A stretch of 64,000 nucleotides of DNA from Vairimorpha necatrix (taxonomy: Eukaryota), in assembly GCA_036630325.1 (NCBI GenBank), contig CP142728.1, forward strand, positions 248,001-312,000, given 5' to 3'. Below are positions 1-64,000 of this stretch, piece after piece (position 1 is the stretch's first letter; the number at the start of each line of letters is the position of its first letter). Below the pieces are notes generated by a model that saw only the letters and a list, made by a program, of their open reading frames with translations, was not told the origin of the DNA and did not search any database. A program made the position numbers and the translations under genes.

Positions 1-1909
1 GTTTATGGTGCCGGAAGTTACCTACAATCAGGAGATGCTAACGCGGAACCTCTCCTTGTTAAATTAGAAGTATAAACTACACTAAGCATATCCTACGAAA
101 AGTATTCATATTATTTAACATTAATTTTTTTTTTCCATTAATTTATATTTTTTCTTTATAAAATCGACGTATGTGTAGGTAATTTTTTAGAGTTGATGTA
201 TCCAATCGACATCAAAAAATTTATCTGCGAATCATTAATACCTGAAAGTGGAAACCCATTGTTTTTTTGGTAGCCATCATATTATTTAGATTTACAAAAA
301 AAAAATATAATTTTTTGTATCTACACAATATAAAACTAAAATATCATAATAAATACAGACTTCTTTAGTTTAAAAAAATTTAAAAATATTGATACATACT
401 ACAAATAATCGAGGGTTTTATGATATAAATTTTTTTATTATTACGATTAAAACTTCGACTTTGAAAATAAAAAGTTTATTCTACTACTTATCGGATAATT
501 AATAGACAACCATATACTTAAATTTGTTAAAATATAGGTTATGAGTGTAATGACTTTGACAATCATACGAATACACAATAAACTCAAAAATACATTAGAC
601 AAATCTCATAATAAAAAATATATGTATATACTAAATAAATTAATTTATTACATTGCACATATCACGAAAGTTTGCCTATTATGAGGACATTTAAAAATAT
701 TTATCATGTAAAAATATATCGTTTAACCTCTAAGATAGTACATTTAAAGATTCTAATTACAATTAGTTTCATGACCTCTTAATATCCGCGCAAAATTAGA
801 AACGTACATTAATATTATTTTATATAAATTACTTGTCACTAAATTGTGTATGACCAAGTAAGAAAAGGATTATCTCTAACAGAATTTACAAACGACAATT
901 TTTGTAAAATTTAATAATTTCTTCCTGGTTCTTATTCTTTTTTTTTATACTTCTTGATTCTGGCTGTTTATTATCCGCATACCTTTATGTCCTTTTTTGT
1001 TTGTGTAAAAGATTCCTTAATGCTCTATTAGAAATATTGATGTTAGTATAACTATACAATATTCTTATTAAACCTTTGTTAATATTTAATTGCTAAAAAA
1101 TCATCATTTGATTGAAGATCAAATTCCAAAACCAAAAAGCAGAAAATTACAGTTTAAGAACGATAAATAATTGACAAAATACTTTTATTTTTCTTTAGCT
1201 TTATTTTGTGGATTTTGTCAATTATTTTTATAAGCGATAATTTTATAAATACGTAGATTGTATAAATATAAAATTAAGACAAAAGTTACGATTAGAACTC
1301 TATATAGAAGCATATACGACAAAAGTTTTATAATATTTTTAAGACGCCTGCCTGTGTTGGGCGGACATTGTCTTGATATTGATCAAGAGGGGTTAGTCGT
1401 GAATCTAATGAGATAAAATCTAAAGAATTTTCAAGGAATCATTTGGGAGAATTTGAGTATCTGTAAAAAGCAAATGAATTACGAAAGTCATTTCACTCGA
1501 ATAATCAAAATTTGTTTCTAATTTATAATCGACACTATTTAAACATATGAAAAGATATAGTCATTCTTAAGTAATACATTAAATTGGGATATAACGTCCT
1601 AAGAATATTTTTTAGAACTTATCTTAAGCCACAGATTTTTTATTTGGTGAAAATACTTAAACTTTGCATCAATTTCGATTCTTAATTGTTTTTTATGATT
1701 TTTAATTTTTTAACTTGCTAATTATAATTAAATTTTGCCGTCTTTCGGTTTATAAAATCGATTATCGAAAAGTTATATTATGAGCTCCAAAGTATTCGAT
1801 CTCTTTTTTTCAATTATTTTGTAACTGCAGAAAGACTAATTGGATGCATGGCGCAATTTTTATTGTAGCTGTGAAAGCGTTTAAAGGTAAAACTTATGAT
1901 ATTACTTAT

Positions 1910-3348
1910 GATACCCGGGACAAAAAGGATAATCAAAAGCAACAGAAATATGGATCAAATTATAGATGAAAATCTATATATTTACGAGAAAAAAAGAATC
2001 AACAAAATTACTATAAGTGGCGATGCATTGTACGAAGCTGTAATGCCAAAGCCACTAGTAGTATTGTTTACTTAAATAATCTCGAATCCTTTACTATTTC
2101 TTCGGCTCATAATCATGAACCAAATCCTGAACTGGTCTGTAAGAAGAATAAAATAGATAAAATGAAACGGGAAATTATCTCTGGCAAAGATTCTCCTAGA
2201 AACTTTTTTTTTTCTGCCTTAAGAGAAGCTGGGGAAGAAACAATCGCCGCAATGGGCCCTATTGAGCCCATTACAAGAATATTAAAAAATGCTCGAATGA
2301 ATTCCTTTAATCCAAATCCATACGCCAACCAAAAATTGGGTTTATGTACTGATTTATTAATCAGTTATACAGGCGAAAAATGGTATCGATATGGGCCTGA
2401 AAATTACGGGAGTGACGAACCCAATGACAGTATAATTATTTTTTGTACAGATTCGGCCATGGAAAAATTGGCTCTATATGACATGTGAGCAATGGATGGG
2501 ACCTTTACGGTGGTTTCAATTCCCTATTACCAACTTTACACAATTAGTTTTATCCGTGATGCGCATGTATTCCCGATAATATTTGCAATTTTGAAAGATA
2601 AAAGTTTTGAAACCTATTGTTTTTTGTTTCAAATGTTAAAGAAAAGGTTTCCGGAGCTCAACCCAAGGTTGATAAAAACTATTTTTGAGTATGCTGCGAA
2701 AAGAGCATATTCTAAAGTTTTCCCGGATTGTCAAATTTCAGGTTGTCTTTTTCATTTAGCTCAGGCTATTGATAGGCGTGTTAAAAGTTCAGAACTTTCT
2801 TCTGTTTACACATGTTCACCTATGGTGAAAGGGTTGTTTTGTCTCTTACGGCACTTGCATATGTTGAATATGACGAAATATTGTCTACTTTTTTGGAACT
2901 AAAACAAGACAGAAATTTTCCGGAATGCTTGACTGAATTATATTGTTATTTTTTTACAAATTATATTGATTTAGGATGCCGTTTTCCGCCGAATTTGTGG
3001 CACACGCGAAATAATATGGATATAGATTTTCCAAGAACGAATAATGCTATTGAAGGGTGGCATAATACCTTTAAAAACACATTCGGTACTAGTCGATACA
3101 GTTTTTATCTATTAGTGAGCAAATTAAAGGTTGAAGAAGATATAGTTAGAATCAATATAATACAACAAACAGTTTTAAATCATATTTTTGAACGTAAACA
3201 AAAATACATTGATAAAGAGGTTTGGCTAGCTGTTTTTTTAAATAAAACTGTGGATGAAGGATTTGGTACAGATTTTGTCTTTAAAATTATTGAAATATTA
3301 AAGTTTTATTTTTATTTTATTTTTTTCGGAAGTTTCGTCCCGGTCACC
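1910..3348 (+). mobile_element. Compact Mutator-like (MULE) DNA transposon, 1439 bp, with 9-bp TSD
   Basis: Identical ATTACTTAT lies at 1901-1909 and 3349-3357. Short imperfect TIRs are GATACCCGGGACAAAA on the left and GGTGACCGGGACGAAA (reverse complement) on the right. They enclose MULE transposase motifs. Confidence 0.88.
1950..3310 (+). pseudogene. Disrupted FLYWCH-MULE transposase
   Basis: Motifs include FLYWCH-like YKWRCIVRSCNAKA..HNHEP (~2010-2120), MDGTF, PIIFAIL, GCLFHLAQA and RTNNAIEGWHN. Lesions: a frameshift in the A-run at ~1990, TGA at 2486-2488 where W is expected before AMDGTF, and a frameshift at ~2830. Confidence 0.88.
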
Positions 3349-4183
3349 ATTACTTATCATATCCATTACTTTTCTTATAACATATTTTTACAATATCTCG
3401 AATATGTTGAGAGCAGCAAAAAATTTAACACATTGAGCATAGTTCTTCTGCAGCACAAACAAACTATTTTATCTGGTATTTTACATACAATCGTTGTTTT
3501 AAAATATTCTAAATCAATTTTAGTCTTGAAACACATATTTTTTTTCGTAATATATCTGACTAAAATGAACAAATGCTAGGAATAAACAAAAGTTTGATCA
3601 TGAAAAGTAAAAAAAGAAATATTTAGATCTAAATTAGAAGATTTACAATAAAATTATGTGAAACAATAATATAGATCTAATTATTCCTTCATCCTTCTCA
3701 AAATTCAAATAATTTATTTCAAAATATAATTTTTACAATGTTATAGCTATAAGTAAAAAAAGACGATCAAAATCAGTTGAAAATGCTTATTATTATGATC
3801 ATATGCTACAATATATTGCATATTCGATTCAAGATATAATTCGTTGTAAATTTTTTTTAATATTTGTATCAACATTTTTAGTTATTTTAGTTTAAAAATA
3901 TAAAATTTACTTTTGAAATGATAGCATATGTTTCATTTTAGAAAATTGATTGGTTTTAATGTATTTTGTTTTATTATTAGTAAAATGTTATGTATACCTA
4001 TAACTCCTTTTTGAAAATTTATATAATATGAATAAATAATCACCGCCTATACCAAAATTTAAAGACTGAAATGCTATTTTTTATTTTTATTTTTTAAAGA
4101 ATTTTGGGGTTAAAAAAATAATAAAAATTTTTATAAAGAAGGATTATTTGCGGTTTAAAAAATAATTTTTCAAGCCTTATATT

Positions 4184-5458
4184 ATGCTGATGCAATTTTT
4201 AAATTTTTATTTTATATTTTTTATCAAACAAGTGAGATCTCATCCAAAGAATACTATTCTCAACAAAAATACAACGAAATCACTTTCAAAGTATGAATCA
4301 AAACTAGAAACCACAATAGAGCTCGCTTACCATTATAAACATGAGATAAAAAGAAAATTGATTTTTTCTACAGTTGTTAAAGACTGTATTACCAAAAATA
4401 ATTATCCACAAAGTTCTGAATATTGTGGAACTGGGATAAATAGTAGTTTCAGATTTTATATAAATTTCGAAAAAGTAAAAAGAAAAAAGTTATGTAACGA
4501 CGAAAGTGAAGGAATAGCAGAACGTTCAAACGTGTTTGCATTTATAAATGAAAAAACCAATGTTTTTATTTCAAAAGACAAGGTTGCTGAAATTTTGGAA
4601 AAGGGTAAAGGAGTATTTATAAATATTGGGAATTTTTCGAATATTAATTATTTAGTAGTCCCAATTTATATACGTCCAGAAAAAATTTATATTAATAACG
4701 AAGAAGTCGTTTTTAATAATCAAGGATTCGGCTACACTTTATTATTCGAAGAACTTTTCGATCGCAATTTCTTAAAATTAAATTCCGAAGAATACCAGCA
4801 TTGTGTTAAAAATCTTGAAGATCTTTGCAAGTTGACACAGGAAAGATTTAATCATATATTTAGAGATAAAATTTTTCTTCTGGCTAATAAAAATTTAGAA
4901 CATTATAAAGTCATTTTTAGATTTTTAAAAAACTTAGAATATCAAAAAAAGGATTCATTTACACTTATAAAAGAAATATTAGATAAAATTTATAAGTTTG
5001 CAAAAGATTTAACTTTATCAAAATACTATCCTAATAAAAAAACAAATAGATTACATCCTTACAATCAAGATACATTTACAACGGCAGTGTGTTACGGTAT
5101 TATGACTGATATTATAAATATTATAAGGCATTATATAAATCCTGAACTTAAATTTAATTTTTATGAAATTTTTGAATCTTTTATTGAGGTGCATATGGCC
5201 GCCGTTATAAGTGTGACAATAAAATATGACAATATTAAGAAATTAAAAATCGAAGATGTTACAATTGAAAGTGAAACAAATGATAAGATAGAAAAATTTT
5301 ATCATATAAAATGGGAGAAAGGTTTAGAATTAAATATCCCCTATAGCGATCTTAAAGATAAAAATTATTCTTCTATTCGAGTTCGGTTTAAGCATAAACG
5401 TAAGACAATTACATCTGAATTTATGAAATTACCAACAATACCCTTAGATGAAAACTAA
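4184..5458 (+). CDS. Hypothetical secreted protein (424 aa), lineage-specific
   Basis: Long ORF in very AT-rich DNA with a hydrophobic N-terminus resembling a signal peptide. No recognisable domain. Confidence 0.75.
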   Translation: MLMQFLNFYFIFFIKQVRSHPKNTILNKNTTKSLSKYESKLETTIELAYHYKHEIKRKLIFSTVVKDCITKNNYPQSSEYCGTGINSSFRFYINFEKVKRKKLCNDESEGIAERSNVFAFINEKTNVFISKDKVAEILEKGKGVFINIGNFSNINYLVVPIYIRPEKIYINNEEVVFNNQGFGYTLLFEELFDRNFLKLNSEEYQHCVKNLEDLCKLTQERFNHIFRDKIFLLANKNLEHYKVIFRFLKNLEYQKKDSFTLIKEILDKIYKFAKDLTLSKYYPNKKTNRLHPYNQDTFTTAVCYGIMTDIINIIRHYINPELKFNFYEIFESFIEVHMAAVISVTIKYDNIKKLKIEDVTIESETNDKIEKFYHIKWEKGLELNIPYSDLKDKNYSSIRVRFKHKRKTITSEFMKLPTIPLDEN

Positions 5459-6949
5459 TAATTAAAAAAGTAATTTCTAATTTATATTACCAATTTAAAT
5501 CGTAGCTTTTATGTGTATAAATTACCATATTAAACTGTTAATTTAATATTATTTATGTTTAGCACATTAAATAAATATTAGTAATACTAAGTTCTACAAT
5601 CTATACATCGCGATACAAAACAAATGAAATATTATAATTTTTTGTTATTTTATAATTTAATTTTTCAATAGTTGTGTAAGTGGGAGCATATTGATTACAT
5701 GACACATAACGGGTTAAATTAGTTTTTGACATATAATTACATATCATTTATTTACTCCAAGACTATAGTAATGATTGCAATATGTCTACATATGTTCATT
5801 TTAAGTAAATATAAATATTTTTGGAATATATTATAATTCCAAAAACTTTTTAAATTCAGGTGCTAATAAACAAAACTTTTAATGCTCAAAATACTAAATT
5901 GAAATTAAAAATTAAAAAAAAATAGTTTTGTGTCTTGTGTCACACTTTAAATTTATTACCTTGATTATATCTGGCTTTGAATAGATGTATAACCAAAAAC
6001 TTTAAATATTATTTTACATTATATAACAAGAATAACTGTCAAACCATTATGTTAAATAACAATATTTCTTGAAATACGATACTAAATATACACAATTATC
6101 ACAAATATTTCTATTTTTTATATAATCTGTACATAAAAATTATCCAATATGAATTTTGACTTCTATTATATTATAGTTTCATCAAGGGCACGTTCTATCA
6201 GTGTTACTCACCATTTTAGGTCTCGGGCACTGTGATTGATAGACCATACAAGTTCTTCAAACAGCATAGTTGCGTGTCTAGATGAACCTTTGCAGTTTTG
6301 AAAACTTTTGTACTTTTCATCATATTTATCAGTAGCCTTGTCTTTATTAATGCGTAAGTAACAAAATATAAAAACCATTATTATTGACATCTTGATTGTA
6401 AGTATTAATACATATAGTATTTAATGTAAAAATCAATGTTCAGTTTTTTCATAAATTTTTTTATTTAATCGAATTTCACACAAAAAAATTAAATTTTTTT
6501 TTAAAAATATTTTCTCCCTTATGTTTTTGACCTTTTTATTTTAAACTGCAACTATAATAAAGCATGTAGAATGGTGGTAATAAAGGTTAAAAATTCAAAA
6601 GTACTGATATAGCATACGAATGCAGTATTTTATATCATATTATTAAAAAAAACTAGGGTCGTTAATTTTTTTTACAAAGTCAATGTGATTTTTTGGAAAG
6701 AAAAAATTTAATGTTTTACTTTATGAACTCTTTTAATATTGCCAATCTTTAAAAAAATTAAATTAAGCTTCACTTTTATAATACATTATTAAATCTATTA
6801 CTAAAAACAACTAAGTAGTATAAAAAAAATTATAACAAATGGTAAGGACTAAAAAATTTATTCAACCTTGTTGTAATTCATTAAACATTTCAAAATTTAG
6901 CATTTTTGTAGAAATATTGTGTTTGTTCTTTTTGGGACAATCTAAGAAG

Positions 6950-7413
6950 ATATTTTAGGCGTTAATTTTCCGTGTGTATGCAATTAAAAAGTTGATTCAA
7001 AGACACGCCCATAAAACTCATTAAAGAATGTAATATACGTTTATAATTCGCGGTAAATGTTATAGTGTATCTGCGGACAATTTTAGAACCCAATCTTTTT
7101 ATTTAATGTATAAAAAAAAACCGACATGTGCAGTAACGATGTCATGAATTAGTAAATTAATTCGTTAAATTCTTGTGACAATACAAAACTCTGTAATTTA
7201 GAAATATTACGGACCACGAAAATACTAAATTGCAAGGATTGTGTATGTATAGGATTTACATAAATTACAACATGACAAATATTATTTTAAACTTAGATGT
7301 AGAAAAAAAATCCATAGGCATTTATATAATGATTTTTTTCCATATATAATCACTATAATATTGATGTGAGTTTATAAGTAAAATCTATAAATTACGGATC
7401 TTGCAAAAAAGAA
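6950..7413 (+). repeat. Highly decayed copy of the tRNA-headed retroposon family (boundaries approximate)
   Basis: Patchy matches to the 27384/28290 copies: gtgtatctgcggacaattttagaacccaat vs gtgcactctatggtggaattttagagctaact, and atacaaaactctgtaat vs ctacaagattctgtaac. It ends in CTTGCAAAAAAAG. Confidence 0.35.
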
Positions 7414-8751
7414 ATCACGCGTTTATAAATTAATAGAATGTAAAATACAAGCAAATATTAGGTCAAAATATGTGGGTTTCTATATATTAATTAGAATTTT
7501 TGGATTAGCAATAAAATAACCTCACCATTCTTATATTTTACTAATCCCTATAATTGTTTAGACTAAACTACAATATCCACACAAAATTTTGTATGTAAAT
7601 AGATGTTCCGAGTTAAATATGTACTAATTACAAAAAAAGCTCTGTTTTCTACTGGGCCAAGTTTTATAATTTACGCTCTATTGCCCCATAAACGTATATT
7701 ACAATGTTTTAATTCGTAGCATTTTCATAGACAAATTAAATATGATATATGCTCCAATTTAAAAATGCACACAACTAAATAAAAAATTACACCCGTGTTA
7801 AATGTATACAATCGTTTAATGAAATATTCTTATTAAACTTATTGTAAATATATTTCTAATCTTTGATCAAAAAAAGCATTATAGTTCGTGCATGTTTTAT
7901 GCTGAAAATTTTTTTTTACCCACAGATAAATAATTTTTTTCAAAATTAAAAAATGTAATTATGAATTAATCTGGAATCTGCCAGCGCCGAAACACCAATA
8001 AGAAAACGTTATCCCATATCAACTAAGATGCATAAGTGTAATGGCATGACAATAGAGATGTTATGACGAGAAACTAAAAAGCACTATATATCGCTATGCA
8101 AAAATATATAAATAAAATTCAAGGAAGTTGTTTAAGTTAATTTATCCAATTATATTGTCAAATGACTACATTGAGATAAGATGGACACTAAGATTTATAC
8201 TTCCGACGAATTGATATTACAATTCAGGCATTGTTATCATAAAAAAATAAAAAATTCAAAGAAAAGAAGTGTTTATACCTAAAGACTAAGCCTTATATTT
8301 GAATGATAAAATATGGCTTTTTAGCAATGTCTAAGAATCTGGATTTTTTTCTTTGTATGACTTGCATAGAAGGACATCTGCAAATTAGAAAACAATGTAT
8401 AAAAGTATTTTTCAAATATTAAACAAATTCAAGCATACAGACAATCAATAATGCACAATAATATTTTGGGCATAGGAGTATATAATTGAATTCGACGTGA
8501 TTGGCGATGTTAACGAAAGAAGAGAGAAGAATTATGTGTGGGTTTTCTCTAAATAAGTGTACATTTGCTAACTTCAAAATAAAAATATACATTATCCATA
8601 AATAATTCATAAATTATATCTATTATCATTTAAAGTGCATACATAATACACAATTATATAATTTTTGTTCAATGTCATCTCACATTAAACAATGTTATAT
8701 AATTAAAAAAAATCATATGCTGCAAAAATATATCTTTAAAATAAAGCCTAT

Positions 8752-9807
8752 TTATTCTTCAATCATATGTAAATAGATATATTCCGATTCGTCAGTTTCA
8801 ATATCAATAGGAACATTTATATTTTTCGAAATAATTTCATCAGTTTCGTTTTCAATAAATTCTAATTCTAAAGATTCAATGTTTTTTTCTCTCAACATTT
8901 GATGATCAAATTCAAATAGAATTTTTTCATCTTTTTGTTTAACCTCGAATGGTATTAGAATATTTTGATTTTTATCATTCTCCACAACAAATTTAAATAA
9001 TTTATCGTTGATACTAAACTGTTTATCAGATTTTTTATCTTTTATTAAATTTTCATCCAGTTTAAATTTAGTAATAATAAAATCTTTTGCATTTCCATTG
9101 ATTTTTACTTCTTTATATAAATTTTTTAGATTGTAAAAATCAGTTATTAACCCGATTAAAAACTTACTTGCAGTTTCATCTTCACTATTTTGTACCATTT
9201 TAGAAAACAAGAATGATTTTTTAATCAAAATTTCTTCAATAAAAATTTTTATATCATTGATGTCCACAAAATATTGTAAATCTTTTAGTATACCAGTTAC
9301 AGCTTTGTGAAATGGAGATCGAGTATCCTGCAAATCATAGATCAAATTTTTTAAGTAAAATATTTTAAAAACGAAGGCATCGCTTGGATTATAAAATAGT
9401 TTAGGAATAAGAACTTTCTCGCAGAATAATTTATATTGATTTTCTGGCTTTTTTAATTGTAATTCTAAAGATTCGTTATTGATATTTAACTGATAAAACG
9501 GCGAATAGGCTATTTCATGAATTCTAGGACTTTTTATAGTAGTTGCCTGGAAATTAAATAAGAAATCTTCATAATAGATCTTATGGGGGTCGGTTCCCAC
9601 AACTTGCCTTGTGGATAATGGAATACTAAGATTATTGGACTTGTTATTGACGTTTAATTTTCTAACAAACCTAACTTCAGCCACATTATCAAAAGAATGA
9701 TTTTTAGAATACATCCTGAATATAAGTTCCCCGTTACTTAACGCATTTCTTAGGTTCCTGGAAATAACAGAACATGCTATCAAAGAAGTAGAGAGAAGTA
9801 AAAACAT
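8752..9807 (-). CDS. Hypothetical secreted protein (351 aa)
   Basis: Signal-peptide-like start MFLLLSTSLIACS. ACCCCA lies immediately before the ATG. The C-terminal region resembles that of 4184-5458. Confidence 0.8.
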   Translation of the reverse strand: MFLLLSTSLIACSVISRNLRNALSNGELIFRMYSKNHSFDNVAEVRFVRKLNVNNKSNNLSIPLSTRQVVGTDPHKIYYEDFLFNFQATTIKSPRIHEIAYSPFYQLNINNESLELQLKKPENQYKLFCEKVLIPKLFYNPSDAFVFKIFYLKNLIYDLQDTRSPFHKAVTGILKDLQYFVDINDIKIFIEEILIKKSFLFSKMVQNSEDETASKFLIGLITDFYNLKNLYKEVKINGNAKDFIITKFKLDENLIKDKKSDKQFSINDKLFKFVVENDKNQNILIPFEVKQKDEKILFEFDHQMLREKNIESLELEFIENETDEIISKNINVPIDIETDESEYIYLHMIEE

Positions 9808-10561
9808 TGGGGTAAGTTTTAGCTTTTTTTATTTATAACATAAATTAATTAATAAAAAATATAAAAAGAATAACAATCGTCAATTGAGGCAGTTATGAGA
9901 CATATTTATTTTAATTAAAAACTGTCAAATAAATGCTAAATTTTGACATTCTTCTGTTTGATTTATGTCATATTTTTATTTTGTAAATATTGCATCATAA
10001 TGTTCTGCAATATTTTATTTATTGATTAAATTATCTCATTAATTATGATTCAAAACCTAATACATAAAAAAAAAGAAATTATTTTAGGTTTTGTTTCAAT
10101 TTTAATTTATCAATTATCTTTATAAAATATTTTTTACTAAAAATACTTTTTTTTTGTTTCTAGCTGTTAAAGATAAAAGCTTAAATTCCGATGCTTGTAA
10201 TTTTCTATTTCTATGGTAATTTTAAAAAAACGTGCATCTGATTTAATGCCTTTGCTTTCATTTTTTCTAATTTTTTGTCAACACCAAACTTGATTGTTTG
10301 TTTAAGTTTTTATAGTGTTCTAGTTACTATTTTGTCTATTCGAACTCAAGAAAGGTCTTCATGTTTATTATCATTTGCTTACAATTTTATAGGTCTTGCC
10401 TAAACACATGTTTCGTTGTTTAGCCACATTATCATTCAAAATTTTTACTTATGCTTTTATATCGGACTATTTACAAAAATGTTTATTTATTTAAAAAATC
10501 TGCCTCTGATTAAATTTCCCAGTTGGTGCTTTCATGTTAACTTTTAAATTTAAATATAGGA

Positions 10562-11494
10562 AATAGTGGGGAGTTTATATATTGTTGTCATGAACCTCAA
10601 ATATCTTTTATTTGAATTTTTGGCTAATTTTCACTTTATCCCCCCCTTACCAATATAAATACAGAATTTTTTATTTTTAGCCCTGTTTTTCAAAAGTCGA
10701 AGCGTCCAGAGCGGAAAGGAACAGAGAAAAATTTACATAAGTAAAAAAAAGGTCTTAAAAATATCTAATTTGAACATAGTTTATGAAAAATATATTATTT
10801 AAACCAATTTAATAATGTTTTCTAATAAACTATGAGTTAAATAGAAGTCTAAATTTGTAAAATATGTTTTAACCTATTGCTTTCTTTTGTCATTACATTT
10901 AATTTTTGCTAAAGATAAACATGTTTATACACAGTTTATGTTGTTTAAAACAGATTCTAGGTTTGGTTATTCTTAGTTTGGTAGTATATTTATTAGTCTT
11001 GTTTTTTAGGTTTTTATTGGTTTTTCTAGACAAACAAAGTAAAAATTATGTTATATTATGCTCTTTTAAAAATTATTGAATCGTATAGAATGTCAATTTA
11101 TTAATATATGTTATATTTTAGCTCCAAAAGTAAAATATTACATGTTTGGAAAATTCTTTAATTCTTTAAAAATATTCATTTATAACAGCAAATGAACCTT
11201 ATATAATATTGTTTATATAGAGATTTTCGTTGTTATACATTGCAATGTACAATAAAGATAAATATTGATCAATAAGTGGAAGAAGGAAATTTTTAAAAAA
11301 AACGAAAAAACAATTGTTTTATTTTTGGTAAATATGCTATTTTATTACAACTTTATTTTTTTGACTTTTGCTCCTTCACATTTTTTCCGCTTCGAATTTC
11401 GAAAAAAAGGGATATTTTTTAAAAATTCTTAATTTATATTGGTAAGGGGGGGATAAAGTAAAAATGCTCCGAATTTTTAAAAGTTCCCACTATG
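10562..11494. mobile_element. Non-autonomous TIR element (MITE-like), termini resembling Transib-type CAxAGTGGG
   Basis: Terminal AATAGTGGG and CCCACTATG. Subterminal inverted block tttcactttatcccccccttaccaatataaat (~10630-10660) matches atttatattggtaagggggggataaagtaaaa (~11432-11463). A further inverted tcgaagcg block is present. No ORF and no clear TSD. Confidence 0.65.
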
Positions 11495-13430
11495 TTTTAA
11501 TGTGTCAATATATTATTTAATGTAATTTTTTAATTGTTTAATAGCCGTCTCTATTTCTTTAATTTATAAAGTTAATATTGTTACAATCACTCATATAATT
11601 AATTATCCCTTTTTTTAGTAATATTTATTTATTGCTCTTTTTTTTAATGTTAAACCTTCCACTTCTCCGAAATTTAATATTATAAATATACATTTCAAAC
11701 TATTAATAGTACATTTTTGTATACATAAAATAATAACAAAGTAAAAATCGGCAATATCGCATCAGATTGGATCTTGGCGGGCTTTATGAATAGAATATTA
11801 GAAACATAAAGAAGGTAAACAATAAAAACGCAAAATGAAGAGTGGATTTCCAGCATGGTTATATTCAATAAGTGATTCGCGAATGTAAATTTTTTGTTTT
11901 GATTCTAAATTTTTTAGAACACAAAAGTTTTATCACTACGGTAATTCCCCATTCTTTTAATTTAGACGTTTTTATAGAACATTTAAAAATCAAATGAACA
12001 ACACCAGATATACACACTTAGTATATCCTTTTACGAAATAATATTTAATGAAATTTCCTACTACTCAAGTTTTAATATTAAAAATTAAATAAATTAATCG
12101 AATCAAAATTCTTCAAGTGCGTTAACTTTTTGTTTTAGATTTTTTTTTGCAGTTAAATTTTCAATCATTCCTCTTTTTTATAATATTTATAACGGTTCAA
12201 AGTGAAATTAATGTTTTTGATAATCTCATAATTATATTTACGTTTTTTGGATCAAATCGTATCTTGTATCGATCCATTTATCTACAAAAAAAAAGTGTGT
12301 ATTAGCATTTAAATTATAATTGAAATATAAAACGCAAAACCAATTTTCGAGGTAAAACAACGACGATATAGTAAATAATATGATTTTATTAAGATGTAAC
12401 ATGCCATATATATAGACTGGTTGGATTTCAACAATTGACCTTAATCAAAAATTATCTATCGATAGAACTAACGAAAGGATACATGTATTTGTTTAACCTT
12501 TTTTTAAAACTTTAAACAGTTTTATCAGCTTATATTCATTTCTCGAATCTATAAAACTTTTTATTAACCAATTATTTTATATTTGTAAACTTTCCCAGCT
12601 ATTTACAACATATATAGAAATTTTATATACTTATCAAATATTTGTGCATATTGAAACCTTTGTAATGGACCTGTTCTAACTAACTAAAAAACTAAAAAAC
12701 TTTTATTGTTATTAAAGAAAAGCCCCTCAAAAAAATACACTTCAACAGCCAATAACTTTTGGTACAAAGTAGCATACCATAAAGGCCTTGCTTATAGGAG
12801 GAAAATTATCTTTTAGGATTAGAAACACAGACAGGTGTGTCTGCGACCTGCGTTCAGCAGGGTTCTAAGAGAATAACACGTCTGACCCACTCGCCAGTTA
12901 AGAACCTAACTAGTTCAACGTAAATGCTACTGCATCAGCAGCTTGCCATACTTCTACCGGGTAAAGAAATGTGTTTCTTTTTTTCTAGATTTCTCTAGAT
13001 CTGTTCTGGCTCGTATGCCTTTCCTTTTCTTGTATAATGATATATCGTTGTACAATCATTTTGTCTAAGAACTCTACTCTTTCAAGTATAGACTTCCTTT
13101 TAAAAAAACAGGTTTGATGCCATTGAATCAAACACGTGGCTTTTTTTCATACTCAATTGTGCGGTGTAATTTTCTGTTTCATTATAAATCTTTTAGAAAT
13201 GCCAAAGTTCGCCAATGTATACGTTCTTTTGATTTTACGCTTGAAGTATAGATTTAGCTCAATCCTTTTATCTGTATATTGTTTTTTCATATCTGTAAGA
13301 TTTCTTCAAATTTGTCAAATTAATGAAAGTTCATAGTTTTGATTTTATATTTGTCATTTTTAAATTGACAATAATAAGTATATGTGCCTTAAAAATTTTA
13401 TAAATTATTTTTTTAATTAATTTTTTATTT

Positions 13431-15761
13431 TTAGCAAGTACACGACTCACATGGCTCTTCATTATCTTCTTGTTTATTACTTATATTTTCCTTCATAGAC
13501 TTCTTTAACATATCAATATCAACAGTAAACTTAATGGCTGATGTTATAGGTCTCGTTCTAAGATAATACATTCCTGTCTTTAATCCTCTTTTCCATCCAT
13601 AAAAGTGCATACTAGACAATACCGAATAAGTAGGCTGAGCTACGAATAAATTAAGAGATTGTGTTTGATCGATAAATACTTGTCTGTCTGCCGCCAGATC
13701 TATGACGGTCTTCATTTTTATCTCCCATACTGTTTTATGTAAATCTTTTATCTTTCTTGGAATTATATTAATATTTTGTATAGATCCTTCGTTCTCAACA
13801 ATTAAATTCTTCATTTCTAGTGACCAGAGATCAAGTTTTATTAAATCATTCATCAAATATTTGTTGACCATTTGAAATTCGCCGCACGCTGTTCTTCTAG
13901 TATAAATATTGGAAGTGAATGGTTCAAAGGCTTCATTATTGTTAAAAATTTGAGATGTACCTGCTGTAGGCATTGGAGCTATTAGAAGGGAATTTCTGAC
14001 GCCAAATTTCTTGATTTTAAGTCTTAATTCTTCCCAATCCCACCTACTTGAGACTGACCCATTGGCCAATTCCCAGTGGAAAATACCTTGACTTATGGGC
14101 GATCCTTCGTAAGATGAATATGGACCATATTTTTCGGCATCTTCGCAAGAAGCTTCCAATGCTGCGAAATATAAAGTCTCAAATATCTCCTTGTTCAAAA
14201 TTCTGGCTTCCGCGCTCTCATAAGGCAATCTTAACATTAAGAATACGTCGGCCAATCCTTGGATGCCCAACCCCATAGGCCTATGTCTCCTATTAGAATT
14301 TTCTGCTTCTTTTAGAGGATAAACATTACAGTCTATGACTCTGTTAACATTTTTAGTTACTGTTTTTACAACAGATTTAAATAAATTAAAATCAAATTTT
14401 TCATCTTTTACAAATTTAGGCAAACAAATACTTGCCAAATTGCATACTGCTACTTCATCCGGGCTTGTATATTGTATAATCTCAGTACAAAGATTACTAC
14501 ATCTTATAGTTCCTATATTCTTCTGGTTACTCATTTTATTTATAGTATCTTTATAAAGCATATAAGGCGTGCCAGTTTCTATCTGTGACTCAATAATAGC
14601 CTTCCACAATTTCTGAGCTGGAACAACTTCTCGTTCGACTGTCTTTTCGTATTCAATATACATTTTCTCAAATTCGTCGCCGTAAGCATTTGACAAACCA
14701 GGAACAGACTTGGGACAGAACAAAGACCAGTCTTGATTAGACTCGACTCTTTTCATAAATAAATCATTAAGCCACATTCCTGTGAAAACATCTCTGGCTC
14801 GTAATTCGTCTTTACCAGTGCTCTTTCTTAGATCTAAAAAGTCGAACACGTCTTTGTGCCATGGCTCCAAATAAATGGCAGGACAGCCTGATCTTCGATT
14901 TCCAGCTTGTCCGATATATTTCAGTGACCAGTTTAGCACTTGAATGTATGGAATTATTCCTTTAGAAATGCCGCCTGTTTTTCTTATACTTGTGCCTTTA
15001 GCCGCCATGTCGTGTAAATCAATGCCTACACCACCACCTGATTTTGTAATTTGTACGCATCTTTTTACTGTGTCGAACAAACCTTCAACACTTTCTTCTA
15101 TCGGAGTCAACAAAAAGCAACTCGCCAGTTGTGACTTTTTACTACCAGAATGAAATATCGTAGGAGATCCATGTGTGTACATATTATCAGATAGAAGTTT
15201 GTAAGTATGTTCTACATTCCTAAGATCTCTTTCGTGTAATTGTATAGCCACTCTCAGTAACATGTCCTGTGGCCTTTCTATTAATTTACCGTCTAACGTT
15301 ATTAAATAAGCTCTTTTAAGTGTTAAAATGGCGAAATAAGTCCAACAATTATCTTTTTTATAATCTACAAGCTTATCAAAGAATTCTTTGTTTTCCATTA
15401 CTATTTGATAGAACTTGTCCGAATAAAAATCTCCATTTTTGTACACGTACTCGACTTTCTCAGAGAAAGAGTCTGAAGTGTTTTCTTTTAAATATTCAAT
15501 CAATATCTTCGCAGATATTTTCCCATAGTCGACGTGTTTAGTGGTCATCGACTCTGCGGTTTCTGCAGCGTAAGTAATAAATTCTTCTACTGTTATGTCA
15601 TCACACAATCCTGATTCTATTTTGTAAAAGAATTCGTTTTTGTCTATAAAATTAGAGTCAAGAGATTCTGCATATTTTGTGAATGTTAATTTATATTTTT
15701 CATATAATTGTTTAGTTAATTTGTCTGTTGATTTGTTGACTTTGTGAATATAAAATTGCAT
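13431..15761 (-). CDS. RNR1: Ribonucleoside-diphosphate reductase large subunit (class Ia)
   Basis: Motifs ERPQD, SCFL, EPWH, SNLCTEI, APMPTA, GMYYLRT and C-terminal CxxC (CESCTC). The start is placed at the ATG directly after CCCC (15761); the ORF is open to 15770. Confidence 0.97.
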   Translation of the reverse strand: MQFYIHKVNKSTDKLTKQLYEKYKLTFTKYAESLDSNFIDKNEFFYKIESGLCDDITVEEFITYAAETAESMTTKHVDYGKISAKILIEYLKENTSDSFSEKVEYVYKNGDFYSDKFYQIVMENKEFFDKLVDYKKDNCWTYFAILTLKRAYLITLDGKLIERPQDMLLRVAIQLHERDLRNVEHTYKLLSDNMYTHGSPTIFHSGSKKSQLASCFLLTPIEESVEGLFDTVKRCVQITKSGGGVGIDLHDMAAKGTSIRKTGGISKGIIPYIQVLNWSLKYIGQAGNRRSGCPAIYLEPWHKDVFDFLDLRKSTGKDELRARDVFTGMWLNDLFMKRVESNQDWSLFCPKSVPGLSNAYGDEFEKMYIEYEKTVEREVVPAQKLWKAIIESQIETGTPYMLYKDTINKMSNQKNIGTIRCSNLCTEIIQYTSPDEVAVCNLASICLPKFVKDEKFDFNLFKSVVKTVTKNVNRVIDCNVYPLKEAENSNRRHRPMGLGIQGLADVFLMLRLPYESAEARILNKEIFETLYFAALEASCEDAEKYGPYSSYEGSPISQGIFHWELANGSVSSRWDWEELRLKIKKFGVRNSLLIAPMPTAGTSQIFNNNEAFEPFTSNIYTRRTACGEFQMVNKYLMNDLIKLDLWSLEMKNLIVENEGSIQNINIIPRKIKDLHKTVWEIKMKTVIDLAADRQVFIDQTQSLNLFVAQPTYSVLSSMHFYGWKRGLKTGMYYLRTRPITSAIKFTVDIDMLKKSMKENISNKQEDNEEPCESCTC

Positions 15762-15871
15762 GGGGTTCATAAGATCATTTTTTTTATAGTAAGAAAATTT
15801 TCAGTTAAAAAATTAAATAAAGTTAAATTGATTATTAATAATTAAAAAAGTCTTTTTCAATTTTCATAAAA

Positions 15872-15881
15872 TTTCCCGCCA
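15872..15881. promoter_or_regulatory. Putative E2F/DP-binding site TTTCCCGCCA upstream of RNR1
   Basis: Exact match to the TTTSSCGC consensus, ~110 bp upstream of the RNR1 ATG in otherwise very AT-rich DNA. Confidence 0.5.
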
Positions 15882-16742
15882 TTTTGTAAAATGAACTTAG
15901 ATCATTTATGACACATCAAATATTTAGCAGACCATGTCCTGTCAAATGTGTCAAATTGTTTCAGATAAAAATGAAATATATTAAAAGACAGTTTGCTGCT
16001 TTTGCTGCACTATTTTTGCCACATTATTTTAATCTTGGTAATTTTCATATTTCAATTTTATAACTCCAAGAACCAAATTGTGACATTTTATTGAACTTTT
16101 TTTATTAGTAAATTTTCTATAAACAATTGATTCTTGTAATATTGTCCAGGTCATCATGAATATTGATGAATATAATGAATTATATTGTATTTTATATAAC
16201 ACTTGTTTCAAGCATACAATGATCTATTTTTTTCGGGGAGTTGGTTTATTTGTCTCGAAACAAACTCCATCAAATTAGATTCCTCATGTTTAGATAAGAA
16301 AAATAAAATCAAAATATGTAAAAAATCCGCACAAATTTCCACTTTTGTTTTCAAAAAAAAAATGGTGAAAATTTTTACAAAATTTAAAAAAATTTATCAA
16401 TTTTTTAAATTGTTTTAAATCACCAATGAACCATAATTTGCGTCTCAAATAGACAGCCTTAAAATGATATTTTTCAATATTAAATTTATTTAATTTAAAG
16501 ATAGAACTTGCATTTGAATATAATTAAAGCTGAAAAAATAACATTAGTAAATAAGTTAAGACTTTTCAAACACTTTTTGATCTAGTTCAAATTACCTGCA
16601 ATTAATATCAAATTTATTCAATTTTTTGATAAACCAAATCAATAAAATCAAAATCTAGACAAATTAAATCAGATTTCTCTTACCAAATACCATTGGTCTT
16701 TTAATTTATAAAAAAAATTGAAAAAAAATAAATAAATAATTT

Positions 16743-17999
16743 ATGGGATCAAGTTCTAGTAAACCCAATAAATCTGTAATTATAGCTCGTTCCAATTTCG
16801 CAGCACGTGGTATTTACGCTTTATACGGCATAACTGACAAGATATTTCCACACAATATAAACCTACCTAGATTATATTCCGACAAAGTTATTTTAGACAA
16901 AAAGATTGAAGAAATCAATTTAGAAATATCAAAGAAATTAAAAAAAGAATTTAATAAATCTAATAATGAATTAGAAGATGATCCTGTGCTGAAAGTACAG
17001 GATCTAATTTCTAAAAGTAAAAAAATAGAAACAATTTCTTATAATTCGAGTACACACGGAGATCATTTAATAATGTGTAAAGAAAATATTTATGAAATTA
17101 GTAATGAAATAGGTGAACTTAAGAATTTACTTTTATGTCAACTTTGTTGTAATTATATTTATAAAATACCACCATCGATAATTTATTTACAGAAATTGAT
17201 GACTTTAAGTTTAGCAAGAAATCAGCTTAGATTTATTCCTGAAGAAATTTGTGAATTATCAAGTTTGACACATTTAGATTTATCTTTTAATTTTTTAGTA
17301 GAAATGCCTCATAATTTAAAGAAGTTGAAGTCTTTGACTTCTTTAAATTTAGAAAATAATTTGTTTATTGATATACCATTAGAAATTAGTAAATTGAGAT
17401 CTTTAAGAAATTTACAAATTTCTAATAATCCGATTAAAGATGTACCATTACAAATTTTAAAGATGCCTTTTCTTGTAGATTTTGATGCTTCGTCTTCTAC
17501 GCTTGTTTATGAAGATGTTTTTAAGAAAGTTGGAAATTTAGATCTTAGAGAAATTTGCCTTAGAAATGTAGTTTTGAATATTTTACCAGTTTATAAAAAT
17601 ATAGACAGGTTGTTGATAGAAAGTCTTTTTAATGTTGAAGAATGTGGATTTTGTGGTGGTCCGATTTTTGATGCGTATTTTTTTATTAAGACGAGTGAAG
17701 TGCATGAAAATAAAGAGTACCCAGTGAAATATAAGATTTGTAGAAAGCATTTTAAAGATCAGAGAAATAGAATAGGGGCTTTCTTTGGGAGATCTCATGA
17801 TAGTATTCCTTATAATATCTTGATAAATCATAATATTAGTATTAGAGATATCTTTTATGGTTCTGTAGAGATTAAGAAGAGACATAAGTTGTATGGAATA
17901 TTTAGTAGAAGAATGCAACTCTGGGAATTATCAAAGTTTAATAATCCCGAGACCAAGAAAACATTATTCAAGAAAGTAGATCAAAATTTTTATAATTAA
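16743..17999 (+). CDS. Leucine-rich repeat protein, N-myristoylation motif, LRRC58/LRRC28-like C-terminus
   Basis: MGSSSSK start and about six LxxLxLxxNxL repeats. Followed by LREICLRNVV (BC-box-like) and ECGFCGGPIF...YPVKYKIC. Confidence 0.85.
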   Translation: MGSSSSKPNKSVIIARSNFAARGIYALYGITDKIFPHNINLPRLYSDKVILDKKIEEINLEISKKLKKEFNKSNNELEDDPVLKVQDLISKSKKIETISYNSSTHGDHLIMCKENIYEISNEIGELKNLLLCQLCCNYIYKIPPSIIYLQKLMTLSLARNQLRFIPEEICELSSLTHLDLSFNFLVEMPHNLKKLKSLTSLNLENNLFIDIPLEISKLRSLRNLQISNNPIKDVPLQILKMPFLVDFDASSSTLVYEDVFKKVGNLDLREICLRNVVLNILPVYKNIDRLLIESLFNVEECGFCGGPIFDAYFFIKTSEVHENKEYPVKYKICRKHFKDQRNRIGAFFGRSHDSIPYNILINHNISIRDIFYGSVEIKKRHKLYGIFSRRMQLWELSKFNNPETKKTLFKKVDQNFYN

Positions 18000-18063
18000 A
18001 CCTCAATAAGTATATACAGTATTCAAATATAACTATTAGATCTTTATATCTCTACTTAGTTAA

Positions 18064-21000
18064 TTAGTTACTTTCCTTTTTAAATGTATTAAATCCTACA
18101 CTTGTGGTCTTTTTCTTTCCTGCATATAAAGACATCTTCTTTAAATCTACATTATTTTTCTTAAGATCTGGATTATTTTTCTTAAGATCTACGTTATTCT
18201 TAAGATCTACGCTATCTTTTAGATCTGGATTATTTTTAGTAAAAGTCGGGCTGGGCTTATTAGGCAGATTTAACTTGGGAATTGATGCTCCTTTGATTTC
18301 TTCTTTTTTAGGAGGAGTATTTCCTCCACTGACCCATTTCTTGGTAACTGGGTCATATTTTATATCATCAGCCGCTTTTAATTCGATTTTATAACTCTTC
18401 TTCTTGAAAATATTGAACATTGACAAAAATGAACTCTTTTCTTCGGGTTCAGAGGATACGACTTTATCTTCTTTTTTTATACCCACTTTGTCCTCGTCTA
18501 AATTATATTTAGAGAGAAAAAGAGCAGTGTCATCCTCTGACGTCATCTCCTTGTCATTTTTATCATCTTCAAAGAAATCTGCGAAACTTTTTGAATGTTT
18601 TTGATCTGCGTATAAATCTCTATTTCCCGAATTAGTATTACCATTATTTATGTTAACATATTTGTTATTATCATTATTTATATTATCTTGTTGAATATCT
18701 TCGCCTCTATTTACATTATATATTTCATTTTTATTATATATTTTTTTACTATCTAGTTCTTCTTTATTATATATTTTCTTATTATCCGTTTTCTTAGTAT
18801 ATATTTTCTTATTTAAATTATATTTTTTGTTATTATCTAGTTGTTCCTCTTCTTCCTTGTCGACTTTATTGCATTTGTTTTCATTTTGCTTTATTTTAGT
18901 TTGCTCATCTTCTGATACATCTAATATTTTGGATATCCCAAAATTCACTATTTCTTTAATTCCGAAATTCCAATTTAATTTGAAATTCTCATCTAAAATA
19001 TTCTGTAATTCTTTCCTAAATTCCTTTTTATGTCTCTTATAAAATTCTCTACTAGTTTCTAAATCTCTATCTTTTATATCACAGACATATTCATACAATA
19101 ATAAATCAATATTTCCAATTTTATTATATTTGGTATGAATAAACAGTAAAATACTACACAAGTCATGCTTATGTGAGAAATATTCTAAATAATCTTTTAT
19201 GTCTAGAACTTTACACAAGTGTAAAGAGACAAGTACTAGAATACCATCTTCAAAATTATATTTAAAAACTTCTCTTATAAAATTATCCAAATTCTTACTA
19301 GAGTTATAAGCAAAATGCTTGAAATATTCTTTCCAGTGTCTTTTTAGTACGAAATTATCATTGAGAAATAAAGAAGTCATGTCTTCGTCTATAATTTCCT
19401 TGTAAATATTCTTCATGACTTCTGAGTCCATCTTTGATAAAATCAAGGCCAGTGTCCACATCTTATTATTGAGACAATAATCTACTGCATGATTAGTATT
19501 ATAAGTTGAGATATTCAAGGCTGTATTAATATTTGACATGGATTCAGTTTCCTGGTAAGATTTAGAAGTGTATTTGACAGACTTGGCCCCGATTATATCG
19601 GCCACATTGTCCTGGTGAATATCCTTGAGATTCAAAATGGACAAGATCATGTTCAGACTTGGACTAGTAAAAGATTTAGTAAGAACTTTGTCATTCATAA
19701 CAGAAGGCTTTTCTAAATTAAAAGTCGTCAGAATATTCACACTTTGGTCTTTTTTAATTCCTTCTGTATTGTATCTGGGCTGAATTGACTCATAATATGT
19801 AAGGACTTTATTGCCAAACAAACAAACTAGAGGCCTCTTTGTTTGTAACTTGAACTTTTTAGAGTCCCCAGAAATGAGACCTTTTGACTTTTCATTTGGT
19901 AGATCAGACTCATTACTTGCTGCATGAGATTCATTGGCTAGTACTTTTTCTTCATATTTAGTTTCTTCGAGGATGATTTCTTTTTTCTTAGATATGTCTG
20001 CCTCACTAATTATTTCTTCTGATTTATTAATTGATCCTTCGTATTCTACCTCTGTCTCTTCTTCTATTAAGTTATTACTTGTCTTGTTGATAGTACTGAA
20101 AAAAGAAGACTCGTCTTCGGCTTCATTGTCATCAAAAAACAGACTCTCTGTACAAACATTATTAGAAGAACTTTCTAATTCCACATCTGTAATCTTCAAG
20201 GGACTTGATAAATTAAGACTCTCTAAATCTTTGGACAGATTTTTAACTTCCTCTTGTCCCACATTCACAGGCTCAGTGGAATTGTGAGTGTCAATGAACT
20301 CTTCAACGTTGTCTTGGACATTATTTGCTTCATCTAACTTGTCGGGAATACAATTTTGAGAAATTTCATAATTTTCGGGTTGGGGACTAGGAAAATCCTT
20401 TTTTTCTTTTAAATCGTCAGATTGATCATTTACAGAAGTCATGTCATTTTTCTTAGGTTCGGGACTATAAAAGATTTTTTCCTCCGCTGTGCTTTCTGGT
20501 TTGTCGCTCAGAGTTGTCGAGTCATTTTTATTAGGCTTATAAAATGAGTCTTGTTCCTCGTCTTCTAGCCAATAATTAATTTCTTCTCTATTTATATTTC
20601 CACTCTTCTCTTCTTCGTGACTGTTTTCATTTATCTGTTCTTCTTCATTTACATTATTTTGTTCTGACCTGTCTAAATTCTCATTTTTATTTCCTTCTGT
20701 AACAATGTTTTCATTTTCTTCATTTTTCGGCCAATTATTATTTTCATTTATTTGTTGTTCTTCTTCCTGCCAATTATTATATTTTTTTGCTTTACCAATG
20801 TTTTCAAAATGTTCTTCATTTATTTGTTCCTTTTTTTCTTCTTCTGTAGAATTTTCATCTTCTTCATTCGTTTTATCATTTTGCTCTAAATTTTCTTGAT
20901 TCACATAATCTTCTTTTTCTTCGCTTATTTTTTCTTTGCCAGTTGAGAAAATTGCTGTTTTAGGTATTTTTTCATTAACTGGGAAATTATTGTCTTCATC

Positions 21001-21159
21001 ATCAGACCATAAAAAATCCAACTTCTCAGATGTTAAAATCTTAGAATCATTTTGTGATTCATTGGTTTTTTCTACTTTCTTTGAGTTGATGATACTTTCA
21101 AAGTCTTCGTCACTTTCTTCATCATTACTCCAAAATGTTTGATCACTTTTGTTTTGCAT
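18064..21159 (-). CDS. SEC16: Sec16-like COPII ER exit-site scaffold
   Basis: Long acidic disordered N-terminus, a central AVDYCLNNKMWTLALILSK helix motif, and a C-terminal YDPVTKKWV motif followed by a Pro-containing tail. The start is the ATG after CCCATTTTTT (21159). Confidence 0.7.
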   Translation of the reverse strand: MQNKSDQTFWSNDEESDEDFESIINSKKVEKTNESQNDSKILTSEKLDFLWSDDEDNNFPVNEKIPKTAIFSTGKEKISEEKEDYVNQENLEQNDKTNEEDENSTEEEKKEQINEEHFENIGKAKKYNNWQEEEQQINENNNWPKNEENENIVTEGNKNENLDRSEQNNVNEEEQINENSHEEEKSGNINREEINYWLEDEEQDSFYKPNKNDSTTLSDKPESTAEEKIFYSPEPKKNDMTSVNDQSDDLKEKKDFPSPQPENYEISQNCIPDKLDEANNVQDNVEEFIDTHNSTEPVNVGQEEVKNLSKDLESLNLSSPLKITDVELESSSNNVCTESLFFDDNEAEDESSFFSTINKTSNNLIEEETEVEYEGSINKSEEIISEADISKKKEIILEETKYEEKVLANESHAASNESDLPNEKSKGLISGDSKKFKLQTKRPLVCLFGNKVLTYYESIQPRYNTEGIKKDQSVNILTTFNLEKPSVMNDKVLTKSFTSPSLNMILSILNLKDIHQDNVADIIGAKSVKYTSKSYQETESMSNINTALNISTYNTNHAVDYCLNNKMWTLALILSKMDSEVMKNIYKEIIDEDMTSLFLNDNFVLKRHWKEYFKHFAYNSSKNLDNFIREVFKYNFEDGILVLVSLHLCKVLDIKDYLEYFSHKHDLCSILLFIHTKYNKIGNIDLLLYEYVCDIKDRDLETSREFYKRHKKEFRKELQNILDENFKLNWNFGIKEIVNFGISKILDVSEDEQTKIKQNENKCNKVDKEEEEQLDNNKKYNLNKKIYTKKTDNKKIYNKEELDSKKIYNKNEIYNVNRGEDIQQDNINNDNNKYVNINNGNTNSGNRDLYADQKHSKSFADFFEDDKNDKEMTSEDDTALFLSKYNLDEDKVGIKKEDKVVSSEPEEKSSFLSMFNIFKKKSYKIELKAADDIKYDPVTKKWVSGGNTPPKKEEIKGASIPKLNLPNKPSPTFTKNNPDLKDSVDLKNNVDLKKNNPDLKKNNVDLKKMSLYAGKKKTTSVGFNTFKKESN

Positions 21160-21482
21160 AAAAAATGGGATAAAAAATATCTTTAAATAGTTTTTTTGCA
21201 TGAATTTGTTGGTTAACATACAAATTACACATCTGAAAATAGAACATGACAATAACTAAAATTTTATACAATTTATTAAAATTACAAATATGCCTTAATT
21301 GATTGTAAACAAGTCGCCTACTTAGAGAAATTTATTAAAAAACATAAATTCCTTAATAGTCAAATTATAAAGTCTTTTATGTGCAATATTATTAAAGTAC
21401 AATGAATTTTTTTTTATAGTTTTCAAGTTTACTTTGAAATTTATGCCATTTTAAAAATTATTTTCATGGAACGTTCTTTTTT

Positions 21483-23678
21483 ATGCCAGAAAAATATAAA
21501 AAAAGAAAAACTTTAGAACAAAGAAATTGGGAAAAGAGAAAACTCAAAATGGCAGGAATAGAATGTGCCTCATCACACTCAGAAAATGGTAATGTGTTAG
21601 AAGTACAAGTCAAAGATGAGTCTAGATTTAGGAATATAAATAATGTTACAGAAGTAATCTTTGATTTTGATAATCCTTTATTTTTAATAGGAAATCGACC
21701 AAGTAAATATTATGAAAAATATAAAAATAATGAATTCGTAAACTACAATGAAATTAAGCACGACCAGACAGAGCAAAATTATGAAAACAATCATCCAATT
21801 AAAACTGAATTAGAAGAAGATTATAAGTCTTTGCCTGTTTATGAGCATAAAGAAGATTTTCTAAATTTCTTTGAATCTCAGAATATCATTTTAGTAACTG
21901 GAGATACAGGATGTGGAAAAAGTACCCTTGTTCCTAAATTTATATTTGACAAATATAAATTCCGTATTTGTGTCACACAACCGCGAAGAATTAGCGTAAA
22001 AAACTTGTATAACAGAATGAAGAAATTTTATAAATCAGAAGTGGGTTACGCAATCCAATACGAACAAAATTACAATCAAGATACTAAAATCAAATATGTC
22101 ACAGAAGGAATTTTATTACGAGAAATCACTTCTGATCCGCTGCTACTAAATTATGACGTCATTATATGTGACGAAGTCCACGAACGCAGTGTAAATTTAG
22201 ATATAATTTTAGGATATTTAAAAATAATAAAAGAAAAAAGAAAAGATCTAAAAATAATTCTAATGAGTGCGACACTACAAATCGCAGATTTCAAATGTTT
22301 TTTTGAAGCCAGTTCTTATAATTTTAGTGGTAATTTGTTCCCCGTAGACATAAAATATCTAAAAATAGATGTAGACGATTACATAGAATGGACTACAAAG
22401 AAAATATTAACAATCCATAAAAAAGAAGATCAAGGAGATATTTTAGTATTCCTTAGTGGTAAAGAAGATATTTTACAAATTTATAAAATTTTGAAAAAAG
22501 ATACAGAAGATTTAGAAATAATTCAATTATATTCAGAAATAATGAAAGATGTTTACAATGTAATTTTCAACCAGAAGTCAAAATTTAGAAGATGCATTTT
22601 ATCGACAAATATAGCAGAAACATCAATTACAATTAGAAATATAAAATATGTAGTAGATTCGGGATTCCATAAAATAGGCTTCTATGATTATAATTCAGGA
22701 GACAGACTTATAAAATATCCAATTAGTAAAGAAAACGCAATACAAAGAGCAGGTCGTGCAGGAAGAACTGGACCAGGTATTTGTTATAGAATGTACTCAG
22801 AGAAATCATATAATGAATTTATGAAAGAAAAAAATATTCCTGAAATTTTAAAGTCAAATATTTCAAACACGATTTTGTTGCTTTTATCAACAAATTATAA
22901 AAAAATTGAAAATTTCCCATTTTTGTCCAAACCGCCTAAATCTTTGATAAATGCAGGAATTATAACTTTACAAAGTTTGAAATTTATTGATAATGGATAT
23001 AATCTCACTAGAGACGGGAAAGATGTTATGAATTTAGGAGTAGATGTCATATTAGGCAAATTGATTATTGAAGGAATTAGAAATGATTGTTCTTATGATT
23101 CGACACTTTTAGCAAGTATTTTGAGCTTAGACACACACAATATTTTCGGATATTTTGAGAAAGAGAAAATTGATTATAAATCTTGTTTTGTAAAAGATAA
23201 TGAATTTATAACTTTGTTAAATTTATTCAAGTTTGGTTATAAAAATAAAAATTTCGCCCCGCAAATAATCAATAGAGTCAGAGATATCCACGAGAATATA
23301 TTAAGAAGAATTTATAGACTAGGATATAAGAAAACATATAAGAATAATATAAATTTAGTCATACTTAAGACATTTTTCTTTAATATTTGTAGATATGAAG
23401 AAGACAAGTGTATCAATTTATGTACTAAAGTAGAATATTCAATATTTAATTTAGATTTTAAAAATGATTATTTGATATTTTACAAGTCATTTAAAAATAA
23501 AAGAGGTGAATTTGTCATGCAAATTTCTGCCTCATTGAAGCCTGAAGATATTTTAAGAAATTTACCTGAATATTTTAAAGATAGAAATGTAAAAGAAGAA
23601 AGTCAAGAAAAGAAAAATATAATAATATTTGATAATTTATATGAGAGATTTGAATTAGAATCAGATAATGAATTATAA
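21483..23678 (+). CDS. DEAH-box pre-mRNA splicing RNA helicase, Prp16-like
   Basis: Motifs GDTGCGKST, TQPRR, DEVHER, MSAT, STNIAETSIT and QRAGRAGRTGPG. The N-terminal WEKRKLKMAG resembles Prp16, but the subfamily is less certain. Confidence 0.92.
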   Translation: MPEKYKKRKTLEQRNWEKRKLKMAGIECASSHSENGNVLEVQVKDESRFRNINNVTEVIFDFDNPLFLIGNRPSKYYEKYKNNEFVNYNEIKHDQTEQNYENNHPIKTELEEDYKSLPVYEHKEDFLNFFESQNIILVTGDTGCGKSTLVPKFIFDKYKFRICVTQPRRISVKNLYNRMKKFYKSEVGYAIQYEQNYNQDTKIKYVTEGILLREITSDPLLLNYDVIICDEVHERSVNLDIILGYLKIIKEKRKDLKIILMSATLQIADFKCFFEASSYNFSGNLFPVDIKYLKIDVDDYIEWTTKKILTIHKKEDQGDILVFLSGKEDILQIYKILKKDTEDLEIIQLYSEIMKDVYNVIFNQKSKFRRCILSTNIAETSITIRNIKYVVDSGFHKIGFYDYNSGDRLIKYPISKENAIQRAGRAGRTGPGICYRMYSEKSYNEFMKEKNIPEILKSNISNTILLLLSTNYKKIENFPFLSKPPKSLINAGIITLQSLKFIDNGYNLTRDGKDVMNLGVDVILGKLIIEGIRNDCSYDSTLLASILSLDTHNIFGYFEKEKIDYKSCFVKDNEFITLLNLFKFGYKNKNFAPQIINRVRDIHENILRRIYRLGYKKTYKNNINLVILKTFFFNICRYEEDKCINLCTKVEYSIFNLDFKNDYLIFYKSFKNKRGEFVMQISASLKPEDILRNLPEYFKDRNVKEESQEKKNIIIFDNLYERFELESDNEL

Positions 23679-23980
23679 GAAAAGTAGTACATGTTAAACT
23701 AGATTTATATCACCTCTTTTGGAAATGTTTTTAAATACTTTTTGTAGCCCAATCTATGTCTGATTATTAGAAGATGATTGGCCAGTATTTGCTCGACTAC
23801 GGCACTACATTTACTTGTATTTTGTAAGTTAAAAAATTGATCAAATCTAAACTGACAATAAATCTTTGTTAAAATTTCAAAATAAAACCTATTTTAGGAT
23901 AAATAAAGACAAGCTATGCTACAAATATCTAAATTGACATTAGTAAAATTTCTTTTATGATCATTTTTAAATTATATTTT

Positions 23981-24976
23981 TTAATCTTTTCTCCAAGTTA
24001 CTTCGACTGTGTCAGTTCTAAACCTTTGGGTTATCGTACAATCTTCAATTTTAAAGACTTGCCCACTCTCATGCATCAAAAGTCCACACAGCGCTATCAT
24101 TGCCCCATTATCAATACAGAATCTTTCATCTGTAGAGTACAACTTCCCTCCTCGTTCTTCTACCATAATACTCATCATTTCTTGTAATCTTTTATTACAT
24201 CCAACTCCCCCTACTATTAATACTTCATGACTATTATTAAAAGACATAGCTCTTTCTGTGACTTCCACTAAAGAAGAGAAGACTGTCTCTTGTAACGAGT
24301 AACAAATATCATAAACAGTCTGCTGATCTTTAATTTCTATATTCTTTATAGACGAAATAATCCCGGAAAAAGACACGTCCATGCCTTTGACGACATACGG
24401 GAGCTCAAAAAACTTCTTGCCTTTTCTGGCATGTAACTCGATATTAAGACCGGGCGCGGGATCATTAGGCAATTTTAAGATTCTCGCTACTTTGTCCAGG
24501 CAATTTCCTACTGCATTGTCCAAAGCTTCCCCGAATATTTTATATTTATTTTTATTATACGAAATTATTTGCGTGTTGCCGCCGCTTACGTACAAAACTG
24601 TGGGATTAGACGAGTTTGTAATAAATCTGCCCATTTCTATATGAGCTATACAATGATTGACGGGTATAATAGGAATATTAAGAGTAAGACTTAGAGCTCT
24701 GGCTACAGTGGCCACTGCTGATAAAGCTTGACCCATTCCTGGTCCTTTTGTATAACAAATGAGATCGACGTCTTTTAATTTGATCTTTGATTTTTCTAAA
24801 GAAAAACGAAGAAGATCGAAAATCTCACTTCTGTGATGTTCAGCAGTCCGTGCAGGAATGAATCCTTCCCCTGGAGGAGGGACGAAAGTTCTTCTTTCGT
24901 TTGATACTATTTTTTTATCGATTAGAATTCCTATGCCTAGTTTATTCGCACTCCCTTCAAAGCCCAGAACAATCAT
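23981..24976 (-). CDS. KAE1: tRNA N6-adenosine threonylcarbamoyltransferase (KEOPS)
   Basis: Motifs [46 protein letters not shown] and QRFRTD. CCCC precedes the ATG. Confidence 0.97.
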
Positions 24977-25223
24977 GGGGTTATAAAATGGTAAAAATTA
25001 TCTACATTATTTAATGTAGACCATATTTTTTATTGACTTGTCAAGTCCTTTTTCTTTTTAATAAAATAAATACTTTTTTAAATTTTTATAACCTTCCTCT
25101 ACGTATTTTAAAAATCAAGATTTCTATATACTTAAAATTTTTAAGAAAAACTTTATTTTTAATATAAAAAACAAACAAATTTTCACTGTAAAAATTATTA
25201 AACTAAATTTCACTGTAATTTCT

Positions 25224-26670
25224 TTAATCAATAAAAGACATTCCACTCTTCTTAGCCGTTTCTTTAGCAAATAATTCTAAATATTGATAAATTATAGAAG
25301 TAGCCAAAAAGACATTTGACCCACTTCCAATAGTATCAAATAAATTAGACAATAAAACGACTAAACAAGTGAAAAATCCACTAAGAAGCGCAGCAGATGG
25401 AATATATTTAGAAAATACAAATTCCATATTACTTTCTCTGATTCCTTTTAGCGTCATTCTGTTTTTCTTCAAATTACTAGCACAATTACTTGGAGTTCCT
25501 CCGCCTACTTCAACCCAAGCTCGACTCATCAAAGCGCAAGAAATGAAAGTTATAGCGAGATAAATGAAGAAATAAACTGGCCTACGGTAGATATCAAATA
25601 CACTTTCAGGAGGAGAAATATAATAAGAAATACCTCTTAGAGCGTTTAATCTTCCAGTTTTCACTGTATCCCAGACGCCTAAAAATCTGACAAGTTTATT
25701 AGTCGGCTTCCACTTGTACAATAATCTTGAGATAGTGCAGAAATAAGAGACAATATAATTCTGATAAATGACAGGAGAAGTACTTGTATAAAGAAGCTTA
25801 ATAGGATATTTACCAGTCTGGCCTCTTACTTGAGTAGACTCAGTAGTAAGCTCGACTCTCAGACCTTGTAAATAAATTACAAATACGAAGAGAGCCACAG
25901 TGACCAAGAAAGTAAACAAATTTGGCAGATTCTGTCTGAACATAATTTCATGAAGAGCTGACAGCTTGTTAGGTCTGACTATCAATAAATGGAATAAGGC
26001 GATTACTGACCCTTCGAATTCTATTCCTCTTCCTGTAAAAAAGACTTTAGGACTGAAAGCTTTCCAGACGATACTCTCGCACACATTGGCGGCAATGAAG
26101 AGGTTTACACCATTTCCAAGGCCATATCCTTTTTGGAGTAACTCGTCAAGTAAAATGATTATTATACCAGAAAATATAAGCTGAATGATAAGAATAGAAC
26201 AATAAGTAAGCCCGAGATCTTTTGGTTTACCATAAAACCCAGTAAAAACTTGTACTGCTGCTTGTCCTACAGTCAAAATAATCGAGATTAATCTACCGAG
26301 AGCTCCGTATAAAATCTTGTCTTCTTTTATCGAGAAGTCGACTTTTATAAGTTCAGACATGGTAAAAAACTGCATAATCATCGAAGAGGTGATCACGGGT
26401 GAAATTCCCAAATCCATGAGTGTCCCGCGGCTTGAGGCCATCATCATTCTCATCCAGTAAAAAGGATCAGCTTGTTCTGAAGCAATGATACCAAACAGAG
26501 GAACTTGTGAAGCTATCATGTATATCAAAATGGCCAGAGTGGTCCATATGAACTTCTCTTGGAATGTTACTTGTCTGGATGGTTGAATTACATCAGGAAT
26601 GTATGATAGTAGTGGCTTTATCATATGTAATACATTAACTAAATTATTGCATTTTACACTTACATGTCAT
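25224..26670 (-). CDS. SEC61: Protein transport protein Sec61 alpha (2 exons: 26670-26664, 26638-25224)
   Basis: Motifs GTLMDLGISP, LLDELLQKGYGLG and YPIKLLYTS. Splicing the 25-nt intron gives an in-frame MTFNVLHMIKPLL. CCCCTCCT precedes the exon-1 ATG. Confidence 0.96.
26639..26663 (-). other. 25-nt spliceosomal intron in SEC61 alpha
   Basis: GTAAGTGTAAAATGCAATAATTTAG: canonical 5' site with a branch-like TAAT abutting TTAG. Phase 1 after codon 2; removal restores the frame. Confidence 0.9.
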
Positions 26671-27383
26671 AGGAGGGGCATAAACAAAAAAAAATATAAA
26701 AAAGAAGAAGCTAAACATGAACTCATTCTAAAAAAAATTTATAGAAATCAGGATATCTTATTTTATATCGCAAAGATGCGCACTAAAACTCAAAATATAT
26801 TTTAAGCAACAACAAGATTAAATTACAAAGTTCTAATTAATACATAATAACATCTAAATTGAAATATATTGTCCATTGATTATTTGTAATAGTAAAAACA
26901 AAACTTAAGCGAAGACAAATTTAAAAAATAATGACAACGCGAAACATATGTAAAAAATTTGAAGCCAATCTGTCACTTAACATTCGGCGGGATATCGTGT
27001 TTGAATGTGAATTTCAGGGCAAATAAATTTAAACTATTATGTCATAAAAGTCAGCTGCGTGGTAGTGTAGATAATGTTTATAGCAGTACATAAGATTAGT
27101 AGTATTTTCGTCGTAATTGGAACGTCTTTACAGCGAAAAAATAATTCAACAAATATTAAAAATCAAATCTATAGAATACGAGAAAAAACGAAGAAATAAT
27201 AATGTTAATTTTCATTACGCTTATTGACGATGATCTGTATAAAACCAACTAGAAAAAATTTATGATCCAGGCAAATTATATAATATTTAAAAAATGCGAA
27301 ACTTTTCTAAAGCATTATTATAGACTAACTACAATTAATTTACAAAAAACGATCAAAATTATTTAGATAACATTAGATCAAAG

Positions 27384-28118
27384 TCGATGTTTCCAGTGTC
27401 AATGGCTGTGTTCAAATTTCAGAGGCACGTAATTGTTTCTACTTTCTATGATAAGCTGGAAAAACTCAAATGACGAAAATATTCCGGTAAACATTACGTT
27501 GAATTAAGAAAATAATTTCGTAAAGCCATAAGAAGATTAGCATCTGATGTAGAAACGCACGTTTAATTTAAAGAGGGCTGTTTATTCCTCAGGTAAGATT
27601 TCATACTTGAAAGTATCTGATTGGTACGGCCCAGTTGGAGCAAATGCAAGGTGCACTCTATGGTGGAATTTTAGAGCTAACTAAGAGACTAGACGAAGTA
27701 GAGCAATAAAAGGTCTCGTGGACCTTATCTTATAAAATATAAATTATTTTGTCTAATCTAGTGGTCAACGCAGTAAAATTTAATGCCGGGCTGGTGATGT
27801 GTTCGTGTAAGGAGCCGTATGTGCAATATAAATGTTTGTGTGGAGCTTTGAGTCAATACTATGATGTCTCTCCTCGGGTAATTAAAACGATGTTCTTTAA
27901 TTAATCCAGCATGAGGTACCGCTGGCGCGATTAAATGTACAAAAATGTTATCCTGGGACAAAACAATGGATTTGCCCGAGCCAAATGCATCTACATATTT
28001 GCTGGAGGAGATTATGGCGTTTTTAAATCTCACAGTACCAGTTGGATAAATTTACGCCAAAGTTCCTATTGTACTTATGTAAGGGTTTCTCCTATCTCTT
28101 ATTTGCAAAGAAAAAAAA
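27384..28118 (+). mobile_element. tRNA-derived SINE-like retroposon, copy A (5'-truncated)
   Basis: Colinear with 28290-29079. It begins inside the tRNA-like head and ends TTGCAAAG(A)n. Flanked by the imperfect direct repeat ATTAGATCAAAG / ATTAAATCGAAG. Confidence 0.75.
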
Positions 28119-28289
28119 ATTAAATCGAAGAACTGTTGTTAGATTTATTTAAATAAATTGAGGAACATACACAACAAATTCCTCCGACAATCTTGCTGTA
28201 AAGAAAACTTCGCCGTATCCATTGAACTTTGGCTCCAGGAAAAACGAATTATTTTATGATATAGTGTATCAAGAACAATTCAAAAGATG

Positions 28290-28362
28290 GGTGGCCTTGC
28301 CCCAGTGGTAGAGGGCGATGCTTCCATTGAGCAATGGCTGGGTTCGATTTTTAGGGGCACCA
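28290..28362 (+). other. tRNA-like head (pseudo-tRNA; loop contains TTCCA, Gly-TCC or Trp-CCA ancestry uncertain)
   Basis: Acceptor GGTGGCC/GGGCACC-A, D arm GCCC-CAGTGGTAGA-GGGC, B-box GGTTCGATT. Anticodon and T stems are imperfect. Confidence 0.7.
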
Positions 28363-29079
28363 AAATTGTTTCTACTTTCTATAATGCAGTTGGAACAACT
28401 TAAACGATGAAAATGTTTATGATAATTCATAAGTTGATTCAATAAAACTTGTGTGTGTCAAGCCACAAGAAGATTAGCATCTAGTGTAGAAACGCATCTC
28501 AAAGCCAAAAAGCAGTATCACCCCTTGGTGACTTAATGATACATAAAAGTATCTGATGAGTACGGCCTAGTTGGAGCCCATGGCTGGTGCACTCTAGAGT
28601 GGGATCTCAGAGCCAACTAAAAAACTGACGAAGTAGGGCAATAAAAGGTCTCGTTTATCCTATCCTACAAGATTCTGTAACACGGTGGCCGAAACTAGTG
28701 GGAGACTGGTAGTCAACGCAACCCAATAAAAACGTCGGGCTGGTGTTGTGGTCGTGTAAGGAGCCACGTGGGAAATATAAATGATTGTAGGAACCTTTGA
28801 GTCAGTAAGATTATGTTTCTCCTCGGGTTATAGATAACCATGCCCGTTAAGTATATCCACGGGGAGGTTACTCTGGACGCGATTTGATGTATAAATGGAA
28901 AGTGTTCTCTTGGAGCCAAAGTCCAATGGATACGTCGGAGCTTGGTGCGCCTGCAAGTTGTATAGGACGGTGTTTTAGTGAGTTAGAATCTGAAAGTATC
29001 AATTCGATGAAGATCGCTCCCAAATCGCTCTAATTCCTATGTAGGGTTTCTCTCTACCTCTTACTTGCAAGGAAAAAAA
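28290..29079 (+). mobile_element. tRNA-derived SINE-like retroposon, copy B (apparently full length, ~790 bp)
   Basis: tRNA-like head, non-coding body shared with other copies in this window, and a 3' end CTCTTACTTGCAAGG(A)7. Confidence 0.8.
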
Positions 29080-29599
29080 CGATTTAAACGAGATTTTATT
29101 ATCAGATACGGCTTGATTAAACTAAGGAGAGACATCTGCGTACTAACACGAAAGTCTTACAAGGATATGCATTTAAAAATGTCCTATACACTACCACAAC
29201 ACCACTCCTTTAATTTTTTTAGCTGTGTTAAATACTTGCCTACTAATAGTTCTTATCAGATTGTTTTGAAATCATCTAAGTTAAAAAAATCGTAGCGTGG
29301 TGACAATAGCATATCGATGATGCGTAATAAATTAAGTTGATTTGACGAGCACTTAAAAAATTTATTTTACGTAGATATAATGAATCTTAGTTAATAATAA
29401 GGTATTCTACGACAATCTTTTTGTTAATTCGTGGAAAAAGCGTGTTTTCGGGTATAAAGGAATTTACGTCTTTTGGAAATATTTTTTAATAACAAAATCA
29501 TTATAAATTTATTTCCTATAAATTTACCTTATAGAAATATATGGGTTATAATTACCAGAACTATGGTAATTTTAGCGGTATATACTACACTTAATAATA

Positions 29600-30382
29600 A
29601 AAACTAGACGAACTAAGCAGCGAGGTCTCGTTTCCATGCTTCATTGTTATGTAAAACTTGTTAAGTTAGAACAATTAGAGTATAAAATACATGGAGATGA
29701 AATAGTGTTTTAAGCCGGGGCGAGATCCAGATTATTGTAAGGGTCATTAAGTTAGTACGACAATGGAATTCCTCAGCATATTCCACAAGGCCGTTACAAA
29801 CGCATTATGAGTTATTAAAACGAAATAAAAATTCTTGATGTCAAATTCCAATAAATACGACGGAGCTCGCTGCACCCTTAAGTTTTATAATAAAGCTATC
29901 AGAGGGTGTAAAAACTCAAAGTACCAGGTTTCCGGTTATAAGATCCACCCATAGAAAAGACCATTGATCTCTTCTATGAGTGGATCTTTTCTATTGTTAT
30001 AAAATATTTGAAATTTCTTCTAAAATTTTTTGAAACTTTACCTCCATGAAAAAAAATCTTACACGCTAAAAGCAAATTAGACGTATTACAAAAATTGCGT
30101 GAAAACAATGGAACCATAAGAATGACTGCTTTCGAATTCCAGAATACACTGAGAATTAAAGGGCCATTATATTAAAGTGTTTCTTCTTTATATAATTTTT
30201 ACCATTTGGCTAGGAGGTGGATCTCTTCTACAAGTACAAAAACTCTTTTTGAAAAGTCGTAAAATTCGACTTTGGGGTGGATCTTATAACCGGAAACCCC
30301 GGTACCCGTTGAAAAAAAATACGTTTAATTCCTTCTGGTAACTGTTTAAGGGTTCTATCCACCTCTACTTGGAAATGAAAAA
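29600..30382 (+). mobile_element. Diverged, 5'-truncated copy C of the retroposon, interrupted by a pogo-like element
   Basis: Shared blocks actagacgaa, ggtctcgt, gccggg, ctcaaagTA|cccgttg (family ctcacagtaccagttg) and 3' aagggttctatccacctctacttggaaatgaaaaa. Confidence 0.65.
29924..30302 (+). mobile_element. pogo/Tc2-like (Tc1-mariner superfamily) internally deleted element, 379 bp
   Basis: TIRs CCAGGTTTCCGGTTATAAGATCCACCC and GGGTGGATCTTATAACCGGAAACCCCGG, with TA on both sides. A residual, frameshifted HTH-like peptide (SYTL..KLDVLQKLRENNGTIRMTAFEF) follows CCTCCATG. Confidence 0.8.
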
Positions 30383-31666
30383 TACCAGTTTAACTAGGAT
30401 CATACGTACATCTTCTGATCCGCAACAAAATTTCTTTTCATATTTTCGTGTAATAATGTCATTAATAAGTAATTCGGCTTGTTATGCTTTATTTTTATAC
30501 TTAGTAGTATTTACCGTCAACTCGCATCTCAGCCTAACGTAAGCTAATAGCAAGGCCGTGTGTTTTATATCTTTTTTGCACATAATTCATAACGTATTAT
30601 ACAGCTGTAAGGAAAACTAGCACACTTTTATCACATGAATCATCGAACGGAAGAACATATTGAGTGGGCATATGATTTATTGTATTCAGGACTTCATGGC
30701 AGTTTCTTTTTTTGGTCATTTCATGAATAAAACAATCTAGTTCTGAAGAAAAAATAGTGCTTTTTGTTGCGGTACTATCTTTTTTTATGTAAGAACATGC
30801 AGAAAATTTATTTCAACAAGTATTTTTCTCTTGTTCAATTTTTATTAATGTTATATTTGTTTTTGATTCGCTTTGAATTGTTAATAATTTGTACCTTTAT
30901 GATATTTCAATCAAGACTTTTTTTTGAATTTTTTTTTGCTTGTGTATCATTCAGCTTGATAGACATTGTAGCTGTTAGTATCAGAACCAAAAATAGTTTT
31001 GCATCGTTATTTAAATTTTTTCAGCTTTCGATTTATATTTTAAATGGAATTTTTTATTTATCATTATAGTCCAAATACAATTTATAATGATCGTGTATAA
31101 CGCTCGGATAAAAACTTTTCCTAATGGTTTCTGAACTTGTGAGGTAATAACTACATACTGGTTACGATGTACAATATGAGAGTATTTTTTAAAGCAGCTA
31201 AAAAATATTAGATAATGTATTTGTAAACTATTACAAAAAAAAGTATGTATTTACAAAAACAAAAAAAATTTATATTCAAATTGTACTGTAATGTTTCCTT
31301 TATATAAAATCACAAACTATTTCCATTTAAATTTTATACAGATTATAATTAAAAACTGTAGTCACTCGTTCGCAATCAAGTCTCTTAGATTATTCATGTT
31401 AAAATATTAAGAAAATTTAAAACAATATAATCGTTCACGGTCCTTTTTATCACTAGAGATAGCTCATATTTTTCATTAATTTTACTGAGATCTTTATTGG
31501 TAAAAAAAATATCAACTCTGATTAATTTACTACAATATCAACAAAATGTGCATATAAAGAAGATATATTAGGTAATTTATGCTCAAATACTTGAATATGT
31601 TAGAGAAGTAGAAATATCAAAAAAAAAGTTTATTTACAATTTTTTTATTTAGGTTTCTAATATTTG

Positions 31667-32592
31667 TTAAAAAGCAGGTCTATTGATCTTTATTATTTTA
31701 TTGTTGTACGATAAATATAAGAATAATAAAGCCAATAAAATCAAGAGGATGACTACTATCAAAAAGTGTTCAATGTGGACTCCGGGCAAATATATATCTT
31801 CCATACTGTACTCGTCGCTATCCTCATTCATGTTAATATTTTCACAAGTGGACGTATCTTGAAGAATTGAGTAAATATGTTTGCAATATTGAAATTGAAT
31901 TCTAAATTCATTCAATACGCCCAGCAATGTTAATTCGAAATGCTTTAGATTTTTTTTATTGCCCAAATTCTCAGTATTATTTATATGATTCCGTATTTTG
32001 CTTTCTATAAATTCTATATTTGCATATAAAAAACAAAGTGAACCTATGAAATAATCTTGTATTTTCATCAAACTTTTTCGATCTATTGGTTCGTTCCCAA
32101 TTTTGCCTTCTTTTTCTTCATTTCTCTTAAATATAAAAAAATCGGAATATTTTTTATTTAATTTATGAAGTTCGTTTTTAATTAAAAACAAACCCAATGT
32201 AAAATCAGTAATTTCAATAAATTCATTAATAAAATTTAACTTTCCCGAAATTTCATATGAATGTACATTGGTTATATCATCTTTGTGTTCTAAAATAATA
32301 TGAATAAAGTTAGTTGAAATATTAATATTTGACACTGTAAACATTTTATACTTATTAATATCAAAAGAAAAAGAAGAATGAGTACGATTAATTTTTCAAT
32401 CATTTCTTGTTCATTTAAAACAGGCGTAAAAATCAAACAATCATCTTTCTGTATCAATTTCATTGTGTATTCGTCTTTAAGCTCGCTGTGAATGAAAGCC
32501 ACTAGCTCGGTGGTTTCCCCTGTTTTTAAAGTGTAAAAATAGACGTTATTAAAACAGTTAATTAAGTCTAAGAAAAATGAACAAAAAATCAT
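31667..32592 (-). pseudogene. Single-frameshift gene for a putative type-I membrane protein (~308 aa), or a homopolymer sequencing error
   Basis: The ATG at 32592 follows CCCATCTCC and has a hydrophobic N-terminus. Adding one A in the A5 run near 32394 joins the ORFs as EMIEKINRTHSSFSFDINKYKMFTV. A C-terminal TM segment reads FLIVVILLILLALLFLYL. Confidence 0.7.
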
Positions 32593-33753
32593 GGAGATGG
32601 GATGAAGGACAATAATCTGATAAATATTTATATTAAAAATTTAAATAAAATCAAAAAATGACATCTTGTAACCCAAGAGAGTTATTTTGAGATATTTTAT
32701 ATTTATATCTAATTTTAAAATAAATTTTACAAGATGTCAAATTATAAAATTAAACTGACCTCTTTTTTATATTTGCTTGTTGTGACATTTTTTAATACGT
32801 CATAACAATATTATTTGTAAAATTAATTGTTTAGACTTTTACAAATAAAGCATATTTTTTTAAAGATTGTCCAAAAAGGCATTTGAGCTTAAAAAATAGT
32901 AAAAATTATACACGAAAAAAATTTAGCAAAATTTTTTCGCCTGGATTTTGTTTGTTTATTTTGTACGTGTAAAAATATAAATTAAATATAAAAAACACTT
33001 ATTTATCAGAGACTAAAATAAAAACAAGAATTAGATGAGAGTTCTGATTTATATTTTAAAATCTAATGTTCATATTATTTCTCGTATAACTTCTGAGTAA
33101 AAGTCTGCCAGGGAATAAACTAGCTAAAAATAATCATTAAGTGTAAACCACAAGCATTATTCATTTATCAAATAATTTGCTAAAAATTTAATGTCTAATA
33201 AACGTAAATTAGAATTTGAAACCAATAGTTCAAATTTTACGCAGAAAAACACTGAAATATGTAGTAAAATTAAGAAAAGACCTTTCTAATCGCTTTTGAA
33301 ACTTAAAAACTTCTCGTGATTGATATGAATTAATCGTCTAATAATAACCAATTCTAATTAGTATTTTGACAATCTGACAATAATAATTTATTTTCGTAAT
33401 TAAAAGTGCCATTCATACTTTCAATTCAGCTTTAAATTTTATTTTAGTTAAAATTTAAATTTGAAGGATCAAGAAGCTTCAATATCAAAGATTAGTTACA
33501 AAAATAATTTAAGACGATATAAAATCTAAAAATATCTCAAAAAACTAATAAAAACAACTAACATAATCTACAAAAGACAAACAAAATATCAAATAACTTT
33601 AAGACAATAGGGCATTTGCCTTAACTGAAGCCCAGTTATTTATTATTCAATTTGTTGGTTTTAACAAACAAACTAATTTCTTTTATATTTAAAAATGAAA
33701 TTTTTTGAAACCAGCATAAACAAAATTATTTTTTTGAAAAAGTCACCCCAAAA

Positions 33754-36700
33754 ATGATCATCAAAAAACAAAGAAATATTTATTATTTAGATACGCTATC
33801 TAATACTTATAAAGGATACATTGAGACTTATATTTCAAATGTAGATGAGATGTTAATAAGATATAAATTTGCAGCTTTAGAAATTACAAATGTTAGTGTA
33901 TATAAAAATGGCGAATTATTTTCTGAAGCACTTTTTACTATTGAATTTTTAAAGGATAAAATAAATGACAAGAATTTGTTTAAGAATACAAATTCTAATT
34001 TTTTGAATATCAGACTTACAGAAAAAGAAAAAGATTCAGAAATTAAGATCAAGATTGATTTTACTAGTACCAAAGAAAACACTTCATTGATATTTTATAA
34101 ACCATTTTCAGATGAAGATAAACACAGAGAAGTAGTAGCAATTAATAAGAATAATGATAGTTCAGGAATTTTTCCTAGTATTGATTCAAAACAATCTTAT
34201 AAATGGGAATTAATTTATATTTATTCTTCATTTGAAGAATTACAAGTTATTTCTCCTGGGGTACTTAAAAGTTTCGTAGAGGAAGATTCTTTGAATATTT
34301 CTTCATATACAGTCCAAAGCAGCGTATCGGGATTTATAAATTTCGCATTGGGAACTTACAAGAGAAATGAAATTATTAATGGAGAAGACAAGAAATTAAT
34401 ATTTTATCCATTGTTTTTAGATAATCTAAAAGAAGCAATTATGGAAGTCAATGATGATTTTGTCAATATTTTTAAATATGTCGAATTTTTTATTCAAATG
34501 CCTTATCCTCTTGATACTTTGAATATTATGTTTACACTTTTGGAAATTGACAAGATCAATGCTTTAAATACAGCGATTTACAACATTGCGCATATTTCGA
34601 CTTTTAATGACATAGAGCCCAAATTTCTTATAAAAAGAACAATAGCTGAAATTTTATGTACTCAAATATTTTCATATTATGTTTATCCAAAAGACCCTAC
34701 TGATTTTTGGATTTTCTGCGGATTTAAAGGATATTTAGAGGATTATTGTGTAAGACTTTTGCTAGGAAATAATGAATTTTTATTTCAATATAAAAAAGAC
34801 AAGGATTTTGTAGTACAAAATGATGTTTATGAATTGCCACTTTGTCATGAAAAACGAGACATTTCGTCGATGGCGTCAGATTTTTTTATAAAAAAATCTA
34901 AATTGATTTTTCATACACTGGAAAATAATTTGAGCAAAGCATTTTTGGAAAAAATTTCTCATTTTTTATTAGAGAAAAAAGATCAAATTGGTGAAAATTT
35001 CACAGGAGATTTTCTTTCATTAATCAAAGATATAACAGGAAAAGATATGAAATCTTTTTTCGAATTTTATGTTTTTAGACCTGGTCTAGTCAAGGTCAAT
35101 TTCAAATTTACAATTGATCCTAAAAAAAATAGAGTTGATTTTAAAATAACACAAGAAGCAACAAGTAAAATGATTAAAAATAATACAAAAGTACTAGGAA
35201 ATTTGACTTTAATGTCTTATGAAGTAGAAGGAAGTTTTGAACATATTGTGAATTTTTCAAATACTGGCCATTTTTATTATCACATTAGAACAAAGAAAAG
35301 AAAGAAAGTCGAAGAAGAGGAAGACGAAGTCATGCCGCTTTTATGGATGAGATTAGATCCAAAACAAGAACATCTGATAGATTCGAGTGTAGAACAACCT
35401 GACTACATGTTCATAGAACAAGCATTAGATAAAAATGTTATAGGACAAATTGATGCATTAGAAGAACTCGCTAAAAATCCATCAATACAAATTTGCGAAG
35501 TTTTAGAAAGACTTTTAGAAAATTCTCATGTTTTTTATAAAATCCGAATAAAAGTCATGTATTGCCTAGCCAGGATAAATATTGAGAAATTTATAGGATT
35601 CCAGAGATTAATACAATTTTTTATGAAGAAATATTTTGTCCAGTCTTCTACAATTGTCAAACCTAATGAATTTATGTTCGTAAATTATTTTTTACAAAAG
35701 CATTGCGTTAGGGCTTTGTCTATGACAGATCCTTTTATTGTAAGAAGTCATGATGAAAGAAATGTCAGTTCTGCTACGGTGATATGTTCATTTATAATTA
35801 ATATTCTCAAATTTAATGATAACTCGGCCAATAATTTTAATGATTCGTGGTATATAGCGTCAGTAATTGAAGACCTTAGCAAGCCTTTACTTGCTTTGCA
35901 ATTCCAACAAACTTTTAATATTCCCAAGCTAGAAAATACTATGAAATTTGAGGAACCAGTGAAAACTGAAAGGAAAATAGATTTCGATTTTGACGAAGAC
36001 AGTTCTGATGATCTCAAAGAAATCTTCCGAGAAGAAGTTGACAATAATTTTGAACAAGAAATTACCAGTAAAAATCATCTTGACACTGATAAGATGAAAT
36101 TTATAAATGAAGCCTTGGAAGAAGTAGAAAGATACAGAATTATGGACATGATTTTTCCATCACATAAGAATATCATAACAGAATCCGCGATTTATTTATA
36201 CGGCAGATTGAGCATTTATGGATGTCTCGGTATGAAAAAAGAAACCTTAGTGGATTTTACTAAATATCCTAATTCTTATAAAGTAAGAAAGGCTGCTTTT
36301 ATAATTCTCGTCTTACTTTACAATGACGACCCCGAAGTTATAAAATATTTATTACAAGTTATAGAAACAGATAACATAAACATAAAATTGATAATTTTAG
36401 ATGCTTGGATAAATTTATTAGAAATACGAACAGAACATACAAAATCCGAACTAATTTCCTATAAGTCAGAAATATTAAATTTAGTAAATATTTGTGAATT
36501 TGACTACGATTTTAAAAATAAAATATTTGAAATTATAGATTTCCTAGATAATAAAGATTTAACAAGCTCAGAATATAATCAGAAAATTATAGAATTTAGT
36601 AAGTTAAATTATAATACGCAATTTTACATCGATAAAGTAAATTCGGGATTTCTATCCAATAATTTATTGACTATTAAATTAAAAAACTTTTTAGAAATGA

Positions 36701-38874
36701 AGAGAGAATATTTAAAAGAATCGTACATTATAAAATTAAAAAAACCGAAAGAACAACCAGAAGCTGATATAAATTTAGAGAAAAAAGAAAATCCAATTAT
36801 AAATGAAATCAAATTTGAATCACAAATCCAAGAAAAAAGTAGTTCTAAAGAAGAAATAAAAATTAATGAAAATTTTGAACAGAAAAATACAAAATTGGAA
36901 GATATAAATTTAGAAGAAATGTTAAAATTTGATGAATTAGAAAACAAGTTGTCTGAAAAATATAATTTTAAAAAAGTTGAAAATTTTAAAGATTTAAATT
37001 TATCAAGTAATGATTTTTCAAGTATGAATTTGACAAGTAAACCTGAATATTTCACAAAGTTAGTTAATTATGAAAATGATCAATACAAATTTAACGACAC
37101 GAAACAAACAAATTCTGAGATAAACAAACTAATTGACGAATTTAGAAATCAAGTATCAGAAAATTCGAGGAGATCTGATTCTGGTAGTTTTACTAGTGCG
37201 TATAATTTTTTAAAGCCCAATTTTGATGATACGTTTGATGAGTTTAAAACTACAGAAGATAGTCCTACGAATTTTACATTTGAAGAAAGAAAGAAGATTG
37301 ATATAGAGAAGTTTTTATTAGATGACAGTGAAGAAGATACAAATTATGAATGTAAAACACAAGTATTAGAAGAAAGAGATTTTGATAATCATTTTGACAA
37401 GATTGATTTTATTTCGACTAAAAATAATGAGTCGACATTTAGGAGTTACAAAGATTTAAGTGTGACAGATATGCCAAATTTAGATATTTTCAAAACAAAT
37501 TCTCATCTTGACACGAATTTCAATAGAAACATTTCACCAATAGGATCAAATTTTACAAGCAGTTCGACAAATTTTGCAACTTCGTCATCTTCAGATCAAA
37601 TTAGTCACAAATCAAAGAATATTTTCAGTGTCCCTACAAGTTCCTCCGGGGGAATTTTTAGTAGCCAAACTAATTCGAGCGATAAAAATATTTTTGAAGC
37701 GACAAATCCAATTATGAATTTCTTAGACAGTGACGAGAATGAGTTTATCAAATCCATCTCGTCTTCAAATTCGCTCAGGACTTCGTCTCCGTACAGAATT
37801 GACGCTACGATTTTGCGCTTTCCCGTCAAGACTAAAATCCGCCTGCCGATTTCCAGCAGATCTCACAGTGGAGATTCGGACAAGAGAAAAGGAAAAAGAA
37901 GGAAATTCGAAGAACCGAGTTCTCCTGAATTTTATTCCTCTAAAAAGACGACTTATCAAATACGCCCTCATGACTTAAGTACTAAGAAATTATTTTATGG
38001 CACAATTAACAATGTGTCAATTAAACAAGTCAACAAAGTCATTTTCAAGAATAAGAATAATAGTTTCTTTGACTGGAGACCCAAGACATTTAAAGAGATA
38101 GAAGTTTATATTAATAATGAGAATAAATATAAAAAGATATGTAAAGAGATAGAAAGGGCTTTAGTGTTCGCTCTTTCTTATTCTCAATTTGGATCTAGGA
38201 CATTTAATATTACCAAGAGATTATTTGAGACATTCGAGGCTAAGGTTTATGAGACTTATGTCTTCCCTAAATATTGTCACCCTATGTCTGAACAATTAAG
38301 AAATTATTGTATGGATTTCTTAAATAAGATTTGTCTAAATGAGAGATTTCTCTCATTTATAAGACCAGTGAACATTGACGGCTTAGAAGCCTATGTGGAT
38401 ATTGTGAGATATCCCATGTGCCTGGACATAGTCCAGAAGAAAATGATGAAATATTCCACATTAGAATCTTTTTACGGAGACATAAGACAAATTATTAAGA
38501 ATTGTTGTTATTTCAATCAAAATGACAGTGAAATAGTCCAGAGTGCCAGGAAATTATTAAAGATGACTCAGGAATTTGACAAATTCCTGAGTAAATTAAA
38601 GACAGAAATTAGAAGTGGGGAAGTTATCAAATTATTATTACAGAGATTCGAGGATAGTAATAATTTTATGGAAATTATAAAGAAATTTGATGGGAAATTA
38701 ATTTTGACATTTAAAGATCTTGTCAATGAAGTGAGAAATATAAAAAGCACTAGTATGAGGAAATTTATATCACAGCAAGAATTAATTAATGAAATTGAAA
38801 TATTTGAAGATCATCTTTTTCATGCATTTAATGTTTATGATGGGAAAGTGTACTGTTGGGATATTTACCAATAA
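33754..38874 (+). CDS. TAF2: TFIID subunit 2 with C-terminal bromodomain
   Basis: M1-aminopeptidase-like N-region, PLLWMRLDP, QPDYMF and KFNDNS.N.F.DS.YIA. Bromodomain FIRPVN..YVDIVRYPMCL..NCCYFN. CCCC precedes the ATG. Confidence 0.9.
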   Translation: MIIKKQRNIYYLDTLSNTYKGYIETYISNVDEMLIRYKFAALEITNVSVYKNGELFSEALFTIEFLKDKINDKNLFKNTNSNFLNIRLTEKEKDSEIKIKIDFTSTKENTSLIFYKPFSDEDKHREVVAINKNNDSSGIFPSIDSKQSYKWELIYIYSSFEELQVISPGVLKSFVEEDSLNISSYTVQSSVSGFINFALGTYKRNEIINGEDKKLIFYPLFLDNLKEAIMEVNDDFVNIFKYVEFFIQMPYPLDTLNIMFTLLEIDKINALNTAIYNIAHISTFNDIEPKFLIKRTIAEILCTQIFSYYVYPKDPTDFWIFCGFKGYLEDYCVRLLLGNNEFLFQYKKDKDFVVQNDVYELPLCHEKRDISSMASDFFIKKSKLIFHTLENNLSKAFLEKISHFLLEKKDQIGENFTGDFLSLIKDITGKDMKSFFEFYVFRPGLVKVNFKFTIDPKKNRVDFKITQEATSKMIKNNTKVLGNLTLMSYEVEGSFEHIVNFSNTGHFYYHIRTKKRKKVEEEEDEVMPLLWMRLDPKQEHLIDSSVEQPDYMFIEQALDKNVIGQIDALEELAKNPSIQICEVLERLLENSHVFYKIRIKVMYCLARINIEKFIGFQRLIQFFMKKYFVQSSTIVKPNEFMFVNYFLQKHCVRALSMTDPFIVRSHDERNVSSATVICSFIINILKFNDNSANNFNDSWYIASVIEDLSKPLLALQFQQTFNIPKLENTMKFEEPVKTERKIDFDFDEDSSDDLKEIFREEVDNNFEQEITSKNHLDTDKMKFINEALEEVERYRIMDMIFPSHKNIITESAIYLYGRLSIYGCLGMKKETLVDFTKYPNSYKVRKAAFIILVLLYNDDPEVIKYLLQVIETDNINIKLIILDAWINLLEIRTEHTKSELISYKSEILNLVNICEFDYDFKNKIFEIIDFLDNKDLTSSEYNQKIIEFSKLNYNTQFYIDKVNSGFLSNNLLTIKLKNFLEMKREYLKESYIIKLKKPKEQPEADINLEKKENPIINEIKFESQIQEKSSSKEEIKINENFEQKNTKLEDINLEEMLKFDELENKLSEKYNFKKVENFKDLNLSSNDFSSMNLTSKPEYFTKLVNYENDQYKFNDTKQTNSEINKLIDEFRNQVSENSRRSDSGSFTSAYNFLKPNFDDTFDEFKTTEDSPTNFTFEERKKIDIEKFLLDDSEEDTNYECKTQVLEERDFDNHFDKIDFISTKNNESTFRSYKDLSVTDMPNLDIFKTNSHLDTNFNRNISPIGSNFTSSSTNFATSSSSDQISHKSKNIFSVPTSSSGGIFSSQTNSSDKNIFEATNPIMNFLDSDENEFIKSISSSNSLRTSSPYRIDATILRFPVKTKIRLPISSRSHSGDSDKRKGKRRKFEEPSSPEFYSSKKTTYQIRPHDLSTKKLFYGTINNVSIKQVNKVIFKNKNNSFFDWRPKTFKEIEVYINNENKYKKICKEIERALVFALSYSQFGSRTFNITKRLFETFEAKVYETYVFPKYCHPMSEQLRNYCMDFLNKICLNERFLSFIRPVNIDGLEAYVDIVRYPMCLDIVQKKMMKYSTLESFYGDIRQIIKNCCYFNQNDSEIVQSARKLLKMTQEFDKFLSKLKTEIRSGEVIKLLLQRFEDSNNFMEIIKKFDGKLILTFKDLVNEVRNIKSTSMRKFISQQELINEIEIFEDHLFHAFNVYDGKVYCWDIYQ

Positions 38875-39094
38875 GTAAGCTAAAGAAATTAAGAATTTAA
38901 GCTTTAGATTTTTAATAAATTTAGCAATTCAAGAGGCGGATATAAATACGAAATATTTTTAATAGAAGAACACTTTAAATAATTTAACAATTCTAGAAAT
39001 AAGAATAAGCTTAAAATAAAACATTTTATTTATAATTGTCATATTTGACAATAAAAAAAGATCTTCTTTTTCTTAAATTTCACCCCCTTACACA

Positions 39095-40684
39095 ATGTTA
39101 AAGAAGAAATTTAAAACTGAATTTGATAATGAAGAAGTCAACAATCAACTTAAAAAACTTATAATAGATCAAGATATTATAAATACACAAAAATGTTATT
39201 TATATACCCAATTAAAAATATATAAAGAATTATATGAGAAATTAGAAGTAAAATATAAAGAATTAGAACTGGAAAACAATGAATTATATAAAAAAATAAA
39301 ATTTAATGTACACGATGAAAGAAGTACTAATTTCAGAATAGAAAATATAAATCAAAATGAAAAATCAAATAATATTAATCATAATGAAAGTAAAGATAAA
39401 ATTACAAATAAAAATATAAATAATGAAAATCTAGAAAATTCAGAAATTGATGACTCAATAAATATAAAAAATATTATAAATGAATATAAACAAACAGATG
39501 AAGAATTTTATCCATTAAAAATTAGATCAATTTTATTAGAAAAAGATAAAAAAATTATAGAATTAGAAAATTCTATAATAAAATTGCAAATATTATCAAG
39601 ATCAAAAAATAATAAAAATGAAATAGAATATAATACTGACGAAAATGAAATTATAAATTTAAAAACAAAAGTAGAATATTCACAAATAGAAAAAGAAAGA
39701 TTAATTATAAATTCAAATAATAAAATTATGGAAACAAGAATTAAATATGAAGAATTTATGAAAAAATATAATGAAATAAATGAAAAATATCATAATGCTT
39801 TATTAGATATGGAAAATTTAAGAAATAAAATAAAAGAAAAAGAAATAATTAAAAATGAACAAATAGAAAAAATAAAAAATCAGACTGAAAATATAAAAAA
39901 TGAAAATGAGAAATTTATGCAAAATATTAATTTTATAGTAAAATATTTTTTTAGTATGCAGAGTTTGTTTGTTGAAACAAACAAACTCAATACAAATTTA
40001 CTAGATAAATTAAAAAAATATAAAATTTTTGAAAATAAAAAAAATTACAAAACAGGCGAAGAATTTTACGATGAAGAAATTAATAATTTATTAGAAGTAT
40101 GTGATTCCTTAACAAATGAGAATAAAATTTTAGAAGAAAAAATTAATAATTTAAATAAACAAGTAATAAATTTTGAATTAGAAAAATCAAAATATATTCA
40201 AGAATTAGAAATTTGTAATAATAAGTTGAAATCAAATAGTTCTTTAAAATATATTGAAGATTTATCAAAACAAAAAAAAATTATTTTAAATTTATCTCAA
40301 GAAATTAAAATTTCCACAGAAGAAAAAAATAAATTAATAAGATTAAATGTAGAAAGAATAAAATTAATAGATAAATATAAAGATGAATTAAAAATTAAGA
40401 ATATTGAGAATGTATGTTTAAATACTAAGAATGAAGATATTTATAAAATGTTACATGATATTAAAGAAGATATTTTTATTAGACTTAATAATCCGAATAA
40501 AGAAGTAAAGAGTTTTATAATTTGTAATTTGTGTGATAATAATCCGAAGAATGTGGCTATAATTTCGTGTATGCACACATTTTGTGAAGAGTGCATAAAT
40601 TTAAGGATTAAATTGAGAGATAGAAAATGTCCAACTTGTGGAATATCTTTTAATGTTAGTGATGTAAAAAAATTATATTTGTAA
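39095..40684 (+). CDS. BRE1: BRE1-like H2B E3 ubiquitin ligase
   Basis: Long coiled coil and a terminal C3HC4 RING, CNLC..CMHTFCEEC..RDRKCPTCGISF..DVKKLYL. CCCCC lies upstream. Confidence 0.82.
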   Translation: MLKKKFKTEFDNEEVNNQLKKLIIDQDIINTQKCYLYTQLKIYKELYEKLEVKYKELELENNELYKKIKFNVHDERSTNFRIENINQNEKSNNINHNESKDKITNKNINNENLENSEIDDSINIKNIINEYKQTDEEFYPLKIRSILLEKDKKIIELENSIIKLQILSRSKNNKNEIEYNTDENEIINLKTKVEYSQIEKERLIINSNNKIMETRIKYEEFMKKYNEINEKYHNALLDMENLRNKIKEKEIIKNEQIEKIKNQTENIKNENEKFMQNINFIVKYFFSMQSLFVETNKLNTNLLDKLKKYKIFENKKNYKTGEEFYDEEINNLLEVCDSLTNENKILEEKINNLNKQVINFELEKSKYIQELEICNNKLKSNSSLKYIEDLSKQKKIILNLSQEIKISTEEKNKLIRLNVERIKLIDKYKDELKIKNIENVCLNTKNEDIYKMLHDIKEDIFIRLNNPNKEVKSFIICNLCDNNPKNVAIISCMHTFCEECINLRIKLRDRKCPTCGISFNVSDVKKLYL

Positions 40685-40729
40685 GCAAAAAATAAAGTGA
40701 ATTTTAAAAAGAAAATCTTCTTTATGTAT

Positions 40730-40940
40730 TTAAAAATAAGTTATTAAACATGCATTAAAATTAAGTTTTTATTTATGCTATAAAAATAAGTTTTTAATTA
40801 TGCATTTAAAAATAAGTTTTTGATTATGCATTTAAAAATAAGTTTTTGATTATGCATTTTATAAATTTTGTTTAGTATTTTAAACATGCATATAATTATT
40901 AAGTTTTTGATTATGCATTTTATAAACTAAGTTTTTATTT
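40730..40940. repeat. Degenerate ~27-bp tandem repeat (AAAATAAGTTTTTGATTATGCATTT)
   Basis: About six imperfect consecutive units between the convergent BRE1 and 41163-41666 genes. Confidence 0.8.
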
Positions 40941-41162
40941 TAGATATAACTCTGTTTTATACTCTCATAATAAAAATTTTGAATTTTTTATGCATAATAT
41001 TTTTCTGCATAAAATCATGCATTTTTATTTAAGTTTGTTTGTTAATACAAACAGATTCATATTTAATAATTTTAAGTTTATTTTGCATAATGATTTAATA
41101 ATGCATAATTTTATTAAATTATTCATATAATGATAAATTAAAAATATATTTACTTAGAGATT

Positions 41163-41666
41163 TTATTGTTTTATAATCTTAAAATTCCCTTTTTTTATAG
41201 TCTCAATATTCACTCTATTTCTCTTTCCGTCTTTTGTTTTTATTACAATGTCCGCTGTGTCTACACAGGCTATTATTCCATTGTATTCTTCCTTGTCTAT
41301 TTTTATTATAACTTTGTCGTGTTTAATAAATTTCTCAGAATTTACGTACAAAGAAGAGTCAAGAATTCTCACCATCAGGCCGCCGTCGTCATAAATTTCA
41401 TTAAGATCTTGGACTTTCTCATGATCTTCCAGTTTTATGGAATTAGAGAAGTTTAAATTGTTGCTTTTTCTTTTCTTAAGATATTCTTCGTAATATGAAT
41501 TATATCCTCCAGTAAATGACGAGGAGTTATTATCAAAGTGTGTCTCCGAGTTATTAATGTATATTGTGTACTTCTTTAGTACTTTAACTCTATTTAGTTT
41601 CTTCTCGATGTCTTCGTTAAGAATGTCTGAATATGTTATAGTATCCTTACTGTCGTATACAACCAT
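41163..41666 (-). CDS. Hypothetical protein (167 aa), possible C-terminal SH3/Sm-like beta barrel
   Basis: ATCCCT precedes the ATG. Beta-strand pattern DKVIIKID..YNGIIACVD..DIVIKTKDGKRNRV. Confidence 0.75.
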   Translation of the reverse strand: MVVYDSKDTITYSDILNEDIEKKLNRVKVLKKYTIYINNSETHFDNNSSSFTGGYNSYYEEYLKKRKSNNLNFSNSIKLEDHEKVQDLNEIYDDGGLMVRILDSSLYVNSEKFIKHDKVIIKIDKEEYNGIIACVDTADIVIKTKDGKRNRVNIETIKKGNFKIIKQ

Positions 41667-41717
41667 AGGGATAAGATAAATAGAAAACTAGTCATATTTA
41701 TTAATTAGAAAAAAGAT

Positions 41718-41846
41718 ATTTATAAGAACTAATTATATTATTTAGCATAATAAATTTATAAGAACAAACAAATTTATAAGAACAAACAAATTATATTTAG
41801 CATAAACAAATTTATAAGAACAAACAAATTATATTATTTAGCATAA
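41718..41846. repeat. Short tandem repeats (TTTATAAGAACAAACAAA / TTATATTATTTAGCATAA)
   Basis: Two interleaved units each recur three to four times. Confidence 0.75.
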
Positions 41847-41903
41847 AACAATGAAATGTAAAGGCACAATCTTAATTTCAAAATATATTGAAAGATAATT
41901 AAT

Positions 41904-42515
41904 CTACATTTTATTGATGCTCTCATTGACAATATCGTCAATTTCAGAATCAGGATACACTTTTCTAGAATCAATTTGATTTTTAATTTTAATTAAAAAT
42001 TCACTAAAATCATATTCTAAATATTTTAGTATAAATTTTTTATAAAAGATAAAATTTACTAATAATTGATTTCCACTAGATCCATATTTCTCGACTTTAT
42101 TTATGAAAATATCTTCAAATTCCTTGATTAAGAGTTTGTTGTATAAAAAAACAAACTCTTTATAATTAATTAATGAATTCTTTATATCTTCTATAATTCT
42201 GAAAATCCATTTTTCAGGTTTATAAATATATTTAACATCTTTAGAATAATCACTTGTAATCAAATCAAGGACTAGTGCTCTTGTCTGTATAGCCTTGTGT
42301 CTCATGAGATCTTCTTTTTTAGAATTGAAAATTTGAAGATCAAAATCTTGTAAAATATGAAAAAGTTCAAGTTTATTTTTGTCTACTGATTTTTCATTGA
42401 AAATATTTTTTATAGATTCGTCTATAAAAAATTTCACTAAGATTTTCTGTTCTTCAGTGTCAAATTTACTTTTTAAAGAATTTAATTTTGAAAGTAAAAT
42501 TTCTTTCTTAGGCAT
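41904..42515 (-). CDS. Hypothetical helical protein (203 aa), weakly Vps51/CATCHR C-terminus-like
   Basis: Start reassigned to MPKKEILL after TTCCCTTTG, which removes the overlap with eIF5[12 protein letters not shown] resembles a Vps51 C-terminal motif (tentative). Confidence 0.7.
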
Positions 42516-42564
42516 CAAAGGGAATAAAAAAAGGAAGATTTTTTTGCATTTTTTTACTACCCAA
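42516..42564. promoter_or_regulatory. 49-bp bidirectional promoter
   Basis: Divergent ATGs at 42515 (-) and 42565 (+), each preceded by an A/T tract plus CCC on its own strand. Confidence 0.7.
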
Positions 42565-44874
42565 ATGGCTAGTAAAAAAAATAAGAAAAAAGATGATTTC
42601 ATGAAAATATTAGAAGAAGAATCTAAAAACACAACCAAGAAACCTGAGGAAAGTAGAGATAAAGCTAATAAAAGTGAAGAGAATGATCAAATTAATAGTA
42701 AGAAAATTAATAGTAAGAAAAATGAAGAAACTAATGGCAAGAAAATTGAAGAAACTAATGACAAGAAAATTGAAGATAATAAGAAAATAACAGATAACAA
42801 AAATCTACCAAGAGGAATGAAAAAAGGGAAAATGTCAATAGCAGACATAAAAAAAATGATGCAGGAAAATGAAAAAAAGAAAAAAGAAGAAGCAGAAAAA
42901 AAACAAAAAGAAGAAGAAAAAAGACAAAAACAAGAAGCAGAAAGAAAGAAACAAGAAGAAGAAAGAAGAAAATTAGAAGAAGAAAGAAAGAAATTAGAAG
43001 AAGAAAAGAGACAAAAAGAAGAAGAAAATAAAAAACTAGAAAGAACAGTAAGCGGATTATTAATAAATCAAAATAAAAAGAAAGAAATCAAGAAAAAAAC
43101 AGAAGTAAAAATAAGTTCAAAGCATAAAAGTCCAATTTGCTGCATTTTGGGACATGTGGACACAGGGAAGACTAAATTATTAGACAAATTAAGGGAAAGC
43201 AATGTACAAGAAAAAGAAGCAGGAGGAATTACTCAGCAAATAGGAGCCACATTCTTTCCAGCACAAGAATTATACAAAAAATGTGGTAAACAGACGGGCG
43301 ACCTACCGGGGATTTTAATAATCGACACTCCCGGCCATGAGTCCTTTACAAATTTAAGATCCAGAGGATCATCAATTTGCAATTTGGCCATTTTAGTGGT
43401 CGATATTTTACACGGCCTGGAGCCTCAGACTCTGGAAAGTATCGAATTATTAAAATCCAGAAAGACTCCGTTTATTGTCGCACTTAATAAAATCGACAGA
43501 TTGTACGGGTGGAATTCTAAAAATTACAGATATTTCCAAGAAAGCTACGACTCTCAAAGCGAGCAAACAAAAAAAGAATTTAAAAATTATTTAGATTTTA
43601 CAAAAGTCAAATTCGCCGAGATCGGCTTAAATGCTGCACTTTACTCTGAAAACCCAAATGACAAGAAATTTATTTCTCTTGTCCCTACCTCCGCCATTTC
43701 AGGCGAAGGAATCCCAGATTTGGTATCTTTAATCTTAGAATTAAGCGAGAAATATATGAAAAATAAAATGATAATTACTGAAGAAGTGGAATGTACAATT
43801 CTAGAAGTGAAAAATACAGAAGGATTTGGTGTCACTTTAGATGTAATTTTAAGTAATGGCGAATTTAGTATAGGTGACAAAATAGGATTTAGTAGTACAG
43901 AAGGGCCAATTATTACGACAATAAGGACATTATTTTTACCACAAGCTTTAAAAGAATTGAGAGTTAAAAGCCAATACAAACAAGTTAAGTTTGTTAGAGC
44001 AAGTTTAGGTGTAAAAATTTACGCTAATAGTTGTGAATCTGCGATTGCGGGAAGTCGAGTCTATAAAGTGACTGACAATGAAGAAGAAGTAAGACAGAAA
44101 TTAGAGAAAGATTTCCAGTCAGTTATGTCTTCTATAGAACTAAATGATAAAGGTGTTCATGTAGTGGCCAGTACTCTCGGATCACTAGAAGCACTTTTAT
44201 CTTTTTTAAAGAAAAGTGAAGTGAACGTATCAGCAGTGAGTATTGGAAATATAAAAAAGAAAGACATATTAATTTTAGCCTCAAATCAAGAGAAGAATAA
44301 CGAGTACACGGCCGTTTTATGTTTTGATATTTTATTAGACAAAGATATCAAAGAACTCGCCAATAATTTACATGTAAAAATTTTCGAGGCGAAAATTATT
44401 TACCATTTATTAGATCAATACACGAAATATATAAATTTTATGAAAAATAAAGACAAAGAAAGTCATTTTAATGAAGCAATTTTCCCTGTGAAATTGAGTA
44501 TAGTACAAAATTGTATTTTTACTAAAAGATCGCCACTCATTTTAGGAGTGAATATTGAACAAGGTACTTTGAAAATTAATACTCCGCTTTGCATTTTTAA
44601 AGATGATGAAGTTTTAAAAATGGGCAAAGTGGTTTCTATAGAAAATAATAAGAAAGAGGTTAATAAGGCGACGAAAGGACAAAAAGTCGCGATAAAAATA
44701 GAGAATTCGGATTCTCCTAAAATGTATGGAAGACATTTTAATGAAGAAAGTGTTTTTTATTCTATTGTGACGAGGAAGAGTATAGATCTTTTAAAACAAG
44801 TTTATAGGGATGAATTAGATGAGGAACATTTGCAGCTTCTTGTTCAACTTAAAGATAAATTTGACATAATTTAG
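42565..44874 (+). CDS. eIF5B: Eukaryotic translation initiation factor 5B
   Basis: K/E-rich N-terminus, [42 protein letters not shown] and [10 protein letters not shown]. The ATG follows CCCAA. Confidence 0.97.
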
Positions 44875-45242
44875 AAAATAAAAAATTTAATTTTATAGTA
44901 AACAATTTATTATATCCTAGTTTTTATCGATTTAATTTCGGCGTCATCATATTTTTAAACAAAAGATTCCCTTCCGGCAGAAAAATACCATAAAAAACAT
45001 CATAATAGAGAATGAAAGAAAATTTGCTCTTTATTTTTATCAAATTAAATTTTACTGTATTTGTTCCCTTTGTGCATTATTCAAAATTTGGCAAGCATGT
45101 CAAATAATTTTCAACCTTCTTATCGTGATATTAAATGTACCTGTAATAATAAAACACAATATAAATTTTCATAACAGCTATTTATTTGCGATTTGACTTT
45201 ATAATTTTATCTCTGCTTTTTCTCTTTTTCTTTACCCCCAAA

Positions 45243-45692
45243 ATGCATTTGACGAAGAGAAGATTTACATTTTGCTTTAGCGCTCTCTTTAACCCGACTC
45301 TTATTCTTTTAGGCTTAATCTTTCTCTGCTCGCTACTTGTAGAAAAGCCTCCTGCTCAATCTGATATCATAATCAAAGAGATAAAAGCCAGTGGGCTTAA
45401 GAGAGGTATAAAGTTTAATCCCAGAATAGATCTTACTGATCAATTCAACTTCAATGTTAAAATAATATTCCTCTATGTAAGAATTAATTACCAGACTGGT
45501 AGTCAAGAAATGATCTGGTCACGAATTATCAGAAGAGAAGATGCGAAAATTATAAACGAGACATTAAAAAATATTTATGATATAAGAGGAGAAGTAGGGA
45601 CAGAAGTGGAAATAGAAGTTAGAGGGTGTGTTACACCATTTGTGGGACTTATAAGAGATAAATCTTATGGAACTATAAAATGTGTAATCTAA
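45243..45692 (+). CDS. SPC3: Signal peptidase complex subunit SPC3/SPC22
   Basis: MH start, an N-terminal TM segment, DLTDQFNFNVKIIFLYV and MIWSRII. The ATG follows CCCCC. Confidence 0.8.
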   Translation: MHLTKRRFTFCFSALFNPTLILLGLIFLCSLLVEKPPAQSDIIIKEIKASGLKRGIKFNPRIDLTDQFNFNVKIIFLYVRINYQTGSQEMIWSRIIRREDAKIINETLKNIYDIRGEVGTEVEIEVRGCVTPFVGLIRDKSYGTIKCVI

Positions 45693-45849
45693 ATAAAAAT
45701 ATTTTATTTTTTACTTGTGTAAAATAAAGACCTCTTTGGGAAGAAGACAAAATTACAGATATTTATTCCGTATATATAAAAATTTATGTAACAAATTTGT
45801 GTTTTCTTGATAATATTATAATTAGTTTGATTTATAATAATCAAATGCA

Positions 45850-46105
45850 TCAAACCAAAGAGATACGTCTAATTTTAAGATGCAACTTAAGCCAAGAAAA
45901 AATGTATGTAAAATATTATACCTTTGTACGAAAAGTACTATAAAAGTGAGGGGCCTTAGATGATGGATTCATTACTAGCTAAACTAAAGGACTAGACGAA
46001 GCAAAGCAATGGGGTGTGTGAACTTAAACTACTAGTTTCTGCCCAAACTACGCGAAGCTTGTGATGACAAGAACCTAATACGGGGTTGGTGATGTGAGTG
46101 AGTCA
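45850..46105 (+). repeat. Internal fragment (copy E) of the tRNA-headed retroposon
   Basis: Matches agctaaactaaagggactagacgaagcaaagcaat, gcgaagcttgtg and cggggttggtgatgtg in the same order as copies A and B. Confidence 0.6.
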
Positions 46106-47449
46106 AAATTATTGAGCTTGTACAATGATTCTCTCTATAATTGATTTGTATCGGCTATTAGTCATTCTAAATACCCACAGAAACCAATTCTCTGCCTCAA
46201 AGTTCAAAATTAATATGGTATACGCATTTTGGGTTCAATGAACCCCATCCCCATACACAGCGAAAAATTAAAACATATCGCTAGAATTTTAACTTTTATA
46301 TGTTTAATTCATTGTGTAAATTTTTTTGTCTTTCGTCGATCAATTTAAAAATTGTTAAAGAAAATATTATTGTCTTATCAAATACGTCCATTATAGAGAC
46401 ATTATTGGCTAATATTCGAGCTTCCACGAAAACTAATTTTGTTTTATTTTAAATCTAATGTGTAATTCCTTTTTTTTGACTACTAATTACGTAAAAATTT
46501 GAGCACAACCGACTTTTGACATTCTTTTATATGTCTTCAATTTCGAGCCTTATTCTTTGATGCTTTGTCTCTGTCTAGCAGATATACTTATAGAAAATTT
46601 CATCCAGATCTCTATCTTGTCCATATAACTGTTACCCTAATGAAAACTATGTCTTTTACATTTCTTGTAGTATTTAGACACAACTCTTCTCATTTATTAC
46701 ATTAGAATTGTCGTCTCTTACAAATATTAGTAGAAATAATATGCGTTGTTCAATGTAACATAAGATTTAAATTTATATATTGACTGTTAAAGATCACATC
46801 AGCTTATCATCTATATTTCGATAAGTTTTAAGTTTTTTATATATAGAACAAAATATTGTTAATTTATGACAATAATAAACAGTTATGTCTTTTTCGTGAT
46901 CCATTATTCAGTATTTTGGTTTATAAATCATAATTATATATGTTAGGACTAATTAAATTATCATTAAAAACATTCTCATGCTCAAAGTTTAATTTACTTT
47001 TTTTGACAACCAATTAAATTTTTTTATAATGCAACTAAACGGAAGCTTTCCCGTCAACAATAAAAATAAAAGTACTATATGATCGAAACTTTAATATTAT
47101 TGTGTTTCATACCAAGCCTATATCCGAAAAAGAGCTTCAAGAATAGCGGGGACATCTCGCTGTCATATTAAAGAAAGAGACCCAGAGAGGCTGCCATGAT
47201 CAACTTTATACTTTTATAGTGATATTCTAAGCTATACTAAAGCAACCAAGAATTTTTTAAACATAAGATATTATTTTTTTTTAATTTTTCACTGTGAAAC
47301 ACGAAATTTACTTAAAACCATTTTTAAATATCATCAAAAGTCATTTCAAAAAAGTTAACCTTCTACATTTGTGGTAAAAAACCAAAATTTTTTATAGCGA
47401 TGAGACATCATTATAAAACTGGAATATTTTTTTATTTTTTAGCCCAATA

Positions 47450-47983
47450 ATGATAATAATTCTGCTGATTAAGTATCATGTTTGTTCATATGCAACACAT
47501 TACGATAGTGAGCATGCTATAGTCAAACCAAAAACGACAAAACAACACAAAGAAAAATTGTGTAATGTTCACACACATACATCTCAAGAAAAAAATATCG
47601 AAGAATCCAAAAAAATAAAAAAAAATTTAGATAGAAGGGAATTAGAAACTAAATACTGTTGTATAGACTTAGAAGAAAATCAAAGTCCTAATAATAAAAG
47701 GAAATCTTGCGCAAATATTTGCTATAAAATTTTTAAAAAGTTTTTATACTACGACGTAGTGCGTATACTAATGCTACTCATATGTTTTTATAATTTTGGT
47801 GAATTGGGATATTGGTTGATAATGCTACTTATATTTATAGCAGATTATTACAAGTTTATAATTAAGTTCTTTAAGAAAATAAAAATATTTAGCCGCAAAA
47901 AGACAAACAATGAAGATTTTAATGTTGAAAAGACTTCTTTAGTGGATACAAATACAACAAGAAATGACGATAGTTTAGTTTAA
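47450..47983 (+). CDS. Hypothetical membrane protein with signal peptide and two hydrophobic segments
   Basis: GCCCAATA precedes the ATG. Start MIIILLIKYHVCS; hydrophobic segments VVRILMLLICFY and YWLIMLLIFIA. Confidence 0.7.
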   Translation: MIIILLIKYHVCSYATHYDSEHAIVKPKTTKQHKEKLCNVHTHTSQEKNIEESKKIKKNLDRRELETKYCCIDLEENQSPNNKRKSCANICYKIFKKFLYYDVVRILMLLICFYNFGELGYWLIMLLIFIADYYKFIIKFFKKIKIFSRKKTNNEDFNVEKTSLVDTNTTRNDDSLV

Positions 47984-48220
47984 AAGAAAATTATGGGAAT
48001 GCTGAAATAATACGCTAACGTGGAAAAGTCCACTCATAAAAGAATATAAGAAAAAAACGATCATCTTAAATACAATTAGAAATTTAAAGATTCAATTTTT
48101 AAACTTTACTTGCCCAATTAACTCTAGTAGATAAAAGTTCACTTTATTGGATCTACTGTTAAAACTTAAAAATATTATTAAATTCATTCCAATATGATAT
48201 AAAATATTTAAAAAGATAAT

Positions 48221-64000: not shown

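What the first reader, a model, noticed from the sequence alone, without database searches (positions are those of the whole stretch)
27384..30382. Multi-copy ~790-nt tRNA-headed, A-tailed non-coding retroposon family
Seen: at least five same-strand copies (27384-28118, 28290-29079, ~29600-30382, ~45850-46105, 58886-59627, perhaps ~6950-7413). They share a non-coding body and, where intact, a TTGCAA(A/G)G(A)n 3' end. Copy B starts with a cloverleaf with A/B boxes. Copy A is 5'-truncated within the head and has an imperfect 12-bp direct repeat. Established: a tRNA head, A tail, 5' truncation and TSD are hallmarks of SINEs mobilised by target-primed reverse transcription, and most SINEs are shorter than this. 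Inference: an unusually long microsporidian SINE family, possibly mobilised by RLE-type non-LTR elements like the remnant at 61650-62251.
Basis: partly seen in the sequence, partly recalled or inferred. Interest (0 to 1): 0.75.

Follow-up and report, generated by a model that had tools for sequence, protein, structure and literature searches.

The report
Decayed tRNA-headed retroposon family
Worn-out copies of a roughly 0.75-0.8 kb non-coding mobile element, with a tRNA-like front end and a short run of A at the back, lie in this stretch of a microsporidian genome; it is an ordinary kind of mobile DNA (SINE-like) that I did not find described for this group of parasites.

Summary
The repeat family is real. 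There are three near-full copies on the + strand: A 27384-28119, B 28290-29079 and E 58885-59627. They are 59-71% identical pairwise. Copy C (29594-30383) is 5'-truncated and split by a MITE-like insert. The proposed copy at ~6950-7413 was not found.

Homology stops at the head start and at the A run, and the flanks are unrelated. Removing B in silico rejoins F into one alignment, so B is a discrete insertion.

Only B keeps a recognisable head. ARAGORN calls it tRNA-Met(CAT) only at a relaxed threshold. It holds the window's only GGTTCGA and only CAGTGGTAGAG, 38 nt apart. Default ARAGORN and Rfam reject it as a tRNA.

The copies are non-coding. Target-site duplications are weak. There is no 3' similarity to the window's RT-element remnant, which is a 5'-truncated, A-tailed non-LTR-type copy.

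Best reading: an old, decayed tRNA-derived SINE-type retroposon family (confidence ~0.6). Its length exceeds SINEBase's 700-bp limit, but fungal "SINEs" of 700-900 bp are reported. No eukaryotic DNA collection, Dfam, Repbase or SINEBase could be searched.

The parts
28290..29079 (+). Copy B: best-preserved full-length copy (790 nt including the A7 tail; GC 43%)
   Evidence: It was the reference for BLASTN and nhmmer. It has the fewest private substitutions: 65, against 92 for A and 150 for E.
28290..28362 (+). tRNA-like head of B. Acceptor stem 6/7 pairs; D stem 3 pairs as ARAGORN draws it (4 in my hand fold); anticodon stem 4/5; T stem 5/5, of which 3 are G-U; anticodon CAT.
   Evidence: ARAGORN at -ps90 calls tRNA-Met(cat) here. 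It is one of 2 hits in the window at that threshold, and there are none at default or -ps95. The cloverleaf energy is -18.8 kcal/mol against an MFE of -26.0.
28298..28313 (+). A-box-like motif (TGCCCCAGTGG, then TAGAG)
   Evidence: CAGTGGTAGAG with <=1 mismatch occurs once in the window on both strands; 0.15 is expected. The A-box consensus is recalled textbook knowledge.
28341..28351 (+). B-box-like motif GGTTCGATTTT. It contains a T5 run.
   Evidence: This is the only GGTTCGA in the window on either strand. The B-box consensus is recalled.
29064..29079 (+). Conserved 3' end of B: CTTGCAAGG plus A7
27384..28119 (+). Copy A. The head is decayed or 5'-truncated. It ends TTTGCAAAG plus A9.
27373..27383 (+). 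Candidate 5' target-site duplication of A (TTAGATCAAAG)
   Evidence: It matches 28120-28130 at 9/11, and both abut the element. The null fraction is 0.039.
28120..28130 (+). Candidate 3' target-site duplication of A (TTAAATCGAAG)
28163..28242 (-). Old copy F, distal piece (model positions 624-707)
   Evidence: nhmmer E 1.5e-6. It rejoins the other piece when B is removed.
29124..29251 (-). Old copy F, proximal piece (model positions 413-543)
   Evidence: nhmmer E 1.3e-6
29594..29926 (+). Copy C, first part. It is 5'-truncated and starts near model position ~340.
   Evidence: nhmmer hit at 29703-29994, E 1.5e-10. The extension back to 29594 is by eye (ACTAGACGAA...GGTCTCGT).
29927..30298 (.). 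MITE-like insert that splits copy C. It is not part of the family.
   Evidence: Perfect 24-bp TIRs; this is the only copy in the window.
30299..30383 (+). Copy C, 3' part. It ends CTTGGAAATGAAAAATA.
   Evidence: nhmmer hit at 30300-30395, E 6.9e-7
45977..46097 (+). Fragment D (model positions 330-470), weak
   Evidence: nhmmer E 0.0015 in the whole window and 4e-5 in the 701-nt subregion
58885..59627 (+). Copy E: full-length, most decayed, ends CTTGCAAAG plus A8
   Evidence: It lies about 32-36 nt downstream of the DNA transposon end at 58853.
61739..62246 (+). 5'-truncated RT-element (non-LTR-type) remnant: the last ~110 codons, a 3' UTR and an A9 run. It is a candidate class of partner, not shown to be the partner.
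   Evidence: tblastn with six RT-family relatives gives E 1e-22 to 1e-29. It is 60% identical to residues 1024-1088 of a 1185-aa RVT_1 protein. It has no similarity to the repeat family.

Best explanation
These are old, decaying copies of a tRNA-derived SINE-type retroposon of about 0.78 kb.

Inferred mechanism. A master copy was transcribed from the internal A and B boxes of its tRNA-Met-like head, presumably by RNA polymerase III. The reverse transcriptase of an autonomous non-LTR element copied the RNA at a nicked chromosomal target, starting from the A-run/CTTGCAARG 3' end. This left a short target duplication of about 10-11 bp. When copying stopped early, it left 5'-truncated copies.

Shown here: a discrete unit with fixed ends, a nested insertion, no coding capacity, a tRNA-like head, an A-run end, a truncated copy, and AT-biased decay.

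Inferred only: Pol III transcription, the RNA intermediate, and dependence on a LINE.
For: 1. Discrete unit. Homology among A, B and E starts at the head and ends at the A run. In all 6 pairwise comparisons, the 150-nt flanks are no more alike than shuffles.
2. Insertion. The two minus-strand pieces of F are collinear and are interrupted exactly by B. Removing B in silico gives one alignment over model positions 413-705 at 38.7 bits, against two separate hits of 19.9 and 19.7 bits. Dropping one 11-nt flank copy gives 39.8 bits.
3. Head. ARAGORN at 90% threshold calls tRNA-Met(CAT) at 28290-28362, one of 2 hits in 128 kb searched. The window's only GGTTCGA and only CAGTGGTAGAG lie here, 38 nt apart on the same strand. 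A and E carry homologous but decayed versions (family D7).
4. 3' end. CTTGCAARG plus A7-A9 is present in A, B and E.
5. Copy C lacks the first ~340 positions.
6. Non-coding. Each frame has 8-20 stops and no open frame is shared. There is no Pfam hit at or below E 0.01 for the 62 window ORFs of >=60 aa outside the large genes; the ORFs within the copies are among them, and their only matches are far-below-cutoff ones at E 0.04-0.06. The 89-aa ORF of B has no true relative among 1.84 billion representatives. Its single hit is a tandem-repeat translation.
7. Strand asymmetry. A4+ runs number 9/8/15 and T4+ runs 3/2/4 in A/B/E. Each T5+ run is specific to one copy.
8. Decay. Private changes in A and E are GC-to-AT biased (42:27 and 70:42). 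B is GC-richest and least changed.
9. A 5'-truncated, A-tailed RT-element copy in the same window shows that this mode of retroposition operates in this genome.
Against: - Default ARAGORN finds no tRNA.
- Rfam's tRNA model is not among the matches at E<=10, even when only 121 nt are searched.
- The MFE fold of the head is not a cloverleaf, and its z-score is -0.51.
- Only B keeps the boxes.
- Every copy has one T5+ run that could stop Pol III. B's lies inside the head.
- T4+ runs are not significantly depleted relative to composition shuffles (P 0.25-0.6).
- Target duplications are weak. The null fractions are A 0.039, B 0.073, E ~0.3 and C ~0.7, and I chose the ends after seeing the data.
- There is no 3' similarity to the RT remnant and no tblastn similarity to RT-family proteins.
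- Length without the tail is 726-782 nt, above SINEBase's <700 bp limit.
- Only three near-full copies were available, at 59-71% identity.
- No genome-wide or cross-species DNA could be searched.
Confidence: 0.6

Rival explanations
1. It is a non-autonomous retroposon that is not Pol III-driven. It could be a LINE-derived or Pol II-transcribed, polyadenylated element. In that case the tRNA-like 5' end is a captured or incidental sequence, not the promoter.
For: The length of ~0.78 kb is above the usual SINE range. Each copy has internal T5+ runs. The head fails standard tRNA detection. Only B has intact boxes. Long SINE-like partners of RLE-type LINEs in Entamoeba are recalled from memory and were not checked.
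Against: The tRNA-like sequence sits exactly at the 5' boundary of the unit and is homologous in A, B and E. The co-occurrence of the A- and B-box motifs is very unlikely by chance. There is no similarity to the RT remnant or to RT-family proteins. By eye there is no AATAAA in the last ~50 nt of B.
Confidence: 0.15
2. The repeats are LTRs (paired or solo) of a Helenus-like non-autonomous LTR retrotransposon (TRIMp3), a type that carries a tRNA-like sequence inside its LTR. Under this reading A and B would be the two LTRs around a 170-bp internal region.
For: A and B are direct repeats 170 bp apart. Helenus elements with tRNA-like LTR sequences exist in fungi, animals and plants (abstract of PMC10886601). 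B is bounded by TG (28288-9) and CA (29068-9).
Against: The 170-bp spacer is largely the minus-strand remnant of an older copy of the same family (28163-28242), continuous with 29124-29251 beyond B. By eye, no TGG-starting PBS follows A and only a 6-nt purine run precedes B. The G(A)7-9 that follows CA is conserved in all copies, so the unit does not end in CA. By eye, the candidate 5-bp duplications do not match. A and B are only 71% identical.
Confidence: 0.05
3. It is a locally duplicated, non-mobile sequence, for example a small family of structured non-coding RNA genes or a decayed gene family.
For: Four of the six copies or fragments lie within 3 kb (27.4-30.4 kb), and five of six are on the same strand. 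The copies are GC-richer (36-43%) than the window, whose 2-kb tiles are 20-36% GC.
Against: The flanks are unrelated. B interrupts F. Copy E lies 30 kb away. RNAalifold gives an unfavourable covariation term of +3.98 kcal/mol on the 3 sequences. No Rfam family matches. Decay is AT-biased and the head is lost in A and E. No coding signal was found.
Confidence: 0.07
4. It is a non-autonomous element of another class: a DNA transposon, a Helitron-like element or an unknown class.
For: DNA transposons are active in this window: an element with 159-nt TIRs that are 99% complementary, and a MITE with perfect TIRs. Non-autonomous Helitrons are reported in connection with Nosema (search listing of PMC4038834; the paper was not read).
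Against: No terminal inverted repeats pair the ends of A, B or E. By eye the ends are not TC...CTRR. The A-run end and the 5'-truncated copy fit retroposition better.
Confidence: 0.05

Closest known systems
tRNA-derived SINEs, such as MgSINE of Magnaporthe (472 bp, tRNA-derived, head folds as a cloverleaf; from passages of PMC5063351) and the commonest SINEBase architecture of tRNA head, body of unknown origin and tail (PMC3531059)
   Same: The order is the same: tRNA-like head, then a body of unknown origin, then an A-rich tail. It also has no coding capacity, includes a 5'-truncated copy and has short flanking direct repeats.
   Different: It is 726-782 nt without the tail, against 75-662 nt for the 175 SINEBase families and the formal <700 bp limit. 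The head fails default tRNA detection. Pol III transcription and a partner LINE are not shown.
Long fungal elements called SINEs: mgsr1 (800 bp), Egr1 (700 bp) and EGH24/egh1 (900 bp), as listed in the introduction of PMC5063351
   Same: They are similar in length (0.7-0.9 kb), have low to moderate copy number, and occur in fungi, to which microsporidia are related.
   Different: I saw only that one-sentence listing. Their sequences and structures were not available to compare, so no homology is claimed.
Helenus (TRIMp3): non-autonomous LTR retrotransposons with a tRNA-like sequence in the LTR (abstract of PMC10886601)
   Same: It is a tRNA-like sequence inside a dispersed non-coding repeat. 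A and B are direct repeats close together.
   Different: There is no PBS or PPT. The unit ends in an A run, not in CA. There are no 4-5 bp duplications. The 'internal region' is an older copy of the same family in reverse orientation.
Entamoeba SINEs partnered with RLE-type LINEs (recalled from memory, not checked in any call)
   Same: They are long (about 0.5-0.65 kb) non-coding retroposons in a parasitic protist whose LINEs lack an AP endonuclease.
   Different: As I recall, they have no tRNA head and share their 3' ends with the partner LINEs. Here a tRNA-like head is present and no shared 3' end was found.

Membership tests
SINE (SINEBase definition, PMC3531059) | Non-autonomous: no coding capacity | tested here: met
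   Each frame has 8-20 stops and no open frame is shared by the three copies. There is no Pfam hit at or below E 0.01. The ORF of B has no true protein relative.
SINE (SINEBase definition, PMC3531059) | Head derived from a small RNA (tRNA) with an internal Pol III promoter (A and B boxes) | tested here: inconclusive
   For: ARAGORN at -ps90 calls tRNA-Met(CAT) at 28290-28362, and the A- and B-box-like motifs are unique in the window. Against: default ARAGORN and the Rfam tRNA model are negative, the MFE fold is not a cloverleaf, and the boxes are decayed in A and E.
SINE (SINEBase definition, PMC3531059) | Transcribed by RNA polymerase III | not testable with these tools
   No expression data were available. 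Indirect signs: A4+ runs outnumber T4+ runs on the sense strand 32 to 9, but each copy has one T5+ run.
SINE (SINEBase definition, PMC3531059) | Relatively short (<700 bp) | tested here: not met
   The copies are 726, 782 and 730 nt without the terminal A run. The SINEBase range is 75-662 nt.
SINE (SINEBase definition, PMC3531059) | 3' tail of simple or A-rich repeats | tested here: met
   A9, A7 and A8 follow the conserved TTGCAARG in A, B and E, and C has a degenerate version. The tails are short and similar in length, so the run may be templated.
SINE (SINEBase definition, PMC3531059) | Reverse transcription by a partner LINE, often shown by a shared 3' region | tested here: not met
   There is no similarity to the only RT-element remnant in the window beyond shuffles, in 8 comparisons. 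tblastn with 6 RT-family proteins gives no match in the copies. Dependence itself cannot be tested here, and no full-length LINE DNA was available.
SINE (SINEBase definition, PMC3531059) | Target-site duplications flanking the copies | tested here: inconclusive
   A has 9/11 (null 0.039), B 8/10 (0.073), E 7/10 (0.33) and C none (0.68). The F/B junction has 11 nt more than the model expects.
SINE (SINEBase definition, PMC3531059) | Dispersed, multi-copy, independent insertions | tested here: met
   Six copies or fragments lie in 64 kb at three loci. The flanks are unrelated. B is nested in F. The genome-wide copy number is unknown.
Functional tRNA gene | Passes standard tRNA detection | tested here: not met
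   ARAGORN at default finds 0 genes in the window. Rfam finds nothing at gathering score or at E<=10.
Helenus / TRIMp3 LTR element (PMC10886601) | Two LTRs flanking a PBS and PPT, TG...CA ends, and 4-5 bp target duplications | tested here: not met
   By eye, there is no PBS after A and only AAAAGA before B. The unit ends in G(A)n after CA in all copies. The spacer between A and B is an inverted older copy.
MITE / TIR DNA transposon | Terminal inverted repeats | tested here: not met
   No inverted-repeat pair joins the ends of A, B or C in 27000-30600.
Retrozyme / hammerhead-bearing retroelement | Hammerhead ribozyme motif | tested here: not met
   B contains CTGATGAG (about 28555-28562), but no hammerhead family appears at E<=10 in 28500-28700. 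The motif is not kept in A or E.

The most novel reading that the evidence does not exclude
This would be the first characterised SINE family of Microsporidia. It would be a Pol III-driven, tRNA-Met-headed retroposon of ~0.78 kb, longer than any of the 175 SINEBase families. It would be mobilised through its A-run/CTTGCAARG end by the endonuclease-C-terminal (RLE-like) RT elements that are widespread in Nosema/Vairimorpha-type genomes. It would also tend to insert into or next to its own older copies, since four insertions lie within 3 kb and one is nested.
Probability: 0.3. Interest if true: 0.5.

Novelty: new member of a known kind. Interest (0 to 1): 0.35.

Why it matters
Microsporidian genomes are models of extreme reduction, yet some carry many mobile elements. 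Two TE surveys I checked do not contain the word SINE in their main text (PMC4202319 and PMC7313128). Two genome papers use it only as a RepeatMasker category.

A curated SINE-type family would improve repeat annotation. It would prevent false tRNA or 'hypothetical protein' calls. It would provide insertion markers for strain and species phylogeny. It would also point to which resident reverse transcriptase is or was active.

For TE biology it is a modest addition. The architecture is the commonest SINE type, and similar lengths are already reported for fungal elements.

Tried and rejected
- Coding gene on the minus strand. A and B both have ~90-aa open frames there, but only the last ~40 residues align. 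E is closed and uses a different frame. The ORF has no relatives. The single hit, P0154, is a translated tandem repeat. Rejected.
- LTR of the integrase ORF upstream of E. The ORF 56471-58195 belongs to a DNA transposon bounded by 159-nt TIRs that end at 58853, before E begins. Rejected.
- Hammerhead ribozyme, prompted by CTGATGAG in B. Rfam is negative.
- Conserved RNA structure. RNAalifold on 3 sequences gives a covariation term of +3.98, so there is no support.
- Shared 3' tail with the RT remnant. None was found.
- F continuing beyond A. Removing A in silico does not extend the F alignment. The short F flank pieces are not individually significant.
- Segmental duplication of A and B. The flanks are unrelated.
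- A majority consensus for counting T runs. My script anchored it wrongly (407 nt), so I do not use that result.
- PDB search with the RT-remnant ORF. Nothing below E 1.
- Two pattern scans of the bacterial/archaeal genome-contig collection. Both gave 0 matches. That collection is not expected to hold microsporidia.
- The listing of cluster members could not be run because the database was switched off.
- The protein-atlas search gave only 'Eukaryota' for Sec61.
- Literature searches for a described microsporidian SINE found none. These covered the held library only. Supplements were not read, and Dfam, Repbase and SINEBase were not available.
Full report
**Context.** The window is AT-rich, with 20-36% GC per 2-kb tile. 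It is densely packed with intron-less eukaryotic housekeeping genes: RNR large subunit, Sec61 alpha, Kae1, TAF2, eIF5B-like, HECT ligase and SPC22. The closest named relatives of its Kae1 are Encephalitozoon (69% identity) and Ordospora (66%), and closer hits are unnamed. A microsporidian origin is therefore supported. I did not try to name the record.

**Observation.** BLASTN of copy B against the window finds A (27385-28117, 69.7%) and E (59090-59626, 68.4%), plus two short pieces. A three-way alignment extends E to about 58885-58889. It shows a shared 3' end, CTCTTAYTTGCAARG followed by A7-A9. A profile of A, B and E finds further pieces:
- C at 29703-29994 (E 1.5e-10) and 30300-30395 (E 6.9e-7).
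- Two minus-strand pieces at 29251-29124 (model 413-543) and 28242-28163 (model 624-707), E about 1e-6 each.
- A weak fragment at 45977-46097 (E 0.0015).

Nothing is found at 6800-7500, even when that stretch is searched alone at E<=50. Pairwise identities are A-B 519/729, B-E 470/736 and A-E 406/687. One listed copy is absent, one is only a weak fragment, and one older inverted copy was missed.

**A discrete, inserted unit.** The 150 nt upstream and downstream of A, B and E are no more similar than shuffles in all six comparisons. The similarity therefore begins at the head and ends at the A run, and A and B are not a segmental duplication.

The two minus-strand pieces are collinear parts of one older copy, F, and copy B sits between them. 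There are 91 nt of non-B DNA for 80 model positions. When B is removed in silico, nhmmer returns a single alignment over model positions 413-705 at 38.7 bits, instead of two hits of about 20 bits each. Dropping one 11-nt flank copy gives 39.8 bits. This is the best evidence that the unit moves and that its ends are near 28290 and 29079. Removing A does not extend F. The short junction pieces are not individually significant.

Copy C starts near model position 340, so it is 5'-truncated. It is itself interrupted by a 372-bp element with perfect 24-bp TIRs.

**Head.**
- Default ARAGORN finds no tRNA in the window.
- Rfam finds nothing at gathering score. No tRNA match appears at E<=10, even when only 28270-28390 is searched.
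- At 90% of ARAGORN's thresholds, 28290-28362 is called tRNA-Met(CAT). It is one of two hits in the window at that setting.
- The cloverleaf has 6/7 acceptor pairs, 4/5 anticodon-stem pairs and 5/5 T-stem pairs, three of them G-U. ARAGORN draws 3 D-stem pairs, and 4 can be drawn by hand. Its energy is -18.8 kcal/mol.
- The MFE fold is a different structure at -26.0 kcal/mol, with a z-score of -0.51.
- The window's only GGTTCGA (28341) and only CAGTGGTAGAG (28303, <=1 mismatch allowed) lie here, 38 nt apart on the same strand. The A- and B-box consensus sequences are recalled textbook motifs.
- A and E carry homologous but eroded versions of this region.

I read this as a tRNA-derived head that is decayed, not as a tRNA gene.

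**Body and coding capacity.** Every frame of A, B and E has 8-20 stops. A and B both have ~90-aa open frames on the minus strand, but only their last ~40 residues align, and E is closed there. None of the 62 window ORFs of >=60 aa outside the large genes has a Pfam hit at or below E 0.01. The ORFs within the copies are among them, and their only matches are far-below-cutoff ones at E 0.04-0.06. The B ORF has no near homologue. Its one hit among 1.84 billion representatives is a translated tandem repeat. Rfam finds no family in the body. RNAalifold on the three copies gives an unfavourable covariation term.

**Age.** B has the fewest private substitutions (65, against 92 for A and 150 for E) and the highest GC (43%, against 37% and 36%). 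Private changes in A and E are biased from G/C to A/T. B also lies inside the much more eroded F. The copies here are therefore old, and B is closest to the source sequence.

**Pol III compatibility.** On the sense strand, A4+ runs number 9, 8 and 15, and T4+ runs 3, 2 and 4. Typical 780-nt tiles of the window have 12.5 T4+ runs on average. Against composition shuffles, however, T runs are not significantly depleted (P 0.25-0.6). Each copy has one T5+ run at a copy-specific place, and B's lies in the T arm. This is compatible with a T-run-poor ancestor but does not prove it.

**Target-site duplications.** With the ends fixed at the head start and the end of the A run, the results were as follows:

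| Copy | Best abutting repeat | Null fraction |
|---|---|---|
| A | 9/11 | 0.039 |
| B | 8/10 | 0.073 |
| E | 7/10 | 0.33 |
| C | none | 0.68 |

A stricter score found nothing. One search used wrong 3' ends and is disregarded. I chose the ends after seeing the data, so this evidence is weak.

**Partner element.** The ORF at 61715-61909 is 60% identical to residues 1024-1088 of a 1185-aa protein. That protein's only Pfam domain is RVT_1 (residues 455-695), with no AP-endonuclease domain. Relatives occur in Vairimorpha apis, Astathelohania contejeani, Nosema granulosis and Hamiltosporidium. One relative has a sub-threshold match to a restriction-enzyme N-terminal family (E 0.0064). That match, together with my recollection of RLE-clade C-termini, is all that supports 'RLE-type'.

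tblastn shows that only the last ~110 codons (61739-62080) are present, followed by a 3' UTR ending in A9. The window therefore holds a 5'-truncated, A-tailed copy of a non-LTR-type element. It shares no sequence with the repeat family beyond chance in 8 comparisons. No RT-family protein matches the copies. The proposed partnership is possible only through the A run and is not shown.

**Rivals.**
- A Helenus-like TRIM with a tRNA-like LTR (abstract of PMC10886601) is contradicted. There is no PBS or PPT, the G(A)n after CA is conserved, and the A-B spacer is an inverted older copy.
- An LTR of the integrase ORF upstream of E is excluded. That ORF belongs to a DNA transposon with 159-nt TIRs ending at 58853.
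- TIR, Helitron, hammerhead and structured-RNA readings found no support.

**Comparison with what is known.** SINEBase defines SINEs as shorter than 700 bp and Pol III-transcribed. [quoted passage not shown] The tRNA head, unknown body and tail arrangement is its commonest type, at 41% (passages of PMC3531059). This family fits that architecture but exceeds the length.

The introduction of PMC5063351 lists fungal elements called SINEs of 700-900 bp (mgsr1, Egr1, EGH24) and the 472-bp tRNA-derived MgSINE. The length is therefore not unprecedented.

My four literature searches found no described microsporidian SINE family. Two TE surveys have no occurrence of 'SINE' in their main text. Two genome papers use it only as a RepeatMasker category. 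Supplements were not read.

**Unchecked.** No eukaryotic DNA collection was available, and neither were Dfam, Repbase or SINEBase. Copy number, consensus, young copies and cross-species distribution therefore remain unknown. Two scans of the bacterial/archaeal collection found nothing.

**Verdict.** This is a real repeat family. It is most likely a decayed tRNA-derived SINE-type retroposon (confidence 0.6). It is a new member of a known kind and of modest interest.

Noticed in passing
window 56098-58853: A young DNA transposon. Its 159-nt terminal inverted repeats are 99% complementary. It carries a 574-aa ORF (56471-58195) with integrase core (rve) and H2C2 zinc-binding domains. From memory this resembles Ginger-type elements. 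Its right end lies about 32-36 nt upstream of copy E.
   Followed up: partly
window 29927-30298: A 372-bp MITE-like element with perfect 24-bp TIRs (GGTTTCCGGTTATAAGATCCACCC) is inserted in copy C. GTACC-like sequence is duplicated at its flanks. It is the only copy in the window.
   Followed up: partly
window 61739-62246: A 5'-truncated remnant of an RT-encoding non-LTR-type element, with an internal stop at 61910 and an A9 tail. Relatives are annotated as hypothetical proteins or reverse transcriptase in several microsporidia.
   Followed up: yes
protein hits (P0133, P0121): A 129-aa protein labelled as from a Clostridium sp. MAG is 61% identical to the microsporidian RT-element C-terminus. 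This suggests a eukaryotic contaminant contig in that bin. A Vairimorpha apis protein named as a GlcNAc-PI de-N-acetylase contains two copies of the same RT-element segment, which suggests a chimeric gene model.
   Followed up: no
window 63769-63999 and 1970-2485: ORFs with FLYWCH zinc-finger matches. The first (E 9.5e-18) runs off the window end. The second is weak (E 0.036). They may be parts of other mobile elements.
   Followed up: no
window ~63240-63345: A short tandem array of ~12-13-nt units (AATTCACCGA-like), seen by eye.
   Followed up: no
window ~28555-28562: Copy B contains CTGATGAG, the hammerhead core word. It is not conserved in A or E, and Rfam finds no ribozyme.
   Followed up: yes
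window 16351-16440 (-): The only other sub-threshold ARAGORN hit at -ps90: tRNA-Phe(aaa), 90 nt. It is probably chance in AT-rich DNA.
   Followed up: no
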